Shown: piece by piece, positions 1 through 64,000 of the stretch
Layout of the letters: every line of letters starts with the position of its first letter
How positions within the stretch are numbered: position 1 is the stretch's first letter
DNA from: a virus
Taxonomy: Duplodnaviria > Caudoviricetes
IMG/VR virus record: IMGVR_UViG_2912723979_000001
Location: 23,894-87,893 of that record
Reading direction: 5' to 3' (one strand)
DNA: 64,000 bases
Made by a program: the position numbers and the translations under genes
The notes under the pieces: generated by a model
Told to the model about the DNA's origin: nothing
Databases searched by the model: none
What the model saw: the letters and a program-made list of their open reading frames with translations, nothing else

Positions 1-182
1 TCGGGCTCGGCCTGACCGACGTGACCGCCGGCCGCCAGGTCGTCGTGGTCCGCTCCGGCGACACCACCAATGTGACCGTGACCCCGGTCCGCACCGGCGC
101 GACCGCGTCCGACATCGGCGCCCAGGTCGGCCGCAGCGTCCGACGCGCCCGCAGGGGAGGGGTGGCAGCCCGTGCCTTCTGA
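1..182 (+). CDS. C-terminal end of probable tail tape measure protein (partial)
   Basis: Open frame from base 3 (GLGLTDVTAGRQVVVVRSGDTTNVTVTP...AARAF*) ends TGA 180-182, overlapping the Dit-like start; call rests on position. Confidence 0.55.
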   Translation, partial: GLGLTDVTAGRQVVVVRSGDTTNVTVTPVRTGATASDIGAQVGRSVRRARRGGVAARAF

Positions 183-1071
183 CCTGAACGACTGGCAGTA
201 CGACCTGGGCGGCGTCCTCATCGGCGCCGGCACCAACGTGAACGTCATCGACGTGACCGGGCTGGGACGCCCCCCGGTACGGGACAACGACACCGACCAG
301 CCATCCATGGACGGATCCTTCGCCGGCCCCGACTACTGGGCCGCCCGGCAGATCCAGTTCGACGCCGCCATCACCATCCCCGGCAACCCGACCGCCTGCT
401 ACGACGCGGTCGCCGCGCTGCAGGCGGCCGCCGACAACACCAGCGTCCGCCTGGTCGGCGGGCAGGGCATGACCCTGCGGGTCAAGCGGCCCGGAAGCCC
501 CGTCAAGGCGCTGACCGTCCGCGCCCGCAAGCTCGACCCCGAGTACAAGCAGGTCATCCACGGCTATGTGCCACTGGACATGGAGTTCTTCGCACACGAC
601 CCCACCTTCTACGCTGACGAGGACTCCACCACCGAGATCCCCCTGGGCTGGCTGACCGGCGGAGGATTCGCCGCCCCCGTGGTGGCACCGATCTACGTCC
701 AGGACGGCACCACGGCCGCCGACCGGCCCGGCTGGGTCACCAACCAGGGAGACGCCGACGCCTGGCCCATCATCCGCATCACCGGGCCATGCGCGAACGT
801 GACCGTCACCAACGTCGCCACGGGCCGCTCCCTCGCATTCCCCTCCCTCGACCTGGACGCCGGCCGCTGGATCGAGATCGACACCCGTCCCGGCTACCGC
901 ACTGCCACCTGGGACAACGGCGGCAACGCAGCCGCCGCCCTGTCCCCGAGCAGCCGCCTCGACCTGTTCTCCCTGCCACCCGGCACCTCCGAGATGCGCT
1001 GGACGGCCTTCGACAACACCAACTCAGCCCGCCTCCGCCTGACCTGGCGCGACGCCTACATAGCCCTCTGA
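172..1071 (+). CDS. Distal tail (Dit-like) protein
   Basis: 299 aa; GPVxNPxxxNxxTG-type C-terminal segment and LPPGTSEMRW...LTWRDAY ending typical of siphovirus Dit; follows tape measure. Confidence 0.75.
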   Translation: MPSDLNDWQYDLGGVLIGAGTNVNVIDVTGLGRPPVRDNDTDQPSMDGSFAGPDYWAARQIQFDAAITIPGNPTACYDAVAALQAAADNTSVRLVGGQGMTLRVKRPGSPVKALTVRARKLDPEYKQVIHGYVPLDMEFFAHDPTFYADEDSTTEIPLGWLTGGGFAAPVVAPIYVQDGTTAADRPGWVTNQGDADAWPIIRITGPCANVTVTNVATGRSLAFPSLDLDAGRWIEIDTRPGYRTATWDNGGNAAAALSPSSRLDLFSLPPGTSEMRWTAFDNTNSARLRLTWRDAYIAL

Positions 1072-1086
1072 AGGAGAGCCGACACC

Positions 1087-2022
1087 ATGGCCTTGTTTCC
1101 TCGGCCCATCCTCACCAACGGGGCCACCCACTCCGCGCAGCAGTTCCGCATGCTGGTCCGCGACCTCGCCCGCAGCGCCGAAGGCATCACCGAAGGCGAC
1201 GACCTGAAGGTCACCCAGCGCGACACCCCCGGCGCCGGAGTCGTCATCGGCGACGGATCCGGCGTCATCCAGGGCCGCGCCAACGCCTTCCAAGGCCACT
1301 ACAGCATCTGCAACATCGGCAGCATCGACGTACCGATCGCCGCGACGGGCAGCACCCCCCGCTCCGACATGGTCATCATCCGCGTGGAGGACCCCGAGTA
1401 CGAGGGAAGCCTGAACCCGGCCGTCGACCAGATCGTCTACCCGCAGGTCATCTCCAACGTGTCCTCGTCGGCCACCGCGATCCCCGACGGGCGGACCGGG
1501 ATCCCACTGGCCCGGATCGACATCCCCGCCTCCACGTCCACGATCACCACCGCGATGATCACCGACCTGCGGAAGGTCGCCAACCCGCGCAGCCAGCGCA
1601 CGCTGCTCACCCAGTCACCCACCGCCCTGTCCACCGACATCAGCGGAACCAGCGGCGCGTTCACCAACTTCTCCACCGCCCCGGGCTGGAGCGTCACCAT
1701 CCCCACCTGGGCCACCAAAGCAGTGCTGAGCCTGGCCGTCGGGCAGATCCGCTACAACACGGCCGCCTACTTCGGGCAGATCCGAGCCACGTTCGGGCCG
1801 TCGCTGACCGTGCAGCCCGTCAACCTCGACGACAACCAGAGCGGCATCCGCCGCGGCACCGTCGTCCTCGGCGACACCCTCACCATCCCCTGGAACTACC
1901 CCGGCACCACCCAGACGCTGCGCTTCCAGGCCTGCGGACTCAGCCCCAACCCCGGCAAGGTCGGCGTGGACGGCTCCACCACCCTCATCGCCGACATCAC
2001 GTTCAGCGAGGCCCCCAAGTGA
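1087..2022 (+). CDS. Minor tail protein
   Basis: 311 aa, RBS GAAGGAG; PRSDMVIIRVEDPEY and IPLARIDIPA motifs of actinophage minor tail proteins. Confidence 0.7.
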   Translation: MALFPRPILTNGATHSAQQFRMLVRDLARSAEGITEGDDLKVTQRDTPGAGVVIGDGSGVIQGRANAFQGHYSICNIGSIDVPIAATGSTPRSDMVIIRVEDPEYEGSLNPAVDQIVYPQVISNVSSSATAIPDGRTGIPLARIDIPASTSTITTAMITDLRKVANPRSQRTLLTQSPTALSTDISGTSGAFTNFSTAPGWSVTIPTWATKAVLSLAVGQIRYNTAAYFGQIRATFGPSLTVQPVNLDDNQSGIRRGTVVLGDTLTIPWNYPGTTQTLRFQACGLSPNPGKVGVDGSTTLIADITFSEAPK

Positions 2023-3125
2023 CCGGCCCCGTCCCGGACCGGGTCCTCACCCAGAACGCGGTCACCGGCGAGTGGCTGTCCACCGCCCTGCCCTTGACTG
2101 ACCTGGAGTACGGCGACGAACTCAACGGGCCCGGCAGCCTGTCCGGGAAACTGTCCCCAAGGCTGCTCGCCTCCAACCCGACGCTGGCCGACCCCGGCAA
2201 CACGTTCATCTACGTCGAATCATCCGGGCAGCTGCAGTGGGGCGGCATCATATGGGACGTCCGCACCCAGGGCTCCGACTACGCCATCGAGGCCGCCTCC
2301 TGGTCGTCCTACCTGCAGCACCGCTACGACCTCGACGGGAACTACGGCGGCCGCGGCCCCTACACCTACGCCGACCGCTGCAACGTCATCCGCGACATCT
2401 GGGCCTACGCCCAGGCAGCCGCCGACGGCAACCTCGGCGTCCTCGTCGACACCACCACCTCCACGTCGACCATCGGCACCCCCCAGGACGTGTACGCCTC
2501 CAACGCCTGGGACATGAACTGCCTCGGCGACCAGATAGACAACCTCGTCTCCGGTGACGCCACCCCCGACTACACCTGCTTCACCTCCTGGAACACGGCC
2601 AAGACCGACGTGATCAAACGGATCCGGCTGGGCTGGCCACGCCTCGGAGCCCGCCGTACCGACATCACGTTCTCCTCCGGCGTCAACATCATCGAGGACC
2701 CCGAAGTCGTCCTCGGCGGCGACGACTACGCCCAGGTCGTCATCGCCAGCGGCGCCGGCGACGGATCAGCGAAACTCCGGCAGATCTCCGCCGTCCGCAA
2801 CGGCCGGCTCCGCATGGAAGCCGCGGTCGACGCACCCGAACTCAACGGCAACGACACCCTCAAGGCCCGCGCGGACGCCGAACGCGCGTGGCGGCAGGTC
2901 CTCGGCTCTGTCGACCAGGTCACCCTCCGAGACACCCCTGCCGCACCATTCGGCAGCTACCAGATCGGGGACGACGTCTACACCCGCGTCCACAACGCCT
3001 GGACCGACTTCACCGGCTGGTGCCGCATCACCGGCTGGTCCCGGAAGCCGGCCGCACAGGGCGGCCCGCAGACCGTCGTCACCCTCAAGCCAGCCAGCAT
3101 GTACAACTACGGGGGCATCGCCTGA
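2019..3125 (+). CDS. Minor tail / baseplate hub-like protein
   Basis: GTG at 2019 overlaps upstream stop (GTGA); C-terminal 368 aa of track ORF 789..3125; LNGPGSLSG, LQWGGIIW motifs. Confidence 0.7.
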   Translation: MTGPVPDRVLTQNAVTGEWLSTALPLTDLEYGDELNGPGSLSGKLSPRLLASNPTLADPGNTFIYVESSGQLQWGGIIWDVRTQGSDYAIEAASWSSYLQHRYDLDGNYGGRGPYTYADRCNVIRDIWAYAQAAADGNLGVLVDTTTSTSTIGTPQDVYASNAWDMNCLGDQIDNLVSGDATPDYTCFTSWNTAKTDVIKRIRLGWPRLGARRTDITFSSGVNIIEDPEVVLGGDDYAQVVIASGAGDGSAKLRQISAVRNGRLRMEAAVDAPELNGNDTLKARADAERAWRQVLGSVDQVTLRDTPAAPFGSYQIGDDVYTRVHNAWTDFTGWCRITGWSRKPAAQGGPQTVVTLKPASMYNYGGIA

Positions 3126-5041
3126 TGGACATCACTGACATCGGACGCACGCTGCAGAACCTCGCCAGCCGTCTGGCGAAAGTCGAACGCTCCGCCCGTC
3201 TGTCCCACGCGGCCATCGACAACACCGCGGTCGTCGTCAAGGACGGCACCGGAGGCCTTCGCGGCATCATCGGCGTCCAGGCCGACGGCACCACCGCGGT
3301 GAACATCGTCAACGGTGCGCCGCCGCCGCAGCCCTCCGCACCCATCGTCGCGTCCGTCCTGGGCGGCGTGACGGCCTCATGGGACGGCACATTCGCTGAC
3401 GGCAGCACGCCCCCGCTGGACTGGTCCCGGGTCGAGGTCCATGCCTCCACCAGCGCGGCGTACGACCCGGTGCCTGGCACGCTGCAGGGAACGATCGAGA
3501 CCGCACAGGGCGCCACCGTCGTCGTCCCCTGCGATGCCCCCGTCTACGTGCAGCTGGTCGCCCGCAATACGTCCGGCACAGCGTCCTCACCATCCGCGAT
3601 CATCGGTCCCACGGGGCCTACCAAGGTGGTTGCCGACGACGTAGTGGACGGCGTCATCACCACCGTCAAGCTCGCCGACGACGCGGTCACCCAGGCAAAG
3701 GTCGCAGCCGGAGCCATCGGAACCACCGAGATCAGCGACGACGCGGTCACCACCCCGAAGCTGGTAGCCGGCGCTGTACAGGCCGGGAAGATCGCTGCGG
3801 ACGCCGTACAAGCGGGAACCATCGCTGCGGGCGCCGTGACCGGCCGGGAAATCGCCGCTCTCGCTGTCACAGCAGACAAGATCGACGCCAACGCCATCAC
3901 TGCCGGGAAGATCCAGGCCGGCGCCGTGGACGCCACCGCACTTGCCGCGGACGCCATCACCGGGAAAACGATCACCGGTGGAACGATCAACGGAACCACC
4001 ATCACCGGCGGCACGATCCAGACCGCCACCAGCGGCGAACGCATCACCCTCAACGAGTCCGGCAACAACAAGATCTTCATCTACGACGGAACCGGCTCCC
4101 TCGTCTCCTCGGTGACCCCTACCGGGATCTCACTTCTGGGACCGAGCGGCAACGCCATCACCCTCAGCCCAGCCGTCACCGTCACCGGCTCAACGAACAC
4201 CTATCCGGCACTGCGATGGTTCAACTCCACCCAGACGAAGGTGGCAAAAGTCGTGGCTCCCGACGGCACGACCGGCGAGCTGAACCTGCAACTGCAGTCG
4301 AGCACCGGCAACATGCTGTCCATCGAAGACACCGTCTCCGTCTTCAACGGAAGCCGCCTCCAGGTACTGCCGCCCGCCTCCACCTTCAGCGCCCTGTTCG
4401 TACAGCCTGCCGCAGCACACACCGGATACCTGGCCCGGTTCCAGCGCAATTCCGTCGACTACTTCACCGTCGACGCGAACGGCAACACCGCCATCCAGGG
4501 CAATCTCAACGTCACCGGGAACCTGACGGTCACCGGGAACCTAACCATCGCTGGTATCGGCCAACGAGTCACCAAACGCCGCACCACCGACCTCTCCCGG
4601 GCCAGCACCACCACACTGACCGCCGACAGCCAGATCACCTTCACAGTCGACGCCAACGCCACCTACCAACTCGACGGCTACCTCAAGTACTCCGGCGCCA
4701 ACGACATCGTCTTCGGCTGGTCCTACCCCACCGGCACGCTCGGGGAATGGCACGGCCTCGGCAACGGCACCAGCGTCATCTCCGGCACCACCGCGGGCGG
4801 CACCCAACAAGACCAGATCAGCTCCTGGGGCTACACGCTGCGCACCGAATCAACCGACATCGCCAACGCCCGCACCTACGGAGGCGTCGGCACCACCGCC
4901 TTCGGCGTCCACATCCGCGGCCTCATCCGCGTCGGCTCCACCGGCGGCACCTTCGCCCTGACCTGGTCCCAGGGAACAGCCGGCACAACAGCCACCATCC
5001 TGTACACCGACTCCCACATCCGCCTCGAGAAAGTGACCTGA
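3125..5041 (+). CDS. Tail fibre / receptor-binding protein
   Basis: ATG 3125 overlaps upstream TGA; repeated AVTxxKIAAGAV units, GNLNVTGNLTVTGNLTI beta-helix-like repeat, distinct C-terminal domain. Confidence 0.75.
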   Translation: MDITDIGRTLQNLASRLAKVERSARLSHAAIDNTAVVVKDGTGGLRGIIGVQADGTTAVNIVNGAPPPQPSAPIVASVLGGVTASWDGTFADGSTPPLDWSRVEVHASTSAAYDPVPGTLQGTIETAQGATVVVPCDAPVYVQLVARNTSGTASSPSAIIGPTGPTKVVADDVVDGVITTVKLADDAVTQAKVAAGAIGTTEISDDAVTTPKLVAGAVQAGKIAADAVQAGTIAAGAVTGREIAALAVTADKIDANAITAGKIQAGAVDATALAADAITGKTITGGTINGTTITGGTIQTATSGERITLNESGNNKIFIYDGTGSLVSSVTPTGISLLGPSGNAITLSPAVTVTGSTNTYPALRWFNSTQTKVAKVVAPDGTTGELNLQLQSSTGNMLSIEDTVSVFNGSRLQVLPPASTFSALFVQPAAAHTGYLARFQRNSVDYFTVDANGNTAIQGNLNVTGNLTVTGNLTIAGIGQRVTKRRTTDLSRASTTTLTADSQITFTVDANATYQLDGYLKYSGANDIVFGWSYPTGTLGEWHGLGNGTSVISGTTAGGTQQDQISSWGYTLRTESTDIANARTYGGVGTTAFGVHIRGLIRVGSTGGTFALTWSQGTAGTTATILYTDSHIRLEKVT

Positions 5042-5045
5042 CCCG

Positions 5046-5267
5046 ATGGAATACCCCTTCAACCGGATCACCGGCCAGACCAACCGAGACGACACGACCG
5101 TCTACGTATCGATCTACGTGCAGGCCGAATACCTCACGATCGACGAAGCAGCCCTGACCGCAGCAGTCCAGCAGTGGCTCCTCGCCCAGGTCCCGGCCAT
5201 CACCTCCACCACCGCCGAACGCCGCGACCAGACCTTCCCCGTCACACCGCTGCCGCCGCTGCCGTAG
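5046..5267 (+). CDS. Hypothetical protein (possible fibre-associated)
   Basis: 73 aa directly after fibre gene, good codon usage. Confidence 0.55.
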   Translation: MEYPFNRITGQTNRDDTTVYVSIYVQAEYLTIDEAALTAAVQQWLLAQVPAITSTTAERRDQTFPVTPLPPLP

Positions 5268-5410
5268 CCGAGGGAACACGCCAACCATCACGTCTTAGCC
5301 TGAGATCACCGGGCGACCCTCCGCCCCTGCTTCACCCCGAGGGACGACCGCCCACAGCGGTACGCCACACCAGTCGGCCTGGGCGCGGGGAGATCCAGGA
5401 GCAAGGGCGC

Positions 5411-6238
5411 GTGCCCGACCTCGACATCAAGCAGTACGACGTGACCGGCCAGCTCGGCCGGCACATGGTCCTCGACGAACGCAGCCTCGCCTACACCAGG
5501 CGCTACGACGGCGAACGCATCAAGCCCGCCGAGTGGGCTCCGAAGGTGCCGGTCCTGGACCAGGAAGACCTGCTCGCCCAGGACATCCACACCTCACAGC
5601 TGTTCGAAGGCGTCGACGACGTGGACGCCCTCGGCTCGTGCACCGGCAACGCCGGCACCGAACTGATCTCCGTCCTCCACGACGCGGACACCCTCAAGAC
5701 GGCCGGCCTCGACGTCACCGACCCGGTGGCCGCCGAAAGGTGGGCTATCGGCCTCTACTCCGACGCCACCCACCGCGACCAGTGGCACGACGCCGCCTAC
5801 CCCTCCGACGACTGCGGCTCCTCCGGCCTCGGTATCGCCAAGGCACTGCGCTCCCGCGGCCTGATCGACCAGTACGGACACGCCACCAACGCCCTGGAAC
5901 TGTGCCGGGACCTGCAGACCGGCCCGTTCCTGATGGGAACCGTCTGGTACCAGGCCTGGTTCGAGCCGACCACCCCCTCCGCCCTCCTGGACGACATCAA
6001 GGGCTGGGAGAAGTCCCCCGTCGCGGGCGGCCACGAAGTATGCGTGACCGCCCTCGAGGACGTCGTCTTCGACTCCAGCGGCTCCCTCGACTACAAGCGC
6101 ACCATCCTGCGCCTGCGCAACCACTGGACGCGCTCCTGGGGCGACGAAGGCGAATTCCGCATGTCGCTCGCCCTCTACCAGCAGCTACGCGACGACATCG
6201 ACCTGATCCAGCCCCGCCTGGACGCCTACCACAAGTAG
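5411..6238 (+). CDS. Papain-like (C1-family) cysteine protease
   Basis: Probable GTG start 5411; LGSCTGNA (Cys), GGHEVCV (His), LRNHWTRSWGDEG (Asn) match the papain triad. Confidence 0.8.
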   Translation: MPDLDIKQYDVTGQLGRHMVLDERSLAYTRRYDGERIKPAEWAPKVPVLDQEDLLAQDIHTSQLFEGVDDVDALGSCTGNAGTELISVLHDADTLKTAGLDVTDPVAAERWAIGLYSDATHRDQWHDAAYPSDDCGSSGLGIAKALRSRGLIDQYGHATNALELCRDLQTGPFLMGTVWYQAWFEPTTPSALLDDIKGWEKSPVAGGHEVCVTALEDVVFDSSGSLDYKRTILRLRNHWTRSWGDEGEFRMSLALYQQLRDDIDLIQPRLDAYHK

Positions 6239-6266
6239 CCCCCGCCCCGCCCTCAAGGAGATCAGC

Positions 6267-6650
6267 ATGAACACCCCGAAGAAGTCCCCCGACCAGCCGG
6301 ACGCCGCCGCGCCCGAGCCGGCCACCGCCCCGGAGAACAGCCCGTCCTCGGAGCCCGCCACCGAACCACACGCCACCCACACAAGCGGCGGCGACTACGA
6401 GCCCTACCCGGGCGCCGCCTACTTCCACGGAGGCCGCACCAGCGACGTCATCGCCGTCATGGCACAGCGCCTGAACCAGGAAGGCTTCAGCGACTACCGC
6501 CTGGGCGCGGACTGGACGAACTCCCACCGCCGGGCGTTCAAGACGTTCCAGGAGTCGCTGCGCCCCAAGGGCGGCGGAGACACTTCCGGCATCCCCGACG
6601 AGGCCGCCTGGAACAAGCTGCGCGTCCCGCGCGTCACCCCGGAGGCATGA
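6267..6650 (+). CDS. Stand-alone peptidoglycan-binding-domain protein
   Basis: C-terminal YEPYPGAAYF...AWNKLRVP aligns by eye with endolysin C-terminus YEPFPGAGWF...TWDKLHVP. Confidence 0.7.
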   Translation: MNTPKKSPDQPDAAAPEPATAPENSPSSEPATEPHATHTSGGDYEPYPGAAYFHGGRTSDVIAVMAQRLNQEGFSDYRLGADWTNSHRRAFKTFQESLRPKGGGDTSGIPDEAAWNKLRVPRVTPEA

Positions 6651-7576
6651 CCATGGCCACCTGCCGCGGAATCGACGTAAGCGCCTACCAGGGCACCCAG
6701 GACTGGACAGCGTGGAAGAAGCAGGGCGTCGTCTTCGCCTTCGCCAAGGCGTCCGAGGGGCAGAGCACTCACGACCCGAAGTTCGCCACCCACATCAAGG
6801 GCATCAAGGCCGCCGACCTCGTCCCGGGCGGCTACCACTTCGCGTGGCCGAACCAAGACCCGCGCAAGGAGGCCGCGAACTACATTGCCGCGGTCAAGGG
6901 GGTCGCGGGCAAGGGCTTCTGTCACTGGCTCGACCTGGAGCGCTACAGCGACGGCCGGAACTACCGCGGTAAGAGCGACGCGCAGATCCGCGACTGGGTC
7001 ACCACGTGGCTCGCCGCTGTGCGCACGGCGTTCCCCGGGCAGCGCGTCGGCGTCTACACGAGCGCCGACGACCTCGCCAAGGGCCACGTGCCGTCTGGAA
7101 CGCCGCTCTGGTACCCGGCCTACCCGGGATCGTCCGTGGACACCTTCACGGAGGCGGAAGGACACTCGAAGCCCAAGCCCAGCGGCTGGACGCCGCTCAT
7201 CTGGCAGTTCACCTCGGATCCCGCGGGTCCCACCCGCATCGACCAGTCCATCGCCTACATGTTCGCGGCCGACTTCCGCGCCTGGGCCGGCAGCGCGTCG
7301 GCGCCCGCACCGAAGCCAGCCTCGAAGTACGAGCCGTTCCCCGGTGCCGGCTGGTTCACGATGGGCCGCAAGAGCCCGATCGTCGCCGCGATGCACGACC
7401 GGCTTGTCGCTGTGGGCTGCAACCACTACCAGTCCTCGAAGAACAAGGACGTCATCGGCTCCGGCGACAAGGCGAGCTACGAGGCGTGGCAGCGCAAGTG
7501 CGGCTTCACCGGTGCCGCCGCCACCTGGCCGCCCGGCAAGACCACCTGGGACAAGCTTCACGTCCCCAACGTCTGA
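6647..7576 (+). CDS. Endolysin, GH25 muramidase with C-terminal wall-binding domain
   Basis: GIDVSAYQG, KASEG, GGYHF, WLDLE, WQFTS motifs of GH25. Confidence 0.9.
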   Translation: MTMATCRGIDVSAYQGTQDWTAWKKQGVVFAFAKASEGQSTHDPKFATHIKGIKAADLVPGGYHFAWPNQDPRKEAANYIAAVKGVAGKGFCHWLDLERYSDGRNYRGKSDAQIRDWVTTWLAAVRTAFPGQRVGVYTSADDLAKGHVPSGTPLWYPAYPGSSVDTFTEAEGHSKPKPSGWTPLIWQFTSDPAGPTRIDQSIAYMFAADFRAWAGSASAPAPKPASKYEPFPGAGWFTMGRKSPIVAAMHDRLVAVGCNHYQSSKNKDVIGSGDKASYEAWQRKCGFTGAAATWPPGKTTWDKLHVPNV

Positions 7577-7613
7577 CCCCTCCGACACCACCCACCCGCT
7601 CTAGGAGACCACC

Positions 7614-7976
7614 GTGTCACCCACCAAACTGTTCGGTCGTGAACCGGCCGCCTGGCTGGCCCTCATCGCGGTCGCCGTGAAGCTTGCCGCCGCGTTCGGC
7701 CTGGACGTCACCGCCGACCAGCAGGCCACCATCAACGCCGTCGCCGCGGCCGCGATGGGCGTCCTGATCGCCGCCGTCGCCCACGACGGTGTCGGCGCCG
7801 CCGTCATCGGCCTCGCGCAGGCCGGCCTCGCCCTCGCCATCGGGTTCGGCCTGGACTGGTCCGCCGACCGGCAGGCAGTCGTCATGGCCGCCGTCACCGT
7901 GGTGGTCGGCATGTGGGACCGCACCCAGGTCACCGCCCCGATCCCGGCAGAAGCCGTGCGCCGCCGCACCGCCTGA
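7614..7976 (+). CDS. Holin
   Basis: 120 aa, several hydrophobic helices, KLFGREPAAW start, directly after endolysin. Confidence 0.75.
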   Translation: MSPTKLFGREPAAWLALIAVAVKLAAAFGLDVTADQQATINAVAAAAMGVLIAAVAHDGVGAAVIGLAQAGLALAIGFGLDWSADRQAVVMAAVTVVVGMWDRTQVTAPIPAEAVRRRTA

Positions 7977-8015
7977 CCCTTGTCCGCCCACTTACCCCCC
8001 ACACCGGAGCACACC

Positions 8016-8360
8016 GTGATCGATGAGCCGTCTCTGGGCGAGCTGGGGCGACTCATCCAGGCGCTCCGGGGCGATGTCCGAGACGACATGGCACAGATCA
8101 ACGCCCGTCTCGACCGGCTCGTCAGCATGGACGTCTACACCGTGGAGAAGGCAGCGATGACCAAGGACATCGCCGACCTCACCAAAGACGTAGAGCAGTT
8201 GGCCGCCAAGCAAACCCAGGACATCGCGGCCCTCCAGGACCAGCGGCAGAAAGACAACGACCGAGTCACCCAGACCAGACGGTGGGTCGTCGCATCGGTA
8301 GTCATCCCGCTGCTGGGACTCGTGCTGCCGATCGTTTTGTTCATGGCAGGAGGAAAATGA
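8016..8360 (+). CDS. Coiled-coil protein with C-terminal TM helix (lysis-associated)
   Basis: GTG 8016 after GGAG RBS; PSLGELGR start, [22 protein letters not shown] tail. Confidence 0.65.
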
Positions 8361-9034
8361 CTCACCCGAGGTCTGGCAGCCGGGTGGAGGCACGCAAGCG
8401 TCACCGGCGAGGGAACTGGATCGCTGCTGCGGCGATCGTCATCGCGGGCGGCGCCCTGGCGGCGGTCGTCACCGCCTTCTTCACGCTGTCTCAGCAACTG
8501 GAGCGGGCCAACCACGCCCGGGATCTACTGGCGGCTCAGGTGCAGCAGCTCGGCGGTACCCCGGTGGCCGGCCCACCAGGATCGCGGGGCACCCCCGGGG
8601 CTACCGGATTGGTCGGCCCGCCCGGCCCTGCGGGACCTTCCGGCCGGCCGGGGGAGTCCGGGAAGCCGGGCAAGCCCGCGCCCACCATCACCCCAAGCCC
8701 CGGGCCCTCAGGCCCGACGGGTCCGGCAGGGGCACCCGGAGCCGACTCCACCCTCCCCGGGCCGACCGGACCGGAGGGACAGCCCGGAGCCTCCGGAGCG
8801 CCCGGCCGCGACGGGGCGAACGGGGCGCCTCCGTCGTCGTGGACGTACAGCGACGAGTACGGGAATACCTACGAGTGCGTGCCGGTCAGCGACTTCGACC
8901 CGAGCGACCCGCGGTACCGGTGCACACAGACATCCACCGCGTCCCCCACCACGTCGCCGGCGCCACCAAGCTCGTCGGATCCTGCCCCGTCGCCCAGCTC
9001 ACTCGCTCCGCTGGGCCTCGCACCTCGGTTGTAG
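8357..9034 (+). CDS. Membrane-anchored collagen-like protein
   Basis: ATGA overlap; N-terminal TM, long Gly-X-Y run, small two-Cys C-terminal domain. Confidence 0.75.
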
Positions 9035-9067
9035 CGCGCGGACCACCACATCGTGCTGCCTGCAACA

Positions 9068-9103
9068 GAGGGAAGGCCCCCACCAGTGGTAGGGGCCCTC
9101 CTT
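9068..9103 (+). terminator. Probable terminator ending late operon
   Basis: GGCCCC-CACCAGTGGTA-GGGGCC hairpin between convergent genes. Confidence 0.5.
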
Positions 9104-9112
9104 GTGTGACTG

Positions 9113-9307
9113 CTAGTGGCGGCGCTCCCACATGAGGAGCAGGATGCTGACGGCGCCGCTCCCGAGGCTGTATGAGGCACCCCGGATGAACTGGCGCTTT
9201 GCGTCGCGACCGTAGCGTGCAGCCTTTCCTGCAGCCCACTCACGCATACGACGAGGGACACGAGACAGTTGGTGCCATGTCCGCCGGACATTGCTAGGCT
9301 GGCTCAC
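9113..9307 (-). CDS. Small membrane protein
   Basis: 64 aa, basic N-terminus, RGASYSLGSGAVSILLLMW hydrophobic tail; paralog at 15170..15340. Confidence 0.55.
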   Translation of the reverse strand: MSQPSNVRRTWHQLSRVPRRMREWAAGKAARYGRDAKRQFIRGASYSLGSGAVSILLLMWERRH

Positions 9308-9707
9308 GATGTTCCCTTCACTTCCTTTCAGTGCCTGATCGGATTTGGGTCATCACGCAGGGAGCCCTCCTGACGCTGGGCCTAGGAAACTTCGCGTCGG
9401 GGTTGGGCTCCTTCTGCTTCCAGCAGTCTAGTGAGGCATGCAAGCAGAACTGTCGACTTGTGGGTGCCATCTGACGGCCCGTCTCAACTGGTCGTAGTGG
9501 GTTGTACCGTCCGGTCCCGGCTGGTCCCCACTAGTCCCGTGAAACGCGGGATCAACCCGGAGGAATCATCCACTCCGAAACCGGTTGTGTGACGGTCGTC
9601 ACTTTCAAGAACAACGCGGCCCAGATAGTGAACGCGAGTCCTCAGCTACTGTGCATGACGGTGCCCCGGCTGCTTTCCTCAGCCGGGGCACCGTCACAAG
9701 CACTGGA

Positions 9708-9971
9708 TCAGGCGAGATCGCTACCATGCTCCTCGTTCATCTGCGAGGCTTCTTCCCACGTCAATGCTCGACGGCCGTATACGAGTTCAGCACCTCCGGA
9801 GTGGAGCTTGTCCAGGAGCCGCTGCGTCCGATCGCGCGCGTCCTGAGCAGCTTCCTCGGCGTACCACTCGACCAGCTCATCGGGCGTCGCATCTACGATG
9901 ACGAAGGCGTCGACGACGCTGGAGAAGACAGCTAGACGGCCGTCTGGCTGCTTGATGATCTGGTGTCCCAC
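9708..9971 (-). CDS. Hypothetical protein
   Basis: 87 aa, RBS, last gene of leftward cassette array. Confidence 0.65.
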   Translation of the reverse strand: MGHQIIKQPDGRLAVFSSVVDAFVIVDATPDELVEWYAEEAAQDARDRTQRLLDKLHSGGAELVYGRRALTWEEASQMNEEHGSDLA

Positions 9972-9982
9972 AGTAGTTCTCC

Positions 9983-10399
9983 TCAGTTCTCGGTAGCCGG
10001 TGCCTGAACGAGATGGGCGAATCGCTCGTCGGGGCCCGGACCGACCTGCACGCCCTCGGGGTATTCCATCCCCGCCGTTGCGTGGCAGATGACGTACATC
10101 TCGTCGCCGTCCCGGTGCACTGCCACGTACTGGCCAGCGAACCCGACGATCCGGCCCTCCCGGCCATCGTGCTTCACCTCCAGGCCGACACGGAGGTTCA
10201 GGCCGTAGTAGTTTCGGATGTGCTCGATGCTGTTCGCGACGCGGGTGCGGATGCTGCGGGCGTCCTCCCGTAGTTCCTCAACCCGGTCCTCGATCTCGAG
10301 CTGGCGCTCCAACGGCGAGGCCAGGTCCATGGTGTCGAGGAGTTCGCGGGCCTTACGCTCGAAGACTTCGGCGTCGGCGTAGATGGCGGCACTACTCAT
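9983..10399 (-). CDS. Hypothetical protein (coiled coil + SH3-like end)
   Basis: ATG 10399 after GAGGAC RBS in repeat. Confidence 0.65.
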   Translation of the reverse strand: MSSAAIYADAEVFERKARELLDTMDLASPLERQLEIEDRVEELREDARSIRTRVANSIEHIRNYYGLNLRVGLEVKHDGREGRIVGFAGQYVAVHRDGDEMYVICHATAGMEYPEGVQVGPGPDERFAHLVQAPATEN

Positions 10400-10410
10400 G
10401 GTCGGTGTCC

Positions 10411-10644
10411 TCACTTCTCGGTGGCGTGGCCGGCGGCCGTGACGGCGCGGGCAATCGCCAGTGCGTCCTTGACCGTGGTGGGCTCGTCTCCGACCAACTT
10501 GGCGTACACAGCCGAGGAACGCAGGAGCTTTGCGAGGGCCTGCCCAAGGTCGGGGGCGATCGTCTGTACGTCGAGCTGAAGAACCGCGTCGGCGCCGTCA
10601 ATCAACTCCTGCGCTACCTGCTCCCTGTGGCTCTTGGTTAGCAT
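10411..10644 (-). CDS. Hypothetical protein
   Basis: 77 aa ending ATEK*, start after repeat RBS. Confidence 0.6.
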   Translation of the reverse strand: MLTKSHREQVAQELIDGADAVLQLDVQTIAPDLGQALAKLLRSSAVYAKLVGDEPTTVKDALAIARAVTAAGHATEK

Positions 10645-10655
10645 GCTCAGTGTCC

Positions 10656-10913
10656 TCACTTCTCGGTGGAGTGGTCGGCAGGCAGGTGGGCGCGGCCGGC
10701 CTCGGTCAGCAGCAGCGGCTTCTTCAAGCTGACCTCCGGCCCCCACTTTGCCCAGCCGTGGCGGACGATCGCGGTGGCGGTGGCGGCGGTGATGCGTCCC
10801 CCGTTCGCGTAGACGTTGGTGTCGGCGAAGGCGCGGGCGCTACGGTAGGCGCTGCCGTCGGCGATGAGGACGAGGGCGTCCCGCTGTGCCTTGGTCGGCT
10901 TCGTAGCAGTCAT
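10656..10913 (-). CDS. Hypothetical protein (winged-helix-like, LTEAGRAHL)
   Basis: 85 aa ending STEK*. Confidence 0.6.
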   Translation of the reverse strand: MTATKPTKAQRDALVLIADGSAYRSARAFADTNVYANGGRITAATATAIVRHGWAKWGPEVSLKKPLLLTEAGRAHLPADHSTEK

Positions 10914-11113
10914 GGCCGGTGTCCTCGCTCCTCGGTGGCGCGGTCGGCGACGTTCACGACGGCGGCTACATCCAGCGAAGGGCCCGGGTTCGGCCCCTGG
11001 TAGTTGCCGCCGCAGGAGCAGTGCTGCCCCTCGTAGAGGTAGCAGTGCACGAAGTGCGGGCCGTCCGGCAGACGGTTGCCGTTGGCGATGACCTGATGCA
11101 TCAGGAAGTTCAT
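10910..11113 (-). CDS. Small Cys/His protein
   Basis: HFVHCYLYEGQHCSCGGNYQGP; paralog at 17938..18114. Confidence 0.65.
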   Translation of the reverse strand: MNFLMHQVIANGNRLPDGPHFVHCYLYEGQHCSCGGNYQGPNPGPSLDVAAVVNVADRATEERGHRP

Positions 11114-11125
11114 GGGCTGGTGTCC

Positions 11126-11428
11126 TCACTTCTCGCGGTGGTACCGGTTGACGTGGTTGTTGATGCTTTCGCGGGCGCCCCGGTAGCCGCAGCCGAGCGG
11201 GCACTCCTGCCAGAGTCCCTTGTCGACGGCTGCCTTGGTGACCGAGTTCTCGGCGTCGGGCCCGTAGCCGTGGGCGTGGAGCATCTGGGCGACGGTGCCG
11301 CCGTGGTGGATGGCGAGGAACGCGGCTTCGGCGGTCTTGTCGTGGCCGGCGGCGAAGTACCGGCCGTAACCGATCTCCCGGCCACACCCGCAATAGCAGA
11401 ACCCGGTGGGCTGAGCGGTGTCTGTCAT
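11126..11428 (-). CDS. Hypothetical Zn-binding protein
   Basis: CYCGCG, FAAGHD, CPLGCGY...NNH motifs; likely leaderless (TTGTCT-18-TAAGCT then 6 nt to ATG on minus strand). Confidence 0.7.
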   Translation of the reverse strand: MTDTAQPTGFCYCGCGREIGYGRYFAAGHDKTAEAAFLAIHHGGTVAQMLHAHGYGPDAENSVTKAAVDKGLWQECPLGCGYRGARESINNHVNRYHREK

Positions 11429-11462
11429 GCAGTCAGCTTAGCCACCCTTGCCCCATCAAGAC

Positions 11463-11484
11463 AACCCTTGGAGATCCAAGGGTT
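11463..11484. promoter_or_regulatory. 10-2-10 palindrome, probable operator
   Basis: AACCCTTGGA-GA-TCCAAGGGTT abutting the -35 of the leftward promoter in a divergent region. Confidence 0.55.
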
Positions 11485-11684
11485 TCGCGCGAAAGCCGAC
11501 CCTCAGAAAGGCCCCTAGGACACCCGAACCCAGAGCGGTCGGTGTGGCGCGACGTCCGGACGCGTCTCAGGCCGTCAGGCGGCCGTACAGCCGATCCGGC
11601 CTGTCCTGCGCCCCGTTGGAGGCAGTGCGCGCCGTGACTGGCGATAAGCTCACATATCGCGCACCAAAAGCGGTACAGTGAAGC

Positions 11685-11975
11685 ATGCCTGAAGCCTCGA
11701 CACATTCCCACGCAGCCCTCTCCGCTGCGGGCGCCGCTGAAGCCGAAACCCTCCGCTCCACCGCTGCGCGCCTCGCGGAGATCGATGGCCTGGCTGACAC
11801 CAGCGCCCTCCGCGAAGTTCTCCTCGACCTCAGCTACGCCCTTGCCAGCCTCACCGGCCCGGTCGGGGCTCTCCTTGATACCTGGAACGAAACCGCCGTC
11901 GAACCTGTCGATTCGGACGTGGACGCGCTCACCGACATCGCGGCTGTCCTCCGACACTGCGCCAACAACACCTGA
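11685..11975 (+). CDS. Hypothetical protein
   Basis: 96 aa; TACAGT 5 nt before ATG suggests leaderless mRNA; upstream of recombinase. Confidence 0.6.
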   Translation: MPEASTHSHAALSAAGAAEAETLRSTAARLAEIDGLADTSALREVLLDLSYALASLTGPVGALLDTWNETAVEPVDSDVDALTDIAAVLRHCANNT

Positions 11976-11990
11976 CCGGAGGAGGGCCGC

Positions 11991-13019
11991 GTGGCCGACA
12001 ACCTGCCTGCCAGACTCAGTGAACCCGCGCTCCTGCCCCATCAGTTCGACGACCAGCTCCGCGCCCGGCTCGCCGCCCTCGACGCCGCCTCCGACACCCA
12101 CGCCGACGACCAACGCCCCGGCAACACCACCCGCGCCTACAACGCCGACTGGAAAACCTGGGAAGCCTTCTGCACCCAGCTCCAGATCCCCACCACTGCC
12201 GCCACCCGCGGCACCCTCCGTGCGTTCGTCGACTACCTGTGGAACCGGGAACAGCGTGCCTACTCCACCATCGACCGCAAACTCGCCGGGGTCACCGTCA
12301 AGCTCCGCAAGGAGTACAAGGTCATTGTCGACCCCGAGGCCACGAAGGCGGCAAGGGAGTTGCTGAAGGACTACGCCAAGCAGGCCGCGGCCGCCGAGGA
12401 ACCCGCGCGCGGCCGCGGGAAGGCGCCCGCCCTCCGCCTCGTCACCCTCCGAGAGATCGTCGCCAAGTGCGACACCGACATCTTCGGCCTCCGCGACCGC
12501 GCCATGCTCCTCCTCGGCTTCTCCATCGCCGCCCGCCGCGCCGAACTCGCCGGCCTCCGCCTGCGGAACATCCGGCCCGACGACAACGGCCTCCTGGTCC
12601 ACGTCGCCGTCTCCAAGACCGCCCCCCGCACCGTCCCCGTCCCCTACGGCCAGAACCCCGAGACCTGCCCCGTCCGCGCCTGGCATGCCTGGGTCGACGC
12701 CGCCCGCATCACCGACCCGGACCGGCACGCGTTCCGCCGCATCCACCACACCGGGAAGGTGCAGCCCCAGGGCCTCAGCCCTCAGCGCGCCGGCGACATC
12801 ATCACCGCTGCCGGGCTCCGTGCCGGATGCGAGGACCTCTTCACCGGCCACTCCGTCCGCTCCGGCCTCGCCACCGAAGCACGCCGCGCCGGGAAGGACC
12901 GCAAGGCCATCGCCGCGATCACCGGCCACAAGAAAGGCTCGAAGGTCCTGGACGGCTACATGCAGATCGTCGACCAGTGGGACGAGAAGGACAACGCCCT
13001 GATCGGACTCGGCCTCTGA
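11991..13019 (+). CDS. Tyrosine recombinase (Cre/resolvase-like)
   Basis: NTTRAYNADW N-domain; RDRAMLLLGFSIAARRAEL (R), SKT (K), GHSVRSG (HxxR), TGH, DGY (Y) all present. Confidence 0.9.
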   Translation: MADNLPARLSEPALLPHQFDDQLRARLAALDAASDTHADDQRPGNTTRAYNADWKTWEAFCTQLQIPTTAATRGTLRAFVDYLWNREQRAYSTIDRKLAGVTVKLRKEYKVIVDPEATKAARELLKDYAKQAAAAEEPARGRGKAPALRLVTLREIVAKCDTDIFGLRDRAMLLLGFSIAARRAELAGLRLRNIRPDDNGLLVHVAVSKTAPRTVPVPYGQNPETCPVRAWHAWVDAARITDPDRHAFRRIHHTGKVQPQGLSPQRAGDIITAAGLRAGCEDLFTGHSVRSGLATEARRAGKDRKAIAAITGHKKGSKVLDGYMQIVDQWDEKDNALIGLGL

Positions 13020-13038
13020 GATACAGGGAGACCCAAGT

Positions 13039-13293
13039 ATGTACATCGACCCACGCCTTGTGGCGATTGACGCCACTGCCGATGAACGACACCCGACTGA
13101 GGTATTCGAGGCTCAGTTCACCGTCGTCGCCGACAACCTTTTCGCCGGCTACCTGCGCGACCCGCAACGCACAGACGCCATGCTGCGCCGCGATGGACTC
13201 ACCAAGACGGCTGACCGGCTGGTCGAAGTCCTCGGTTCCCGCTGGTGGGAGGACCTTCCGACAGAAGACGGCTCCGAGAACGCCCAGCACTGA
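13039..13293 (+). CDS. Hypothetical protein
   Basis: 84 aa with GGGAG RBS. Confidence 0.55.
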   Translation: MYIDPRLVAIDATADERHPTEVFEAQFTVVADNLFAGYLRDPQRTDAMLRRDGLTKTADRLVEVLGSRWWEDLPTEDGSENAQH

Positions 13294-13330
13294 TGTCGGC
13301 AGTCTCCAGCATTTGTTGGTAACTGACCTG

Positions 13331-13376
13331 GCCCGGTCGGCTCCTTCCTACACGCCGCGGAGCCGACCGGGCTTTC
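13331..13376 (+). terminator. Intrinsic terminator
   Basis: 14-bp stem GCCCGGTCGGCTCC/GGAGCCGACCGGGC followed by TTTCG. Confidence 0.8.
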
Positions 13377-13513
13377 GTGCGCCCGCGTCTGACCTGGAGT
13401 TCTCGTAGGAGCGGCGCCCATGCCGAGCCGGGAGTCCACGCCGTGTCTCCTGTCGGCCGACGGTCCAGCACTGCGAAGGGGTGAACAGTTCCCCTACGCG
13501 CTGGAGGCGCGCG

Positions 13514-13660
13514 ATGCCGATTCACGAACTGATCCACCAGGCCGAGGGCTTCCTGCACTGGTACGACCTCATCCGTGTGTTCGGAGGCGACCTGGTCCAG
13601 GTGGTCCGCTGGGTGCTGCTGCGCCCGGGCGCCGGCCGTCACCGGCGGCCGCGAGGCTAG
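13514..13660 (+). CDS. Small hypothetical protein (48 aa)
   Basis: GGAGG RBS; MPIHELIHQAEGFLHWYDLIRVFGGDLVQVVRWVLLRPG...; below track cutoff. Confidence 0.4.
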   Translation: MPIHELIHQAEGFLHWYDLIRVFGGDLVQVVRWVLLRPGAGRHRRPRG

Positions 13661-13980
13661 CCGGGCGCGGGGAGCGCGTCACGGAGGTAGACGGGGAGGG
13701 CCTCGCGTACCGCGGGGCTCGCCTCCCAGCTGCCGATGGCGAGTTCGTCGGCTGTGACGGTGACCCGGGTTCCGGTGTCGGTGTAGGCGACGGCCCGTAA
13801 CGTGTCCCCGGGCCGGGGTGGCGCCGCGGCAAGGTGGCCGGCGAGTACGGCGCGGGCGATGTCGGCGAGCGCCGCGGTGGTGGTGGCGCGCCCGTATCTC
13901 TGGCAGATCCACACGCCGCTGAACGGCTCGTGGAGTTCCACCTGCCAGGTGAGGCGGGTGGGGGTGTCTTCGCAGGTCAT
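13657..13980 (-). CDS. Hypothetical protein
   Basis: 107 aa, ordinary composition. Confidence 0.55.
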   Translation of the reverse strand: MTCEDTPTRLTWQVELHEPFSGVWICQRYGRATTTAALADIARAVLAGHLAAAPPRPGDTLRAVAYTDTGTRVTVTADELAIGSWEASPAVREALPVYLRDALPAPG

Positions 13981-14037
13981 GGGCTGATCTTGCCCTGTGC
14001 TGCGGGTGCTGGATGCGAGTACTGGCGGGTTACTTGC

Positions 14038-14649
14038 CTACCGCTTGATCTCGCCTGCGCTGGATGGGGAGCCGCCGAGTCTCCACGTGGACTGCTTGTG
14101 GGACCGGGTCGCGCCCGAGTCGATGACGTCATCAACCCATGAATGCCCAGGGACGCAGGCCAGGTGTGCCCATCCTCCGCCGGGCGCTGGCGCGACCTCG
14201 GCCCTTCGCCCGCGGGGCTTCTCGCACACCGCGCAGACGGCGAGGCCGCTGCCGCCTTGGCGGAACGGTGACGTAGGGAACGTGCGGAGGGAGAAGGAAG
14301 GCGGCGCATCGATCCGGACGACCTGCAGCATCTCGGGAAGCGGCTCGCTGCTGCGCCCCTGGCGCCTGCGGGTCGGCTTGTCGGGGGCGAGCTTGCGCAC
14401 GCCAGCGGTGTTTGCCCCTGCTGAGGCGGCCTTGGCCTTGGGCGTCTTCTTCGTGCCCGTCTGACGGCGCTGGGTCTGCTTCTGCGGTGCTCGCTGAGGG
14501 GGTGCTCCGGAACCTGCCTTGATGGCCTGGTTGAGGCATGCGGCGTGGCAGGTCTTTCCGGAACGGGCTTGCGCGGTGGGCTTGTTGCCAAGCAGCTTGC
14601 GGCAGATGGCGCAGGACCGTTCACCGGTGTGCGGCGTGCGGGAGGTCAC
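14038..14649 (-). CDS. Hypothetical protein with two Zn-finger-like ends
   Basis: CAIC...CHAAC and CAVC...WAHLAC separated by basic linker; GTGA overlap with XRE gene. Confidence 0.55.
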   Translation of the reverse strand: MTSRTPHTGERSCAICRKLLGNKPTAQARSGKTCHAACLNQAIKAGSGAPPQRAPQKQTQRRQTGTKKTPKAKAASAGANTAGVRKLAPDKPTRRRQGRSSEPLPEMLQVVRIDAPPSFSLRTFPTSPFRQGGSGLAVCAVCEKPRGRRAEVAPAPGGGWAHLACVPGHSWVDDVIDSGATRSHKQSTWRLGGSPSSAGEIKR

Positions 14650-15068
14650 GTCGGCAGCGTAGCGGCTTCGTTCTGCATACGGAGGGCGAGTTCTATACCG
14701 CTCATCAGCATGTGTCGGATGAGCGGGTCCGTAATGCCCAGTGCCTGTACCGCTCCATATGGCGTCAGCGCTTGAGGCTCATCCTGTTTTGGCCAGGCGT
14801 CCTCCGAGATCGTGCCAGCTGCCACGAAGAGATCCCGTACGTCGCATCGCACCTCGCGGGCGATGCTCTCAAACTGGGCGGGATGCGGGAGGGTTCGCCC
14901 GTTCAGCATGCGAGTGACTGCCGAGTGACTCATGCCGGTGCGCTCGGCAAACAAGATGCGGTTGCCGGTGCCAGGGGAGAGGTCAAGGCCGATTCTGCTG
15001 GCGAGGTCGGCGACAAGCTCACCGAAGCGTTGCGCAGGAGTCTCTTTGGTCTCTGCAGTCGGTTCCAT
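14646..15068 (-). CDS. XRE-family HTH regulator
   Basis: FAERTGMSHSAVTRMLNGRTLP HTH; ATG 15068. Confidence 0.85.
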   Translation of the reverse strand: MEPTAETKETPAQRFGELVADLASRIGLDLSPGTGNRILFAERTGMSHSAVTRMLNGRTLPHPAQFESIAREVRCDVRDLFVAAGTISEDAWPKQDEPQALTPYGAVQALGITDPLIRHMLMSGIELALRMQNEAATLPT

Positions 15069-15169
15069 GAGCCGAAGATAGCACGCGTGCAATCGGCAGT
15101 GCACGCGTGCGCTGTGTCACTTCCCGGCGAGTGCCGGGGCAGACCTCTCGGCTTGCCCCGGCCGTGCCC

Positions 15170-15340
15170 TTACCGGCTCGTCACCAGGAACACGGCAAAG
15201 CTGATCATGCTGCTGCCGAGGCCGTACGCCATACCCCGCACGAGGTGCTGCTGGACGCGCCACTCCAGCAGCTGGCGGAACAGCCTGGCCCATGGGCTCT
15301 GCTCGGGCCGGTTCTCGGCGTCGGTGTTGCTACCGTTCAT
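15170..15340 (-). CDS. Small membrane protein
   Basis: ATG 15340 after GGAG; RGMAYGLGSSMISFAVFLV tail; paralog of 9113..9307. Confidence 0.6.
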   Translation of the reverse strand: MNGSNTDAENRPEQSPWARLFRQLLEWRVQQHLVRGMAYGLGSSMISFAVFLVTSR

Positions 15341-15611
15341 GGCGGGTGTCTCCTCTGTCGTCGCTGAGTGGGCCCGCATGCGGGAGTCTCCGTCCGACAG
15401 GTGCCTGGCAGGGCGTCGGCCGGGGGCTTCCGTTGCATGAGGGGAGCGAATTGCTCTGCGGACGACGGTGCCTGACGGCCTGTTAGCGAAGCAACCACGA
15501 GATGGCCTAGCACTACCGGGCCCCAGACGGCGTACTGCGATGTCCCGCAGTGACATTGGTGGCCTACTGGCGGGCCGCGCGCTGTTACAGAACGGTGACA
15601 TAACCCGGCGC

Positions 15612-16487
15612 TCAGTCTGCCCGTCTGGGTTCTGGGGTGTCCCAGTAGCCGGTGTGGGCGATGGTGTCGGCGGTGACGGGCGGTTGCCGGTCGGCGAGGA
15701 GGGGATGGGTGGCGCACATCTGCCCGACGAGCTTGTTGACCCAGCGGGACTGGAGCGGCTGGCGGTCCTTGTTCAGCAGGAGCCGGTGCTCGGTGGGGTC
15801 GGCGGGTTCGGGCCGGACTTTCAGGTAGTCCTTCAGCGCGGCCCCGGTGAGCGGTTCGAGGGTGAACTGCTTGCCGACGTTCTCGTGGTCGTCGGGGGCG
15901 CGGATTTCCCAGGTGCCGTCGGGCTGGGGGTAGAGGTGGCGTTTGTCGACGCGGACGACCTGGGCGGGGCGGAGGCCTTCGAGGAGGAGCCAGACGGCGA
16001 GGCGGTCGCGTTGGTAGTGCCGGGAGTGGGTGGGTCCCCAGGAGCCGATGACGGTGAAGAGGACGGCGCGTTCCATGCGGTCGAGGCGGTTTTTGGCGCC
16101 GGCGGGGCGGGTGACGCCGGAGCGCAGGGCGGTGAGGTTCGGGGGGAGGGTGATGGCGCCGCGGTCTTTGGCGGCTTCGTAGTACATGGTGAGGGCGGTG
16201 ATGCGCCGGTCGTGGCTGCGGGCGACTTCGGGGTGCTGGTCTGCGAGGGTGGCGAGGCTTGCGGGGGTGAAGGCGAGGCCTGCGAGGTAGGGGTGGAGGA
16301 AGGTGGCGGCGGACCAGGCGGCAATGTCGACGGGCCGGGCGGTGAGGGCGTCGATGGGCGGGTGCTGCTGGCGGCACCAGGTGAGGAAGCCTTTGGGGCC
16401 GGCGAGTTCGCGTAGGTACTCGGCTCGGGTGGAGGGGCGCAGGGCTGAGCCGGCGAGCCAGGTGTGCAGGAGTTCCTCGGCGTCCAT
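15612..16487 (-). CDS. Tyrosine-recombinase-fold protein lacking catalytic C-terminus
   Basis: STRAEY N-domain and RDRLAVWLLLEGLRPAQ box I present; box II degenerate (VTADTIAHTG); ends soon after. Confidence 0.75.
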   Translation of the reverse strand: MDAEELLHTWLAGSALRPSTRAEYLRELAGPKGFLTWCRQQHPPIDALTARPVDIAAWSAATFLHPYLAGLAFTPASLATLADQHPEVARSHDRRITALTMYYEAAKDRGAITLPPNLTALRSGVTRPAGAKNRLDRMERAVLFTVIGSWGPTHSRHYQRDRLAVWLLLEGLRPAQVVRVDKRHLYPQPDGTWEIRAPDDHENVGKQFTLEPLTGAALKDYLKVRPEPADPTEHRLLLNKDRQPLQSRWVNKLVGQMCATHPLLADRQPPVTADTIAHTGYWDTPEPRRAD

Positions 16488-16770
16488 GCCGGTAGTCTGC
16501 CCGCCCTACTGACTAGTTACAAAACTTCCGGGCTGCCTCGGCCCTGGTAGCGGGTGGTTGCGGTACGGCGCGAGGGCGCGGGGTGGGGTCGCGCGGGCTT
16601 CTCTTAGTGGGTGGTGGGGCCGGAAGTTTTGTGACCTTGCCGATCATGGGGTGAGGGGTGTGGTGCCGCGGGGCTTCGCCGGTGGGATCACGCTACGGGC
16701 GATCCGCCGCGGTGTTCCCTCCGCTCCCGTTCCGGCGTGGCGCGGAACCGCGTGTGGCAGGGTGAGCCGC

Positions 16771-17499
16771 ATGTCGAACCCAGCACAGCCCGAGCGCCCG
16801 CGATCGCTCCTGGAAGCCTCCCTCGCCCTCGGCGACGGTCCCACCCTGCGCCAGCTCCGCGAGGCCATAACTGCCCCAGGGCCGGCCGCGATCAGCCAAA
16901 TAGCCGCCCTGGCCGGCCAGGGCGAACGGCAGCGCCAGAGCTGGAACAGGTTCCTGGCCGAAGCAGTACGCGCCCAGGACACATCCAGGCGCCTGCTGCG
17001 CGACACCGTGATGCACCAGTGGGGAAACGCCGCCGCCATGCGGCTGCTGCAATCCGCCGCGCCCACCCGGAGAACCCTCACGACCGAGGACGTCGTCCAG
17101 GTCCTGCGGGACATGGACGCCTGGCGCGGCATGCCGCCGGCTCAGCAGCTGGCCGCCTTCACCGTCGTGGACGAGACGTACGGGTCCGCAGCCGTCCAGG
17201 ACGACGAGCAGGTACCCGACGAGCTGGTGGACGAGTTCGAGGACACGGCCCGTACGTTCCTCTCCTCCAACGCCGGCCTGCTGCCGCCGAAGATGCAGCG
17301 GACCCTGTTCGTGTACTTCTGCGGGCTCATCGTTCTCGTCGCGCTCATGCAGGCGTCGTTCACCTCCGACGCTGTCGACGCCGTTCTCGGCAAGGCTGCC
17401 GACTTCGCACCGTTCGCCGGCGCTGCCATGCTGGCCGCGGGAAAGGCCTTCGACCGCTACACCGGCAACCAGAACGACGAGGATGACACGGACAGCTGA
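16771..17499 (+). CDS. Hypothetical membrane protein
   Basis: ATG 16771; helical N-part, C-terminal TM segments. Confidence 0.6.
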   Translation: MSNPAQPERPRSLLEASLALGDGPTLRQLREAITAPGPAAISQIAALAGQGERQRQSWNRFLAEAVRAQDTSRRLLRDTVMHQWGNAAAMRLLQSAAPTRRTLTTEDVVQVLRDMDAWRGMPPAQQLAAFTVVDETYGSAAVQDDEQVPDELVDEFEDTARTFLSSNAGLLPPKMQRTLFVYFCGLIVLVALMQASFTSDAVDAVLGKAADFAPFAGAAMLAAGKAFDRYTGNQNDEDDTDS

Positions 17500-17502
17500 C
17501 GC

Positions 17503-17703
17503 TCACAGCCCCGGTATCGGGTCCTGGTCGACGTCCCGCCGTTCCAGACGGGTCCGGTAGTCGGGATCGCATTCCGGCCCGTACCCGCGCCTGCGCGATT
17601 CCTCGTCGTGAAGCTCCCTGCCGCAGCCCGGCCCGCGGCACCACACACGCCGGCGCAGTCCGGACGGCTGCCCGGTGAGGGCTTCCTGCTCCTGAAAGGC
17701 CAT
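17503..17703 (-). CDS. Small Zn-binding protein (DUF6011-like)
   Basis: CRGPGCGRELHDEESRRRGYGPEC motif. Confidence 0.7.
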   Translation of the reverse strand: MAFQEQEALTGQPSGLRRRVWCRGPGCGRELHDEESRRRGYGPECDPDYRTRLERRDVDQDPIPGL

Positions 17704-17937
17704 GGCTCCAGTGTGATCCGTGAAAGGGGCTAGCGGGCTGCGGAGTACCAGAGTTAGCATGCGCTCACGCGCTCAGTGTCTCCATGGCCGCCAAGTCCCA
17801 CTCGGACTGGCGGCCTTCGTCATGTGTCGCGAGCGGGTCTTGATCGTTGCCGCGAAGATTTGCTACGCTGCGCGAGCGCGATCAGTACATCCAAGGCCAC
17901 TACCCACTATGGGCAGTGGCCTTCGTCATCTCCGGAG

Positions 17938-18114
17938 TCAGCGGGGATCGCTTGCCTTCTGCGGGGCGACCAGGTTGAACGGCCGGGGCGGCAGGTCGAG
18001 CCGCGGCCCGGCGTCTGGCCCCTGGTAGTTGCCGCCGCACGAGCAGAAGCTGCCCTCGTAGACGTAGCAGTGGACGAAGTGGCGGCCGTGCGGGTGGCCG
18101 GGCGTGGGTTCCAT
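17938..18114 (-). CDS. Small Cys/His protein (58 aa)
   Basis: AGGAG RBS; HFVHCYVYEGSFCSCGGNYQGP; below track cutoff. Confidence 0.7.
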   Translation of the reverse strand: MEPTPGHPHGRHFVHCYVYEGSFCSCGGNYQGPDAGPRLDLPPRPFNLVAPQKASDPR

Positions 18115-18122
18115 GGCTTCTC

Positions 18123-18539
18123 CTAGGCGGCGAGGTCGGTCTGGGACTGGGTGAGCTTACGGCGGGGCTGGTAGTCGGCGTCGTCCTTGTCGCGGGCCAG
18201 CTCGTAGAAGAAGAGGGCCTGGACGTCATCGGCGGGCTGCGGCTCGGGCCGCTCGTAGGTGGTGGGGGCCGGCCGCTCCAGGACGTATGCCATGCGGTGG
18301 ATCGTGTAGGCGGTCACCTTGCTGATCCGGAAGTTGCGCTCGTCGCCGCGGATCCGGCACATGGCGATGAGGATGACGTCGCCGTCGGCGGTGGTGCGCA
18401 GTTCGTGGCCTTCGACGGTGCGGACGGTCTCTTCGCCCTTGTCGTCGATGTAGGTGAGGGTCACGACATGCTGGCGGTCGATGGCCCGGTAGAGGTCGGC
18501 GATGGTCGTGGTGGTCGGCTGCTGGTGCGTCAGCTTCAT
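18123..18539 (-). CDS. WYL-domain protein without HTH
   Basis: AIDRQHVVTLTY...RTVEGHEL...ILIAMCRIRGDERNFRISKV; ATG 18539. Confidence 0.8.
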   Translation of the reverse strand: MKLTHQQPTTTTIADLYRAIDRQHVVTLTYIDDKGEETVRTVEGHELRTTADGDVILIAMCRIRGDERNFRISKVTAYTIHRMAYVLERPAPTTYERPEPQPADDVQALFFYELARDKDDADYQPRRKLTQSQTDLAA

Positions 18540-18570
18540 CGTGGGTTCCCCCTTGTGGTGCGGTGTGACC

Positions 18571-18617
18571 AAGGTAGCCGATACAGCATTGCAATGCAAT
18601 ACAGATGGGCGTAGGGT
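18571..18617. promoter_or_regulatory. Overlapping divergent promoters
   Basis: Plus: TTGCAA-17-TAGGGT; minus: TTGCAT-17-TACCTT; GCATTGCAATGC palindrome across both -35 boxes. Confidence 0.7.
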
Positions 18618-18771
18618 TGGCATCAGCCAAGGGCACCCCGCCCTGGCCGCCCGGTTCTCGTCGGGCATGGCGTTGCAATACAGATTGGAGGACGATGGCG
18701 TGGTAAACGCCCCCACGCGTCCGCCCGGCCATCCCTGGTCCGGGCGGCGCCCGCCGAGAGGACCCCGTCCC

Positions 18772-19278
18772 GTGCCGCTCAGCCGCCAGGACCAGAACCG
18801 TGTCGACCTGCTCAAGAAGGCGTCCGCGCACCTGCGGGAGACCGGAGCGCCGAAGGAACTCGCCGACGTGGTCGACTTCGTCATGACGGACGAGGGCGCG
18901 AACTTCGTGAACCGGCTGCGCTGGAAGGGCGCGGAGCAGGAGAACCCGAACCTGGCGATCCGGATGCCGCTGGCCCTGCGGGAGGAGATCAAGGCGGGTG
19001 CGCAGGCTGCGGGTAAGTCACTGACGACGCAGGCCGTGGCGGCGTTGAACGCGTTCCTGGACGGCAAGTACGTGCCGTTCGACCCGAAGGAAGAGGACGT
19101 GTTCCGCGGCGGCCCGCAGGCGATGTTGAACATCCGGGTGAACGCCGAGCTGCGCCGGAATGCCGACGAGTACGGGGCGAAGCTGAAGGAGGACGGTGTC
19201 CTGGACTGGGCGCCGCTGACTTCGCACGTGCTGAAGGCGTGGTTCGTGGAGAAGTTCACCGCTCACCGGGCCGAGTAG
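18772..19278 (+). CDS. Probable DNA-binding protein, two ribbon-helix-helix-like repeats
   Basis: NLAIRMPLALREEIKAGA and MLNIRVNAELRRNADEY; GTG after GAGAGG. Confidence 0.65.
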   Translation: MPLSRQDQNRVDLLKKASAHLRETGAPKELADVVDFVMTDEGANFVNRLRWKGAEQENPNLAIRMPLALREEIKAGAQAAGKSLTTQAVAALNAFLDGKYVPFDPKEEDVFRGGPQAMLNIRVNAELRRNADEYGAKLKEDGVLDWAPLTSHVLKAWFVEKFTAHRAE

Positions 19279-19364
19279 CCCTTGGGGTGGCGCGGCCGGC
19301 CTGACCTCTGATGCTGGCGCCGGCCCCGCCCCTACCGACTGCATAACCCCATAGGAGAGACCTC

Positions 19365-20333
19365 ATGGCGTCTGCCATTGAGGCCCCCGCCAGCGTGACG
19401 GCGGAGGGCCCGACCTCGCACACCCAAAACCAGGATGCACGCCTCTCGCCGTACCAGCTGCGGATGCTGCACGGCGGCATCAACGGCAACCGCGTCCAGA
19501 ACCTCCGCGGCATGTCCCACCTGGAAGCATGGGATGTACGCCGCCAGCTGATCCGGATCTTCGGGTTCGGTGGCTTCGACATCGAGACCCTGTCGCTGGA
19601 GCAGACCTACGAGCACAGCGAGGTCCGCCGGAAGAAGAACAAGCAGGGCCAGGAGTACGGCGATCCGTACACGGCGTGGACCATCGTCTACCGCGCTCAG
19701 GTCCGTCTCATCATCAAGGACACGGCGGGCCGTCCGATCGCGCACTTCGATGATGGTGCGGCAGGGGATGCGGTCAACCAGCCGTCCCTGGGTGACGCCC
19801 ACGATCTCGCGATGAAGACGGCGTTCTCGCAGGCGTTGAAGCGGTGTGCGGTGAACCTGGGTGACCAGTTCGGGTTGTCGCTGTACAACGACGGCTCGCG
19901 GGATGCGGTGGTGCAGTTCTCGGCGGCGCATCCGCCGGCGGAGTGGAAGCAGCAGGCTGCGCCTCAGCCGGAGCCGGAGGACCCGCCGGTGAAGCCGGAA
20001 CCGAGTGCTCGTGCCGAGGTGGACGAGGAGTCGGTTCCGGTGGCGGTTCCGGTGGCGGGTCCGACCGAGCGTCCTGCGGAGACGGCCCGCCCGGTGACCG
20101 GGCAGCCGAGTGAGCACCTGGCCAAGCTGCTGCGGCAGACGTCCGACTGCTGGAACAGCAACAACATCCTGATCTTCAACCAGATCGGGGAGGACGGTGC
20201 CCAGCACGGTGTCCTGGACGAGGAGTTCACGGACAAGCGCGGCGCGGTGACGACGCTGCGGAAGATCCTGGACGGGCGCGTCGCCGAGATCCAGGCCACC
20301 CAGAACGACCCCACAGAGAGGAGTGCCGCCTGA
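19365..20333 (+). CDS. Rad52/Rad22 (Sak-like) single-strand annealing protein
   Basis: SHLEAWDVRRQLIRIFGFGG, HDLAMKTAFSQALKRCAVNLGDQFGLSLY. Confidence 0.85.
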   Translation: MASAIEAPASVTAEGPTSHTQNQDARLSPYQLRMLHGGINGNRVQNLRGMSHLEAWDVRRQLIRIFGFGGFDIETLSLEQTYEHSEVRRKKNKQGQEYGDPYTAWTIVYRAQVRLIIKDTAGRPIAHFDDGAAGDAVNQPSLGDAHDLAMKTAFSQALKRCAVNLGDQFGLSLYNDGSRDAVVQFSAAHPPAEWKQQAAPQPEPEDPPVKPEPSARAEVDEESVPVAVPVAGPTERPAETARPVTGQPSEHLAKLLRQTSDCWNSNNILIFNQIGEDGAQHGVLDEEFTDKRGAVTTLRKILDGRVAEIQATQNDPTERSAA

Positions 20334-22036
20334 TGTACCGCAACGACGACAACGCGCTGACGGTCATGGACTGGTTCTGCGGCGCGGGAGGGTCTTCCCA
20401 GGGTGTCCACGCTGTTCCCGGCGTTCGCGTCGAGAGGGCGGCGAACCACTGGAAGCTGGCGATCGAGTCACACGCCGAGAACTTCCCCACGACCAGCCAC
20501 TACCAGGGCGACATCCGTAAGGCGCCGGTCTGGGACTGGCCCGTCACGGACATCTTCTGGGCGTCTCCGGAGTGCACCAACTGGTCCGTGGCCAAGGGCA
20601 AGAAGCGCGACTTCCAGAACGCGATGCAGGGCAGCCTCCTCGACCTCCTCGCCGGCCTGGACGACGAGGACGATGAGCCGACCGCTGAGGAGGAGTCCCG
20701 CGCGCTGATGGAGGAGGTGCCGCTGTACCTGCGCGGTGTCATAGAGCGCGGTGGTCTCGTCAAGGCGGGGGTCGTCGAGAACGTCGTCGATGTCCGCGCG
20801 TGGGACCAGTGGGACCGCTGGATCGGTGAGATCCACAAGCTCGGCTACCGGACCCGGATCATCGCGCTGAACTCGATGCACGCGAACCCGCGGGCGGTGC
20901 ACCAGGCCCCGCAGTCCCGTGACCGGCTGTACGTCGGCTACTGGCACGAGTCGCTGGGCCGCACCCCCGACTGGGACAAGTGGCTGAGGCCGCGCGCCTG
21001 GTGCTCCGGCTGCGACCAGTACGTGCAGGCGATGCAGGTGTTCAAGGACCCGAAGCGCGACATGGGCCGCTACCGGCAGCAGTACGTCTACCGGTGCCCG
21101 AACACGGCTTGCCGCAACCAGGTCGTCGAGCCGGAGGCCCTGCCGGCCGCGGCGGCGATCGACTGGTCCATCCCGGGGCAGCGCATCGGTGACCGTGCCA
21201 AGCCGCTCGCAGAGAAGACCATCAAGCGCATCGAGGCCGGGCTGAAGAAGTTCGCGCGGCCCGTCCCGATGATGGTCCCGGCCGGCGGAACGTGGCGGGA
21301 CGCAGCGGTCAGCGTGGGCGAGCCGATGCCCGCACGCACCACCCGGGAGAACGACGCCCTGATGGTGCCGCCGCTCATGGTCCCAGTCGAGGGACGTGAC
21401 GGGAAGGACGCGGCGTCGGCGAACGGGCCGCTGCGCACGATGACGACCCGCAACGAGACCGGCCTGGCCTGGTTGCCGTTCATCGCTGAGCTGCGGGGCG
21501 GCGGGTCGGTGGCCCGTTCGGTCGCGGAGTCCCTCGCTACGGTGACCGCGTCGGGGAACCATCACGGGCTCGTCGCTCCGGCGGCGATGGTGATGCGGAA
21601 CAACACGGCCCGGGGCAACCCGGGGCAAATGTGCACCCCGGCCAGCGAGCCGTTCCGCACGATGACGACGGCCGGGCACCAGTCGCTGCTGACGTGGGAG
21701 CACATGCTCGTCCCCTACTACGGCAACGGCGCCCCGCGCTCAGTAAGCGATCCGATCGGTGCGCTCACCACCCGCGACCGATACGCCCTCGTCAGAGGCG
21801 ACATCGACATCGACGACGTCCTCTTCCGGATGCTGGAGCCGCACGAGATCGGGCGGGCCATGTCGTTCGCCGACGACTACATCGTCCTCGGCAACAAGCG
21901 GGAGAAGGTCCGCCAGTACGGCAACGCGGTCACCCCGAACGCCGCCGAGGTCCTGGTGTGCGCGCTGGTGGAGGCCATCACCGGCGAGGAGATCGACCGC
22001 TACGCCGGCCCCGGCCCGCACGCACTCGCTGCCTAA
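20333..22036 (+). CDS. C5 cytosine DNA methyltransferase
   Basis: Motif I DWFCGAGG, IV SPEC, VI ENV, VIII QSRDR, X GNAVTP. Confidence 0.9.
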   Translation: MYRNDDNALTVMDWFCGAGGSSQGVHAVPGVRVERAANHWKLAIESHAENFPTTSHYQGDIRKAPVWDWPVTDIFWASPECTNWSVAKGKKRDFQNAMQGSLLDLLAGLDDEDDEPTAEEESRALMEEVPLYLRGVIERGGLVKAGVVENVVDVRAWDQWDRWIGEIHKLGYRTRIIALNSMHANPRAVHQAPQSRDRLYVGYWHESLGRTPDWDKWLRPRAWCSGCDQYVQAMQVFKDPKRDMGRYRQQYVYRCPNTACRNQVVEPEALPAAAAIDWSIPGQRIGDRAKPLAEKTIKRIEAGLKKFARPVPMMVPAGGTWRDAAVSVGEPMPARTTRENDALMVPPLMVPVEGRDGKDAASANGPLRTMTTRNETGLAWLPFIAELRGGGSVARSVAESLATVTASGNHHGLVAPAAMVMRNNTARGNPGQMCTPASEPFRTMTTAGHQSLLTWEHMLVPYYGNGAPRSVSDPIGALTTRDRYALVRGDIDIDDVLFRMLEPHEIGRAMSFADDYIVLGNKREKVRQYGNAVTPNAAEVLVCALVEAITGEEIDRYAGPGPHALAA

Positions 22037-22043
22037 CCGGTCT

Positions 22044-22067
22044 GGGGCCCGCAGCACGGCGGGCCCC
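22044..22067 (+). terminator. Hairpin after methyltransferase
   Basis: GGGGCCCGC-AGCACG-GCGGGCCCC. Confidence 0.6.
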
Positions 22068-22108
22068 ATCCTGTTTCCCGTTTCCCCGCCCTTGGAGGTG
22101 AGACCGCG

Positions 22109-22396
22109 TTGGCGGCTCGCGCGATACCGGCCGCCGCGGCCTTCACCGCGGCGGTTGTTGTTTACGCCCTGTACGTGTCCCGGCGGAACCGGCGGCTGCG
22201 GCTGGTGCTGGTCCGGGAGCGTGCCACGCATCATCTCGTGGCCGGCTGTCTGGCCCGGGATTTGGAGGAGTTCCGGAGCCGTCTGGGTGCGGCTGTTGCC
22301 CAGGACGCTGTGGCCGCGGCTGCTGGCCGGGGCCTGGGCGATGCTCTCGCCCACCACAACCCGACTGTCCCGCCTTCGGAGGGAGGACCCCGATGA
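22109..22396 (+). CDS. Small membrane-anchored protein
   Basis: GGAGG RBS, N-terminal TM. Confidence 0.55.
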   Translation: MAARAIPAAAAFTAAVVVYALYVSRRNRRLRLVLVRERATHHLVAGCLARDLEEFRSRLGAAVAQDAVAAAAGRGLGDALAHHNPTVPPSEGGPR

Positions 22397-23172
22397 ACCC
22401 GATGTCCCAGAGCAAGACGAGTGAGCAGCTGCGCCGCGCGTGGGTGGAGCACCCGCACTTCCGGTACCGCGGGTGCGCGCCGGATCCGGATGACCCGCTG
22501 CGGATGGTGGGCGATCCCGGCCTGCACGTCGGCGCGCATCACGGTCCGGACGCGTTCGCCCCAGAGGGGCAGAAGGAGCGGCGGGCCCGTGAGGAGCGGG
22601 CGATCGAGGTCTGCCTGAACTGCCCGGTGATGGTGCAGTGCGACCGGTACGCGTCGTCAGTGACGCCGGACGGCAGGCTGGCGGAGCCGGAGGGCGTGTG
22701 GGGTGGCCGGCGGTCGCTGGAGCGGCACAAGGCACTCATCCAGGCCCGGGTCGCAGTGACGGCGGCGCCGGACTCGGCATTCCAGACCGAGCAGAAGCAG
22801 GCCGTGCTCGCGGCGTTGGCGCGGTGCTGGGAGCCGCTTGCGGTAGCGGCGGCTGCCGGGATGGATGTGCGGACGGCGAACTGGCAGCGCTCCCAGCTGG
22901 TCCGGCTGCTGGGTCTGCCGAAGACCGTGTCGCGGATGCGGGTGCTGGCGGCCGCGCGGGAGCGGGGGCTGCTGGACGGTGTGCGGGTGATGCCGGATGA
23001 CGGCACGGTGCCGGCGCTGGCGCCGCCGACGAAGCTCCCCGCCCCGGCCCAGGCCCCGGCTGCGGGTGGTGTGGTCGTTCAGATGCGGCGGCCGCGCCGC
23101 TCCCACGCCGCGATGCCGGGCCAGTTGTCGTTCGAGTCTCTCGTCCCCACCACGTCTGGAGTTGCAGCATGA
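22393..23172 (+). CDS. WhiB-family Fe-S regulator with C-terminal HTH-like extension
   Basis: RGC...CLNCPVMVQC...GVWGG; internal insertion after first Cys. Confidence 0.8.
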   Translation: MNPMSQSKTSEQLRRAWVEHPHFRYRGCAPDPDDPLRMVGDPGLHVGAHHGPDAFAPEGQKERRAREERAIEVCLNCPVMVQCDRYASSVTPDGRLAEPEGVWGGRRSLERHKALIQARVAVTAAPDSAFQTEQKQAVLAALARCWEPLAVAAAAGMDVRTANWQRSQLVRLLGLPKTVSRMRVLAAARERGLLDGVRVMPDDGTVPALAPPTKLPAPAQAPAAGGVVVQMRRPRRSHAAMPGQLSFESLVPTTSGVAA

Positions 23173-23606
23173 CCGAGATCCCTACCGCCGGCTCCGTCGA
23201 GGGGAATGTCGTGGACGCTGAGGAGGCGGCCGCGTTCGAGGTGATGTGTGCGGACGCGGTGCTGGGGGGCCGTGCGGTGTCGTCGGGGCAGTTCCTGGCG
23301 GGGCTGTTGGCGGAGGCCGAGTTGGCGACGGTGGGCCGTCCGGAGAAGCTGCCCGCCGACCTGTTCCCGGACGCTGATCCGGCGGTGGTGCAGGCGGTGT
23401 GGGATCGGGCGCTCGCGGTCGGGTTCCACGCGGGTCGGATGTCGGCGGCGCCTCGGTTGTTCCGGGACCAGATGGACCGGGTGGCGGGCTTGTTCGAGGT
23501 GGCGGGGTGGCACGCGATGGCGGGGATGGTGCGCCGGTCGCGGGCGTTGGTGGCGCCGACCCGGAAGGGCCTGTCGGCGGACTCGGAGATAGAGCGAGAG
23601 CACTGA
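23169..23606 (+). CDS. Hypothetical protein
   Basis: 145 aa, ATGA coupling. Confidence 0.6.
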   Translation: MTEIPTAGSVEGNVVDAEEAAAFEVMCADAVLGGRAVSSGQFLAGLLAEAELATVGRPEKLPADLFPDADPAVVQAVWDRALAVGFHAGRMSAAPRLFRDQMDRVAGLFEVAGWHAMAGMVRRSRALVAPTRKGLSADSEIEREH

Positions 23607-23833
23607 TGACACGTCATGACCGGTGTGACAAGAGGCTCGTGAGACACGTGGGGAAGGACGGGGGACAGGTGCGGAGCCGAACCGGTAGGCTGGTGCCTGC
23701 GCCAGACGACCACTCAGATGCGGTCCGAGGCCCACGAGACATAAGGAACGGCCCCGCAGTAGTCCTGGTGCTGGTAACACCGGGTGCGGGGCCGGGCCGA
23801 CACCACGACCCTTGCGAAGTAGAGGTGCCGACG

Positions 23834-23959
23834 ATGGCCAAGAGTACCCGGGGACTCAACCCCGTAGACAGGGCAGCCCGAAGTTTCCGCGCATCCGGCG
23901 TGAAGATCACACCGCCGACGCAGCCGGGCCCTGTCCCCACTACCCCCGCAGTCGCGTGA
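23834..23959 (+). CDS. Small hypothetical protein (41 aa)
   Basis: GAGG RBS, stop overlaps next GTG. Confidence 0.4.
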   Translation: MAKSTRGLNPVDRAARSFRASGVKITPPTQPGPVPTTPAVA

Positions 23960-24426
23960 CCGCCCAGGGCGAGGATGTCCTCGCCTGGCTGGAGCAGGCC
24001 ATCAACGAGCGGGAAGAGACGGCGCGTCGAGCCTCACACCAGAAGCTGTGGCGCACGCATGACACCCATCTGGACCTTGGTGGCCACACGGCCACTGTCC
24101 TGACCGGTGAACGCAACGACACCGAGCTGCTGGCATGGGTCCCGACGATGAGCCACCAGCCCTGGGACGAGTCACGCAATGCCTGGAACAACGCTGAGCA
24201 CATCGCGCTGAACGACCCCGCGTCGGTTCTGTGTCGCTGCGCCGCTGACCGGAAGATCCTTGATCTGCATAGCCGGATCGAAGACGGTACTCAGCTCAGT
24301 GTCGACTTCCCGCAGTGCAAAACCTGCTGCGAGGAAGGCGGGTACGAGCGTGAGGCCGAGACCTTCCCCTGCCTCACGCTCCGGCTTCTCGCTGAGGGCT
24401 ACGGCTGGACGGGAGGCGAGCGATGA
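23956..24426 (+). CDS. DUF6221-like protein
   Basis: AWLEQAINERE, HIALNDPASVL...RKILDLH, FPCLTLRLLA. Confidence 0.75.
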   Translation: MTAQGEDVLAWLEQAINEREETARRASHQKLWRTHDTHLDLGGHTATVLTGERNDTELLAWVPTMSHQPWDESRNAWNNAEHIALNDPASVLCRCAADRKILDLHSRIEDGTQLSVDFPQCKTCCEEGGYEREAETFPCLTLRLLAEGYGWTGGER

Positions 24427-24734
24427 GCGCCCGCACCTGGCTGGCCAAGGTCACCAGTTTCGCGTTCCCGCGCACCTTTTCCACCGGCCCGCTCCCGAAG
24501 ACGGACGACATCGACGTCCTGCTGAAGGCCGGACGCCGTCACCATCACGTGTGCTTCACCGTTCAGATCACTGACGGAACCAAGCATGCCGTCGGTCGCG
24601 AGGTGGAGGTACAAATCCAGGCCGACGAGGCGATCAAACTGGGCCAGCAAATGGTCCGTGTCGCCACCACACTTCTCCCCGCACCCCGCGAGGGAGAACA
24701 GACCCCACCCACTGAGGGAGATCAAGTGACGTAG
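24423..24734 (+). CDS. Hypothetical protein
   Basis: 103 aa, ATGA coupling. Confidence 0.55.
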   Translation: MSARTWLAKVTSFAFPRTFSTGPLPKTDDIDVLLKAGRRHHHVCFTVQITDGTKHAVGREVEVQIQADEAIKLGQQMVRVATTLLPAPREGEQTPPTEGDQVT

Positions 24735-24961
24735 CGATTGCTGGGCGGGAGATTCCTCGACCGCCCTGGCCGCTTTCCCGGTCTGGTGCGCCAACACCTT
24801 CCGGGCCTTGCGGCCCCGTACCACGGCTCAGCACGCCAATGCCGAGCTAAGGCCCACCGGGCGCCAACCCGAGTGAGCGAACTTCCTGGTTCTGCCCGAA
24901 CCACTCCGGTCACCGAGGGGCTTTCGCATGCCCTCTCACTTATCCGAAGACGAGGTCCATA

Positions 24962-26293
24962 GTGCCGTACGCGCACCCTTCTTGTCAGCTTGGCGATCCC
25001 GCCACGGGCGATTCGCGGCTTATCTCCCCCCGCACGGGCGACACCCCGTGCCCCCACACGTCACACGACACGCACACCCCCACCACCAGAATCGAACAGC
25101 CGATCGATTACAGTGCAGACCAGGCAGCTCTCGTCCGCGGCACCTGCCAGGAGGTGTCCCACACTAAGTCGCGACGGAGCGGCCCGCGTCGGTGGCGTCG
25201 CGCGGTCCGGTGGCTGATCGCAGCCGGCCTCCACACCCGTGCGAACGCCACCACGCTCACCGTCGCCGACGACCTCGCTGACCGCATGGACTACGACACC
25301 GGGCACGTTCGCTACTGCCTGGACGAGATGGTCGCCCGCCTCGGCATCTCCCGGGCCTCCGTGAAGCGGCACATCGGGTACCTCCGCGAACTCGGCGCGC
25401 TCGCCTGGGTCCAGCACGGCACCCGGACGAACATCCGCCGCGCGATGGGGCTCAAGGGCTACGCCGCCACCGCCACCGTGTACGCCGCCGTCATCCCCCC
25501 CGTGTACGACCACGCCATGGGCCACCGCATCGTCGGCACCGGCTACACGGCCCGGATCATCATCGACCAGCGCGGCCAAGCCCCGGCCCAAAACCGGGTT
25601 TTGAACCACGTCCCGCGGCAGTCCAACCCTGTGGATAACCCGCCTGTGGAAAACCCCGCTCCGGAGGGCCTTGAGCCCCCTTCCCTTACCTGGGTAGAGG
25701 AAGAGGGAAAGCTGAAGGTAGTGGGGGGTAGTAACTACACCTCGCACGCTCGGCCGCCGAAACCGCGGATCCCCCACCAGAGCAGCTACATCAACGGCCG
25801 GCCCCGGACCGCACTCGACGTCCAGAAGGCCAGCAAGACGACCCGGCTGGTGCGTGCCCTCGTGCCCTGGGTCCAGTCGGTGCCGCTGCGGCCCTTGGAG
25901 TTCGTGCTCCGCCCGTGGACCGACCGCGGCCTGGACGCCTACCAGATCGCTGCCGACCTCAACGGCATGTGCTCCGGGATGCGCTGGCGGCCGAAGAACC
26001 CGATCGCGTTCCTCCGCGCCCGCCTCAACGCCGAAGCCGAGCAGCGGCAGGAGACGCAGGCCGCGCAGGAAGCCGCCGCCCGCTGGGAGCAGGAGCACTG
26101 CGCCGAGGGCGCCTTCCAGGGCAGCTACAGCACCCGCATCGACATCCTCGCCGCGAACCGGCAGGGCCTGGACCGCCTCGTCGCCACCAGCCGTGCCCGC
26201 GGCTGGGACGACCTGTCCGGCGCCAACGACGACACCGCCACCTGGGATGCCGAAGCGGACATCCTCGCCTTCCTCAACGGGAGCCCCTCATGA
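24962..26293 (+). CDS. Rep-like winged-helix protein (putative plasmid-type initiator); start uncertain
   Basis: YCLDEMVARLGISRASVKRHIGYLRELGAL wHTH; internal DnaA boxes; adjacent to DciA and par genes. Confidence 0.65.
   Translation: MPYAHPSCQLGDPATGDSRLISPRTGDTPCPHTSHDTHTPTTRIEQPIDYSADQAALVRGTCQEVSHTKSRRSGPRRWRRAVRWLIAAGLHTRANATTLTVADDLADRMDYDTGHVRYCLDEMVARLGISRASVKRHIGYLRELGALAWVQHGTRTNIRRAMGLKGYAATATVYAAVIPPVYDHAMGHRIVGTGYTARIIIDQRGQAPAQNRVLNHVPRQSNPVDNPPVENPAPEGLEPPSLTWVEEEGKLKVVGGSNYTSHARPPKPRIPHQSSYINGRPRTALDVQKASKTTRLVRALVPWVQSVPLRPLEFVLRPWTDRGLDAYQIAADLNGMCSGMRWRPKNPIAFLRARLNAEAEQRQETQAAQEAAARWEQEHCAEGAFQGSYSTRIDILAANRQGLDRLVATSRARGWDDLSGANDDTATWDAEADILAFLNGSPS
25630..25653 (-). promoter_or_regulatory. 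Two tandem DnaA boxes
   Basis: TGTGGATAA (25630-38, reverse TTATCCACA) and TGTGGAAAA (25645-53, reverse TTTTCCACA). Confidence 0.65.
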
Positions 26294-27087
26294 CCACTCC
26301 GCAGCCTTCCGGTGTCGACCTCGCCCGCACCGCCCTCGCAGCCGCCCGCGCGGCTGCGAAAACCCGCCCCACCCAGTCGCCGAAGAAAACCACCCGCAGT
26401 CGGCGAGAAGCCCGCCGCGGCGGCCGCGACCCCATGGCCCTCGGCACCGCCATCACCAGCCTCATGGCCGACCGCGGCTGGACCGCCCCCGAGGCCGGCG
26501 GCAGCATCCTCGACCAGTGGCCCACCATCGCCCCCGAACTCGCCAGCAAAGTTGCTGCGGTCCGGTTCGAGCACGACACCGGCACCCTCCACCTCCAGCC
26601 GGCGTCGGCTGCGTACGCCACCCAGCTTCGCTTGTTCCAGATGCAGATCCTGCGCCGCATCCACGAGAAGACCGGCGACCGCTCGGTCCACAGACTGCGC
26701 ATCCTGCCGCCCGGAGCAGGGACAGCGCACAGCAGCAGCCTGGCCGAGGAGCCACCCTCGGCAGCGGTGGAGGCGCCGGTGAAGACCCGGCAGACTGCCT
26801 CGGCCGGCTACCGGCAGGCACTCGCTGCAGCCCTTGAGCACCGGCGCCCCCACCAGCCCACCGACCCGTACACCCTCAAGGCCATGGCCCGGCAGGAAGC
26901 CGCGCTCCGTGCCGGACGGCAGGCCGAGGAGGAACACGTGGAGGGGCAGTGGGCGCAGGACGATGCCGAGCGGAAGGCGGGCCCGCGGCCGGGCAGCATC
27001 GAGGCCTCCATCGCCGCGGCCCGCGCCTTCAAGCGCCGGGAAGCCGCAGGGCTTATTCAGCCGCGGCGCGCGTTCGACGTCGCGTGA
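26290..27087 (+). CDS. DciA / DUF721-family protein
   Basis: ILDQWPTIAPELASKVAAVRFEHDTGTLHLQPASAAYATQLRL KH-like signature; ATG 26290. Confidence 0.8.
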   Translation: MTTPQPSGVDLARTALAAARAAAKTRPTQSPKKTTRSRREARRGGRDPMALGTAITSLMADRGWTAPEAGGSILDQWPTIAPELASKVAAVRFEHDTGTLHLQPASAAYATQLRLFQMQILRRIHEKTGDRSVHRLRILPPGAGTAHSSSLAEEPPSAAVEAPVKTRQTASAGYRQALAAALEHRRPHQPTDPYTLKAMARQEAALRAGRQAEEEHVEGQWAQDDAERKAGPRPGSIEASIAAARAFKRREAAGLIQPRRAFDVA

Positions 27088-27155
27088 GCGGAGGGAACAC
27101 CGCGGCGGATGTGGTGCACCGTGGACGCGGTCACCGAGCACGAACGGGAGCCGCC

Positions 27156-27335
27156 ATGCAGCCCACCACCTCCAGCACATACCCCGACGCCTGGCACGCG
27201 GCCGAAGCCGCGCAGGAGACCGCCTGGCTGAACGACTGGGTGCGCGGCCGTATCTGCCCCGCCACGCTCACTGCCCGACCTGACCGCACGCCGGCCGACG
27301 CCGTGCCCGCCCTCACCTCTGCCGGGAGCTACTGA
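27156..27335 (+). CDS. Small hypothetical protein
   Basis: GGGAG RBS, 59 aa. Confidence 0.45.
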   Translation: MQPTTSSTYPDAWHAAEAAQETAWLNDWVRGRICPATLTARPDRTPADAVPALTSAGSY

Positions 27336-27481
27336 TGACCGCAACCGCCACCGCCATGCCGCCGGGGCAGCGCATCGTCTACCCGCGGCCGCCGGTCACG
27401 GTCCTCCGCAGCGAGTTGTTCGTGGAGCCGGCCTACGAGGGCGGCGAGCCGTACGACCAGGACGATGAGGATGAGGAGTAG
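27335..27481 (+). CDS. Small acidic-tailed protein (48 aa)
   Basis: TGATG coupling; ends DQDDEDEE*. Confidence 0.4.
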   Translation: MTATATAMPPGQRIVYPRPPVTVLRSELFVEPAYEGGEPYDQDDEDEE

Positions 27482-27549
27482 GTGGTGACCATTGGTCACC
27501 ACCTTAGGGTCAGATAGACGACAAGGTGGTGACCATTGGTCACCACCTT
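27480..27549. repeat. Two perfect 25-bp palindromes (parS-like centromere candidate)
   Basis: AGGTGGTGACCA-T-TGGTCACCACCT at 27480-27504 and 27524-27548, 44-bp period, just downstream of par operon. Confidence 0.85.
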
Positions 27550-27575
27550 TGAGACGCCGGTTCGGGCAGACCCGG

Positions 27576-28529
27576 CTAGCTGGCGTTGCCCTCCAGCTCT
27601 TCCAGAAGTTCGCGCACCGCACTCTCCAGCTCCGCGGCCTCCCTGCGCGCCTGCTCCAAATCGTTCTGCGCGAGGGACCGGATACGCTCCACCGCCTTCA
27701 GTGACTCGCTCGGCGGAGCCGTCACCTCCTTCGGCTTCGCGGGTTTGCTGACCTCTAGCACCGACTCCAGCACCTTCGGCGGCGCGAACCCGAGGAACGT
27801 TGCCGCCTCCTTCAACGCCGTGTCGGTGACGTTCCCGTGCCGAGCGGCCTCCTGCCAGGTCTGCCGCACCGCGTCCACGCCATGGGTGTCGAGGATCGGC
27901 ACCAGCACACGCAGCGGCCGCTCCTTTAGCTCCTGCGTCGTGATGTCCTCGAGGGCCTGGGCGACACCGAGAACTCGGATGATGTTGTTTGCCTGGTGCT
28001 TCTTGATCCCGAAGCGGGCATCGGTCAGTTCACCGAAGGTGTCGAAGCCGGCCGTCTTATGCAGCTCCTCGTCCTTCAGAGCTTGCAGTCGCAGACCCAG
28101 CCCGATCAGCTTCTGCTGCTCGGCACGCTCATGGTTGGCGCGGGCCGCATACTGCACGGCAAGGATCCCGCGGGAGTAGAACTCCAGGCGCTCCTGCGGG
28201 TCACTGCTCTCCGGCTTGGTGAACTCCGGCATGGGCAGATACCCGGAAGCAGTTGCCCGGGCAGGTGCGGCAGGACGAGCCGCGGTCCCTGCAGCCGCTG
28301 CCGGCTCTGAGCCGAGCTGTGCGCCTTCTGCCGGCTCTGCGGCAGCAGGTGCCGGAACGAGGGGAACGGGCGCGGCTGCGGGTGTGGGTGGTTGGGCCTG
28401 CGCCTGACGGCGTTGCGCTTGTTCCTCCTCCCACCTCCGCATCTGCTCCTCACGGTCACCGGTGGACGAGGTAACCGCTCCGCCGACAACTGGTACGACA
28501 GGGGCGTCCTTCGGTTTGTACTTGCTCAC
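27576..28529 (-). CDS. ParA partner / centromere-binding candidate (non-canonical ParB)
   Basis: Coupled to parA; disordered N-terminus, GFDTFGELTDARFGIKKHQANNII HTH-like, C-terminal coiled coil; no GxxR CTPase motif seen. Confidence 0.6.
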   Translation of the reverse strand: MSKYKPKDAPVVPVVGGAVTSSTGDREEQMRRWEEEQAQRRQAQAQPPTPAAAPVPLVPAPAAAEPAEGAQLGSEPAAAAGTAARPAAPARATASGYLPMPEFTKPESSDPQERLEFYSRGILAVQYAARANHERAEQQKLIGLGLRLQALKDEELHKTAGFDTFGELTDARFGIKKHQANNIIRVLGVAQALEDITTQELKERPLRVLVPILDTHGVDAVRQTWQEAARHGNVTDTALKEAATFLGFAPPKVLESVLEVSKPAKPKEVTAPPSESLKAVERIRSLAQNDLEQARREAAELESAVRELLEELEGNAS

Positions 28530-29671
28530 GCCGTCAGCTCCTTCGCCAACGCCCGCATCACTTCGGCGTGCTGGGAGTCCGGCGCGTAGTCCAGCAGCGG
28601 CACCTCATAGTCGGACGCTTCACGGCCCTCGACTGCATCCTTCAGCGTGGCGAGCGTGCCCGGCGTGGTTAGTTCCTGCCAGCCCTCGTAGAAGGCCCTC
28701 ATCACGGTGCCCTTGCGGGAGTCGTAGGCGTTGACGACGAAGCCAAGCTGGTCGACGACCGCGCCCGTGCGCTTCTCGACGGTGTCGATCTGCCGGGACA
28801 GCAGCCCGTACGCCTTGAAGCTGGACTTGTCCGACCACACCGGGATCAGGATCCCGGATCGCTCGATCAGCTCGCCCGGCCGGCGCTGCACGTAGTGGAT
28901 GGCGAGGTCCATGGCGAGACCCAGGTTCGGCGGGCCGTCCAGGACGATGACGTCGTAGTCCTGCTCGATCGGGGCGAGCGCGTTGATGAGGGCGCGGTCA
29001 CGGCCGATCTGCATCACGGCCAGGTCGGCATCCATGAGGAAGGCGTCCTCGTCCGCGGGCAGCACGTGGAGGCGTCCGCCGAACCGGTCGTGAGGGAGTG
29101 CGACGAGGGAGCGGGCGATGTGCTTCTCGGCCTTGCCCGTCATGTGCCGCAGCAGGGACTCGCCGCCCTCGGGGATGCCCTCGATCTGCAGCCGGGACGA
29201 CAGGTGGCCCTGGGGGTCGTAGTCGACCAGGAGGACGCGCTTGCCGGCCTCTGCGCACGCCTGGGCGATGCCGGAGGAGACAAACGTCTTGCCGACGCCG
29301 CCCTTCTGGTTGCCGACCAGGATGCGCTGGACGGGCTGCTCGGTGAGCCGTTGGTCCGGGGACGGGTAGGCGTCCAGCCATACCTTGATGGCCTGGGCCA
29401 TGCCCTGGACCTTGGTGATGTGCCGTTCCTCGCAGGCGTCGATGAACCGTCCGGGCAGACCGACGGGCAGGAAGACGCCCCACGACTTGGCGCCCTGGAC
29501 GTCCGCTTCAGGGGCATTGGGTGTGTCGAGCCAGAGGCTGATGGCCGATGCTGCGGCGTCCTGCATGTTCAGGCCGTGCTCGGCGGCCCGGATGCGGAGG
29601 TCGCGCCGGAGGTCTGGCGCCAGATTGACGAGCAATTTTTCGCGTGATGCATCCGCGCTGGGGTGGGTCAT
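28526..29671 (-). CDS. parA: ParA-family ATPase with N-terminal tandem RHH-like domain
   Basis: NQKGGVGKT deviant Walker A, LLVDYDPQGHLS, YDVIVLDGPPNLG. Confidence 0.9.
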   Translation of the reverse strand: MTHPSADASREKLLVNLAPDLRRDLRIRAAEHGLNMQDAAASAISLWLDTPNAPEADVQGAKSWGVFLPVGLPGRFIDACEERHITKVQGMAQAIKVWLDAYPSPDQRLTEQPVQRILVGNQKGGVGKTFVSSGIAQACAEAGKRVLLVDYDPQGHLSSRLQIEGIPEGGESLLRHMTGKAEKHIARSLVALPHDRFGGRLHVLPADEDAFLMDADLAVMQIGRDRALINALAPIEQDYDVIVLDGPPNLGLAMDLAIHYVQRRPGELIERSGILIPVWSDKSSFKAYGLLSRQIDTVEKRTGAVVDQLGFVVNAYDSRKGTVMRAFYEGWQELTTPGTLATLKDAVEGREASDYEVPLLDYAPDSQHAEVMRALAKELTA

Positions 29672-30405
29672 GGCGAGCAAATTACCAGTCGCCTGGTGGA
29701 GGTTCGTGCACTGGTGCCGTGTTCAGGGAGAGGCCCACCCGAACGGCGCAGCTCGCCAGGGGAGTTGACGTCATGCCGTATTTGCCGTGGCTGCCGGGGT
29801 CTTCTGGTCACCCGTTCGAGTGGTCGCGGCCCGCGCGACTTCCCCTGGGCTGCGCTTGCCTGTTGGGGTGAAGGAGCCGCACCCGCCAGGGTGGCCGGCC
29901 GCCCGGCCGAGGACTGCCAGGGGGCACCCGGGCCGACAGCCGAGGTGCCCCTCCTCGGTCCCGGGTGGCCACTCAGCGACTCTCCGCCCGCGGCGGCAGC
30001 GACTTCCCTCAAGGGGCTATACCGCTGCGGAGTACCGCGCTTACACTGCCGTCACCAGACGGGTGCGCCAGGAGCGCATCTTGAGGTCTCACAGCCCCTG
30101 CAGCCCAGACGATGTTGTCGGCACTCCATCTGTCTGGGCCGTAGGGGCTGACCCATATCCGGGCAAACAAGATCAACGTGCTTATCATGCTGATACACAC
30201 ATCAGCACCTCAAAATTCGCCACACCCGTTAGGAATCCGGTCACAGGGCGGTGAAAACCACCAGCCGCCCTACGCGACCAAACGAATCGGTGCGAGAGTG
30301 GCAGACCCGAGACGTGGACTGGCAGCTGCGCCGAGGGAAAGGACCTGCGGGCCGACCACCCGCGGGTGATTCGAGGACCCTATCTGCCGGAGGAGCGGAG
30401 ACTCC

Positions 30406-30819
30406 ATGTCCGCAGCAGAGCCGGCCACCCCCCACACGCCCAAGCCCGCAGTGAGCGGCGAAGGCGCGGCCGTGATCCCCATCCGTACGCTGCGTGCCCG
30501 ACGCGGCACACCGACCATCCCTCGGGGGCGGAACACCGTGGACGAACCCCCCGCACTAGCCCCTGACCCATCCACCCCGCCTGAGCCGGCGGCTCGGGAC
30601 GCCGCGCTGCGGCTCGTCGCCGACGACATGGAGCGCGTGTTCAACCGGAGCGGGCGGACCCTCACCGACGACGAGACCGCCGCGGTGTACGTACTCACCC
30701 TCCAGCTGGTCGAGCACGCGCTGAAGGGCTCAGCCGCCAGCGGGATCATCAGCGAGGAGCAGCGGCAGGAGCTGGCCGTGCTGATAGAGGGCATGAGGGA
30801 AGCACCACGCCTGACGTGA
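30406..30819 (+). CDS. Hypothetical protein
   Basis: 137 aa, GGAG RBS. Confidence 0.6.
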   Translation: MSAAEPATPHTPKPAVSGEGAAVIPIRTLRARRGTPTIPRGRNTVDEPPALAPDPSTPPEPAARDAALRLVADDMERVFNRSGRTLTDDETAAVYVLTLQLVEHALKGSAASGIISEEQRQELAVLIEGMREAPRLT

Positions 30820-31045
30820 TGTCCGCATATGCCGGGGGTTCTTGCCGTTTGGTGACGGGCCGCCCGGCTCCCTCTCTGCACGATCTGTTGATCATCTCTT
30901 GCAGAGCGTTCAACTAACGCCTGCCACATGCCATGATGGGGCGTCCGGAATCACCCGGCGTGACACATCCGGTCTCCGGCGCGCGCCCCTGCACCACTGT
31001 CCAGGACGCCCCGCGCCCGGGGGCCACCGAGGGGACAGGGGACAC

Positions 31046-31600
31046 ATGGCCCACGGGGACACCACGGACGAAGCCGCAGCACGCCTCGGCGAACTCCACC
31101 AGTACTTCCGCGAATACCAGGCCACCGGCCCCCGCGAGGGACACGCCAGCACCGCGTCGGCGAGCGCACCGATGAGCCTGGGCGCCCTCGACCACATCAC
31201 CGCCTCCGTCCGCGAGATCGCCGAGCACACCCGGGCCGCCAACCCGGACGCCGGCCCGCTCCCGGAGCGCGTACAGGACTCCTACGCCTGGATGCACGAG
31301 AACCTGGCAGGCGCCGACGAGGCCGACCAACTGCGGGCCGCCGCCCTCGAGTACCGGCACTTCCTCGAGCACTGCCTGGAGCAGAACGACACCGAGACCG
31401 TCCGCAAGACGGTCCGTCAGCAGTCCTGCCCCAAGTGCGGATGCTGGGGCCTGATGTGGGTACCTGAGACGCGGCGTGCCTGGTGCACCAACACCGAGTG
31501 CGTCGACAAGGACGGTTTTTCGACCAGCCTGTCTCTGGGGAGGCTCGCCCATGCGCGTGCGGTGGCTCAGCAGGAAATCCGTCAGGTCCGTGCAACCTGA
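31046..31600 (+). CDS. Zn-ribbon protein
   Basis: CPKCGCWGLMW...AWCTNTEC. Confidence 0.65.
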   Translation: MAHGDTTDEAAARLGELHQYFREYQATGPREGHASTASASAPMSLGALDHITASVREIAEHTRAANPDAGPLPERVQDSYAWMHENLAGADEADQLRAAALEYRHFLEHCLEQNDTETVRKTVRQQSCPKCGCWGLMWVPETRRAWCTNTECVDKDGFSTSLSLGRLAHARAVAQQEIRQVRAT

Positions 31601-31732
31601 TGCGCCTGACGCGTGTCGTATCTAGCAGCACCCACAACTGAACACACTTTCAGCACAAGCGGGCCCGTGCGGTCCGCCCCGTATCGGCCGCCGGAGCTGC
31701 GAACGATGGCCGCCGACCCTCGGGAGGCCGTT

Positions 31733-31960
31733 ATGGCCGTTAGCCTCATCAGCCCCTACGTTGCCGCCGACGAGATCAAGCTCAAGGAAGCGGCCGACCT
31801 CCTCGCCGAGACCGGGCACCCCATCTCGGTGAGCACCCTGGAGCGCCTGTGCCGCCGGCAGGGCGTGCCGATGACGAAGCATGGTCGCGCCAACGCGGCG
31901 TCCTGGACCGAGCTGCTCAAGCTCCACCGCAACTGGGTCAACTCACGCCCCGGTAGCTGA
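31733..31960 (+). CDS. Small HTH DNA-binding protein (excisionase-like)
   Basis: GGGAGG RBS; IKLKEAADLLAETGHPISVSTLERLCRR. Confidence 0.65.
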   Translation: MAVSLISPYVAADEIKLKEAADLLAETGHPISVSTLERLCRRQGVPMTKHGRANAASWTELLKLHRNWVNSRPGS

Positions 31961-31973
31961 CCTTCTTGCCGTT

Positions 31974-32014
31974 GGCCCCACCCCTTAGGAAGCAGGGGGT
32001 CCGGGGCCTTTTTC
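31974..32014 (+). terminator. Intrinsic terminator
   Basis: GGCCCC...GGGGCC stem followed by TTTTTC. Confidence 0.6.
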
Positions 32015-32042
32015 ATGCCTGGATGCAGCTCCACCCGACAAG

Positions 32043-32080
32043 TGCATTGCTAAGCAATGCATAGAGCGGTACGGTAGAAC
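32043..32080 (+). promoter_or_regulatory. Promoter with palindromic operator (copy 1)
   Basis: TGCATTGCT-A-AGCAATGCA over TTGCTA-17-TACGGT. Confidence 0.85.
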
Positions 32081-32146
32081 CACTGGGAGGGCAACAACCC
32101 CTCCACCAGGGCCGTTTGCCCACCCACCACCTTCCCTGGAGCCACC

Positions 32147-32506
32147 GTGGCCGTGATGACGCACGCCTTCGCACGCCCCCAGACCGCCAACTACGGCGAC
32201 CTCACGGAGGCCCAGCAGGACCGCTTCGACGCCCTGCTCCGACAGGCCGACACCGCTGGCACCGGCCACGCCTACCAAGAAGCCATGGTCGAAGCCGCCC
32301 TCGTCGCCGGCCTGCCCGTTCCGAAGTCGAAGGACATTGCCCGCTGCTCCTGCTACACGGATGCCGGCGGCTGCGGCTGCGACGCCATCTTCGACTCGCA
32401 CCAGGACGGCGTGGTCGTCACCGCGGTCAACGACCCGGGCTTCAACCTCTCGCAGCTCCAGTGCCCGACCTGCGGCCACGACCACCCCCGGCCCATCGCC
32501 GACTGA
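32147..32506 (+). CDS. Cys-rich hypothetical protein
   Basis: RCSC...GCGC...CPTC. Confidence 0.6.
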   Translation: MAVMTHAFARPQTANYGDLTEAQQDRFDALLRQADTAGTGHAYQEAMVEAALVAGLPVPKSKDIARCSCYTDAGGCGCDAIFDSHQDGVVVTAVNDPGFNLSQLQCPTCGHDHPRPIAD

Positions 32507-32578
32507 CCCCGCCACCAGCCCCCGGCCGCGTACCGATACGGCTCTGCGCGGCCGGGTGACCACCCGAGGGAGAACCCC

Positions 32579-32995
32579 ATGAACAGCACCGCCCGGATCC
32601 TGCGCACTGCGGCCCGCTACATCAGCCAGCACGGCCTCCACACCGGCGAGCAGTTCGCAGAGGGCGCCACCCTCGACATCTGCGCCGCCATCTACATGGC
32701 CGCCCAGGCACCCGGCGCCAGCATCCCGGCCGCCTTCTACACCGACCAGGCCGCATCCATGGACATCCTCGAAGCCAGCGAGGACGCGATGGCCGCGCTG
32801 CGCGCCCTGTCCGCGTCGATCACCAACTACGCGGTGCCCGACACCAACGGGCAGCCCGACGTGATCGAGCACGTCTTCAACTGGACGGCCACGAGGGCCA
32901 TCAACTGCGCCAAGCCGCCCACGCTCACGGAGGTCATCGGTCGTATGACCCGTACCGCCGACGACCTCGACCAGACCACCGCCCACGCCGCCTGA
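32579..32995 (+). CDS. DUF6197-like protein
   Basis: ILRTAARYISQHGLHTG...DICAAIYMAA...VFNW. Confidence 0.65.
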   Translation: MNSTARILRTAARYISQHGLHTGEQFAEGATLDICAAIYMAAQAPGASIPAAFYTDQAASMDILEASEDAMAALRALSASITNYAVPDTNGQPDVIEHVFNWTATRAINCAKPPTLTEVIGRMTRTADDLDQTTAHAA

Positions 32996-33007
32996 AAGGC
33001 CACCGCC

Positions 33008-33307
33008 ATGACCACCATGACCACCGAGACGATCACGCCCAGCCCCTTCACCAACGACCCCTTCTACGCCCTCGGCGCCGCCGACGCCTACGACGAGTAC
33101 AACGCGGGCGAGAACGTCCACGACCTGGTGCGCCGCGCCGACGAGATGCTGGACGTCGCCCCCTCCGGCCGGGTTCCCGCGAACCTCTACGTCTGCGGCT
33201 ACGCCAACACCGTGCGCGGCATCCTCAACGGGCACATCACGCAGATCAACGCCCAGACCGAGGTCGCCCACCAGTGGCTGCAGAACACGCAGGGAAGGGC
33301 TGTCTGA
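33008..33307 (+). CDS. Hypothetical protein
   Basis: 99 aa, RBS. Confidence 0.6.
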   Translation: MTTMTTETITPSPFTNDPFYALGAADAYDEYNAGENVHDLVRRADEMLDVAPSGRVPANLYVCGYANTVRGILNGHITQINAQTEVAHQWLQNTQGRAV

Positions 33308-33738
33308 TGCCCGTCACCGTCTTCTCTTCCGTAGGAAGTCGGAAGTACCACTTCGACGAGGGCTGCAAGGCATTCGAGAACGCTCGGATACTCAATGGCC
33401 TGGACTGCGGCTGTGACAGCTACTGCTCCCACCGCGTCCCATTCATGCACGCTCGGACCTGCATGAGCATCACTAAGGCCGCCATGGACGGCAAGCTGCC
33501 TTGCCTCGTCTGCGTTCCGGAGCACCTGCGCGAGGTGCGCACGGCCGACGACTTCGGGCACAAGCCCATTCCGTGGCTGGCTGGGCAGACCGTCTGCGCC
33601 CGCTGCAAGACCCGCAGCCGCCGCTACTCACTCGACGAGTGGGGCAACGACCACAGCCACGGTCCGTACCTCGACCCTGTTCTCTGGCCGTGCACCAGCG
33701 CGATCGTCCTCGGCCTCGTACCACGGAACACCGAGTGA
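33307..33738 (+). CDS. Cys/His-rich hypothetical protein
   Basis: TGATG coupling; KYHFDEGC, PCLVC, CARC, WPCTSA. Confidence 0.6.
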   Translation: MPVTVFSSVGSRKYHFDEGCKAFENARILNGLDCGCDSYCSHRVPFMHARTCMSITKAAMDGKLPCLVCVPEHLREVRTADDFGHKPIPWLAGQTVCARCKTRSRRYSLDEWGNDHSHGPYLDPVLWPCTSAIVLGLVPRNTE

Positions 33739-33849
33739 CCTGGCCGGACGGCCTCGCCATCACCCTCGGCGTCACCACCATCGCCCTCCTCACTCACCCC
33801 CACAGCAGACGGAGCACCACCAAGACCCTCCCCAGGACGGAGGCCGACC

Positions 33850-34467
33850 ATGGCCACCAGGACCCGCAAGACCACCACCAAGCAGCCCCCGGCCCCCGCG
33901 AAGAAGACCGCCCGGAAGCCCGCGGCCAAGAAGACGCTCCCAACCGTGGCACCGGTCAACCGGGCCACCGTCGTTGACCTCCGCCGGCCCCTCCCGGTCC
34001 GCCGCCGCGCCATCGTCGGCCCCATGGGCTCCGTCGAGCAGGCCGCCATACGCGCCGCCCTCGCCGCCGCAGCCGCCCGCCTCCCCGTCCCCGTCCGCGC
34101 CTGGCACGGCCCCACCGCCCACCTCCACGACGGCACCGTCCTCACCCACACCCCCGCCCACGCCACCACCGACCAACAGCCCGCGTTCCACGCCGCGATC
34201 CGCTGCCCCCACGGCGCCATCCACGCCTACACCATCCACACCGCGCAGGAACTCACCCAGGCCCGCCAGCTCACCGCCGACTGCAACCAGCGCACCACCC
34301 CCGAGCCGACGGCACTGAACCCGGCCGTGCGAGCCCTCGGCGACGCCCTCACCCGCGCCAAGACCGCCAGCGCCGACACCCAGCCCCTGGACACCACGGA
34401 GATCGCGGCCGGCCTCACCGTTCGCGCCGACCACGAGAACCCGAAGGAACACCCTCACCGTGACTGA
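33850..34467 (+). CDS. Hypothetical protein with histone-like basic N-terminus
   Basis: KKTARKPAAKKT; GGAGG RBS. Confidence 0.6.
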   Translation: MATRTRKTTTKQPPAPAKKTARKPAAKKTLPTVAPVNRATVVDLRRPLPVRRRAIVGPMGSVEQAAIRAALAAAAARLPVPVRAWHGPTAHLHDGTVLTHTPAHATTDQQPAFHAAIRCPHGAIHAYTIHTAQELTQARQLTADCNQRTTPEPTALNPAVRALGDALTRAKTASADTQPLDTTEIAAGLTVRADHENPKEHPHRD

Positions 34468-34936
34468 CATCGACCCGATCGAAGAACTCTCCGACACCCT
34501 CTACGACGCGCTCTACGCCATCACCCCCTATGCCGAGCCCTACTTCGCCGACGAGGGCGAGGGCCTCAAGAACGCGGTGCGGGCCGTCCTCGGCCAGGCC
34601 GCTGCCCAGCAATGGATCGACAAGCAGCTCGCCGAAACCGGGATCCGCGCCATGGACTTCCGGAACGGCATGCAGATGGAGCTGGAGCCCGCCCGGGAAC
34701 TCCTCGCCGCCCAGGTCGCCGCCGCGCGCGCCATGCTCGGAGACGCACCGAACTACACCGAGACCAAGCTTGAGTTCGACGTCAAGGTCGCCGAGTCACC
34801 CGAGCTGTACACCATCGTCATCCAGCGACACGCTCCCGGCGCCCTCACCCCGCACGAAGCCCGGCAGAAGGCCGAAGCCAGGGTGGCTGAGTTGGAGGAG
34901 GAGCTGCGCCAGCTCCGAGGTGGGGCCCATGCCTGA
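34460..34936 (+). CDS. Hypothetical protein
   Basis: 158 aa, overlapping neighbours. Confidence 0.6.
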   Translation: MTDIDPIEELSDTLYDALYAITPYAEPYFADEGEGLKNAVRAVLGQAAAQQWIDKQLAETGIRAMDFRNGMQMELEPARELLAAQVAAARAMLGDAPNYTETKLEFDVKVAESPELYTIVIQRHAPGALTPHEARQKAEARVAELEEELRQLRGGAHA

Positions 34937-35162
34937 CACCGAGCAGCCCTACGTCGACACGCTCGCCAACCAGCTCCACACCCGGCACCCCGACCTACTC
35001 GCCACCGCGGAAAACGACCTCGCCGTCCTCCGCACCCGCATCGCCCTCACCGTCGCGTTCATCCACGACCCCACCTACGACCACAACGCACGCACCGCCC
35101 TCGCCCAACGCCTCGGCCTCCCCGGACCCGCCCACCCCAAGACGACCCCGGAGACGACATGA
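34929..35162 (+). CDS. Hypothetical protein
   Basis: GAGG RBS, ATG 34929. Confidence 0.55.
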   Translation: MPDTEQPYVDTLANQLHTRHPDLLATAENDLAVLRTRIALTVAFIHDPTYDHNARTALAQRLGLPGPAHPKTTPETT

Positions 35163-35761
35163 CCCTCACCTCCACCGCCCCCACCACCACCGGCCTCAGC
35201 ACCCCCGTAGTCATCGGTATCGACCCGTCCCTCACCGGCACCGGCATCGCCTCCAGCAACGGCTGGTGCGACGTCATCGGCTACAAGAAGACCCGATCCA
35301 AGGATCCCGGCATCACCCAGCTCCCCCACGCGGAACGCCTCACCGCCATGCGCGCCCTCGTCGACCAGGTCACCACCACCATCGGCAGCCCGCACCTGGC
35401 CGTCATGGAACTCCCCGCCCCCTCCCGCAGCGGCGGCGGCGCACACGAACGCGGCTGGTTCTGGTGGCAGATCTACAACCACCTCACCGCCAACGAGATC
35501 CCCGTCGGGCTCCTCACCCCCAACGCCCGCGCTCTGTACGCCACCGGCAAAGGCACCGCCGCTAAGGGAGCCGTCATCGACTCCATCACCCGACGGTTCC
35601 CCGACTGGGCCACCGAAGGCAACGACAACGCCGCCGACGCCGTCGCCCTCATGGCTGCCGGCCGGGACTGGCTCGGCCACCCCATCACCGATCTGCCCAA
35701 GACCCACCGGGCCGCCCTCGACAAGGCGGTCTGGCCGACCCTGACCGGAGCCCCCCGATGA
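35159..35761 (+). CDS. RuvC-like Holliday junction resolvase
   Basis: VIGIDPSLTGTG, AVME, YATGKG.A.K, DNAADAVAL. Confidence 0.85.
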   Translation: MTLTSTAPTTTGLSTPVVIGIDPSLTGTGIASSNGWCDVIGYKKTRSKDPGITQLPHAERLTAMRALVDQVTTTIGSPHLAVMELPAPSRSGGGAHERGWFWWQIYNHLTANEIPVGLLTPNARALYATGKGTAAKGAVIDSITRRFPDWATEGNDNAADAVALMAAGRDWLGHPITDLPKTHRAALDKAVWPTLTGAPR

Positions 35762-35979
35762 CCTGGCTGGCAGCCGCCGGACTCCTCCTCTACCTCGCCG
35801 GCATCGGACTCCTCGCCCACGCCTGGCAAGCCGGCATCCAACGCCACCCCGACATCCAGCGCTACGCCGACCTCAACCCCACCGGCGTCTCCCTCTGGCT
35901 CGCCATCGTCACCGTCGCATGGCCCGCCTTCCTCACCTACGCCCTCATCACGCACCTCACCCGACGGAGCCCCCGATGA
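35758..35979 (+). CDS. Small membrane protein
   Basis: Two hydrophobic helices. Confidence 0.55.
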   Translation: MTWLAAAGLLLYLAGIGLLAHAWQAGIQRHPDIQRYADLNPTGVSLWLAIVTVAWPAFLTYALITHLTRRSPR

Positions 35980-36407
35980 CCGCCACCACCAGCCACGCCA
36001 CAACAACCGCCGCGCCCAGGTGGGAGTACGCGCTGTGCGCCCAGACCGATCCCGACCTGTTCTTCCCTGAGGGAGGCGCCAAGATCAGCAACGCGGTGCA
36101 GCAGGCCAAGCAGGTCTGCGGCCGGTGCCCGATCCGGCGGGCGTGCCTGTCGTGGGCGCTGGAGACCCGGCAGCCTGCCGGTATCTGGGGCGGCATGTCG
36201 GAGAAGGAACGCCGGGTGCTGCTCGGGGTCCGGCTGTCGCAGACCGAGGTGTGCATGGAGCACCAGGAGTGGATTGAGAAGCAGATCGCTGCGGGGGTGT
36301 CGCAGCAGAAGATCGCTGACCGGCTGGGTGTAGCAAAGGCGTCGCTGTACCGGGCGCTGATCCGGTTCGAGGAGGAGCGGGTCGAGAACGCGATGAGGGC
36401 GGCATGA
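35976..36407 (+). CDS. WhiB-family regulator with C-terminal HTH
   Basis: ALCAQTDPDLFFP...VCGRCPIRRAC...GIWGGMSEKER. Confidence 0.9.
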   Translation: MTATTSHATTTAAPRWEYALCAQTDPDLFFPEGGAKISNAVQQAKQVCGRCPIRRACLSWALETRQPAGIWGGMSEKERRVLLGVRLSQTEVCMEHQEWIEKQIAAGVSQQKIADRLGVAKASLYRALIRFEEERVENAMRAA

Positions 36408-37216
36408 GCACCCTGTCCCCTGAGCAGCGCGGCGAACTCGCCGAGCAGATGCTGCCCGTGGCAGCGAACCTGGCTGTACTTGTCCATGGCGACGGAGGGC
36501 CCGAAGACGTTGCCGAGGTACTGGGCAGCTTGGACAGCACGCAGAAGGACGCCCTGCTCGTCGTTCTGGCTGGTCTGGTCGATCCGGACCAGCCGGTTGG
36601 GAAGGCGCTCGGCTGGCTGGACTTCGACGAGCACGGGAGTCTGACGGTGCCGTCGTGGTCCGAGCAGCGTTCGGTCCGCGACCTCGTCCCCGAGCCGAGT
36701 GAGGACCTGGATGGCGACTACGTGGACCAGGTCGCCGTCAGCAAGTTCGTTCACGGGTTCCGTGTCGACAGCATCACCGATGCGGAGTTCCTGACCGCGG
36801 TACAGCAGTGCGTGGCACAGGGGATGACCCTGGCTGATGTGAACCGGTTGCGGCGCTGGCCGGCGAAGACGGCGGAGAACTGGGTGCACCGGCTGCGGAA
36901 GCAGTATCAGCGCAGCGGCCGCGTCTTCCCGTCGTTGGCACAGCAGAGTCAGCAGGTGCTCACGGAGGCGCAGGTGGTGGCGATCCGGGAGAGGTCCCAC
37001 GCTGGGGCGACGGATCTCGAGGTGGCGATGAGCTTCGGGATCACGCAGAAGGCCGTCGGCGACATCTGCCGCGGGAAGAGGTATCCGCGTTTCGGCGGGC
37101 CGATCCGTCAGCCGAAGCAGGTGCACCGCTTGCCGGCGACGCGGGAGTTCATGTGCGGCCATGCGGACAACTCGCGGGCCGGACGACGTAACCAGACGAA
37201 GGAGAACGCGGCATGA
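36404..37216 (+). CDS. Putative DNA-binding protein
   Basis: C-terminal [12 protein letters not shown]...[19 protein letters not shown]. Confidence 0.6.
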
Positions 37217-37740
37217 GCGGCGAGACCGTGATCACTGTTGTCGGCAACCTGGTCGATGACCCCGAGCTGCGGTTCACGCCCGCTGGCGCGGCGGTCGCGA
37301 AGTTCCGGCTGGCGTCCACGCCGAGGACGTTCGACAAGCAGACGAACCAGTGGCAGGACGGCGAGAGCCTGTTCCTGACGTGCTCGGTGTGGCGGCAGGC
37401 CGCGGAGAACGTGGCCGAGTCCTTGCAGAAGGGGATGCGGGTCATCGTTCAGGGCCGGTTGAAGCAGCGGTCGTACGAGGACAAGCAGCAGGTGAAGCGG
37501 ACGGTGTACGAGCTGGATGTCGATGAGATCGGTCCGTCTCTGCGGTCGGCGACGGCGAAGGTGCAGAAGGCGTCGGGCAGCAGGTCGGGGTCGGGGCAGC
37601 GGGATGCGCGTCAGGCAGCGCAGCGGGCGGCGTCGGGGCCGGCGGATGATCCGTGGTCTTCCGGGGCGGCGGGTGGTCAGCAGGGTGCGTGGGGTGCTGG
37701 TGGCGGGCAGGGCGGCTACTCGGACGAGGCTCCTTTCTAG
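37213..37740 (+). CDS. ssb: Single-stranded DNA-binding protein
   Basis: [21 protein letters not shown]..., acidic DEAPF tail. Confidence 0.95.
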
Positions 37741-37797
37741 GGCGTCTGTTCAGCGAGGGGTCTGGTCTTCGGGCTTGGCCCCTTACTCAGACCCGCA

Positions 37798-37836
37798 ATG
37801 CATTGCTAAGCAATGCATATAGCGGTACGGTGGAGC
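37798..37836 (+). promoter_or_regulatory. Promoter with palindromic operator (copy 2)
   Basis: ATGCATTGCT-A-AGCAATGCAT over TTGCTA-17-TACGGT. Confidence 0.85.
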
Positions 37837-37871
37837 CCATCAAGTCCCACCGCTCTAGCCCAGGGACCCCC

Positions 37872-37988
37872 ATGCCCACATGCGACTGCGGCGTCACCCC
37901 CGAAGAAGCGGCCGCCGGCATCCACCAGCCCGGCTGCACCAGCCACGACGGCACCCCGGACACACCGTCCGACCACTACGGCCAGTAG
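37872..37988 (+). CDS. Small hypothetical protein (38 aa)
   Basis: First ORF after promoter, CDC/H..C. Confidence 0.4.
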   Translation: MPTCDCGVTPEEAAAGIHQPGCTSHDGTPDTPSDHYGQ

Positions 37989-38016
37989 GAGCCGACACCC
38001 GCACCGAGGAGACCGC

Positions 38017-38580
38017 ATGAACACCCAGACCGATGCATGGCCGTTCGGCACCGACGCCGTCCAGGACGACCCGCTCACCGCGCTGCGCATCCCGGTGGTG
38101 GGCAGCTTCCGCCCGATGTGGCGGTACGTCGCCGCCTATCTGAACACGGCCGCGCCCGGAGTCCCGGACTACCTCACCGGCCCGCCGTTCGCCAGCGTGG
38201 AGCGGCCGACGGAGGCCGAGGCACAGATGCTTGCCTCGTTCATCCGGGAGTACATCACCCGTTGGTTCCACGAGGGGTACCAGCGCCGGCTCGCCCGGCG
38301 CCCCCTGGACGTCGACTCCGGATGCAACACGACCGTATTCGTCAAGTACGGCCCGGACGACTGGGGGTACGGCCGCGTCTCGTGGGAGTACGGCCCGACG
38401 TTCATCCCCGGCCCTCCCCGGGCACGCGGCACCGAGTACGCCCACCCGAAGCACCCCGGGCCGCTGTCCCTGGTTCAGGTCATGGACCTGGCGCACACGA
38501 TCTGCGACGAGCCGATGGAGCGCTGGACGCGATGGAAGGCCGACCACCCGGAGATCTTCGGAGCGGAGGCCGCCCAATGA
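38017..38580 (+). CDS. Hypothetical protein
   Basis: GAGGAG RBS, aromatic-rich. Confidence 0.65.
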   Translation: MNTQTDAWPFGTDAVQDDPLTALRIPVVGSFRPMWRYVAAYLNTAAPGVPDYLTGPPFASVERPTEAEAQMLASFIREYITRWFHEGYQRRLARRPLDVDSGCNTTVFVKYGPDDWGYGRVSWEYGPTFIPGPPRARGTEYAHPKHPGPLSLVQVMDLAHTICDEPMERWTRWKADHPEIFGAEAAQ

Positions 38581-39014
38581 CCGCCCGCAAGCGCGGCGCC
38601 CTCATGCCCAACAGTCTCCGCGCCCTAACCATCCGACAGCCGTGGGCAGGCGCGATCGCCCACCAGACCAAGCGGGTCGAGAACCGTTCCTGGAAGCTGC
38701 CCGCCAAGTACGAGGGCGCTCGCATCCTCATCCACGCCGGCGCCCAACTCGACCCTGCCGCACGGGTGTACGGCCCAAACCTCGGCGTGTACGGCGCGGT
38801 CGTTGCCGTCGCCACCCTGTCCGGCTCCCACTGGTCGGACGACGGCACCTGCTGTGGCCCCTGGGGCTTCGCCCAGAGCTACCACTGGACGCTTGCCGAC
38901 GTTGTCGCCCTCGACGAGCCGGTGCCTGCGAAGGGCCGCCTCGGGATCTGGGCACCTGATGGCGAGCTGGTCGCGTCCGTGACCGAACAGATCAAGGAGG
39001 GCAACCACGCATGA
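38577..39014 (+). CDS. ASCH-domain protein
   Basis: ALTIRQPWAGAIAHQTKRVENRSW...ILIHAG. Confidence 0.85.
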   Translation: MTARKRGALMPNSLRALTIRQPWAGAIAHQTKRVENRSWKLPAKYEGARILIHAGAQLDPAARVYGPNLGVYGAVVAVATLSGSHWSDDGTCCGPWGFAQSYHWTLADVVALDEPVPAKGRLGIWAPDGELVASVTEQIKEGNHA

Positions 39015-39394
39015 GCCAGACACGCATCCAGCGCAAGCGCACCCCCGGTTGGCGGCTCGCCGACGCCACCACGAACCCCCTCGGCGCTGTCATCGTCAGC
39101 AGGCCCAGCCGCTTCGGCAACCCGTTCACCATCAAGGACGCCATCGAAGCCGAGTGGTCCGACCCACACAGCGCCTGCGCCGAGATGTACGGCGAGTGGC
39201 TCCGGGTCGGCACCGAAGGCGGCTGGTTCAACGAGACCTACCGCATCGGTAAGCAGGCCTTCGACCGCCGCCGCGTCCTTGCCGACCTTCATCTGCTTCG
39301 CGGGAAGGACCTCGCCTGCACGTGCCCTCTCGACAAGCCCTGCCACGCCGACGTTCTGCTCAAGCTCGCCAACCAGCCGGAGGGTGTCGCGTGA
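39011..39394 (+). CDS. DUF4326-like protein
   Basis: RIQRKRTPGWR, SRPSRFGNPF, LRGKDLACTCP...CHADVL. Confidence 0.85.
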   Translation: MSQTRIQRKRTPGWRLADATTNPLGAVIVSRPSRFGNPFTIKDAIEAEWSDPHSACAEMYGEWLRVGTEGGWFNETYRIGKQAFDRRRVLADLHLLRGKDLACTCPLDKPCHADVLLKLANQPEGVA

Positions 39395-40191
39395 CTGTTT
39401 CTGCTCAGGTGGGCCCGTCGTCTGCGCACGGCGGGCCCGACCCGTATTCGGCCCGGTATCTCACTCCCCGCCAGCAGCAGGTCCTCCAGCTCGCAGCGAA
39501 CGGCCTCAGGAACAGGGACATCGGCAAGCGGCTCGGAACGTCGGAAGACGCCGTTAAGTACCAGATGGCGGCGATCCTCAAGCGGCTGCACGTCGAGGAC
39601 CGGGCACAGGCAGCGGCTGTAGGCATACGGCTTGGACTGGTCAGGCTGGAGACCGTCACAGTCCCACCGAAGCGGACCCCGGTAGAGCGGCCGGCGAAGC
39701 CACGAGCGAAAAGCAAGCTTGATGAAGAGCTGGACGAGCGAGTCGCGGACCTGGGCGATCGTGTCCGTGCAGAGCGTCAGGCCCGTGGCTGGTCCCAGCC
39801 GGAACTCGGCAAGCGCGCCGGTCTCGCCCTGGTCACGGTGCAGAGGCTGGAGAGCGGGCAGTCCTCACTTCGCACGTTCCTGATGGCGTGTTCTGTGCTC
39901 GGCGTGGACCTGGCGCATCTGCTGTCCAGCCAGTGGCAGATGCCCGTGCCGCGTCCGACCCTGACTCGGCGGCAGGCGCAGGTGCTGCGTGAGGTGGCGT
40001 CTGGGGACTCCCTGTCTGTGGTGGGTGCACGGCTGGGTATGGCTCAGACGACGGTGGGCGCCTATCTGTCGCAGGCGTACCAGAAGCTCGGGGTTGCGGA
40101 CGTGGCCGTGGCGAAGCGGCGTGCGACGGCAGTGCGGGTGGCTACGGAGCACGGCTTGCTGGGCCCGCAGGGACGGGAGGACGCCCGGTGA
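39391..40191 (+). CDS. Three-HTH regulator (LuxR-XRE-LuxR)
   Basis: LTPRQQQVLQLAANG; ERQARGWSQPELGKRAG; LTRRQAQVLREVASG. Confidence 0.8.
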   Translation: MTVSAQVGPSSAHGGPDPYSARYLTPRQQQVLQLAANGLRNRDIGKRLGTSEDAVKYQMAAILKRLHVEDRAQAAAVGIRLGLVRLETVTVPPKRTPVERPAKPRAKSKLDEELDERVADLGDRVRAERQARGWSQPELGKRAGLALVTVQRLESGQSSLRTFLMACSVLGVDLAHLLSSQWQMPVPRPTLTRRQAQVLREVASGDSLSVVGARLGMAQTTVGAYLSQAYQKLGVADVAVAKRRATAVRVATEHGLLGPQGREDAR

Positions 40192-40808
40192 CCGCGGGTG
40201 GGTCGGCGGCTCGGTGGGGTGAGGAGCAGCGTCGGGCGGCCCGTAAGGGTGTGTGGCAGCGTCTCCTCGCCGCGCTCGGGCTCAGCCCGGCGGCACGCCG
40301 CGCGGATGCCAAGGCGGCCCACTGTGTGGCCGGCTCGGTCGGTGAGCAGCGCACCGCCGCCCTGTTACAGCCCCTCGAAGCCGCGGGATGGCTGGTCCTG
40401 CACGACCGGGCGATACCCGGCGCCCGCAGAGCGAACGCCGACCACGTCCTGGTGTCGCCCGGCGGCCAGTTGTTCCTGGTGGATTCGAAGCTGTGGTCGG
40501 GTCGGTACCCGGTGTATGAGCGGGGCGGGACGCTGTGGCACGGCTCTGCTGACCGTGGCCAGTCGGTGCGCAGCGTCCTGTACGAGGCGGATCTGGTGGC
40601 CCGCGCGGTGGGAGCGGCGGTGCAGCCGGTGATCGCCATGCACAACGCTCCGGTGGCCGGCCACGGCTTCTTCGTGCAGGACGTTCCGGTGGTGCCTGCT
40701 GCCCGGCTGGTGGAGGTGCTGCGGGGGAACGACGGCCCTCGGAACCGGGTGGCCGCGGCCGCGCTTGGGTGGAGGGCTGCCGCGGTTCTCCCTCCGCACC
40801 TGGGGTGA
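40188..40808 (+). CDS. NERD nuclease-related domain protein
   Basis: GSVGEQRTA, VLHDRAIPG, NADHVLVSPGG.LFLVDSK; in-frame TTA at 40365. Confidence 0.8.
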   Translation: MTAGGSAARWGEEQRRAARKGVWQRLLAALGLSPAARRADAKAAHCVAGSVGEQRTAALLQPLEAAGWLVLHDRAIPGARRANADHVLVSPGGQLFLVDSKLWSGRYPVYERGGTLWHGSADRGQSVRSVLYEADLVARAVGAAVQPVIAMHNAPVAGHGFFVQDVPVVPAARLVEVLRGNDGPRNRVAAAALGWRAAAVLPPHLG

Positions 40809-40892
40809 GCCCTGGTGGCGGTTCCAGGCGCTGAGGAGGGGTCGGGCGTGGCCGGGCGGGTGGGGTGGCGAGGGCGGCATAGGATCGACGGA

Positions 40893-41135
40893 GTGGCACA
40901 CACCTTCGAAGACCTCGTGAAGCTCGAACAGTCCGCTGAGGCGGCGCACGCCCGCTACCTTGCCGCCGACACCGGCCTCGACGCTGCCCGGCAGGCCTGG
41001 GTGGAAGCTGCCGCGGTGTTCCAGGCCGCGGTCACCGAGCACGCGGAGGCCGAGGGCAGCAGCCGGTACGAGGTCGAGATGGCCGTGAAGAAGGCCGTCC
41101 GGCATCCGGCTGAGGATCCGGGCGTCGACTCCTAG
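40893..41135 (+). CDS. Hypothetical protein
   Basis: TFEDLVKLEQSA...RYEVEMAVKKAVRHP. Confidence 0.6.
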   Translation: MAHTFEDLVKLEQSAEAAHARYLAADTGLDAARQAWVEAAAVFQAAVTEHAEAEGSSRYEVEMAVKKAVRHPAEDPGVDS

Positions 41136-41377
41136 CCGCCGACCTGGGCATCGTCGGCGGTGTCCTCGTCGGGCCAGGCGGCCATCTGCACGCCGGTCTC
41201 GCCGTCGGTGAGGGTGATCGTGGTGCCTGGCTGTCCCCAGCTGCCGATCCAGGCGGCCAGTTTCCGGCGCGCGGTCGTCTCGCTGTTCCACCAGCCGCGG
41301 GCCACCGGCAGGCCGTCGGTGGTCAGCAGGAGGCGGTATCGGCCGGGGCTCAAGGTGCTGGTCACAGCCCTAAGCAT
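41132..41377 (-). CDS. Hypothetical protein
   Basis: GRYRLLLTTDG.PVARGWWNSE.TARRK. Confidence 0.6.
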   Translation of the reverse strand: MLRAVTSTLSPGRYRLLLTTDGLPVARGWWNSETTARRKLAAWIGSWGQPGTTITLTDGETGVQMAAWPDEDTADDAQVGG

Positions 41378-41389
41378 AGAATCGAACGT

Positions 41390-41701
41390 ATGCCCGATCT
41401 TTCGCCTGCTGAACGCCTTGCCAAGCTGCACACTCTGGAGGAGTGGTTGGCGTGGCAGCTGGAGACGACCCGGCGGAAGATCCGCGACCTCGAAGCGCAG
41501 GCGGTCGAGTACGTGGTGGAGGGCGAGATCCACAAGGGGCACCCGCTGGGGGCGACCGTCCATGTGGCCGGCTGCACGGCGATCCGGCGTGAGGTGCGGT
41601 CGTTCACCGCGGAGGAGGCCCGGTTCGCGCTGACGAAGGACAAGCGGTTCTTTCACGGGTGCGAGGACTGCGAGCCGGGGAAGAGCCTCGGGATCGGCTA
41701 A
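41390..41701 (+). CDS. DUF6233-like protein
   Basis: VHVAGC...AEEARFAL...CEDCEP. Confidence 0.7.
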   Translation: MPDLSPAERLAKLHTLEEWLAWQLETTRRKIRDLEAQAVEYVVEGEIHKGHPLGATVHVAGCTAIRREVRSFTAEEARFALTKDKRFFHGCEDCEPGKSLGIG

Positions 41702-41704
41702 CCC

Positions 41705-41733
41705 TTGCGCTTCCTAAATTAGGAAGCTACTCT
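41705..41733 (+). promoter_or_regulatory. Promoter with 9-1-9 operator in spacer
   Basis: TTGCGC-17-TACTCT; GCTTCCTAA-A-TTAGGAAGC at 41709-41727. Confidence 0.8.
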
Positions 41734-41787
41734 GTTTGGTGTCGGGTCAAGGGGAACAGCCCCGGACCCAGGTCGGAAGGAACCGAC

Positions 41788-42783
41788 ATGACCGAGCGCC
41801 ACTACACCGCCTGGATGACCAACGACCCCAGCTGCGTCGTCGACGACTTCATGGACATCACCGTCATCGAGGACGTCGCCATCTCCTACAAGGAGGAGGT
41901 CGTCTCCGAGGAGGACGACCCCGAGACGGGCGAGGTCACCCGGGAGACCGTCGAAACCCCCGTCTGGGAGTCCCAGGGGCAGCAGATGTTCTACGCCGAG
42001 ACCAGTGTCGACGTCCGTGAGGGTGACGCCGAGGACGGTATCCGCGAGGCCGAGTCCCTGATGGAGAAGGCCGGCTGGAAGGTTGTCGGGGACTGGGAGG
42101 CCACCGACAACAGCTACACCGCCACGGTGGAGTACGTCGGCGAGTACCGGCACGTCATTGAGGCCACCGACAACGCCGAGGACCCGACCTGGTACGAGAT
42201 CGTCCGCGGTGACCAGGCCGAGGAGCACGACGACATCCCGGAGGAGTACGGCCTGCTGGTTTTGGAGAACTACTGGCCGGACAACGGCCTGGAGGTTCCG
42301 CCGCTGGCTGACGAGTACGGCAACCCTTACTACCGGGTGCTGGTCCGAACGCAGAACGATGACGCCACACTCGCCGTGGTGGAGTCCAGCGCTGCGGGCA
42401 TGACGCCGGCCGCGTTCAAGACGACCCGCGAGATGCTGGGCCTGTCGGACGGATGGCTTGCCGATCACCTGGGAGTGTCGTCCCGCACGGTCCGGAACTG
42501 GGAAGCCGGCAAGTACCCCGTTCCGCACGGTGTGGAGGTTCAAATGGACGCGCTGAAGCGGGAGACGCGCGCCGAGGTGGATCGGTTGGTTGCCAGCCTG
42601 CACGGCAAGCCGGCCCCACAGTTGGCCACCTACCGCAACGACGCCGACTACCAGGCAGCGAACCCTGAAAGCAAGTTCCCCGCCTCGTGGCACCGAGCGG
42701 TAGTGGCGCGGGTGGCGCTTCAGATGCCTGCCGTCGGCATCGTCTACGCCGAGGAGAACGCCGGCCTAAAGGACGGCGAGTGA
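41788..42783 (+). CDS. Acidic N-terminal domain fused to Aca2/DUF1870-like HTH
   Basis: ATG 41788 after GAAGGA; C-terminal MTPAAFKTTREMLGLS...LGVSSRTVRNWEAGKYPVP...ATYRNDADY. Confidence 0.8.
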   Translation: MTERHYTAWMTNDPSCVVDDFMDITVIEDVAISYKEEVVSEEDDPETGEVTRETVETPVWESQGQQMFYAETSVDVREGDAEDGIREAESLMEKAGWKVVGDWEATDNSYTATVEYVGEYRHVIEATDNAEDPTWYEIVRGDQAEEHDDIPEEYGLLVLENYWPDNGLEVPPLADEYGNPYYRVLVRTQNDDATLAVVESSAAGMTPAAFKTTREMLGLSDGWLADHLGVSSRTVRNWEAGKYPVPHGVEVQMDALKRETRAEVDRLVASLHGKPAPQLATYRNDADYQAANPESKFPASWHRAVVARVALQMPAVGIVYAEENAGLKDGE

Positions 42784-43781
42784 CGACGAGGCAGACACTT
42801 TCGGCGCGGATGCTCCCCGAGATCCGCGCCGAGCTGGTGCAGTGGCTCGCCGACACCGGCCCCGAAGGCGGGCAGGCTCGGTGGGCACAGGGCTTCGACC
42901 CGCACACCGCGCGCGAGGAACGCCAGGCCGCCGCCGACTGGGCGGTGGCCTTACGCGCTGCCGAGCTGTTCTTCGTGTCCAAGGACATGACCCGCATGGC
43001 CGTCTCGGCTGGTCTCGCACTCCCCTCCTACCGTCTCCACCCTGAGGACCTGCCCGCCACACATGGGCTGCTGCTGTGGGAGGAGTACGCCACCGACTCC
43101 TACGAAGGCGGCGAGTACACCGGCTGCCCCATCATCGGCGTCTCCTGGGCACAGCAGGGCAGCGGCGTGCAGTTCCGCACCTGGTGCCTGCGTGAGGACT
43201 GGGTGACGTTCATGGCCAAGGGCGACCCAAGGGCCGGGCTGAAGGATCTGACGCCCACGGAGGTGCGAGCGCTGCGGATGGCGTATCCGCAGCAGATCGT
43301 GTGCATGTCCCGCGGGTTCCTGCCGTTCGGCAAGGTTCCGGGCTGGCTGTCGTCGATGCCCGACGACACCAGCGGCATGGCCCTCGCAGAGCTGGAGGAC
43401 CACTCAAGGTCTGCTGGCCGGCAGGAGCAAGCCGAGCGCGCCTTGGTCGTGACGTGGCTGCTGATGGGGCAGACGTTGGCGCGCGAGGAGGAGACTGCGC
43501 CATCGAAGGCCTCGGCGAAGCACCTGCGCCGGATCGACCCAGGCCTGCTGACGAGCGTGCGCTACGTCCGGCTCCGTCATGCAGGAGCGGCGTCCCAGGT
43601 GGGCGGGAACGGCGGTGGACGGGCCTACCAGCACAGGTGGATTGTCCGTGGGCACTGGAGGAACCACTGGTACCCGTCCCGGCAGTCGCATCGCCCTATC
43701 TGGATCGACTCGCACGTCAAGGGTCCGGATGGGGCGCCGATCCTGGATCCGGACAAGCTGGTCAACGTACTGCGCCGCTGA
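42780..43781 (+). CDS. Conserved-looking phage hypothetical protein
   Basis: GTGA coupling; C-terminal HRWIVRGHWR...PIWIDSHVKGP; in-frame TTA at 42951. Confidence 0.7.
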   Translation: MTTRQTLSARMLPEIRAELVQWLADTGPEGGQARWAQGFDPHTAREERQAAADWAVALRAAELFFVSKDMTRMAVSAGLALPSYRLHPEDLPATHGLLLWEEYATDSYEGGEYTGCPIIGVSWAQQGSGVQFRTWCLREDWVTFMAKGDPRAGLKDLTPTEVRALRMAYPQQIVCMSRGFLPFGKVPGWLSSMPDDTSGMALAELEDHSRSAGRQEQAERALVVTWLLMGQTLAREEETAPSKASAKHLRRIDPGLLTSVRYVRLRHAGAASQVGGNGGGRAYQHRWIVRGHWRNHWYPSRQSHRPIWIDSHVKGPDGAPILDPDKLVNVLRR

Positions 43782-43788
43782 ACACACG

Positions 43789-43827
43789 ACCGCCCGCCTC
43801 GACGGGGGACGTAGCGAGGCGGGCGGT
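43789..43827. terminator. Terminator between convergent genes
   Basis: 13-bp stem ACCGCCCGCCTCG/CGAGGCGGGCGGT. Confidence 0.75.
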
Positions 43828-43985
43828 TCTGTGAGCAGTGTGCCACGCGGGGCCGACATCGTTGTGGTGGCTGTCGGCGTGGGTTGGTAGCGTGGGTGCA
43901 TCGTCAGTCGCCGCGGGCGGCTGGAAGACGTGGAGCCAGGTGACCCGGGGCAGACCGGGAGCCTGGCTCGGCGCTTTTCCGGGGG

Positions 43986-45032
43986 CTAGTTCGTCCAGGT
44001 TCCGTGGAGGGCGGAGACGCTGAAGCCGGGCCCGTAGGCGACCATCAGGGCCTGGGCGCCGTCGGCCGGGGGCTGGCTGTGGGTGCGCTCCAGGACGCGG
44101 AGCACGGAGACGCCGCCGAGGTTGCCCTCTTCGCTCAGGGTGTCGAGGGAGTGGCGGGCGTCGGTCTCGGTGAGGTCGAGGGCGGTGGCGGTGTCCATGA
44201 TGATCGGCTTGGAGCCGGGGTGGATGACCGGGACGGTGACGGGGCGGCCGTCGAGCCAGTCGAGGACGGCGGGCATGACGTGGCGGGCGCCGCCGGCGGC
44301 TTGCTTGGTGGAGTCGAAGTGCAGGCCCGTGGCGTCGATGCGGCCGGCGTAGAAGTCCAGCGAGCCTGGGAGCGCGTACTCGAAGAGGCCGTCTGCGTCG
44401 ACGGTGAGGCCGGGGCCGAGGGGGTCGCTGGAGACGATGGTGGCTGCGCCGCTGTCGCCGAAGAGGGCCTTGTAGATCATGTGCTCGATGGCGGTGTCGG
44501 CGTGGTTGTAGCTGGTGGAGAGGACTTCGGCGGCCACGACGAGGATGCGGGAGCCGGGGTACAGGAGGGCCTGTTCGGTGGCGCGGATGAGGGCGTGGGC
44601 TCCGCCAGCGCAGGCCGCGGTGGTGAGGGCGGTGCGCCGGATGCCGGGGTTGAGGCCGAGCCGGGCCACCAGGTGGATGTCGAGGTTGGGGACGCTCCAG
44701 CCGGTGGCGTGGGTGGTGATGAGGCCGGTGATGTCGCCGGGCTGGAGGCCGTGCCGGGTGAGGGTGGTGCGGGCGGCTTGTTCGGCCATGGTCAGGCCGT
44801 CGTTGAAGGCGCGGGCGGCGCGCTGGCCGATGTCGGCGGTGCCGTTGATGGTGGGGGAGTTCAGGGGCTGGGTGAAGTAGCGGGAGTCGACGCCGCAGTT
44901 GCCGAGGACGCGGAGGATCGCGCCGAGCCGGGGGTGGTTGGGGTGGTGGGCGCGGATGTCGTCGGCTATCTCCGGGGTGGTGATTTTGTGCGGGGCGAGG
45001 ACGGTGGTGGGGTGGGCGATGTGGACGGGCAT
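43986..45032 (-). CDS. Type III polyketide synthase (RppA/Gcs-like)
   Basis: Cys in TAACAGGA, His in IHPGSKPI, Asn in EGNLGG, plus LFGDSGAA and YGPGF; ATG 45032 after AGGGGG. Confidence 0.9.
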   Translation of the reverse strand: MPVHIAHPTTVLAPHKITTPEIADDIRAHHPNHPRLGAILRVLGNCGVDSRYFTQPLNSPTINGTADIGQRAARAFNDGLTMAEQAARTTLTRHGLQPGDITGLITTHATGWSVPNLDIHLVARLGLNPGIRRTALTTAACAGGAHALIRATEQALLYPGSRILVVAAEVLSTSYNHADTAIEHMIYKALFGDSGAATIVSSDPLGPGLTVDADGLFEYALPGSLDFYAGRIDATGLHFDSTKQAAGGARHVMPAVLDWLDGRPVTVPVIHPGSKPIIMDTATALDLTETDARHSLDTLSEEGNLGGVSVLRVLERTHSQPPADGAQALMVAYGPGFSVSALHGTWTN

Positions 45033-45164
45033 GGGTCCCCCCTTGGGCGCGCGACCTGAATTGCAGTCAAGGTACGGCAAAGTGGCCGGTTTGTTTCCCC
45101 TGCCATCGAAGCCATGGTCTCTCACGGCTCGTCAAAGCAGGGCAAAAAGCGCCTTCAAGGGGGT

Positions 45165-45980
45165 TCAGCGGGCTTGAAGCATTCCCGGGTTGGGGTGCGG
45201 CTGCCGCGGCCCCGGCCGAAACAGGAGCATCATGAACCGGGACCCGGGGGCCGTCAGGGGCTGTGCCACGCACATCGTCACCCAGCCCGGTCCTTCGACC
45301 GCGTGCCGGATGGGGCGTTCGTCGCCGTCGGGGTGGATGCTGGCGCCGCCGGCCTCGTACAAGGGGCGGGCGGCGGGGTCGGCGAGGACTTCGTCCTCGA
45401 TCTGCCGGAGCACCTTGTCGTCTGGGCGCTGGGCGAGCGCGGCCCGGAGCTGGGGCATGACGAGCGGGGCCCAGGCGGTGGCCCAGTCGGTGAGCTGGTC
45501 GCGGCCGTCGAGGAGCATCCACCGCATCGTGTTGCGTGGTGCTGTGCCGGCGTCGAACAGGGTGTGGAACGCGTTGTTGCAGGTGAGGAGGTTCCAGGAG
45601 GCGTCGGTGACGTAGGCGGGGTAGTTGACGGCGGCGACCGCGTCGGCCCAGGCTCCGGGGACGGCGTCGCCGGCGGTTTCGTGGAGCGGGCCGGGCGGGT
45701 CCTCGCCGCGCGCGTACCGGCACAGACTGGTCCACTCTTGCTCGCTCATGCCGTAAAGATGGGCGACATCGCGCAGGAGTTCAACCGGGGGGTTGGGGTA
45801 GTTCCCGGATTCGAGGCGCTGGTAGGTGCGGGTGGTGTAGCCGAGGAGCTGGTCGACCTGGTGCTGGGAGAGGCCGGGTGCGCGTCGGCCGCGGCCGGTG
45901 GGGCGGGGCAGGCCGTGGCTTTCGGGTGCTATCTGTTCGCGCCGTTGCCGGAGGAGCTTCTGGAGTGCTGGGCGGTTCAC
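45165..45980 (-). CDS. MmyB-like regulator (XRE HTH + PAS-like ligand-binding domain)
   Basis: LQKLLRQRREQI, GRRAPGLSQHQVDQL, PAYVTDASWNLLTCN, NTMRWML. Confidence 0.9.
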   Translation of the reverse strand: MNRPALQKLLRQRREQIAPESHGLPRPTGRGRRAPGLSQHQVDQLLGYTTRTYQRLESGNYPNPPVELLRDVAHLYGMSEQEWTSLCRYARGEDPPGPLHETAGDAVPGAWADAVAAVNYPAYVTDASWNLLTCNNAFHTLFDAGTAPRNTMRWMLLDGRDQLTDWATAWAPLVMPQLRAALAQRPDDKVLRQIEDEVLADPAARPLYEAGGASIHPDGDERPIRHAVEGPGWVTMCVAQPLTAPGSRFMMLLFRPGPRQPHPNPGMLQAR

Positions 45981-46380
45981 TGGTTTGCTATCCCCCCGAT
46001 GCTTGTTGACAAGACGTCAAGTGTAATTACTGTTACGCGTTTTTGCTGTAAAAGATTCGCTGTAGATATGCGGCCGTTGCGTGGTGCATGCTCTGTGACG
46101 CGTGGTCGCTGGCCTGCGGGTGTGCTGATCAGTGACGACGTGGATACACCCCTCCGCAGGGTCCGTCCGGGTCCCCTCGAATAACCGGTCGGTATCCAGC
46201 AGAGGGGCCGGGAACGGAAAGTCGACAAGTTTCCGGTTTTGGTGTCGTTTCCCCCAGCAGGGAATCGCAGCGCGACGCCCGGACCGGAGCAGGCCGGCCG
46301 TGGTTCCCTGGCTGCCAGGTTGCTGCGGCCGGTGCCCTCCCGCCCCATACCAGGGGCCTCGGTACCGGCCGCCCGCGCAC

Positions 46381-46608
46381 TCACAACACCTGGCCTTCGA
46401 CGTGCTGGTGCTCGTCCCGGTGCGCCCCGCACAGTGTCCCGAACAGGTCGGCCCGGCAGGCTCCTGGCCCCTGGTAGACGTGGTGCCCGATGTGGCCGAC
46501 GTTGATGGTCTGCTGCCCGGTGAGCGGCGGCGGGGTGGGCTGCCGGTGTAGCGCCTCGAGGGCTTCTATCCGGCGCAGCAGGTCCCGCTTGGACACTCGC
46601 TTCCTCAT
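46381..46608 (-). CDS. Small Cys/His protein
   Basis: GAGG RBS; GHIGHHVYQGPGAC...LCGAHRDEH. Confidence 0.5.
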   Translation of the reverse strand: MRKRVSKRDLLRRIEALEALHRQPTPPPLTGQQTINVGHIGHHVYQGPGACRADLFGTLCGAHRDEHQHVEGQVL

Positions 46609-46720
46609 GAGTCCTCGTGGTCGGTCGCTTGGGTAGCTGCTGCCGGCGCAGGTTGCGCCGTGTTCCAGGGGGCGCCCGGCCGGGGCGAGTGCTCCGGCCG
46701 GGGTGAGGATGAAGGACTGG

Positions 46721-46942
46721 TCACGGCTGTTCGTCGTCCCCGTCACCGCTGTCCCGGCGTTCGATGGAGACGATGGATTCGGGCCGAATCTCGGCTTCTC
46801 CGCCGCCTGCGAGGGAGAAATCAGCGAATTTGCCCAGGGTGGCAAGATAGGCGACCCGCTCGGCGTGCTCGGCGATGGAGTAACCGCAGGTGAGGGCTTC
46901 GACGGTGTGTTCGGTGGCGCCGACGGCGTATCGGATGGTCAT
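46721..46942 (-). CDS. Hypothetical protein
   Basis: 73 aa in leftward operon. Confidence 0.5.
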   Translation of the reverse strand: MTIRYAVGATEHTVEALTCGYSIAEHAERVAYLATLGKFADFSLAGGGEAEIRPESIVSIERRDSGDGDDEQP

Positions 46943-47029
46943 GGTGCTGGTGGTCCAGTTGGCGATGGCAGCGCGGGCTTTCAGGTCTGCGTCCCGGTCG
47001 GTGGTGATGACGGTTCTCCTTCGATCAGG

Positions 47030-47170
47030 TCAGCCGTTGAAGTTCGGCGGTTCGGCCCAGTAGTTCTCGTTGGCCTGGTTGATCCCGTCGCAGTAGCAGT
47101 GCGGTGCGGTGCGGTCGCTGTACTGCGGGCAATCCTCGTAGTGGTCGGGGGTGTTGGTCTGCTCGATCAT
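47030..47170 (-). CDS. Small hypothetical protein
   Basis: AGGAG RBS; HYEDC...HCYCD. Confidence 0.5.
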   Translation of the reverse strand: MIEQTNTPDHYEDCPQYSDRTAPHCYCDGINQANENYWAEPPNFNG

Positions 47171-47199
47171 GCTGTTCTCCTTCTTGGGGGGTGTCGTGG

Positions 47200-47487
47200 T
47201 CACTGCTGCTCCTCGTCGCGGTGCGGGGTGGCGCCGGGACTGCTGTCGTTCCACACGTACCGGCCGAGGGGAGTGTTGTAGGGGCTGGCGTGCCAGTCGC
47301 CGTACTCGCCGCCTGTGTGTCCGACGCGGAACGCGCAGGTGTACAGGCCGCCACTCTCGGGGTTGAGGCGGGCAGTGCAGGGCGGGATGCCGGCGTGGGT
47401 GGTGGTGATGTGCTGATCCATGCCGCCTCGGGGCTGCGGCTGGCCGCAGTGAGGGCATGGCGCGGGGATGAGGTCGCTGAGGGTCAC
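47200..47487 (-). CDS. C2H2-like Zn-finger protein
   Basis: CPHC...MDQHITTTH; second C/H cluster. Confidence 0.55.
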   Translation of the reverse strand: MTLSDLIPAPCPHCGQPQPRGGMDQHITTTHAGIPPCTARLNPESGGLYTCAFRVGHTGGEYGDWHASPYNTPLGRYVWNDSSPGATPHRDEEQQ

Positions 47488-47973
47488 GGTGGCGTCCTGT
47501 CTGCCGTGTGCCTGTGTGGGCACTGGGGCGGGGTCAGGCGTTGATGGCTCGCGCGACGGCGAGGGCGGCGGATAGGGCGCAGGTCTCCGGGCTGCACCAG
47601 TTGTCGCATTCCTCGTGGGCGGGGCTGGCTTCGCGGGCGCTGGAGAGGACGCCTTCGAGCAGGGTGGCGAGGGCGAGGCCGAGGGTGGGGTCCATGGTGG
47701 CGATGTAGTCGCCTACCGGAGCTGATACGTAAGCGGGCGGCCGGCCTCGTCCACCGCCGCCTCGAAGAAGTGTCCGACTTCCGGTCGCCCACAGGGCGGT
47801 GAATGTGGAGTCGGGCTGCTCGGGGAAGTGCCGGGTGGTGTGCCAGGCGGTGCTGCCGCTGTCGTCGGCTGCCGCGGTGGCGAGTGCCCGCAACTTGCTG
47901 GCGGCGGTGCGAATCTCGTCGGCGGGTGTCACGGTGGTGTCCTGTCTGTCGCGCGCCTGTGTGGGCGCTGGGG
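47484..47973 (-). repeat. 45-bp imperfect direct repeat at two gene starts
   Basis: 47484-47528 and 47929-47973, 5 mismatches. Confidence 0.8.
47534..47932 (-). CDS. Hypothetical protein
   Basis: MTPADEIRTAASKLRALA...ALAVARAIN. Confidence 0.65.
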   Translation of the reverse strand: MTPADEIRTAASKLRALATAAADDSGSTAWHTTRHFPEQPDSTFTALWATGSRTLLRGGGGRGRPPAYVSAPVGDYIATMDPTLGLALATLLEGVLSSAREASPAHEECDNWCSPETCALSAALAVARAINA

Positions 47974-48089
47974 GCTGTGTGGCGGGCGCGGTGTAACGCG
48001 GGTGCCTGCGGGGCCTGTTCGTCCGCGAGAGGCCCGCTCAAGCCCCGCCGTGGACCCCGGCCGCGCGGGGGCAGCCGGGGCAGAACGAG

Positions 48090-48821
48090 TCAGGGGCGCG
48101 GGGTGAATGGGTGGTACCACGAGCGCTCGCCGTCCTCGGGGCAGAGTCGGCACTGCGGGTCGGCGTACTTCGCGTCGTGATACGCCCGACCGTGACCGCA
48201 CCGGCAGAGTGTCTCCTCCCCGTCGGCTGCCGCGGCCTGCTGCCCGTCGTCCTCGCGCCGCTCATCGTGCGCGTCGCACGGGATGTCGTCGGCCGCGTGG
48301 ATGTCGTAGCGGCAGGGCGGGGCACTGCACGGGGTACGCACCTCGGTGTCGGGCTGCTGCTGCGCCCCGGAGCGCGCCTCGACGGCCAGACGGCGCAGCT
48401 CGGTCTCTGCGCGCTCGATCCCGGCCAGGTACTTCCCGGTGGCGTCCGGAGCAGTGATCAGGCTGTCGCGGAGGGCCAGCATCTTGTCGGCTGCCTCCTC
48501 CAGCACGGCGGCCCGGTCGGCGGGCTCGGGGAGCACGGCCAGCACCGCGTCCACGTCCCGCATCAAGCCCTCGGGGTACTGGCCGCTACGGTCACGGCTT
48601 CCAGGGCGGAGCGCCTCGGCGATGCGGTCGCGGAGTGCGGCCCGGCTCGGCGGCGGGGACACCACGGCAGGGGGAGCGGCGCGCAGGCGGGCTACCTCTT
48701 CACGCAGTGCTACCACCTGCGAGAAGAGCCAGACGACGCCATCGGAAATCACCCTTCCGGTAGAGGCGTACTCAGCACGTAGCTCAGCAAGACGGTCGGC
48801 GGTCGGGTCGGTCTGGTTCAC
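48090..48821 (-). CDS. Hypothetical protein
   Basis: ALRDRIAEAL, ADRAAVLEEAAD, C-terminal CRCGH. Confidence 0.6.
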   Translation of the reverse strand: MNQTDPTADRLAELRAEYASTGRVISDGVVWLFSQVVALREEVARLRAAPPAVVSPPPSRAALRDRIAEALRPGSRDRSGQYPEGLMRDVDAVLAVLPEPADRAAVLEEAADKMLALRDSLITAPDATGKYLAGIERAETELRRLAVEARSGAQQQPDTEVRTPCSAPPCRYDIHAADDIPCDAHDERREDDGQQAAAADGEETLCRCGHGRAYHDAKYADPQCRLCPEDGERSWYHPFTPRP

Positions 48822-48833
48822 GGTGGTCTCCAG

Positions 48834-49013
48834 TCAGTGAGTGGCGGCGTGGTCAGCGGCCTGCGTCTCGGCGTCCGCCTCCGACACGGCCAGCCCGCGG
48901 GCCTGGCAGCGCACCGGACGCGGATCAGCACCGACCTGACGGGTGTGCAGGCACTCCCACCGCCACAAATAGGCGGCGCTGTGGGGGTTGGGGCGTACTC
49001 GGTAGGTCGTCAC
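48834..49013 (-). CDS. Small hypothetical protein
   Basis: GAGG RBS, GTG 49013. Confidence 0.45.
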   Translation of the reverse strand: MTTYRVRPNPHSAAYLWRWECLHTRQVGADPRPVRCQARGLAVSEADAETQAADHAATH

Positions 49014-49084
49014 GGGTTCCTCGGTAGGGTTCGGGGTGCCGCGGCCGGCCCTGCTTCTCTCAGGGCCGGCCGTGGCGTTGGTGG

Positions 49085-49306
49085 TCACGCGCCCGTGCTG
49101 GCGGTGAAGCAGGCACGGCAGTTCCGGTCACCGCACGGTTGGCCCGCGGTGTGCGAGGCGGCGATGCGGTCGAGTTCGGCGCGGATCTCCGGGTCGTCGA
49201 CGATGGCCCCGGCGATGAAGAACGCGAGCTTCCAGGTGTCGACGTGGCAGTTGATCCGCTGGGCGAGCAGATGGCGGAGGCGGTCGTCGGCGGGCGGGTA
49301 GGTCAC
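49085..49306 (-). CDS. Hypothetical protein
   Basis: 73 aa, C-terminal CGDRNCRAC. Confidence 0.55.
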   Translation of the reverse strand: MTYPPADDRLRHLLAQRINCHVDTWKLAFFIAGAIVDDPEIRAELDRIAASHTAGQPCGDRNCRACFTASTGA

Positions 49307-49316
49307 GTGTGTCTCC

Positions 49317-49649
49317 TCAGACGGCGTCGGACCGGACGGCTTCGCAGCCGGGGCAGTCGTCGGTGGCGGGCGGGTTGATGCCGAGCGCGCGGAGGACGGC
49401 GTTCAGGACAGTCCCGGGATCGGCGCCCTCCTGGCCGGCGGCGCCCTCGATGGCGTGCCAGGCCCGGTTGTGCTCGGACTCGGTGAGGGTGCGGGCGCGG
49501 CAGCGGCGGACTTCGGCGACGAGCGCGGGCACGTCGGCATCGGTCAGCTGGCCGAAGTCGGGGTGCGCGTTGGGGTCGATGGTGGCGGTGCGCTCGTAGA
49601 GGCGGGCTGCGCGGGCCTGGATGGCGTCGAGGTCGAGCTGGTCGGTCAT
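49317..49649 (-). CDS. Hypothetical protein
   Basis: LDLDAIQARAA, DVPALVAEVRR. Confidence 0.6.
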   Translation of the reverse strand: MTDQLDLDAIQARAARLYERTATIDPNAHPDFGQLTDADVPALVAEVRRCRARTLTESEHNRAWHAIEGAAGQEGADPGTVLNAVLRALGINPPATDDCPGCEAVRSDAV

Positions 49650-49698
49650 TGCTGACTCCTGAGTAAGTAGGTGCTGTGGTTGTGGTGCGGCAGAGCGG

Positions 49699-50103
49699 TC
49701 AGGCGGTGGGCTGGGTCGCGGCGGGGTCGACCTCGGGGTGGGTGAACGTGACCGGCTTGCCGAGGCTGCGCGCGTACTCGATCTCCGCGCGGGTGGAGTC
49801 GCCGATGTAGTTGCCGACGACGAGGATCTGGTGGGCGAGCCGGATCTTGGCCCGGTGGAGGGCGTCCAGGCGCTGCTTGCCGGCTTCGGCTTCCGCGGGG
49901 TCGGACCACAAGGGGTGCGGGTTCTTCATGTCGCAGCCGGGGCGCACGACGATGTGGCCGCGCCAGGTGAGGTCGCGGTCGGCGTCGGCCATCTCGGTCA
50001 TGAAGCGGGTGCTGCCGCAGATGGCGACGATGGTGGGGATGCCGAGCCGGTCCAGAGCGGTGGTGAGCATCTCGGCGGGGGTGAGGGCCTGCGGGTAGGT
50101 CAC
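49699..50103 (-). CDS. Rossmann-like (nucleoside deoxyribosyltransferase/SLOG-like) protein
   Basis: IVAICGSTRF, LHRAKIRLAHQILVV, YIGDSTRAEIEYARSLGKPV. Confidence 0.65.
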   Translation of the reverse strand: MTYPQALTPAEMLTTALDRLGIPTIVAICGSTRFMTEMADADRDLTWRGHIVVRPGCDMKNPHPLWSDPAEAEAGKQRLDALHRAKIRLAHQILVVGNYIGDSTRAEIEYARSLGKPVTFTHPEVDPAATQPTA

Positions 50104-50119
50104 GGGTTCTCCTCGGGGG

Positions 50120-50692
50120 TCAGGCGGTGTTCGGCAGTGCTTCGTTGGCCTGCCAGAGGGGGCAGTGGAGGACGGGGAACCGGTACTCCTCGTACTCGGG
50201 GCCGTCGGGGTGGGTGCAGGCCTCGTTGTCTTCCGGGCCGGCGTCCTGGTGGTGGGTGCAGGTCTTGCAGCAGCGGAGCCGCGGGTTGGACCAGCAGCGG
50301 GCCATGTGGTCCTTGACGGCGGCTTGGTCGGCGCGGGTGAAGCGGCGGCAGAACGGGCACTGGTGGCGGGACACGATGATGGGCAGGGGCAGGTCGATCG
50401 TGAGGCTGGCGTGGTTGGTGGGCTTGCGGGTGATCCGGTAGGCGGCGTGGAGGGTGGCTGCGGCCTTCGCGGTGTTGACGGGAGTCCAGGGGGCGTCGGT
50501 GTTGGGGGTGGATGCGATGCAGTTGGCGATTTCGTGCCGGTTGTTGAGGCTGGGGCCTTCCTTCGCGGCGAGGTCGAAGGTGCGGAGGAGGTGGCTGGCG
50601 GTGTCGTAGTCGTTGTGGATCTCGGGGCCGAACTGGTGGGTGAGCCAGTCGGTGAGTTCGGTCTCGGTGATGAGGGTCTGCACGGTGGTCAC
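50120..50692 (-). CDS. Cys-rich hypothetical protein
   Basis: CPFC...H..RC, CCKTC.H, CPLW. Confidence 0.6.
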   Translation of the reverse strand: MTTVQTLITETELTDWLTHQFGPEIHNDYDTASHLLRTFDLAAKEGPSLNNRHEIANCIASTPNTDAPWTPVNTAKAAATLHAAYRITRKPTNHASLTIDLPLPIIVSRHQCPFCRRFTRADQAAVKDHMARCWSNPRLRCCKTCTHHQDAGPEDNEACTHPDGPEYEEYRFPVLHCPLWQANEALPNTA

Positions 50693-50782
50693 GGGCGGCT
50701 CCCGGCTCGGTGCGTGGTGGTGGTCTAGCGTGCCGCGGTTTGGCGCGGGTGTTCCCTCGGCGTGGGGGCGGGGACTTCAGAC

Positions 50783-50820
50783 GTTCTACTGTACCGCCCT
50801 ATGCATTGCTAAGCAATGCA
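50783..50820 (-). promoter_or_regulatory. Promoter with palindromic operator (copy 3)
   Basis: Minus strand TTGCTT-17-TACAGT under TGCATTGCT-N-AGCAATGCA. Confidence 0.85.
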
Positions 50821-50878
50821 ATCGTGACGTCCGAGGGAAAGTAATAGGACTCCCCAACACACCGCCCACCACGGCAAG

Positions 50879-51460
50879 ATGCCCGCCATGAACGAAGCAT
50901 GGGGGACCGTCGTCGCGGCCGTAGCGGCCGGCGTGTTCGGCATCGGTGGAATCCTCGCTGGCATCTATGTCGGCCGACGGCAGACCGCCTACCAGGCCAC
51001 CGTCGAACACCAACAGTGGCTACGAGGACAGCGCCAGCAGGCCTTCGCTACCTTCCTAGAGGCGTGGGACTGCGCCTACCAGCGCATCCAGGACATTCTC
51101 GAGGGCCTCGACGAGCACACCTTCCCAGGCAACTTCCATCCGCAGAACTACGAGGCGGAGATGGCAGAGAACATGGACAGACTGCTCGCCGAAGCCGTTG
51201 CCCCGATCCAGAAGCCGTACGAGCAGCTGATGCTGATCGTTCCGGATGAGGTGGTAGGGCTGGTGGAGCAGGCAGTGGGCCAGTTGCGCCGGATGAGTGA
51301 TCGACTGCGCGCGTGGGCTCTGTGCGGCTCGGGTGCGGAGATCAACAGCGTGCGGAGAGACGAGTACTGGGCTGCCGACAGAGAGGCGGCGCCGGCGCGG
51401 GAGAAGTTGTTCCAGGCGTCCAGGGAGGTTCTACTGTCGCCGCCTGCCCCAGCCGGCTGA
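50879..51460 (+). CDS. N-terminally membrane-anchored helical protein (moron-like)
   Basis: Lone plus-strand gene, TM AAVAAGVFGIGGILAGIYVG, more AT-rich codons. Confidence 0.65.
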   Translation: MPAMNEAWGTVVAAVAAGVFGIGGILAGIYVGRRQTAYQATVEHQQWLRGQRQQAFATFLEAWDCAYQRIQDILEGLDEHTFPGNFHPQNYEAEMAENMDRLLAEAVAPIQKPYEQLMLIVPDEVVGLVEQAVGQLRRMSDRLRAWALCGSGAEINSVRRDEYWAADREAAPAREKLFQASREVLLSPPAPAG

Positions 51461-51900
51461 CGGCATGTGTACCGGCCCGGTCGGCGGCCACGTTCATCCT
51501 TCCGGGCAGCGGCCGCAGTCGTTGGAGCTGGTGTGAGCGACGAACCCACCACTGACATCGGCGCCGGCGACTTCCCGGACCCGGCCGCGGCGCTGCGCCG
51601 TGGCCTCGTGGCCCGCATGCCGGGCGACCCGGCGGGCATGGAGAGGGCGTTCGGGAACGCTGTGCGGGCCGCGTGGGTGCGCGGGGAGCCGTGGGCGGTG
51701 GAGTGGGTGGAGCAGACCGCGTTCGGGCGTCCAGGCGGTGCTGGAGGGCGCGAGTAGGCCCCAGGGCGGGGACATCGCCCTGGGGCCTTCCCAGCTCTTC
51801 CGCTCCCCGGCCGGTGGCTGGATCGTGGCGGCGCTTCACGGAGACTCCCGGAAGGGAGCACACCCAGCATCACCCGGAACCGCAGGGTTGTTCCCTCGGC

Positions 51901-52236
51901 TCAGCCCTCGGGGCCTTTCCGCCACGCCGGGCCAAGGGTGTCGTACCGGCGGCCGGGCTCCCGGTCCTCTGGCCACGGGGCCTTCATCTCGTCCCTGTCG
52001 CGGTGACGGCGGCCGGCGTCCTGCCGTGCCGCGTGGATGAGCTGGGACGGATGCCACTCCACCTGGCCCCGGCCCGCGCGCGCCCGGGCGCCGGTGCGGT
52101 TGTCGAAGTCGGCTTCCTTCCGCGGTGCGTCGCAGGGGACGCCGGGCTCGGCGCCGCAGGTGGTGCATCGGTGGGCGAGTGCGTACACGTGCGGGGGCGG
52201 GAGTTCCGTGGTGCTGGGTGGGGTGTCGCTGCTCAT
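51901..52236 (-). CDS. Zn-finger protein
   Basis: GGAGG RBS; RCTTCGAEPGVPC...IHAAR. Confidence 0.6.
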   Translation of the reverse strand: MSSDTPPSTTELPPPHVYALAHRCTTCGAEPGVPCDAPRKEADFDNRTGARARAGRGQVEWHPSQLIHAARQDAGRRHRDRDEMKAPWPEDREPGRRYDTLGPAWRKGPEG

Positions 52237-52439
52237 CAGACCTCCATGCGAGTGCTGGCGGTACGTGCTGGGCGGCAGTGAACACCCGAACCGCGTTCTC
52301 GCAAAACGGCGTGGCCCAGCCGCTGAAGCAGGGTTGCTGGGGCTTCTGCTGGGTGCCGTGGCGAGTTGCCGTCCTCGAGCGCCTGTGCGCCTGCCACGCC
52401 CTCTCCACGGCTTGGGCCGGAACACCGCACGGTCGACGC

Positions 52440-52655
52440 ATGGGGGCTACCTGGGAAGCGTGCGCGGGCCGCGGGGACGGGACGGACTGCCCGAACGGGG
52501 AGGACGAGGTCCTGGTCGACGGGGTCCGGTGCGAGGAGTGCCGGCACTACTGGGAGCTGGACGAGACGGAGCCGGGCCGGCGGGCGGCCGCGGGTGACGG
52601 GCTGACCCGGCCGCTCGGGGACCCGGGGGAGGCAGGGCCGGGGGCGGCGGCATGA
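52440..52655 (+). CDS. Possible small Cys-rich protein
   Basis: CAGRGDGTDC...RCEECRH. Confidence 0.35.
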   Translation: MGATWEACAGRGDGTDCPNGEDEVLVDGVRCEECRHYWELDETEPGRRAAAGDGLTRPLGDPGEAGPGAAA

Positions 52656-52743
52656 GTGACTGAAGCGATCAACTTTCCCGGAGGCGCGCACGGGGCGGGC
52701 TTGCGCCCCTGAACCCCGACATGGGGCTGGGGCGCCACATAGG

Positions 52744-53463
52744 TCAGCTGGCGAGCCCCTTGTCGTTGCCGATGTGCCGAGCCCGCGGGGTTCCGGTGAA
52801 CCGGGCTGACCTGCCTGCCGGCGCCTGACGCATTGTCCTCTCTGCAGCCGTCTGCTTCTCTTCGCTGTCGCTCACCATGTCGACGTCCGTCCAGTAGAAG
52901 TCGAGCATCGTGCGCAGCGTCGTCGGCTCCTGCTGCGGCCCGCACGGCACCGTCAGATGGTCCAGCATCTGCCACAGCTCGTAGTCCTCCTGTGCAGCAA
53001 CCTCACCGGACTTGGCGTGCCGGGCCTGGTGGCGGTGGACGGCGACTGCGAGCTTCCGCAGGGCGTCGCGGGCCGCATGGCCGCCTTGGTTGGTGACGGC
53101 TCGGTTCTGGGAGCGCTGGATCTTGCTGAGTTCGGAGATGGCGGTCTGCACCGTCTGGTGGAAGCCGGCCGCACCGCGCCGCCACTTCTCGTACTCGGGC
53201 CGGCTCTCGAACCACTCCTTCTTGCCCTGGGCGCCACGGGCGTGGCAGTCCAGGTGGAACTGCTCGCGTTCGGCCTTGCGGCGACGTAGTGCGGCTGCGG
53301 TCCTGGCGTGGACGTTGGTGAGGATGGTTCGGGTGCGGTCGATGTGTTCGGGGCTGGCGAGCAGGGCCCAGAGTTCGGGATCGCGGCTGCGGGGGTGGGC
53401 CTGGGAGATGGCGATGTCTTCGAACTGGTCGTCGTCGATGGCGGAGAGGTCGGGTACGTCCAC
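52744..53463 (-). CDS. Helical hypothetical protein
   Basis: 239 aa, GGAGG RBS. Confidence 0.65.
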   Translation of the reverse strand: MDVPDLSAIDDDQFEDIAISQAHPRSRDPELWALLASPEHIDRTRTILTNVHARTAAALRRRKAEREQFHLDCHARGAQGKKEWFESRPEYEKWRRGAAGFHQTVQTAISELSKIQRSQNRAVTNQGGHAARDALRKLAVAVHRHQARHAKSGEVAAQEDYELWQMLDHLTVPCGPQQEPTTLRTMLDFYWTDVDMVSDSEEKQTAAERTMRQAPAGRSARFTGTPRARHIGNDKGLAS

Positions 53464-53598
53464 TACTGGCCTCCAAGCCGGTGTTGGGCGGTATCTGTGC
53501 TACATGGTGGGGGATGGTACTGACAGCGGGGCCGGGAAATGGGAAAGCCCGGCCGCCGGGGGGAGACGGCCGGGCTGCGGTGGTGCTCGGTGGTGCGG

Positions 53599-53769
53599 TT
53601 ACCTCCTTTCCAGTAGGCGGGGGAAGAGGGGGAGGAAGATGTCCGCGAACTGCTTGGCGGAGTCGGGGTCGTGGGTGAGCTGGCCGGCGAGCCAGACGGC
53701 TGTTGCGGTCAGGAGCATGAGGGTGGTGGGGTCGTAGTTCCGGTCGTTGTTGAGGTCGTTTCCGGTCAT
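53599..53769 (-). CDS. Small hypothetical protein (56 aa)
   Basis: First ORF after promoter copy 4; below cutoff. Confidence 0.45.
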   Translation of the reverse strand: MTGNDLNNDRNYDPTTLMLLTATAVWLAGQLTHDPDSAKQFADIFLPLFPRLLERR

Positions 53770-53902
53770 GGTGTGCCCCCGTGAGGTGGTCGGCGTGATG
53801 GTCGGTGGAGACTGCGCACGCCGGACACTCCTGGTGGGTGCACGGTTGTTGGCCCGCAGCGGGGCTGGCTCGGTCGAAGGTTCCGGCCTCGCTGCGGTAC
53901 CT

Positions 53903-53939
53903 AGAACTGTACCGTCCTAAGCATTGCTAAGCAATGCAT
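53903..53939 (-). promoter_or_regulatory. Promoter with palindromic operator (copy 4)
   Basis: Minus strand TTGCTT-17-TACAGT with GCATTGCT-N-AGCAATGC. Confidence 0.85.
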
Positions 53940-54004
53940 TCGCGGGATTGGTTACGGCAACGCCCCCAGACCCACGGGGAGTCCAGGGGCGGCCGGTCTG
54001 TAAT

Positions 54005-54325
54005 TCAGCTGTTCTTCCCGATCTCCCACTCGCCAGTGAGCACTGGATCCGCCACGGCTTGGCCGAGGTTCAGGTCCCAGGTCGACTCGCCACCGTCGTA
54101 GAAGCCGTCATGGCGTTCCACGATCGCCTGGACCTCGTGGTGACGTTCCACCATGTGATCGATCTCCACGTCCCGGCCGGCGAGCAGCAGCCACTCTGCG
54201 ATGTCTTCCTGCGGCGGCCGAATTCGGATGACGAAGTCCGGCAGGTCCTCCGCGCAGCGCCGGGCGCTGGCTTCGTCCTGGAAGTACGCCCAGTGCGTGT
54301 ACGGGATCATGCTCATCTCGGTCAT
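54005..54325 (-). CDS. RraB-like (RNase E inhibitor fold) protein
   Basis: HWAYFQDEASA...W.L.A...VERHDGFYDGGES. Confidence 0.6.
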   Translation of the reverse strand: MTEMSMIPYTHWAYFQDEASARRCAEDLPDFVIRIRPPQEDIAEWLLLAGRDVEIDHMVERHHEVQAIVERHDGFYDGGESTWDLNLGQAVADPVLTGEWEIGKNS

Positions 54326-54332
54326 CCTTCCG

Positions 54333-55718
54333 TCAGGTCTGCGCCATGTCCACGAAGCGCGAGTAGTGGAGTTGCGCGGCGACGGTTACGCAGGCAGTGG
54401 GCCCGAACCTGTTCTTCTCGACGACGAGGTCGACTTCACCCGACCGCGGCGACTCCTTGTCGTCCGCGTCCGGCCGCTCGACCTTGATCACAACGGACGC
54501 GTCGTTCTTGATCGCCCGCGACTCGCGCATGAGGCCGTCGTCGTTGAGCTGCGACAGGGCGATGACGTGGCAGCCGAGCTGGGTGGACAGGTTCTTCAGC
54601 CCGCGAGAGACGGCGGCAACGGCCTGCTCGCGGGTGACGTTGCGGGACTGCTCGACCTCGACGAGCTGGACGTAGTCCACGACGAGGAGGTCCAGGCCGT
54701 CCGCGCGGGCGCAGGCCCGCGCCGCTGAGGCGATGTCACCCAGCGATGCGCCGTCGGGCCTGTAGACCCGCAGGGGAAGCGTCTGGAACAGCTGTGGGCC
54801 GAGGCGTCTGACGGTCTCCCAGCCTTCCGGGGTGAGGCCGTTCTTGTGCGTCAGGTGGTGGAGGGCGATTTTCCCTTCGGCGGCGGCGATCTTCTGCATT
54901 AGCTCGGTCGCGCTCATCTCCAGCGAGGAGAACATCGTCCTGGCGCCGGTCTTGGCTGCGGCGACGGCAGCGTTGAGCGCGAGGGTGGACTTGCCCACGC
55001 CGGACTGCGCCGCCACGACGGTCACGTTGCCCGGCTGCATGCCGGAGGTCAGCGTGTCCAGGTCGGCAAACCCGTATGGCAGGCCCATCTTCTTGCCGTC
55101 CTGGATCTCCTCGAGGTCCGCAACGAAGTCGAGGTAGAGGTCGCCGACCGTGGGAGGTGCCTCGTGCAGTCCGGGGGTGCCCGCGATGATCTCGGTGAGC
55201 TGCTGTTCGACCAGGTCGCGGATCTCGTTCTCGTCGCCTTCCTCGCTGTAGGCGTACTGGAGGATGCGCTGCGCCGACTCGATGACCGCGCGTCGGTATG
55301 CCTTCGCCCGGACGATCTCGGCGTAGTGCGGGCCGTTGGCCGCGGTGGGGGCAGCCTGCACACAAGCGTGCAGGTAGGCCCTTCCACCGACACGGCCGAT
55401 CTCACCTTGCTCGGTGAGCCGGTCGGCGACCGTGACCGGGTCTACGGGCTCGCCGGCCTTGTGGAGGTCGCAGATCGCACGGTGGATCGTCTGATGCGTG
55501 GGCCGGTAGTACTCCTCGGCAAGGAGGCCGGTCTCGAGGGTCTCGGCGAAGTACCGGTACGACGCGCTGCTCGGACTCCCGGACAGCAGCAGGGATCCGA
55601 GGACGGACTGCTCGGCGTCGAGATCCTGTGGCGGAACGCGGTTGAACGCGGCCGGCTCAAGGCCCTCGCCAGCGTCATCGGGGGCGTTGTGGTGCTGGGC
55701 GGGGATGCGGGTGGACAC
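54333..55718 (-). CDS. dnaB: Replicative DNA helicase, DnaB family
   Basis: PPQDLDAEQSVLG N-domain, GFADLDTLTSG, AAQSGVGKS, VVDYVQL, LSQLN, KNRFGP. Confidence 0.9.
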   Translation of the reverse strand: MSTRIPAQHHNAPDDAGEGLEPAAFNRVPPQDLDAEQSVLGSLLLSGSPSSASYRYFAETLETGLLAEEYYRPTHQTIHRAICDLHKAGEPVDPVTVADRLTEQGEIGRVGGRAYLHACVQAAPTAANGPHYAEIVRAKAYRRAVIESAQRILQYAYSEEGDENEIRDLVEQQLTEIIAGTPGLHEAPPTVGDLYLDFVADLEEIQDGKKMGLPYGFADLDTLTSGMQPGNVTVVAAQSGVGKSTLALNAAVAAAKTGARTMFSSLEMSATELMQKIAAAEGKIALHHLTHKNGLTPEGWETVRRLGPQLFQTLPLRVYRPDGASLGDIASAARACARADGLDLLVVDYVQLVEVEQSRNVTREQAVAAVSRGLKNLSTQLGCHVIALSQLNDDGLMRESRAIKNDASVVIKVERPDADDKESPRSGEVDLVVEKNRFGPTACVTVAAQLHYSRFVDMAQT

Positions 55719-55795
55719 TAGGGGTCTCCTGTTCGGTCAAGCGTGCAGGGGATCGCGGGCCGCTCCCCGGCATCGGAGCGGCCCACACCGCGTGG

Positions 55796-56887
55796 TTAGG
55801 ACGGCACAGCCATCGCGCACTCCACACACCGGCCCCGGATACGCCCTGGGTGGTCGGGGCACCGCTCACGGCCGTCAGCCCCCCGCGCGGCGCCCGGGCG
55901 GGTCCGCACACGGTCATAGCGCCTCAGGTCATCGATCCAGCCGGGAAGACACCTCACCCAGGACTTCGCACCGACGGTGTTGCGGAAGATCTCCGCCTCG
56001 AGCTGGGAACGCTGTTCCTCGTCCAGTTCGGCCAGCTTCGGCCAGCCCTGGGCCCGCAGCGCCCGCAGCAGCCGGGGGGCGTTCTTCTGGGCGGTTGCAC
56101 CGCCGGCCTGCCAGCGCTTCATCTGCTGCAAGAAGTCCTCGGCCTGGCTGATCTCTTCGGGGAGGAACTCCCGCCCCTCCTCCGTCTGTGACGGGTGCGG
56201 CCGCGTGTTGCCGGTGAGGGGGTAGGGGGAGGAGGAATCCTCCTCCTCCGGGGGGTGTGGGGGGAGAGGCATTCCGCGTCCCGGAACGCCGGAAGCGTCC
56301 TGACCTGCGGGAACGTACCGATTGACGCTTCCCGGAACGCCGGATCCGTCGTTACCGCTTCCGGCGTTCCGGGAAGCGTTCCCACCTGCGGTTTTCCCAG
56401 CTTCCCCGAACGACGGATCCGGCGTTCCGGGAAGCGTTCCCACCTGCGGTTTCCTATCCGTCTCGGTGAGCGGATCCGTGCCAGCCTGGCGGGCCTGCCA
56501 GTCAGGATTCCAAGCCGGGTTGTCGAACGTCTCGTACACCACCGGACCCTTACGCCCGGGAAGATCCGGGTGCGGCAACTGCGTCCGACGCAGGTACCCC
56601 GCGTCCACCAGGCGGGCGAACGACTCGTACACCGCGTTCTTGCCCACCAACTCCTTGGCGTTCTTCGCCGACCGGATCCCGCGGCCATGGAGCTGCTTCC
56701 ACACCGTCATGGGGGTCGACTGCATGCCGGATGCCAGGTTGAACATCACCTGGAGCATCACGACGTAGTCCAGACTGTGTACGAGGTCAGCGCCTACGCC
56801 GAGATGAGCAGGCACAGAGATGCCGCTCGCGGGGGCCTGCGCCCGGACGATCCGCCCAGACTCATCAATGCCGGGCTGCTGCGTCAC
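55796..56887 (-). CDS. Phage replication initiator (wHTH) upstream of helicase
   Basis: GKNAVYESFARLVDAGYL wHTH, repeat-rich linker; initiator-helicase gene order. Confidence 0.75.
   Translation of the reverse strand: MTQQPGIDESGRIVRAQAPASGISVPAHLGVGADLVHSLDYVVMLQVMFNLASGMQSTPMTVWKQLHGRGIRSAKNAKELVGKNAVYESFARLVDAGYLRRTQLPHPDLPGRKGPVVYETFDNPAWNPDWQARQAGTDPLTETDRKPQVGTLPGTPDPSFGEAGKTAGGNASRNAGSGNDGSGVPGSVNRYVPAGQDASGVPGRGMPLPPHPPEEEDSSSPYPLTGNTRPHPSQTEEGREFLPEEISQAEDFLQQMKRWQAGGATAQKNAPRLLRALRAQGWPKLAELDEEQRSQLEAEIFRNTVGAKSWVRCLPGWIDDLRRYDRVRTRPGAARGADGRERCPDHPGRIRGRCVECAMAVPS
56280..56452. repeat. Iteron-like origin inside initiator gene
   Basis: 35-bp perfect direct repeat at 56360-56394 and 56418-56452 plus two inverted CCGGCGTTCCGGG cores at 56280 and 56327. 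Confidence 0.8.
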
Positions 56888-57126
56888 CGGTTCACCTCCG
56901 CCGTGCGGAGGATCATGCCTTGCCCACTTGCCGATACGCCAGCAAGTACGGGTACCCTCATCGCTGAGGCCCTTCTGCTCTGGTGGGACTCGAAAATCCA
57001 GCGGGCTGGCACCCGCTGTGACTTGCTAGGACGGCCGGCTAGAGGTTGCTGCGACCTCGATGACCCGGCCGTTCGTGCTTTCAGGGACCGGCGCTGCAGT
57101 TCCGGTGCCCGTAACGCGGTGGTCAC
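56884..57126 (-). CDS. Hypothetical protein
   Basis: Couples neighbours by GTGA overlaps; weak composition. Confidence 0.35.
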   Translation of the reverse strand: MTTALRAPELQRRSLKARTAGSSRSQQPLAGRPSKSQRVPARWIFESHQSRRASAMRVPVLAGVSASGQGMILRTAEVNR

Positions 57127-57434
57127 GACTCGGGGCCGCTAGCGCGCGGCTTCAGAGCAGGTCCGCGGCCTGTCGGTGGGTGTCTCTCGAGGTACTCCAG
57201 GAGCCGCTCAGTGCGCATCATCCGGGTCCGGCCCGCGATCAGATACGGCTCTTGGTGGGGTCCATTGCCGAACGGCCACGCCTCTTCCTCGGGTGTGGTT
57301 TTGCTGCTTCTGGCGGTTGCCATGTAGCGCAGGCCACGCGGGGTCATGCTGCTGGCGAGCCCGTGGCGGACGATGAGCGCGGCAGCGTCGGTGAACGAGA
57401 CGTAGTCGGGGTAGTCGCGCTTGGTCATCGGCAC
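57123..57434 (-). CDS. Small DNA-binding protein (AlpA/excisionase-like)
   Basis: YVSFTDAAALIVRHG...LRYMA; TACTTCC-7-GGAAGTA palindrome just upstream (57448-57468). Confidence 0.6.
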   Translation of the reverse strand: MPMTKRDYPDYVSFTDAAALIVRHGLASSMTPRGLRYMATARSSKTTPEEEAWPFGNGPHQEPYLIAGRTRMMRTERLLEYLERHPPTGRGPALKPRASGPES

Positions 57435-57600
57435 GCCCGACGTGGATTACTTCCGTTGAAAGGAAGTAGGCTCATGCTGAACTCCTTGACTGGGGTTCCC
57501 CACCGACGAAGATTTCGCAGGTCAGCGTCGCGTGGGGCGGCCGGCTGGCCCCTCGGGGCTGGTCGGCCGTATTGCTCTCTCGGTGTCTAACGCCAGCGGT

Positions 57601-58866
57601 CTACTCCAGGGCATCAGCCCTATCTGCCAGCGCCATCAGCTCGGGCGGGGCACCAGCTCCCTCGACAAGGACCAGCTCCCGGATTGCTTTCCGGGCGGCT
57701 ACGTGCGTGCGCACCGTCTCGGGGGTCAGCTCCTCGGCCCGCAACAGGCATGCCAGAGCCTCGCCCGTGTGGCGACGCTGCGCGTGCGCTCGCCCCAGGT
57801 CCATCAGCAGCCGTCCCTGTCGCTCCGGTGACAGCGCCTCGGCGTTGATCCCACGACCGATGTCCAGAGCCTCGCCGGCGTCACCCAGCTCCACCGCGGT
57901 GGACACGGCCTGGATCTCGACGTTGGTGGCGCCGAACTCCAGGTTGAAGTCGTTACGATCTTCCCCGATTCGCGCTGCCAGGTCGCGGGCCTTCGCCAGT
58001 TCATCTCGGGCCTCGGTGCGCTGTGCTGCACGGGCATGGACCAGGGCAAGAGCCAGATGAAGCGAGCCCAAGACGGACATGCCCTGCACGGCGAGCTTGC
58101 CCTGGCCGTCGATGGCCTCAAGAGCCGCGATAGCCGTGTTGGCCGCATGCTCGGCCTGGTTTAGGCGCTTGAGCCGGACGAACGCCTGAACCATGCGGAA
58201 GACGCCGGCACCCACATGCAGTGGGTCACCGGACTTCTCCGCAGCCCAGATAGCCCGGTCAGCAGCGACCCAGGCAGCATCGGCCTCGTCCTGCCGGACG
58301 AACGCCGCAGCCAGCGCCTGATAGGTGCGGGCGAGGAGCAGGTACGCATCAGCTTGCCGATCCTCGCTGACGACTCTGACTGTCTGCTCCAGGTCGGGAA
58401 GCAGATCGGTCAGACGAGCGCTGACGTCGGCGAAGTTGCCCTCGTGGGTCTCCTGCCACATCGTCTCTACTTCGCCAGCCAACTCCTCGATGGAGCGCCG
58501 CGGCGTAGGGCGGACAGCACCCAGCAGGGTGCCGATCGCAGGGTGCCCGGAGATCAGCTTTCGGGCCTCCTCCAGATCGTTGGACCGGTACTCGGGCTGC
58601 GGCACGGCTCCGTTCGCCGCACTCGGCAGGGGAGCACCCGGCCGGAGCTGCTGGACGGACACACCGAGGGCATCAGCCAGGTCCTGGAGAACGTCTATCC
58701 GCTCAACAGGCTGCACACCGCGCTCCACCTGAGACATCCAGCTGGACGTCTTCTGCAGCTTTGCGGCGAGTTGCTGCTGGGTTAGGTTCCGCTCCTTCCG
58801 GAGCCGCTGCACATGCCGACCGAAGGCGCGATCCTTCGGCTCGACCTCCTTTCCTGTGGGCTTCAC
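57601..58866 (-). CDS. XRE HTH + TPR-like helical repeat repressor
   Basis: GRHVQRLRKERNLTQQQLAAKLQKTSSWMSQVERG; ~300 aa all-helical C-terminus. Confidence 0.85.
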   Translation of the reverse strand: MKPTGKEVEPKDRAFGRHVQRLRKERNLTQQQLAAKLQKTSSWMSQVERGVQPVERIDVLQDLADALGVSVQQLRPGAPLPSAANGAVPQPEYRSNDLEEARKLISGHPAIGTLLGAVRPTPRRSIEELAGEVETMWQETHEGNFADVSARLTDLLPDLEQTVRVVSEDRQADAYLLLARTYQALAAAFVRQDEADAAWVAADRAIWAAEKSGDPLHVGAGVFRMVQAFVRLKRLNQAEHAANTAIAALEAIDGQGKLAVQGMSVLGSLHLALALVHARAAQRTEARDELAKARDLAARIGEDRNDFNLEFGATNVEIQAVSTAVELGDAGEALDIGRGINAEALSPERQGRLLMDLGRAHAQRRHTGEALACLLRAEELTPETVRTHVAARKAIRELVLVEGAGAPPELMALADRADALE

Positions 58867-59189
58867 GGTGCCTCCGGTGATTGGGGCCGCTTGCCGGCCG
58901 TCTCGTTGAGGAACTGCACGTCCACGCCGACCAAGTACTGCTCGCGTTCGGCCAGCATCCGCTTCGTGTGGGGCTGGTTCTCATGGGCCTCGAAGGCGTT
59001 CTTGTCGGCGTACAGCTCGTAGAAGACGCGCACCAGGGGCTCGTCCACGGGGGTGTGGCTTACGTAGACCAGCGTTCCGGGTTCGGTGCGGATGCCCTCG
59101 AGCGTGCGGGCGACCAGGGCGTCGAACTGCTGAGCTGCATCGGCGTCGCGGCACTTGAACCGCACGGTGAGTGCGTATCCGCTTGTCAC
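58863..59189 (-). CDS. ABM-family (antibiotic biosynthesis monooxygenase-like) protein
   Basis: GTG 59189 after GGAGGAG; EPGTLVY, FYELYADKNAFEAHENQPH; stop overlaps repressor start. Confidence 0.85.
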   Translation of the reverse strand: MTSGYALTVRFKCRDADAAQQFDALVARTLEGIRTEPGTLVYVSHTPVDEPLVRVFYELYADKNAFEAHENQPHTKRMLAEREQYLVGVDVQFLNETAGKRPQSPEAP

Positions 59190-59231
59190 TGCTCCTCCAT
59201 TCGTCATGCGCACAGTCTCACATGTGAAGTG

Positions 59232-59295
59232 ATTGTGCTACCTCGCACTAAAACTTGCAAGGACTGTTGACTCGCACTGCCAGTGCGAGTAGCTT
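59232..59295. promoter_or_regulatory. Divergent promoter switch with operator
   Basis: Plus TTGACT-17-TAGCTT with ACTCGCACTG-C-CAGTGCGAGT (59270-90); minus TTGCAA-17-CACAAT with CTCGCACT half-site in spacer. Confidence 0.85.
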
Positions 59296-59403
59296 CATGG
59301 GTGTCGCCCCAACCGGGGCAGCAAAAAGGGCCCGGTGCGCGAACACCGAGCCCATGCAGCACCAGACATAGCCCTGCCTGACGTAACCAGGAGGCCGATC
59401 CGA

Positions 59404-59793
59404 ATGCAGCGCACCCAGGATCGCACACGTACTGCCAGTAAGTCCCCCGCCATCTCTCAGGCCGACGAGGCTCTGCGCCGAGTCCGCGCCACCACCCCGC
59501 AGGACTCCACGGCCCGCGAGATGCTGGCCCGCCGCGCCGGCCTCCAGCTCCTCCGCGGCCTCACCGACATCACGCGCAACCACCCCCACCCCCACGGCAC
59601 CACCCTTCGGGTCACCGTCACCGTCATCGACAGCGGCGAGGACCTCGGCTCGGTCGACGTGGACTCCACGAACGCCAGCGACATCGGCTGGCTCGCGTCC
59701 CGCCGTAACAGCACCGTCCGCACCGCGGCGGCCCCCGCCCCGGCACCTGCCGCGAACGGCCGGCCCAGCCTGCACATCGTGAGGGGCGCCTGA
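59404..59793 (+). CDS. Hypothetical protein
   Basis: GGAGG RBS, first gene of rightward operon. Confidence 0.6.
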   Translation: MQRTQDRTRTASKSPAISQADEALRRVRATTPQDSTAREMLARRAGLQLLRGLTDITRNHPHPHGTTLRVTVTVIDSGEDLGSVDVDSTNASDIGWLASRRNSTVRTAAAPAPAPAANGRPSLHIVRGA

Positions 59794-60194
59794 TGTTCAA
59801 CCCGACGCCGGGCGACGACCGCCCCACCAACGACCCCACCACGGTCATCCTCGACCTGCTGAACGCGTTCCTCGGCCTGTCCGACGACACCGAGAACGCC
59901 GGCCGGCTCATGCTCCTCGGCCCCACCGGCGCCTTCATCGGCGACGCCTCCCTCTCCACCCAGGACATGCAGATCGCCATCAAGGCCCTCGCCGCGGCGA
60001 AGGCCCTCACCGAGGCCACCAAGGGCATGGACCTGCCGGGCGACACCCCGCTCGACCCCGCCCTGGAGAACGAGCTGGAAGAGCACTGCATCGGCCTGGA
60101 CACCGAGTTCCTGATGGAACTGGCCGCACAGGACCCGAACAGCGCGGTCGCCGCGTTCGACGAGATCACCACGCAGTGGGACGGCGAACTCTGA
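59793..60194 (+). CDS. Acidic hypothetical protein
   Basis: TGATG coupling. Confidence 0.6.
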   Translation: MFNPTPGDDRPTNDPTTVILDLLNAFLGLSDDTENAGRLMLLGPTGAFIGDASLSTQDMQIAIKALAAAKALTEATKGMDLPGDTPLDPALENELEEHCIGLDTEFLMELAAQDPNSAVAAFDEITTQWDGEL

Positions 60195-60667
60195 TGACCA
60201 CGCACCACACGTCCGTGCTGGACGGGACCGAACTCGGTGACCTTCTGGCAGATCTCGCGGACGGCAGCAATATCCACCCCGGCATCCGCTTGATCGCCGC
60301 TGGCTACCGGGCCATCGCTGAAGACCAAAGCCTGAGCATCCCCGCTACTCAGCTCCTCATCGCGCAGCTTTCCGCAGCAGCTGATGGCGTCACCGTCGTT
60401 GCTGCCGCAGGACGCCTCATCGAGTGGCTGACCTCAGAGAACCCGGTGCTCGCCTCACTGCCGGACGCCATCCGGAAGACGGTCCAGCGCCAGGGCGAAC
60501 TCGCCTGCAGTGCACTCCGTGACACCGAACTCACCGCCCTGGCCTCCGAGGCCTGCGCCGCCCTCGACACCCGGAAGGAGGTGCACCCCGTGACCGACAC
60601 CGAGCGAAAGGAGCTGTCTCAGAAGGTCGCCGACGCCAACCGGCAGTCCACCAACCGACCCAAGTAA
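60194..60667 (+). CDS. Hypothetical protein
   Basis: TGATG coupling. Confidence 0.6.
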   Translation: MTTHHTSVLDGTELGDLLADLADGSNIHPGIRLIAAGYRAIAEDQSLSIPATQLLIAQLSAAADGVTVVAAAGRLIEWLTSENPVLASLPDAIRKTVQRQGELACSALRDTELTALASEACAALDTRKEVHPVTDTERKELSQKVADANRQSTNRPK

Positions 60668-60756
60668 CCACCCCTCACCGGGGCCGGCGGTCGATGCAGA
60701 CAACGATCCACCGGCCCCATCCCGGACTCCACACCCACCGAAAGGACCGCCACCCC

Positions 60757-61035
60757 ATGACCACCACTCAGACGACCGCCTGGCCGGAGGGTGTTCTCGC
60801 CCGCTACCTGACCATCGGCGAAGCCACCGTGGACATCTGGTACGACAGCGGCGACGTCAAGGCCAAGTGCCAGGGCGAGCGCTGCCCGTGGACGGACCGC
60901 CAGATCACCGAGGTCTTCTACACCGACACCGACGAGGTGCGGGACCAGAAGATCGCCGACGCGCTGCCGAGCCTCCAGCGTGCCGCCCAGGCCCACGCCG
61001 GGAAGTGCCGCGCCATGCCTCGCCCCACCGCCTGA
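60757..61035 (+). CDS. Zn-binding hypothetical protein
   Basis: WPEGVLARYLT...ATVDI...C..C.W...AQAHAGKC; paralog at 61552. Confidence 0.65.
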   Translation: MTTTQTTAWPEGVLARYLTIGEATVDIWYDSGDVKAKCQGERCPWTDRQITEVFYTDTDEVRDQKIADALPSLQRAAQAHAGKCRAMPRPTA

Positions 61036-61174
61036 TCCAACTGGCTGGCCATCAGCCAGCCCACCGGGCCACTGGCCCGGCCTGAGGCCGCCCCGCCCAC
61101 TCCATCCCCCGCCACGGCGGGACGGCCCCAAGCCCGACCAGCACCCACCACCCCAACCCGCGAAAGGAACCACC

Positions 61175-61378
61175 GTGAAGCAGACCACCAAGACCCAGAC
61201 GGTGATGTGGGCCATCACCATCCTCCTCACCGCCCGCCTCATCTACGCGGCCATCCAGCACCACCTGGCCGTCCTCGACACCGCGGCCATCGCCCTCACC
61301 GCCAGCTACGGCTTCAAGGCCGCCCTGGAGAACGTGACCACCTCCATCTGCCGCGCCCGCACCGGAGGCACCCGATGA
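61175..61378 (+). CDS. Small two-TM protein
   Basis: AAAGGA RBS, hydrophobic helices. Confidence 0.55.
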   Translation: MKQTTKTQTVMWAITILLTARLIYAAIQHHLAVLDTAAIALTASYGFKAALENVTTSICRARTGGTR

Positions 61379-61527
61379 CCGGCCCCGAGTTCGCCGCCGC
61401 CCACGGCAACGACAGCAGCACCTGGACCACCGCCGACTTCGAGACCGAGATCAACCTCGCCGAGATCGACGCCTACCGCGCCAACCCCACCACCACCGAC
61501 ACCCCCAACCACGACCTCGCCGCCTGA
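61375..61527 (+). CDS. Small acidic protein
   Basis: MTGPEFAAAHG...WTTADFE. Confidence 0.55.
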   Translation: MTGPEFAAAHGNDSSTWTTADFETEINLAEIDAYRANPTTTDTPNHDLAA

Positions 61528-61551
61528 CCACCAGAAAGGACACCACCCCCC

Positions 61552-61941
61552 ATGACCACCACCAGCGACCTCATCCAGCGCGCCACCACCCTCCTGCGCC
61601 CCGCCGACATCCCCGCCCGCGACCTCACCAAGGCCGACACCCTCGCCCGCATCGCCACCGCCCAAGCCCTCAACACCCTCGCCACCCGCGACACCACCCC
61701 CCAACCCACCGAGCCCTGGCCCACCGGCGTCACCGCCCGCTTCCTCACCCGCGCCGCCATCCTCACCGGCAACAACACTGCCACCGTCGACATCCACGAC
61801 GACACCAGCCGCTCCCACGCCCGCTGCACGTCCTGCGGCTGGACCAAGAGCAACGGCATCGCCTACCGGAGCGAGGTCATCGAGTGGGCGCAGGACCACG
61901 CCACCCAGTGCACCGCCCTCCCGCAGCCCACCACCGTCTGA
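61552..61941 (+). CDS. Zn-binding hypothetical protein
   Basis: WPTGVTARFLT...ATVDI...CTSCGW...AQDHATQC. Confidence 0.65.
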   Translation: MTTTSDLIQRATTLLRPADIPARDLTKADTLARIATAQALNTLATRDTTPQPTEPWPTGVTARFLTRAAILTGNNTATVDIHDDTSRSHARCTSCGWTKSNGIAYRSEVIEWAQDHATQCTALPQPTTV

Positions 61942-61960
61942 CCAGGAAGGACAACCACAC

Positions 61961-62341
61961 GTGGCCACCATCCAGATCATCTCCTTCGGCTACGGCCACA
62001 ACCCCGCACCCACCGCCCACATCACCCTCGACCTCCGCCACCACTTCCGCGACCCCCACATCCAGCCCAGCCTCCGCACCCTCACCGCCAACGACCGAGC
62101 CGTACGCCGAACCGTCCTCAACACCCCCGGCATCCGACCCCTCCTCACCGCCACCACCCGGCAGATCAACGCCTACGCTGCCGGCCCCTCCGGCGGCACC
62201 ATCACCGTCGCCACCGGATGCGTCGGCGGCCGGCACAGGTCAGCAGTCACCGCCAACGCGCTCGCCCGACGGCTCCGCCGCCGCGGCCACACCGTCACCG
62301 TCGAACACCGCGACCTCCACCGCCCCCTCATCAACCACTGA
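61961..62341 (+). CDS. Stand-alone RapZ C-terminal-domain protein
   Basis: IISFGYGH, DLRHHFRDP, VATGCVGGRHRSA, VEHRDL. Confidence 0.85.
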   Translation: MATIQIISFGYGHNPAPTAHITLDLRHHFRDPHIQPSLRTLTANDRAVRRTVLNTPGIRPLLTATTRQINAYAAGPSGGTITVATGCVGGRHRSAVTANALARRLRRRGHTVTVEHRDLHRPLINH

Positions 62342-62365
62342 CCCCTAGAGCGGACACCGATCCCG

Positions 62366-62590
62366 ATGCTCAAGACGCTCCATAAGCGCCGCACCGCCCG
62401 CCGCTACCGCATCGCCCTCGCCGCCGTCTGGCGAGCCCACCTCAGCACCCTCGACTCCCAGGCCGAGCCCACCACCAGCGACGTCATCGCGGCCGCCTAC
62501 CAGCAGCACGGCACCCGTCTTACCGAGACCGAAGTCCGCACCGCACTCACCAACTTCGGCCGTCGCCGCGCCACCCCTGTCGCCGTCTGA
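62366..62590 (+). CDS. Hypothetical protein
   Basis: 74 aa basic. Confidence 0.55.
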   Translation: MLKTLHKRRTARRYRIALAAVWRAHLSTLDSQAEPTTSDVIAAAYQQHGTRLTETEVRTALTNFGRRRATPVAV

Positions 62591-62621
62591 CCTGACCCCA
62601 CACCACCGGAAGGACCCTGCT

Positions 62622-63779
62622 GTGACCACCGTCCAGGCCCCCCAGGCCACCACCGAACGCGCACCCGTGCGCTCGCTGACCGGCGGGCAGATCACGGTGC
62701 TCACCCTCGCCACCATCCCCATGATCGCCGTAGGTGCCGCTGGCGCAGTCGGCACCTACGGCAACGCCAAGGCAGTCCTGCACCGCTCCGAGACTGCCCT
62801 CGGTGTCGTTGCCGCCGGCGAAGGTGCCACCCTCGTTGCCGCCCTCGTCATGATCGGCGTCACCATGCTCGGCCAATCCGCCCCCCGCGTCGCCCGCACC
62901 GCACTCTGGCTGCTCCCTGCCGCCGCCTCCACCATGGGCCTCGCCATCGCCCCCACCGCCCGCGAAGCCGTCGTCTACGCCCTCACCCCCCTCGCCATGA
63001 CCGCCTCAGCCGAAGGCATCAGTTTCCTCGCCCGCCGCATCGTCTCCCACACCACCGGCATCGACGTCGAAGCCCACCGCCGCAACGCCGAGACCATGCG
63101 CCGGATCGCCTTCCACGCGGCTCAGTCCGAGCGCCACCCCGACGAGAAGGTACGAGCCGACTCAGCGCTCAAGGCATGGAAGCTGATGCGGGAGATCGGC
63201 GAGGGAGACGCACAGCTCGGCTCAGGACTCATCACCGTCCAGCGAGACCGGCTCACCCAGGGAGCCGACGCTGCCCTCATGGCCATGCTCACCGGCACCC
63301 GTGAGCCCCGTGAGCCCATCCCGGCTCACCCCGAGCCGCGGGCCATCGAGCCCAGCGAGACGACCCCTGAGCCGCTCGCTGAGCCGACCGGGAGCACCGT
63401 GATCCTCAGCCAGACAACCGGCTCAACCTCCCCGGCTCACACCCCGCACCTCCCCGACACCCGGCCGATCATCCAGCCCTCTGACCAGGTGATCCGCCGT
63501 GAGCCCGTCTTGAGCCCGGCTGAGCCCGCCTTCGCCAAGCCCCACCAGGCAGCCAGTGAGACGGCCACTGAGCCGGTCCCCGCTGAGACGGATGAGCCTG
63601 AGCCGGGAGCCGACGAGAAGGAACAGCAGATCGCCACCCTGGCTCACCGGCTCAAGACCGGCGAGCGGCTCACCAAGAGCACAGCGGCTCAGCTCCTCGG
63701 AGTGAGCCCGGCGACCGCCGGACGTCGGCTCAAGGACGCCCGCGACCGGATCGGTGAAGGGACCGGGTTCTACGCATGA
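62622..63779 (+). CDS. Multi-TM, Pro/Glu linker, C-terminal HTH protein (Spd/DUF2637-like plasmid spread protein)
   Basis: About four N-terminal TMs, coiled region, LTKSTAAQLLGVSPATAGRRLKDAR HTH. Confidence 0.7.
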   Translation: MTTVQAPQATTERAPVRSLTGGQITVLTLATIPMIAVGAAGAVGTYGNAKAVLHRSETALGVVAAGEGATLVAALVMIGVTMLGQSAPRVARTALWLLPAAASTMGLAIAPTAREAVVYALTPLAMTASAEGISFLARRIVSHTTGIDVEAHRRNAETMRRIAFHAAQSERHPDEKVRADSALKAWKLMREIGEGDAQLGSGLITVQRDRLTQGADAALMAMLTGTREPREPIPAHPEPRAIEPSETTPEPLAEPTGSTVILSQTTGSTSPAHTPHLPDTRPIIQPSDQVIRREPVLSPAEPAFAKPHQAASETATEPVPAETDEPEPGADEKEQQIATLAHRLKTGERLTKSTAAQLLGVSPATAGRRLKDARDRIGEGTGFYA

Positions 63780-63782
63780 GCC
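63119..63782. repeat. Array of 23 TGAGCC/GGCTCA hexamers
   Basis: 11 GGCTCA and 12 TGAGCC counted by eye, in mixed frames and both orientations. Confidence 0.8.
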
Positions 63783-63919
63783 GCACCCAACCGGAGACCA
63801 AGCCGCGGGTGGTAGCCCCGCCTGCGGCCCCGGCCCGCACCCCCCACACCAGCCCGGCGCCGGCCACCCGGCTACCGCCCACCGAAGCCCCGAACCCGAA
63901 GCCCGAGAAGACTGCCTGA
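63776..63919 (+). CDS. Small Pro-rich protein (47 aa)
   Basis: ATGA coupling; followed by AGGAGG and an open frame running off the window. Confidence 0.4.
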   Translation: MSRTQPETKPRVVAPPAAPARTPHTSPAPATRLPPTEAPNPKPEKTA

Positions 63920-64000
63920 AAGGAGTGCAGGAGGTGGCCGCAGAGACGATCAACAGCTTCTCCCTCAGCCCTTCAACGACAACCCCGGACACTACGGTGA

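Follow-up and report, generated by a model that had tools for sequence, protein, structure and literature searches.

A probable plasmid-maintenance core in a pZL12-type Streptomyces phage-plasmid: family replicon, exchangeable partition cassette and acquired second replicon

How is an element with the genes of a tailed phage kept as a plasmid, and which of its genes replicate and partition it? This question is raised by a locus of Streptomyces DNA in which, according to an initial annotation, a winged-helix Rep-like gene coupled to a DciA/DUF721 gene converges on an operon of parA and a partner gene, with paired palindromes at the junction. We analysed the stretch of 64,000 nucleotides surrounding this locus, referred to here as the window, and found all parts of this arrangement (Table 1). 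We interpret the region as a probable plasmid-maintenance core, consisting of a family replicon and an exchangeable par cassette, of a Streptomyces phage-plasmid of the pZL12 type, which would also have acquired a second replicon.

Table 1. Features of the maintenance region and of the second module (window positions).
Feature	Position	Strand	Description
rep leader	24735-24961	+	conserved structured non-coding DNA with several hairpins, upstream of rep
rep	24962-26293	+	443 aa; probable replication initiator; gene supported by GC3 frame analysis
two DnaA boxes	25630-25653	-	TTATCCACA and TTTTCCACA, inside rep with a spacing of 15 bp; candidate origin core
dciA	26290-27087	+	predicted helicase loader (DciA/DUF721) with translational coupling to rep
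two small ORFs	27156-27335, 27335-27481	+	end of rep-dciA operon; RefSeq annotation, frame-plot coding signal
two near-identical 26-bp palindromes	27480-27505, 27523-27548		44 bp apart, conserved spacer; probable parS-like site
ParA partner gene	27576-28529	-	317 aa, no family; probable centromere-binding adaptor
parA	28526-29671	-	Walker-type partition ATPase
gene-free region	29672-30405		about 730 bp upstream of parA
dnaB	54333-55718	-	replicative helicase; follows gene X directly
gene X	55796-56887	-	363 aa, directly upstream of dnaB; probable second-replicon initiator
iteron array	56275-56452		inside gene X; candidate second origin

The source record of the window, NZ_CP058980.1, stems from a finished Streptomyces genome and is deposited as a complete circular plasmid of 87,893 bp. 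It contains a complete tailed-phage morphogenesis and lysis module, with annotated genes for a terminase, major capsid, head decoration, HK97 gp10, tape measure and tail proteins and a GH25 lysin. Most of the virion genes lie upstream of the window (6.9-31.5 kb of the record), which itself includes no more than those for the distal tail and the lysin (window 1-7.6 kb). CheckV rates the record as 97% complete as a virus. On the basis of the circular plasmid deposit, the virion genes and the CheckV result, we conclude that the element is a phage-plasmid, or extrachromosomal prophage, in agreement with the initial annotation. This kind of element is already known from the pZL12 plasmid-phage family. 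pZL12/phiZL12 is a Streptomyces plasmid-phage described by Zhong et al. in 2010 (J Bacteriol 192:3747); for pZL12 only, these authors are said to have observed infective virions and re-establishment as a plasmid, with both cycles completed. The window element has the size of the separate circular replicons of this family (about 85-95 kb) and encodes homologues of the putative replication-region genes pZL12.20c and pZL12.18c. Both pZL12 (NC_013420, 90,435 bp) and the window element are circular, close to 90 kb in size and equipped with a siphovirus module, and pZL12 likewise carries a type III PKS and methylases. Two further relatives, pSLE1 and pSAM1, have been sequenced, and pSLE1 is syntenic with pZL12, including its par genes, according to its authors (PMC4487206).

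Iteron-type plasmid initiators (RepE, pi, RepA; Rep_3) have two winged helices; the AlphaFold model of Rep (mean pLDDT 55.8) shows one, at residues 74-176, followed by a disordered linker (about 178-269) and a helical C-terminal domain. A fold search with VIA-align returned Zur (Z 9.5) and PerR (Z 9.0), and the initiator winged helices of RctB (Z 7.6) and the RepA_N 'MDR initiator' (Z 6.9) were found amid many generic matches, intermixed with regulators in the ranking. Rep has no Pfam match, none of the curated initiator families matches it significantly, and its match to the PHROG 'replication initiation O-like' is weak (E about 4e-4). It is homologous to pZL12.20c (40% identity, E 1e-66, BLASTP), and at least 485 homologues were collected, mostly on contigs of about 85-97 kb. 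Taken as a whole, Rep is probably a winged-helix replication initiator, a role that we infer; a search for Rep-binding iterons found none. The RefSeq starts of rep, the partner gene and parA are too short, and the long forms used here are backed by relatives. As the ATG of dciA overlaps the rep stop codon (ATGA), the two genes were rightly called coupled. The dciA product matches Pfam DciA (PF05258; E 4.4e-13, 49.7 bits with a cut-off of 24, profile positions 2-89 of 89) and NCBIfam DUF721 (E 1.5e-18), with the domain at residues 51-138 between basic disordered flanks, and is 40% identical over its full length to pZL12.18c (E 4e-43, BLASTP), which is annotated as 'Tra3-like'. Of 17 family records, 16 encode DciA, and judged from these records Rep and DciA are the conserved core of the family. 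The DciA/DUF721 domain is shared with the chromosomal DciA proteins of M. tuberculosis (Rv0004), Vibrio cholerae and Caulobacter, whereas the window gene belongs to a mobile element, where it is coupled to a predicted plasmid initiator gene. In a set of 50,697 phage records, ZL12 alone has a clear homologue of this DciA, and PLSDB holds 234 plasmids with one, 227 of them from Streptomyces. The two small ORFs that end the operon have equivalent pairs in relatives, one of which carries another par cassette.

The convergent operon begins with a ParA that matches AAA_31 (E 1.2e-24, 87.7 bits with a cut-off of 27), CbiA (59.2 bits with a cut-off of 25.4) and the PHROG 'ParA-like partition protein' (E 7.9e-34), and contains an invariant deviant Walker A motif, NQKGGVGKT, of the form KGGxGK[ST]. 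Scores against the NCBIfam equivalogs ParA_partition, RepA and SopA were far below the cut-offs (the best, ParA_partition, reached 59.9 bits with a cut-off of 180), and the protein is therefore a superfamily member of an unnamed subfamily. It has an N-terminal extension of 105 residues with two related units of about 50 aa, and parA contains an internal DNA repeat with a spacing of 153 nt. The first unit resembles a ribbon-helix-helix (RHH) domain (RHH_10, E 4.7e-4; FitA-like RHH, E 2.7e-3; both below the gathering score). The GTG start codon of the partner gene overlaps the parA stop, and a partner is always found translationally coupled downstream of a parA of the same type. The partner consists of a conserved N-terminal peptide, a disordered linker, a helical core (111-246) and a C-terminal coiled coil (275-314). 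An HTH-like motif in the core was judged by eye only, no sequence match, to canonical CTPase-type ParB (ParB/Srx domain and HTH) or otherwise, was found in Pfam, NCBIfam or the PDB, and fold searches, in which Spo0J appeared with Z 5.0 amid unrelated helical matches, gave no demonstrable DNA-binding fold. We regard the partner as a probable centromere-binding adaptor. The gene-free region upstream of parA presumably holds the par promoter and operator. It contains the 100-bp segment that ranks second-lowest in GC content in the replicon (30164-30263, 49% GC) and a hairpin with 19-bp arms (30092-30150) and is poorly conserved among relatives, and a promoter-consensus scan of it gave no match. 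The par locus of pZL12 is built differently, with a short ParA, a canonical ParB, the same orientation as rep and a parS-like palindrome inside parB, whereas the window has the long ParA with its RHH-like extension, an orphan partner, an orientation convergent on rep and palindromes of its own. ParA and its partner are unrelated to the pZL12 ParA and ParB beyond the P-loop. To judge by such gene content, the par cassette is exchangeable between family members.

A separate initiator and DnaB module at 54.3-56.9 kb, also part of the initial annotation, was recovered. The gene X product has no match in Pfam, PHROG, NCBIfam or the PDB. Inside the gene, the iteron motif CTTCCCGGAACGCCGGA occurs in both orientations, and the array includes two perfect repeats, one direct (35 nt) and one inverted (29 nt). 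A gene X homologue with 66% identity has the same motif in the same place, and one with 28% identity has the motif TCCGGCATTGCCGGA there, with the flank CCGCAGGTCA unchanged. The N- and C-terminal domains of DnaB score above the curated cut-offs (DnaB 90.5 bits; DnaB_C 168.5 bits, E 2.3e-49), and NCBIfam replicative helicase models match with E values down to 7e-92. The pairing of gene X with DnaB recurs on a 50-kb S. lividans contig, and gene X is found on 61 PLSDB plasmids. Gene X, the iterons and DnaB look like a genuine second replicon, and the proposal that the element has two replicon-type modules, Rep-DciA with DnaA boxes and gene X with iterons and DnaB, is borne out at the level of sequence. 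DnaB is encoded in only 5-6 of 15 family records and is missing from pZL12, and gene X is absent from pZL12 and from all 10 other family records, so that among the elements examined the second replicon appears to be a private acquisition of the window element. The suggestion that the two replicons divide lysogenic and lytic replication between them, as in P1 or N15, is therefore not supported.

Three questions have to be considered before a model can be drawn up: whether the element is a free replicon, which protein starts its replication and where. That the DNA is instead an integrated prophage or a misassembled contig can practically be dismissed. The tyrosine recombinase gene (11991-13019) might suggest it, as might the copy of the record in IMG/VR, which is classed as 'linear' because terminal repeats are absent; but in the finished genome the element was deposited as a circular and complete plasmid. 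There are also dozens of relatives found as independent circular records or as contigs close to 90 kb long, several of which have terminal repeats, indicating circularity. No relative is located on a chromosome-sized contig, and almost all contigs on which a homologue of Rep or of the partner was found are between about 85 and 130 kb long. It is also highly unlikely that Rep is a transcription regulator and that the element replicates from gene X and DnaB, even though Rep matches only generic winged-helix regulators and gene X, the iterons and DnaB have the appearance of a complete replicon, being the sole candidate on a 30.9-kb linear plasmid without any other annotated replication gene. The members that do without gene X still need a replicon, Rep and DciA are the sole replication-type pair common to the family, and rep is coupled to a predicted helicase loader gene and carries DnaA boxes. 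These boxes encode PVDNPPVEN within the disordered linker of Rep. One or two boxes of the form TGTGGA(T/C)AA occur at the same position in most of 32 family rep genes, including that of pZL12; a minority of relatives have degenerate boxes or none. Of 34 boxes, 22 contain the rare codon GAT, compared with 53 of 558 cases outside (p 2e-13), the codon before the box ends in T in all 34, and the prolines are encoded by CCT in 29 of 29 cases as opposed to 12% outside (p 6e-25). The boxes are thus kept via rare codons, even where the amino acid changes. Selection at the DNA level maintains the DnaA boxes in rep, and the origin of the family replicon is therefore probably located there. Alternatively, it could lie in the conserved region of about 230 bp upstream of rep, which is shared with pZL12, with its CGCCAA or TTGGCG cores serving as Rep-binding sites or as single-strand initiation hairpins. 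We view this as a possible but less probable location. The leader is the best-conserved non-coding DNA of the rep module, with 78% identity even to pZL12, although the Rep proteins are only 40% identical, and three of its several hairpins have loops that read CGCCAA in the window element and TTGGCG in relatives of a second class, the orientation of all three 6-nt cores flipping in concert between the two classes. The core spacing is irregular, however (45 and 28 bp), and the structure is supported by covariation: pairing (RNAalifold and pair counts) holds in 94.9% of cells, compared with 88.9% in shuffles (0 of 500) and 25-55% when slid, one hairpin has compensatory changes in 5 of 7 pairs, and G-U pairs favour the plus strand. 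Such a strand-specific folded RNA is more in keeping with a rep mRNA leader that controls copy number than with duplex binding sites, and the DNA-level selection on the DnaA boxes is independent of it.

A similar ambiguity concerns the palindromes between the convergent stop codons, just past the partner stop, which have the arms (A)AGGTGGTGACC/GGTCACCACCT(T) and no further copies in the 87.9-kb replicon. They could be no more than a bidirectional terminator of the converging rep and par operons, with the centromere elsewhere, for example upstream of parA. Their position fits this well, as do the very stable hairpin formed by the pair (-55 kcal/mol, z about -9, on either strand) and the centre, which is between 2 and 4 nt in different relatives and would suit a hairpin better than a dimeric binding site. 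However, all 15 loci with the window-type par cassette have kept the arms and the 18-bp spacer almost unchanged, despite a divergence of flanking and coding DNA to about 75%, and a mere hairpin would be expected to drift with compensating changes. There is no T-run, and the site was not flagged by a terminator scan. In addition, the palindromes are absent from relatives that share Rep but have another par cassette, namely L016 (Rep 74% identical), L017 and pZL12, although rep-dciA would still need a terminator in these. A role as terminator only is therefore unlikely. As the palindromes track the par cassette and not Rep, they are probably its centromere, and given their position and the stable hairpin they may also stop convergent transcription.

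We propose that the structured leader, rep and the translationally coupled dciA form the family-wide replicon. Host DnaA and Rep would open the DNA at the DnaA boxes in the linker-encoding segment of rep, and the element's own DciA would bring in the replicative helicase. In most relatives DciA would load the host DnaB, as these relatives encode no helicase themselves. The convergent par cassette would add a Walker-type ParA with an RHH-like DNA-binding extension and its coupled adaptor, and the two invariant palindromes past the adaptor stop would serve as the centromere bound by the partner. To this, the window element would have added a second replicon, gained from another type of Streptomyces plasmid and made up of gene X, with the iterons inside it, and DnaB.

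P1 and N15 are temperate tailed phages that are kept as low-copy plasmids by a replicon and a ParA-type partition system. In P1, the centromere follows the second par gene, the long ParA has an additional DNA-binding region at its N terminus, and a tyrosine recombinase, Cre, is encoded. The window element resembles P1 in its replicon and ParA, the length of ParA, the downstream putative centromere and a Cre-like tyrosine recombinase, and no sequence relationship to P1 or N15 was found. P1 has fixed separate replicons, the plasmid oriR with RepA and the lytic oriL with RepL, whereas the second replicon of the window element is accessory. Origins embedded in an initiator gene are known from lambda O (ori-lambda), Firmicutes RepA_N plasmids and rep1-rep2 of the Streptomyces linear plasmid pSLA2, and no sequence homology of these families to Rep or gene X was detected. 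As in these systems, both replicons of the window element have their candidate cis sites within a probable initiator gene, in its middle part, which is poorly conserved. The sites in rep are host DnaA boxes rather than initiator iterons, and the order of gene X followed by a helicase gene resembles the pSLA2 rep1-rep2 pair.

The window spans positions 23894 to 87893 of one contig of 87,893 bp. The sequence of this contig is that of NZ_CP058980.1 ([quoted passage not shown]), which was deposited as a circular record. The element is also present in the virus collection with an estimated completeness of 97%, and its virion genes lie at 6.9-31.5 kb of the record (terminase, head decoration, major capsid, HK97 gp10, tape measure, tail and GH25 lysin). 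The initial annotation had described an extrachromosomal prophage, that is, a phage-plasmid; the deposited circular plasmid bears out the extrachromosomal status, and the phage-plasmid interpretation is upheld as a whole. Megablast searches returned 66 related plasmid records, 62 of them from Streptomyces, with sizes of 85-94 kb for most of those listed, including pSAM1 of S. ambofaciens, and a sole match in the phage collection, Streptomyces phage ZL12, which is the phage form of the plasmid pZL12. This kind of Streptomyces plasmid-phage was reportedly described for pZL12 in 2010, and the element is one more member of the known pZL12-type family. pZL12 was called a singleton as late as 2020 (PMC7157519); its relatives in the databases now number hundreds. 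Much work on phage-plasmids has been done in enterobacteria and hardly any in Actinomycetota, and the element offers a compact and testable picture of how this family is maintained.

As DNA this GC-rich contains many spurious open reading frames, genes were called by codon-position GC. The calls confirm the proposed layout, in which coupled genes for a Rep-like winged-helix protein (rep) and a DciA/DUF721 helicase loader (dciA) converge on parA and its coupled partner gene, with paired palindromes at the junction. The RefSeq starts of rep (25286 versus 24962), the partner gene (28232 versus 28529) and parA (29635 versus 29671) are too far downstream and drop residues that are invariant among relatives. 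A frame at 26312-26782 considered for DciA gave no family match, and the frame plot pointed to 26290-27087 as the true frame. An Rfam search of 23.5-31.8 kb returned nothing credible and a sigma-70 promoter scan found no promoter. The gene-free region upstream of parA contains a hairpin with 19-bp arms (30092-30150), beyond which lie the 100 bp that rank second-lowest in GC in the replicon (49%; to 30263); this stretch (30092-30263) is not conserved in relatives.

Features of the maintenance region and of the second replication module (window coordinates)
Feature	Position	Strand	Description
rep	24962-26293	+	Rep-like gene
dciA	26290-27087	+	ATG overlaps rep stop codon; Pfam DciA 49.7 bits (cut-off 24)
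two small ORFs	27156-27335 and 27335-27481		downstream of dciA
palindromes	27480-27548		two copies of AAGGTGGTGACC-ATT-GGTCACCACCTT, 44 bp apart, between the converging stop codons
partner gene	28529 to 27576	-	GTG overlaps parA stop
parA	29671 to 28526	-	AAA_31, E 1.2e-24; PHROG ParA-like, E 7.9e-34
gene X	55796-56887		363 aa, directly upstream of dnaB; no family match

Rep and DciA form the core of the family. At least 485 Rep homologues were found, nearly all on Streptomyces contigs of 85-97 kb and annotated as "hypothetical", "cell wall protein" or "helix-turn-helix"; the homologue in pZL12 is pZL12.20c (40% identity, E 1e-66). The Rep model, built from 29 sequences, is of low confidence overall (mean pLDDT 55.8), with a confident winged helix (74-176), a disordered stretch (~178-269) and a helical C-terminal domain. 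Structural searches placed generic winged helices on top (Zur, Z 9.5; PerR, Z 9.0), with initiator domains interspersed among the regulators (RctB, Z 7.6; RepA_N "MDR initiator", Z 6.9; MCM; ORC), and hence the winged-helix label is confirmed, whereas the initiator label rests on context. Foldseek gave no match for Rep at E <= 0.001, and the full set of PDB sequences was searched with profiles of Rep, the partner and gene X, without a match at E up to 10. The DciA homologue in pZL12, pZL12.18c, is annotated as "Tra3-like" and matches over its full length with 40% identity. DciA domains are present in 16 of 17 family records. A DnaB_C domain was found in only five of 15 records, plus one fragment, so that the DciA of the element cannot depend on an element-encoded helicase; presumably, host DnaB is its target. 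A clear DciA homologue is confined to ZL12 among 50,697 phage records, and PLSDB lists one on 234 plasmids of 53 to 560 kb, 227 of them from Streptomyces. DciA-YspA fusions and DciA dyads have been noted in Streptomyces by Blaine et al., and these match the SLOG/DUF2493 genes beside dciA and the double DciA matches seen in relatives. A SLOG/YAcAr (DUF2493) gene often lies directly before or after dciA (relatives' loci L004, L005, L016 and L049; virus records G005 and G008), and some relatives have a tandem pair of DciA domains; neither feature occurs at dciA of the NEAU-sy36 element. The Rep-DciA pair, with DnaA boxes in rep, would provide a natural and dispensable Streptomyces plasmid system for DciA research.

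The origin likely lies within rep, at two DnaA boxes located 15 bp apart on the minus strand, TTATCCACA (25630-25638) and TTTTCCACA (25645-25653). The E. coli consensus for a DnaA box is TTATCCACA, that for Streptomyces TTGTCCACA. On the coding strand the boxes read CCTGTGGATAACCCGCCTGTGGAAAAC and encode PVDNPPVEN within the disordered linker of Rep. One or two TGTGGA(T/C)AA boxes, the complement of TT(A/G)TCCACA, recur at this site in most of the family rep genes examined (32 in all); their spacing is 15 bp except in the pZL12 subgroup, where it is 24 bp. The aspartate codon is GAT in 22 of 34 cases within the boxes versus 53 of 558 in the remainder of these genes (p 2e-13), and the codon preceding a box always ends in T (CCT 29, GCT 4, CTT 1), CCT making up only 12% of proline codons elsewhere in rep genes (p 6e-25); as the rep sequences are related, these p-values overstate independence, but the pattern is still seen across 40-80% protein identity. 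Judged from sequence, the conservation of the boxes acts on the DNA and not on the protein. No iterons for Rep were found. An A/T-rich palindrome, AAAACCGGGTTTT (25588-25607), is located approximately 30 bp upstream of the boxes, in a linker insertion present in some relatives only (protein QNRVLNH). A rival reading assigns an origin role to the leader upstream of rep, where 230 bp are 78% identical to pZL12, above most coding DNA. This region folds as a series of hairpins in 28 sequences: 94.9% of cells pair in the RNAalifold structure versus 88.9% in shuffles (0 of 500 reach 94.9%), pairing is 25-55% when the partners are slid, and the covariation score is 0.166 versus 0.074 in shuffles. In one hairpin, five of seven pairs show compensatory changes, G-U pairs at four positions are consistent with the rep-sense strand, and the loop of three hairpins is CGCCAA in one of two classes of relatives and the reverse complement (TTGGCG) in the other. 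We infer that this region acts in the rep mRNA as a leader that controls copy number, perhaps together with an antisense RNA. Tentatively, and with somewhat less than an even chance of being right, we put forward a joint reading as an undescribed initiation design. The origin would consist of host DnaA boxes written into the linker-coding DNA of rep, the DNA at the boxes would be opened by Rep together with host DnaA, the host replicative helicase would be captured by the element's own DciA, and copy number would be set by the multi-hairpin rep leader via an antisense or kissing-loop RNA. Other phages use helicase loaders of the DnaC/lambda-P type; if the joint reading is true, this would be the first use by a mobile element of the ancestral, ATP-independent loader, unlike those types.

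Across family members, different par cassettes adjoin the same Rep-DciA block. pZL12 possesses a short ParA and a canonical ParB, unrelated to ParA and the partner of the element except for the P-loop, CP108822 has a 245-aa ParA with a 373-aa partner, and NZ_CP107973 has another pair again. The cassette of the NEAU-sy36 element is common to many relatives, always convergent on dciA; no independent genetic background was found for it, as all larger contigs with the cassette show the Rep-DciA neighbourhood. At all 15 loci examined with this cassette, both palindromes follow the partner stop codon, 44-45 bp apart, with invariant arms and spacer (TTGTCGTC..TCTGACCC) and a centre that varies between 2 and 4 nt; neither flank can be aligned, and the proteins encoded by the cassette share ~63-75% identity. 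The whole replicon contains no further copies. The palindromes are missing from CP108822, despite a Rep of 74% identity, as well as from NZ_CP107973 and pZL12. Being absent where par differs despite a shared Rep, the site goes along with the par cassette rather than with Rep, as expected of a centromere, and we predict that the palindromes are the centromere of this par cassette. Their position and stability (-55 kcal/mol) also fit a terminator, and such a role is allowed; the terminator scan did not flag them. The partition cassettes of the family are interchangeable, each probably with a centromere of its own. CP108822.1 carries another palindrome, GTTTTACGGCCGTAAAAC, twice, immediately ahead of its alternative parA (L016, 11555-11635), and a single GTTTTACGGCCGTAAAAC is found next to GTGGTGACC palindromes at the junction of NZ_CP109440.1 (L006, 4972-4995). 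This palindrome may act as centromere for a further par cassette or be left over from a cassette swap. The parB gene of pZL12 contains a perfect 22-bp palindrome resembling canonical parS, CCGGTTTACCGCGGTAAACCGG (L003, 8837-8858).

In the partner, a conserved peptide at the N-terminus is followed by a disordered linker and a helical core modelled with confidence (111-246); a coiled coil forms the C-terminal part. Profile and structure searches revealed no recognisable family or fold for it, with nothing at E <= 0.001 in Foldseek and only generic helical matches in VIA-align (Z <= 6.3). A lead from the ESM Atlas to chlamydial pGP6-D (0.92) was unconfirmed by any other tool. Type Ia ParAs bind DNA. 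The ParA of the element has a conserved N-terminal extension of 105 residues made of two related units, the first of which is a weak RHH match, and thus ParA itself may bind DNA; the second unit matched no RHH model.

The centre of gene X (56275-56452) is dense with CTTCCCGGAACGCCGGA in both orientations, among them a direct repeat of 35 nt and an inverted repeat of 29 nt, both perfect. On a 50-kb contig of S. lividans, the X-DnaB pair recurs with the same repeats in the same place. The pair is also found on a 30.9-kb linear plasmid without another annotated replication gene, in which X has only 28% identity; the corresponding position there holds another repeat, TCCGGCATTGCCGGA, next to the same flank, CCGCAGGTCA. 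Candidate iterons that change with the initiator and lie inside its gene, next to a helicase gene, are a replicon signature. The second initiator and DnaB module proposed in the initial annotation is therefore well supported in its anatomy. An ESM Atlas cluster naming gene X a "replication protein/HTH_36" (0.92) was unconfirmed by any other tool, and Pfam scans of all 23 aligned homologues gave chance matches only. Homologues of X are encoded on 61 plasmids of 30-806 kb and in none of ten other family records tested, four of which have DnaB. We regard the gene X replicon as an acquired accessory, a second replicon of a different plasmid type in this member only, which would bear on incompatibility and host range. 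The division into lysogenic and lytic replicons that had been proposed by analogy with P1 and N15 is not supported for the element and does not hold as a family trait, since pZL12, which reportedly runs both plasmid and lytic cycles, has neither X nor DnaB. Directly after dnaB comes an RraB-like gene (regulator of RNase E activity; 54005-54325, minus strand; Pfam RraB, E 2e-5). Experiments would be worthwhile on the Rep-DciA replicon with its DnaA boxes, on the folded rep leader, on the orphan partner of ParA together with the palindromes, and on the presence of two replicon types in a single phage-plasmid; the 24.7-29.7 kb segment is a candidate backbone for a low-copy, stable Streptomyces vector.

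Elsewhere, a gene annotated as "RapZ" is located at 85854-86234 of the record. A tyrosine recombinase with weak similarity to XerC/XerD (11991-13019, plus strand) is, on a circular low-copy replicon, more likely a Cre-like dimer resolvase than an integrase. Upstream of the gene at 31046-31600, a block of approximately 70 bp (30926-30997) is shared at 81-92% identity by almost every relative, pZL12 among them (7301-7373 of its record), with surrounding DNA that is not alignable; it may be a promoter, an operator or a small RNA.

Follow-up and report, generated by a model that had tools for sequence, protein, structure and literature searches.

A probable Aca2-autoregulated anti-defence operon with an AcrVA2-like partner gene on a Streptomyces phage-plasmid

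Could a two-gene cassette that joins a very acidic protein region to an Aca2-like regulator be a means of countering host defence, and on what might its products act? The window (the whole stretch of DNA analyzed, 64,000 nucleotides) comes from NZ_CP058980.1, the 87,893 bp circular plasmid unnamed3 of Streptomyces sp. NEAU-sy36. Genes of this plasmid include those for a terminase, a major capsid protein, a tape measure protein and a lysozyme; since these phage structural and lysis genes occur together with ParA and a DnaB-like helicase, the carrier is a temperate Streptomyces phage-plasmid. We consider it probable that the cassette is an Aca2-autoregulated anti-defence operon working by a burst of expression followed by repression, with an acidic candidate inhibitor carried on Aca2 itself and an AcrVA2-like partner. 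We are highly confident of Aca2 control, which is more secure than any claim on targets.

The cassette lies between a NERD/DUF6233 gene pair on one side and convergent genes for a type III polyketide synthase (PKS) and an MmyB-like regulator on the other. Several related elements reuse this NERD-to-PKS site with different contents, and the term moron, applied to the cassette in an earlier sequence-only reading, is appropriate in the restricted sense of a swappable cassette in a variable site. Its features, in window coordinates, are as follows.

41705-41733, + strand: promoter-like TTGCGC-N17-TACTCT, predicted from sequence to be of the Streptomyces housekeeping type
41709-41727, no strand: perfect 9-1-9 inverted repeat, core TTCC-N7-GGAA, predicted Aca2 operator
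41744-41769, + strand: leader hairpin 1 by folding, with a lower stem, a bulge and a GGGG/CCCC upper stem; predicted Aca2 RNA site
41772-41787, + strand: leader hairpin 2 by folding, with the ribosome-binding site in its loop, immediately 5' of the ATG
41788-42783, + strand: ORF1, 331 aa, ATG start
41788-42141, + strand: ORF1 domain N1, aa 1-118; in the AlphaFold (AF2) model an acidic alpha/beta domain with a long, likewise acidic beta-hairpin
42142-42396, + strand: ORF1 domain N2, aa 119-203, second acidic domain
42397-42783, + strand: ORF1 C-terminal Aca2-family domain, aa 204-331, helix-turn-helix (HTH) plus Aca2 dimerisation domain
42780-43781, + strand: ORF2, 333 aa
43632-43658, + strand: ORF2 motif H285-x-W287-x-V289-R-G-H292-W293, aligned to AcrVA2 H286-x-R288-R-G-H291-W
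43778-43838, + strand: long terminator-like hairpin that closes the cassette and faces the convergent type III PKS gene

The operon and its predicted Aca2 control

The C-terminal domain of ORF1 belongs to the true Aca2 family. It scores 25.9 bits against the Pfam model Aca2_YdiL (PF08965 / DUF1870; cut-off 23.8), and the top four matches in a sequence search of the PDB are Aca2 (E 3e-5), with both the HTH and the tail motif covered. The AF2 model of ORF1 matches Aca2 in Foldseek with a TMt of about 0.8, and the domain superimposes on Aca2 of phage ZF40 (7VJO) with Z 14.6 and rmsd 2.2 over 116 of 118 residues. Profile, sequence and structure comparisons thus agree with the resemblance to Aca2 in HTH and tail noted from the letters alone. 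An identity as a HigA/MqsA antitoxin was rejected, as these match only the HTH whereas Aca2 matches both domains. The fusion is a real, conserved gene with 12 full-length homologs at 53-88% identity; because these come from several sources, we also rejected a frameshift or read-through artefact as its origin. Stand-alone Aca2/DUF1870 homologs were also seen on many Prescottella equi plasmids of about 50-106 kb (hits H61-H83).

Aca2 represses through DNA binding at an inverted repeat (PMC6765145), and DNA-contact roles in the ZF40 protein have been assigned to R30, S18, S28, S31, Q33, Y34 and R39, with R30, Y34 and R39 as the key ones (PMC8633003). In the PDB sequence alignment the first four are kept in ORF1 as R233, S220, S231 and T234, and R233 is nearly invariant among homologs, while Q33, Y34 and R39 are changed to R236, N237 and K242. 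Judging from the alignment, the changes at Y34 and R39 would fit a different operator.

The perfect 9-1-9 palindrome described earlier is present and spans the 17-nt spacer of the promoter; the sequence-only reading was right about this placement and overlooked the RNA leader and the AcrVA2 link of ORF2. Sites of the form TTG-N3-N17/18-TA-N3-T number 10 in 88 kb, the cassette promoter among them, and its pattern and position are unchanged in more than 25 related loci. The strength ascribed to the promoter is presumed, because a scan with the E. coli-type consensus does not find it. The palindrome is unique in the genome even with 4 mismatches allowed, and homologous loci retain an inverted repeat between -35 and -10. 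The operator arms co-vary: across 21 distinct operators, 126 of 147 cells are complementary, compared with 92.6 +/- 4.9 when halves were shuffled (maximum 113 in 5000 shuffles), a figure that is inflated by related sequences among the 21. The palindrome is, on this sequence pattern, the likely Aca2 operator.

The 5' leader is conserved as well. In the 31 loci compared, 91.5% of cells are paired, and 11 changes affect both partners of a pair. Hairpin 1 is paired in 98.4% of cells, which is partly selection since it served as the search pattern for most rows; hairpin 2 is paired in 76.7%, with both-side changes in three of its four pairs. When viral contigs were scanned for nothing but the leader motif, 25 loci were returned, and an Aca2-like gene lies within 2.1 kb downstream in 21 of the 22 viral leader loci having more than 550 bp of downstream sequence. 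A covariance model places the leader ahead of aca2 in phage Gilgamesh and in plasmid NZ_CP109588 and finds it once in NZ_CP058980.1; elsewhere on this plasmid there are no further copies of operator or leader. An Rfam search with the leader gave zero matches. PMC13551039 describes binding of Aca2 to two leader hairpins and an "actino-motif" variant in actinobacterial acr-aca2 leaders, and the layout of the cassette, leader included, agrees with the Aca2 layout described there. By this analogy, palindrome and two-hairpin leader most likely constitute the published DNA plus RNA control system of Aca2, with the leader as a likely second, translational layer. Searching with the leader motif is an efficient way to pick out anti-defence candidates in Streptomyces: orphan Cas8e genes and several families of small acidic proteins came up together with the motif or with the fusion.

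ORF1 and ORF2 overlap in GTGA, which bears out their described coupling. As for the strong terminator proposed after them, the hairpin is very stable (-46.1 kcal/mol, z -7.1) and a clean U-tract is absent. Overall, the cassette resembles acrIF8-aca2 of Pectobacterium phage ZF40 (PDB 7VJO, 7VJQ, 7B5J, 8W35) in the two-domain Aca2 fold with R30 kept, and shares with that operon and with actino-motif operons an inverted repeat over a TTG-N17-TA promoter, a two-hairpin leader before the first gene and small variable genes ahead of aca2. It differs from ZF40 in the fusion of Aca2 behind about 200 aa of acidic cargo, in the operator core (TTCG-N6-CGAA in ZF40), at Q33, Y34 and R39, in the large gene that follows aca2 and in carrying no acr recognised by sequence.

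Acidic cargo and the AcrVA2-like partner

Residues 1-204 of ORF1 contain exactly 52 Asp/Glu and 11 Lys/Arg (pI about 4.05), as had been estimated, and when the 85 long coding-like ORFs of the 88-kb element are compared over 120-aa windows, the most acidic one lies in ORF1. The acidity stands, but the region comprises two domains and not one: N1 has 31 Asp/Glu and 7 Lys/Arg, N2 has 21 and 4. An internal duplication was considered and rejected (hhalign probability 0.2). Every full-length homolog has an acidic N1, and in P0012-14 N2 is less acidic. N2 occurs only joined to N1, while N1 is also encoded on its own, upstream of a separate aca2 gene, in five loci (L121, L126, L172, L176 and L195) and is found as a stand-alone protein in P0287. 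Homologs of N1 plus N2 exist without Aca2 (P0015, P0018), N1-Aca2 fusions without N2 (P0016, L123), and DUF8280, a different acidic domain, is fused to Aca2 in P0020 and L181. With three kinds of cargo-Aca2 fusion (N1N2, N1 alone and DUF8280), the joining of cargo to Aca2 therefore arose more than once.

No Pfam match was obtained for N1 or N2, and whole-model searches (aa 1-203) against solved folds, including Acr, Ocr and ArdA, returned none above Z 5; weak matches such as T4 Dmd (Z 4.9, 57 aligned) are not counted as evidence. Small stand-alone clusters from Actinomycetota with an N1-like fold are present in the Atlas. By sequence, none of the cargo in this and the related operons matches a characterised Acr. 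Like the Ocr-like acidic DNA mimics, the acidic part of ORF1 is strongly net negative. N1/N2 is a candidate inhibitor, representing cargo that is normally a separate small gene ahead of aca2. As in the AcrIIA1, AcrIF24 and AcrIIA36/Aca12 fusions, cargo and an autorepressor HTH share one chain; unlike those, ORF1 has a complete C-terminal Aca2, and its cargo, a candidate inhibitor only, is unrelated to those Acrs.

Several small acidic proteins, unrelated to one another, occupy the gene position before aca2. At least five other unrelated small acidic families were seen ahead of aca2 or of an ORF2 homolog, with genes at L194:9126-9449, L198:10354-10812, L175:1683-1904, L003:3040-3666 and L113:2987-3499. 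Pfam gave nothing above noise for those scanned; the protein from L003 is similar to the DUF8280 domain. These proteins are candidate Streptomyces anti-defence proteins.

Sequence searches with ORF2 found no named family. Its AF2 model (pLDDT 83.9) has AcrVA2 as the top three Foldseek matches (E 0.003-0.01, probability up to 0.97), and AcrVA2 is the sole match at Z>=5 among 48,161 PDB chains (Z 9.9, rmsd 4.8, 220 residues aligned), the next-best chain reaching Z 3.1. In Atlas features, 29 of 30 matches are AcrVA2-like clusters (score 0.98). Homologs at 37-39% identity carry PF26125 (AcrVA2-like), weakly where checked; ORF2 itself has no entry. The link to AcrVA2 is drawn from fold, Atlas features and motif, because no sequence connection to AcrVA2 in the PDB was found directly, by profile or through proteobacterial homologs. 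A profile of ORF2 relatives recovers 8,172 clusters at E<=0.001.

AcrVA2 causes loss of the Cas12a mRNA after binding the N-terminus of the nascent Cas12a chain, and this requires H286, R288 and H291; homologs of AcrVA2, including FinQ, occur mostly in hosts without Cas12a, and FinQ lowers the mRNA of F transfer genes (bioRxiv 10.1101/2022.11.29.518452). ORF2 keeps H291 as H292 and has WxV in place of the essential HxR motif (H286, R288). Among 214 homologs, all of which carry RGHW by selection and were aligned on it, W and V each occur in 210, and a near-invariant extra His two residues earlier (H285) in 196. ORF2 thus resembles AcrVA2 (Moraxella bovoculi prophage; 7CI1/7CI2; PF26125) in size (333 and 322 aa) and in fold over 220 residues, and AcrVA2/FinQ in a colinear C-terminal RGHW...W..P block with H291 kept and in being borne by a mobile element. 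It differs from AcrVA2 in being about 10% identical, in the replacement of H286 and R288 by W and V, in the earlier His, in its Streptomyces host and in its predicted Aca2 control. With an AcrVA2 fold and WxV for HxR, ORF2 is, according to its structure model, a member of a large WxV clade within the AcrVA2/FinQ structural superfamily and not AcrVA2 proper. The modelled fold supports an anti-defence role for the 333-aa protein, which had been proposed as a second inhibitor. Among the entries searched in a published AcrVA2 ortholog table there was neither Streptomyces nor VRGHW, which does not prove their absence.

Cargo exchange and competing readings

The genes around Aca2 vary across related loci. 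Aca2 is found in the fetched flank of 10 of 160 loci encoding ORF2 homologs, and most ORF2 homologs have no Aca2 nearby; 30 of the 160, which include a few duplicates, have upstream the same small genes as Aca2 operons, and a gene for a MerR-like HTH protein often takes the place of aca2. Aca2 lies directly upstream in L008, L110, L113, L121, L124, L126 and L206, where the ORF2 homologs are divergent subtypes at about 25-65% identity. The closest homologs of the two genes occur apart: the nearest relative of ORF1 (88%, L163) has no ORF2 behind it, and the closest ORF2 homologs (L003, L004, L005 and L013) have no Aca2 upstream. A MerR/HTH_17 gene of ~170 aa lies upstream of ORF2 homologs in L063, L074, L109, L113, L121 and L124; it is often first in such operons, with or without aca2, and is possibly an alternative regulator or Aca-like marker.

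In four loci, the N1N2-Aca2 fusion is followed by an orphan Cas8e/Cse1 gene that replaces ORF2 (L166:5041-7155, L168:5027-7213, L169:5042-6805 and L170:5042-6115). These Cas8e are 567-728 aa long where complete and have an extra C-terminal tail; no other Cascade genes were present among their called neighbours. Viral Cas homologs acting as Acrs have been documented for type I-B (bioRxiv 10.1101/2023.06.24.545427), and the orphan Cas8e are candidate decoy anti-CRISPRs. Like AcrIB3 and AcrIB4 they are Cas homologs, here behind the same fusion and promoter; unlike those, they are full-length type I-E Cas8 with the extra tail, and belong to related loci and not to the window. Further orphan type I-E Cas8e (Cse1) genes were observed at L207:5989-7806 and L208:5980-7668; several orphan Cas8e of Streptomyces plasmids and elements carry extra C-terminal HTH-like tails, another Cse1 gene lies 1.7 kb from the first in L168, and similar lone casA genes occur on an S. 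anulatus plasmid and on S. clavuligerus pSCL3. Another gene downstream of an Aca2 fusion encodes a DEAD-box helicase with HA repeats (L172:6594-8999), which matches the helicases reported for acr-aca2 operons in PMC13551039.

We favor the anti-defence reading because of the Aca2 family membership, the co-varying operator, the linkage of leader and Aca2, the exchange of cargo and the AcrVA2 fold of ORF2, and also because orphan Cas8e occurs behind the same fusion and viral Cas homologs are documented Acrs. Against it stand cargo that has no sequence match to a characterised Acr, the lack of a clear fold match for N1/N2, the existence of Aca2-like proteins outside acr loci (YdiL and SO3848; PMC8434428), the loss of HxR, the number of ORF2 homologs free of Aca2 and the changes at Q33, Y34 and R39.

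Some of these points could be explained in other ways. The cassette may serve conflict between mobile elements, with real Aca2 control and a FinQ-like ORF2 that is directed not at host immunity but at other plasmids or phages, whose transfer or replication genes it silences. The activity of FinQ, the prevalence of AcrVA2 homologs in hosts without Cas12a and the 90 actinobacterial plasmid records with ORF2 homologs are in line with this, but the orphan Cas8e in the same slot of relatives points to CRISPR conflict and characterised Aca2 operons are anti-defence, and we consider this explanation unlikely. It is distinctly improbable, in our view, that the cassette is an early host-takeover or lifestyle module with no defence target, in which Aca2 holds in check toxic early proteins that adjust the host's transcription or translation and the acidic domains are general inhibitors or an appendage. 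Two kinds of downstream cargo, the AcrVA2 fold and orphan Cas8e, are tied to CRISPR conflict, and the rapid turnover of small genes fits an arms race, whereas such a module would be compatible with Aca2-like regulators in non-acr settings and with a different chemistry that the change from HxR to WxV may give ORF2; acidity is also common among phage early proteins.

Chance adjacency, in which ORF2 happened to land behind an Aca2 cassette and the two roles are unrelated, would account for the separate occurrence of the closest ORF1 and ORF2 homologs. The GTGA coupling within a single promoter-terminator unit and the recurrence of Aca2 directly before divergent ORF2 subtypes make it very improbable.

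Under the anti-defence reading, we infer binding, repression, inhibition and targets as follows. On entry, the unrepressed promoter would produce a burst of fusion protein and ORF2. As the fusion accumulates, its Aca2 domain would dimerise and bind the palindrome between -35 and -10, and transcription would stop; the same domain may also bind the two-hairpin leader and block the ribosome-binding site, as with ZF40 Aca2. The N1/N2 cargo would most likely act at the protein level, by directly inhibiting a defence protein of the host that binds nucleic acid. ORF2 would most likely act like AcrVA2/FinQ, recognising a nascent peptide and lowering the mRNA of that gene, which would stop the cell from making more of a defence or competitor protein. 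To our knowledge, Cas12a is not expected in Streptomyces, and the target is probably another protein. Cargo and ORF2 together could follow a two-pronged logic as in the AcrVA1/AcrVA2 pair.

The component classes are already known: actinobacterial Aca2 operons, Acr-repressor fusions and widespread AcrVA2 homologs. In the literature searched we found no report of their combination, of the WxV clade under Aca2 control or of interchangeable orphan Cas8e. A broader joint reading, offered tentatively, would make the cassette a counter-defence platform of actinobacterial phage-plasmids, with N1 (and N2) as new Acr families against Streptomyces type I-E, the WxV clade as a second branch of mRNA silencers guided by nascent peptides, differing in active site and aimed at targets other than Cas12a, and orphan Cas8e as interchangeable decoy subunits. 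The locus bears on what AcrVA2 homologs target in hosts without Cas12a and on how mRNA is destroyed. It offers a motif-altered member of the AcrVA2 fold in a genetically tractable host and in a probable anti-defence operon, and RNA-seq could name the target. The engineering of antibiotic producers would benefit from inhibitors that block type I-E CRISPR or restriction in Streptomyces.

Other features of the phage-plasmid

The flanking type III polyketide synthase (PhlD-like) and MmyB-like regulator, at 43986-45980 on the - strand, are themselves phage-plasmid-borne, and the pair also adjoins ORF2 homologs in L003, L063, L074, L109 and L120. A second palindrome with the core GCATTGCTAAGCAATGC occurs in four copies in the window (32043-32061, 37798-37818, 50802-50820 and 53921-53937), and the copies overlap the -35 elements of nearly identical promoter-like sites that end in TACGGT or TACAGT; a related pair lies at about 18589-18599. 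A phage repressor probably uses these palindromes as the operator of its regulon. Tandem perfect palindromes at 27480-27504 (12-1-12) and 27523-27549 (13-1-13), just beyond the gene after parA, are likely parS-like centromere sites. At 59270-59290, a 10-1-10 palindrome fills the spacer of a TTGACT...TAGCTT promoter-like site with HTH genes nearby and is probably a separate autoregulated operator.

Follow-up and report, generated by a model that had tools for sequence, protein, structure and literature searches.

The gene pair at positions 43986 to 45980 of the DNA analysed here is very probably a copy of vioB-vioA, the two-gene violapyrone cassette, which a pZL12-like Streptomyces phage-plasmid carries as accessory cargo (a 'moron') outside its lysis-lysogeny switch. 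The two genes are:

45165..45980, minus strand: vioB-type regulator, 271 aa, GTG start, with an N-terminal XRE HTH and an MmyB/MltR-like PAS-type domain
43986..45032, minus strand: vioA-type type III polyketide synthase (PKS), 348 aa, RefSeq WP_180333939.1, where it is named 'PhlD'

A sequence-only reading had proposed that the pair forms a phage-specific polyketide 'arbitrium' for lysis-lysogeny or copy control. Nothing in our analysis shows a phage communication circuit, and the arbitrium-like interpretation is unsupported; the identification as vioAB, a published pair whose products are antibacterial alkyl-pyrones, corrects this attractive over-reading of the locus.

The window, that is, the whole stretch of 64,000 nucleotides, corresponds to plasmid unnamed3 of Streptomyces sp. 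NEAU-sy36 (NZ_CP058980.1), an element with a CheckV completeness of 97%. Its RefSeq annotation lists terminase, capsid, tape measure, GH25 lysozyme, ParA, DnaB and integrase, which places virion, lysis, partition and replication genes on one replicon and identifies it as a pZL12-like phage-plasmid. The plasmid-phage pZL12 itself is a relative, with a capsid 57% identical to that of NZ_CP058980.1, and the phage setting assumed beforehand was confirmed. The cassette sits in the hypervariable accessory/cargo region and does not adjoin the repressor, integrase or replication modules. As the sequence-only reading had stated, no export, resistance or tailoring genes are present beside the pair in the annotated neighbourhood. 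The RefSeq annotation of the element includes no sulfotransferase; PADLOC returned no matches, and neither PADLOC nor PHROGs assigned the PKS or the regulator to a family.

The vioA-type synthase and the vioB-type regulator

The open reading frame of the synthase spans 43986-45125 on the minus strand. Translation likely starts at the ATG at 45032, 4 nt after the RBS AAGGGGGGA, and RefSeq calls the same 348-aa protein. Its N-terminal half matches Pfam Chal_sti_synt_N with 76 bits (cut-off 27), the C-terminal half matching below cut-off. Of 108 PDB relatives, germicidin synthase (3v7i, 1e-35) ranks best, followed by THN synthase (1u0m, 4e-34), and C141, H271 and N304 align with THNS C138, H270 and N303. 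Across 14 PKS orthologues there is no variation in these three residues, in F191 or in the GPGF loop. Domain, Cys-His-Asn triad, gatekeeper Phe and G(F)GPG loop place the protein in the type III PKS (CHS/STS) superfamily, and the earlier description of an intact 348-aa enzyme holds.

Over its full length the synthase is 63% identical to pCQ3.110c (E 3e-155), which is in turn 95% identical to VioA (PMC4924298). The active-site motifs EVLSTSYNHAD and EGNLGG resemble those of Gcs and VioA, and the PKS shares one clade with the VioA relatives (support 99). Y228 and S241 correspond to VioA Y229 and S242, while S174 takes the place of VioA I174; Ser occupies this position throughout the NEAU-sy36 copy's own clade, and the VioA I174A mutant has a severe defect. 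An identity as THN synthase (RppA) or as PhlD, the database name, was rejected because the protein lacks the THNS cysteines and Tyr224 and reaches only 85 bits with its best NCBIfam match, DpgA, against a cut-off of 425. We assign the VioA of this locus to the type III PKSs of the Gcs/Cpz6 clade. With Gcs (3v7i) and Cpz6/DpyA it shares the bacterial sub-clade, Gcs-like motifs and a predicted lactonising pyrone chemistry. Gcs is nevertheless distant (E 1e-35) and has Leu at the CHS-256 position where the NEAU-sy36 PKS has Gly, and neither Gcs nor Cpz6 has a dedicated MmyB-like partner.

The regulator combines an N-terminal XRE HTH (HTH_31, 39 bits) with a C-terminal PAS-like domain (MLTR_LBD, 56 bits; cut-off 26), the architecture of MmyB-like (MltR) regulators. 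In Foldseek, its AF2 model (pLDDT 87.5) gave MltR (3pxp) as the top and only full-length match (E 4.7e-9), although the sequence profile reached only E 0.05 against 3pxp, and identity to MltR is about 17%. The protein thus carries a predicted ligand-binding domain of the MmyB/MltR type, in keeping with the initial view of an XRE + MmyB-like regulator directly upstream of the PKS. XRE HTH and PAS-like ligand domain are common to the regulator, MltR and the methylenomycin activator MmyB, but MmyB switches its cluster on, in contrast to the repressor behaviour of VioB. The regulator is ~59% identical to those of pCQ3 and pCQ4, and pCQ4.19c is 95% identical to VioB (PMC4924298, PMC5898002).

In S. 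somaliensis SCSIO ZH66, the vio cluster is located on a circular plasmid of ~85 kb, and VioA produces 3-methyl-4-hydroxy-6-alkyl-alpha-pyrones, the violapyrones (PMC4924298, PMC5898002). Deletion of vioA abolished violapyrone B, deletions of flanking orfs had no effect, and deletion of vioB raised the product about 8-fold in the one strain studied; VioB is therefore a negative regulator (PMC4924298, PMC5898002). Enzyme, product class, sign of the regulator and plasmid location are hence already published, as is the functional synthase-regulator pairing that the sequence-only reading had suspected. The NEAU-sy36 locus matches this system in having a VioA-orthologous PKS of ~350 aa with an XRE/MmyB-like, vioB-type regulator directly 5' of it on the same strand, no tailoring genes, a circular plasmid of ~85-90 kb as carrier, and conserved catalytic triad and Y229/S242 equivalents. 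It differs in that the NEAU-sy36 copy belongs to another sub-clade, has Ser for I174, and bears operator-like palindromes of other sequence and position. The identities of 63% (PKS) and 59% (regulator) were measured on the near-identical proxies from pCQ3 and pCQ4. An identity of 63% is no guarantee of the same product as that of S. somaliensis VioA. Violapyrone B (VLP B), which is identical with presulficidin A, is also made by Cpz6, an enzyme sharing only 53% identity with VioA.

Control regions and hairpins

Footprint alignments, motif searches and folding delimited the following elements in and around the cassette:

46325..46373, minus strand: conserved GC-rich hairpin GGCCGGTACC ... GGCACCGGCC, 5' border of the cassette, directly 3' of the upstream gene's stop codon
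45981..46140, minus strand: conserved AT-rich region, putative vioB control region, from own-clade and pZL12-clade copies
46125-46132, minus strand: CTGATCAG, vioB control region
46047-46052 and 46024-46029, minus strand: TTTACA and TAATTA with a 17-nt spacer, vioB control region
46006-46020, minus strand: palindrome TTGACGTCTTGTCAA, vioB control region
45033..45164, minus strand: vioB-vioA intergenic region, candidate vioA promoter/operator, from footprint alignments
45132-45146, minus strand: related upstream box TTTGCCCTGCTTTGA in the same intergenic region, from footprint alignments
45066-45082, minus strand: conserved block CTTTGCCGTACCTTGAC, containing the -10-like TACCTT at 45069-45074
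45053-45070, minus strand: imperfect palindrome TTGACTGCAATTCAGGTC, candidate operator in the vioB-vioA intergenic region
43928..43974, minus strand: hairpin just 3' of the vioA stop codon (-28.1 kcal/mol, z -2.25)
43783..43833, strand-independent: strong terminator hairpin, bidirectional, separating the vioA unit from a convergent DUF1870/Aca2-like operon

The AT-rich control region noted earlier upstream of the regulator was recovered: positions 45981-46075 have a GC content of 45% compared to ~69% elsewhere and are conserved among the cassette copies. In alignments of the vioB-vioA spacer, all three clades retain a TAnnnT element 45-55 nt 5' of the PKS start. A structured RNA in this spacer was considered and rejected: the single-sequence fold is good (z -4.8), yet the 12-sequence alignment contains no covariation, and the conservation is therefore read as acting at the DNA level. 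The candidate operators vary in sequence and position from clade to clade. Several clades have palindromes of the TGATCA type at fixed positions, but the copies are not independent of one another phylogenetically.

Within the window, CTGATCAG occurs once, with 0.84 occurrences expected, and is not enriched; TGAC-N4-9-GTCA occurs 5 times in the window (6.2 expected) and 3 times in the remaining record (3.9 expected). The candidate operators thus stand at chance level, and there is no evidence of a wider VioB regulon on the element. Simple scans for sigma-70 promoters and T-tract terminators found nothing, which is expected because the host is a Streptomyces.

The hairpin at 46325-46373 does not fold better than shuffled sequences; it may act as an insulating terminator or as a recombination site. 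Downstream of vioA, the terminator indicated by the sequence-only reading is represented by two hairpins. The one at 43783-43833 is strong on both strands (-36.4 and -38.9 kcal/mol, z about -6.4 for both). That at 43928-43974 lies outside the conserved cassette, and each cassette copy has its own unrelated downstream hairpin.

Borders, distribution and inheritance of the cassette

Comparison of the phage-plasmid with chromosomal copies revealed a sharp-bordered cassette of 2.4 kb. Homology extends from 43984/6 to about 46373, begins at the hairpin 46325-46373 in every copy compared, and encloses vioB and vioA only. In each of the 88 loci with both ends present, the PKS is immediately preceded by the regulator, and the trees of the two proteins agree in their major clades. 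Across all contexts, the synthase, the regulator and the two promoter regions are the only conserved partners.

Among 34 capsid-related phage-plasmids, 26 carry the cassette, including a Kitasatospora element (40% identity). Neither Pfam family had a match in the 5 related phage-plasmids that were searched directly, pSAM1 among them, and for 3 further ones no cassette was among the matches listed; pSAM1 is syntenic as far as DUF6233 and unrelated beyond. The cassette also occurs in 28 of 401 sampled Streptomyces species, and many chromosomal sites have no phage genes nearby. One chromosomal clade comprises 51 loci, 35 of which share a syntenic neighbourhood. The nearest relatives of the NEAU-sy36 pair are chromosomal copies (85% identity for the PKS, 79% for the regulator), while the NEAU-sy36 element and CP108805.1 have capsids that are 90.5% identical and PKSs that are only 63.5% identical. 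The cassette is a mobile accessory unit that moves as a whole between phage-plasmids and chromosomes.

Both genes are under purifying selection. In the closer pairs (phage-plasmid contigs or plasmids with amino acid identities of 85% or more), dN/dS ranged from 0.14 to 0.39 for the PKS and from 0.09 to 0.21 for the regulator, rising to 0.68 in more diverged pairs; in most pairs selection was stronger on the regulator than on the PKS. The association of cassette and phage-plasmids is old, and together with the purifying selection this speaks against a recent unselected chromosomal capture, which the sequence-only reading had named as one outcome that would defeat its proposal. High retention (26 of 34 elements) and purifying selection would also fit a role in the biology of the element itself.

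Proposed function and competing interpretations

The product and the repressor role are carried over by analogy from the published relative (63%/59% identity). VioA would most likely use a medium-chain beta-ketoacyl thioester derived from fatty acids, condensing it with methylmalonyl-CoA before lactonising the product to 3-methyl-4-hydroxy-6-alkyl-alpha-pyrones. VioB, an MmyB/MltR-type XRE protein with a predicted lipid-type pocket, most likely binds palindromes at the promoter of vioA, probably also at that of vioB, and would keep the synthase repressed until a ligand or host cue lowers its activity; in S. somaliensis, this cue would be the loss of WblA. With its own 5' hairpin, two putative promoters and no other conserved partner, the cassette appears self-contained. 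Gene identities, family membership, borders and distribution of the cassette, joint inheritance of the two genes and purifying selection were established directly; we infer the operator sites, the exact product of the NEAU-sy36 copy and an ecological role in which the pyrone would benefit the lysogen or the element, with the cassette not forming part of the lysis-lysogeny switch.

The violapyrones may instead be autoinducers that are sensed by VioB and release repression in a positive feedback, making the cassette a portable quorum-type module merely carried by phage-plasmids. Comparable systems of host-level pyrone signalling are photopyrone/PluR and germicidin autoregulation. The restriction of conserved partners to synthase, regulator and two promoter regions in all contexts would fit this, as would the stronger purifying selection on the regulator in most pairs and the predicted MltR-type pocket of VioB, which in MltR (3pxp) holds a fatty acid whose polar head and alkyl tail give it a violapyrone-like shape. 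However, vioB deletion simply raises the product, for which a plain pathway repressor accounts equally well, no further regulon is evident, and the known violapyrone activities are of the antibiotic type; we regard this possibility as rather unlikely. A role as chemical weapon, directed against superinfecting phages or against growth or germination of competitors, or as supplier of sulfate carriers like the presulficidins in caprazamycin biosynthesis, is unlikely as a separate explanation, and it overlaps with the vioAB cargo model. Violapyrones have weak anti-MRSA activity and are active against influenza A (H1N1), and VLP B is presulficidin A, but the antibacterial potency is low (MIC 25 ug/mL at best), PADLOC found no matches and no sulfotransferase is annotated on the element. 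According to Dragos 2021, as cited in PMC10023795, phages are known to carry biosynthetic weapons.

Least probable, and very unlikely, is a phage-encoded communication circuit, a polyketide version of arbitrium, by which the phage-plasmid would control lysis-lysogeny, induction or its copy number. It could draw on the retention of the cassette in 26 of 34 related phage-plasmids, the 40%-identical Kitasatospora copy included, on the purifying selection in these elements and on the predicted ligand-type receptor. The same cassette, however, occupies phage-free chromosomal sites, with 35 of 51 loci of one clade syntenic; both genes were not found in the 5 related phage-plasmids searched, including pSAM1; the cassette lies in hypervariable cargo, and its candidate operator is not repeated above chance elsewhere on the element. 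No plasmid or phage phenotype was reported in the S. somaliensis work, which studied product formation only. The likeness to arbitrium (AimP/AimR/AimX of SPbeta-like phages) goes no further than the formal concept of a phage that carries both a signal producer and a receptor: arbitrium uses a peptide signal, is integral to the lysogeny module and is phage-restricted, whereas the NEAU-sy36 cassette is cargo, also occurs outside phages and has its own synthase as sole conserved target. It is very unlikely, too, that VioB reads diffusible violapyrones and that pZL12-family elements keep the cassette as a sensor of lysogen density or of the lipid metabolism of the host, with which to tune their plasmid/lytic cycle or hold neighbouring spores dormant; if true, phage communication would have a polyketide counterpart. 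Within the favoured vioAB cargo model, violapyrone production offers a clean case, accessible to testing, in which a small-molecule gene would bring about lysogenic conversion in Streptomyces.

New in our analysis is the recognition that what the violapyrone papers describe as 'plasmids' are tailed phage-plasmids, and that the vio cluster is a sharply bounded 2.4-kb cassette shuttling between these and chromosomes. About three quarters of the phage-plasmid family keep it under purifying selection, and a sub-lineage is without both genes. The vio papers make no mention of the phage nature of the carrier plasmids (PMC4924298, PMC5898002). Table S3 of PMC5898002 already counts the pSLE1 pair, 78%/73% identical to the NEAU-sy36 PKS and regulator, among the vioAB loci; the type III PKS of pSLE1 had been annotated in 2015 with the function left open (PMC4487206). 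The phage-plasmids pZL12 (GQ919031) and pSLE1 resemble the NEAU-sy36 element in combining virion genes with par and rep genes and in having the same gene pair, which in pZL12 is pZL12.99/pZL12.100; the NEAU-sy36 PKS is 60.5% identical to that of pZL12 and 78% identical to that of pSLE1. The pZL12 type III PKS was reportedly annotated in 2010, its function likewise left open. The start of pZL12.100 is annotated too far upstream, giving a product of 447 aa that overlaps pZL12.99.

The vioBA gene pair and its published relatives

Two adjacent genes, encoding a regulator and a polyketide synthase (PKS) of type III, match the vioB-vioA pair of violapyrone biosynthesis:

45165-45980, minus strand: vioB-type regulator, 271 aa, XRE helix-turn-helix plus MLTR_LBD (56 bits, cut-off 26)
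43986-45032, minus strand: vioA-type type III PKS, 348 aa, Pfam Chal_sti_synt_N (76 bits)

ATG 45032 is the most likely start of the PKS gene, because it has a good ribosome binding site and conservation with relatives begins there. Among solved structures, the best relatives were germicidin synthase (3v7i) and THN synthase (1u0m), and the Cys/His/Asn triad aligned with theirs; C141, H271, N304, F191 and the GPGF loop did not vary among diverse orthologues. For the regulator, a Foldseek search with the AlphaFold model (pLDDT 87.5) gave a single full-length match, MltR (3pxp; E 4.7e-9), which also ranked first; PAS domains came next. What the sequence-only reading had observed (an intact PKS triad, an MmyB-like ligand-type regulator, a control region and a terminator) proved accurate in every detail. 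Neither 'PhlD' nor 'THN synthase', the names given in databases, is supported: the protein lacks Tyr224 and the cysteines specific to THNS, and its NCBIfam scores lie far under the cut-offs.

In S. somaliensis SCSIO ZH66, vioA and vioB reside on a circular plasmid of ~85 kb and encode a 350-aa type III PKS (95% identity to pCQ3.110c) and a 272-aa XRE regulator (95% identity to pCQ4.19c) (Huang et al. 2016, PMC4924298). Deletion of vioA abolished violapyrone B, and deletion of vioB raised it ~8-fold, with four analogues appearing; deleting the flanking small orfs had no effect, so that the cluster consists of vioA and vioB only. Loss of the host WblA lowered vioB and raised vioA transcripts in S. 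somaliensis, and Cpz6, only 53% identical to VioA, produces the same compound (PMC4924298). VioA clusters with Cpz6, DpyA and Gcs, its residues I174, Y229 and S242 matter for production, and 21 further vioAB loci, 'most on plasmids', were tabulated, including S. leeuwenhoekii pSLE1 (Hou et al. 2018, PMC5898002).

The PKS of the window is 63% identical to pCQ3.110c (E 3e-155), the regulator ~59% identical to those of pCQ3/pCQ4, and the pSLE1 pair shares 78% (PKS) and 73% (regulator) identity. Judged by these identities, and because Cpz6 yields the same compound as VioA, an alkyl-pyrone is the likely product. The position equivalent to VioA I174 is Ser in the sub-clade of the window's PKS. That pZL12 and pSLE1 carry type III PKSs had been noted in earlier literature, as had 'T3PKS only in prophages on plasmids'; the added insight over published violapyrone work is modest. 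In the literature searched, no paper connected phages to violapyrones, or type III PKSs to MmyB-like regulators. The CDS deposited for pZL12.100 (locus L001:7707-9050, 447 aa) is annotated with a start ~98 codons too far upstream, and it overlaps pZL12.99; homology sets in at L001:8001.

Control regions

Upstream of vioB lies a conserved region of 45% GC. Downstream of vioA are two hairpins, the second being a strong terminator, active in both directions, which the convergent DUF1870/Aca2-like operon shares; the pZL12 clade has an additional hairpin after vioB. In every clade, footprint alignments revealed a TAnnnT element that lies 45-55 nt upstream of where the PKS starts (TACCTT in the window, TAGGTT in the pZL12/VioA clade, TACGTT in chromosomal copies), and its conservation indicates that vioA would have a dedicated promoter. 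Palindromes also occur upstream of both genes.

Palindromes in the control regions (motif; position; occurrence)
GACCTGATCAGGTC-type; 45053-45070, degenerate in the window; own clade, overlapping the predicted vioA start region
TTGAC-N5-GTCAA; 46006-20; between the vioB -10-like box and its ribosome binding site
CCCCTGATCAGGGG; ~80 nt upstream of vioA; pZL12 clade
TGATCA; 45 nt upstream of vioB; ~20 chromosomal copies

Their positions would fit binding by a repressor, in agreement with the increase in product on vioB deletion (PMC4924298), and we consider them candidate sites. Elsewhere on the element the motifs showed no enrichment. The vioB-vioA spacer (45033-45170) is predicted to fold as RNA far better than shuffled sequences (-62.8 kcal/mol, z -4.8); no compensatory changes were found across 12 related copies.

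Distribution on plasmids and chromosomes

The window forms bases 23894-87893 of an 87,893-bp record that corresponds to NZ_CP058980.1, a circular plasmid named 'unnamed3' from Streptomyces sp. NEAU-sy36. By gene content this is a phage-plasmid of the pZL12 type, because one record combines, in the RefSeq annotation, terminase, head decoration, major capsid, tape measure and tail proteins and a GH25 lysozyme with ParA, DciA-like, DnaB, SSB, Rad52, an integrase and a WhiB-family regulator. Its capsid protein shares 57% identity with the counterpart in plasmid-phage pZL12, and capsid relatives (47-100% identity) occur on 34 Streptomyces/Kitasatospora plasmids of ~85-152 kb (33/34 = 85-94 kb).

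The regulator gene lies directly upstream of the PKS gene on the same strand in pZL12, 8 IMG/VR contigs and ~35 PLSDB plasmids, and also in a Kitasatospora and an S. platensis phage-plasmid (PKS 40% and 48% identical, respectively). An orthologue was present in 28 of 401 Streptomyces species genomes sampled. Among species genomes, the regulator-PKS order recurred throughout the best 80 of 173 matches, except where a contig ends within the pair (L026, and L006 among the IMG/VR contigs). Most of the genome matches have no phage setting. At 35 loci the chromosomal surroundings are alike: a GNAT gene follows immediately downstream, and genes for acyl-CoA dehydrogenase, MurT, Def, TetR and EamA lie nearby. 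This GNAT gene adjoins the PKS 3' side on the same strand (L033:9126-9914 and 34 other loci) and may be a third gene of the chromosomal version; at 11 other loci a TetR gene takes this place. The closest relatives of the window's copy (78-85% identity) neighbour ECF sigma, phosphodiesterase, DEAD-helicase and hydrolase genes, a set that differs per lineage.

In the PKS tree, the chromosomal syntenic copies formed a 51-row clade (96*); phage-plasmid copies were basal and filled a second clade, in which the window's copy was nested (96*) among 12 chromosomal copies. The regulator tree gave the same major groups. PKS-less regulators 55-58% identical to the window's occur on linear Streptomyces plasmids (L014:5001-5837, L015:5001-5837), each with a 76-aa ORF after it and ParA/ParB and primase genes adjoining; in the regulator tree they group with L044 and L086. 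In the unannotated plasmid CP042280.1 (Streptomyces sp. WAC08241), the PKS and capsid genes each matched in 4 pieces; fragmentation of both points to sequencing frameshifts, not decay.

A mobile cassette in a cargo region

Nucleotide homology between the window's and chromosomal copies extends exactly from the vioA stop codon (43984/6) to ~46373, sharp limits that define a 2.4-kb unit. The stop codon is the 3' border, and a conserved GC-rich hairpin at 46325-46373 (GGCCGGTRCC ... GGCACCGGCC) is the exact 5' border in the phage-plasmid and every chromosomal copy compared; no direct repeats flank the cassette. The capsid of NZ_CP058980.1 is 90.5% identical to that of CP108805.1 and the PKS only 63.5%, so cassette alleles and backbones have been reshuffled. 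Among closer phage-plasmid pairs, dN/dS (NG86, rough at this GC3) was 0.14-0.39 for the PKS and 0.09-0.21 for the regulator, and up to 0.68 in more diverged pairs; both genes are under purifying selection in phage-plasmids and in chromosomes.

The cassette is present in 26 of the 34 capsid-related phage-plasmids, and searches for PF00195 and PF17765 gave no match in five related ones (pSAM1, CP108822.1, CP075614.1, NZ_CP107756.1, NZ_CP109172.1); it is dispensable for related phage-plasmids. Synteny with pSAM1 reaches the DUF6233 gene, beyond which nothing is common over ~10 kb including the cassette. This stretch (41788-50692; record 65681-74585) is the family's hypervariable cargo region. Besides the cassette it includes the DUF1870/Aca2-like operon and a leftward array of 11 genes, at whose head a promoter lies within the palindrome GCATTGCTTAGCAATGC (~50800-50816); the six array genes nearest the cassette matched no PHROG family on scanning.

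The most economical reading, which we hold to be quite probable, is that the cassette is cargo for lysogenic conversion and makes alkyl-pyrones under the control of a local repressor that responds to a ligand. The sequence-only reading had instead proposed a phage communication circuit analogous to arbitrium. That proposal was built solely on the combination of synthase and ligand-type regulator. The combination is real, but it characterises the cassette in general, which works just as well in chromosomes. The cassette gave no match in five related phage-plasmids searched, it lies in a cargo region, and the regulator represses the synthase. It is unlikely that the pyrones act as a signal at the level of the host, and very improbable that they do so for the phage itself.

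The element also encodes a 259-aa WhiB-family regulator (22393-23172; record 46286-47065), and since host WblA controls vioB and vioA transcript levels in S. somaliensis (PMC4924298), this phage-encoded Wbl might conceivably act on the cassette. At a distance of ~12.6 kb from the PKS lies an antibiotic-biosynthesis-monooxygenase (ABM) gene, which overlaps the beginning of a gene for a 421-aa HTH regulator (minus strand, 57601-59189; record 81494-83082). The rep/DciA and par operons have between them two identical copies of the palindrome TGACCATTGGTCA (27486-27498 and 27530-27542), spaced 44 bp apart, which probably serve in partition or replication.
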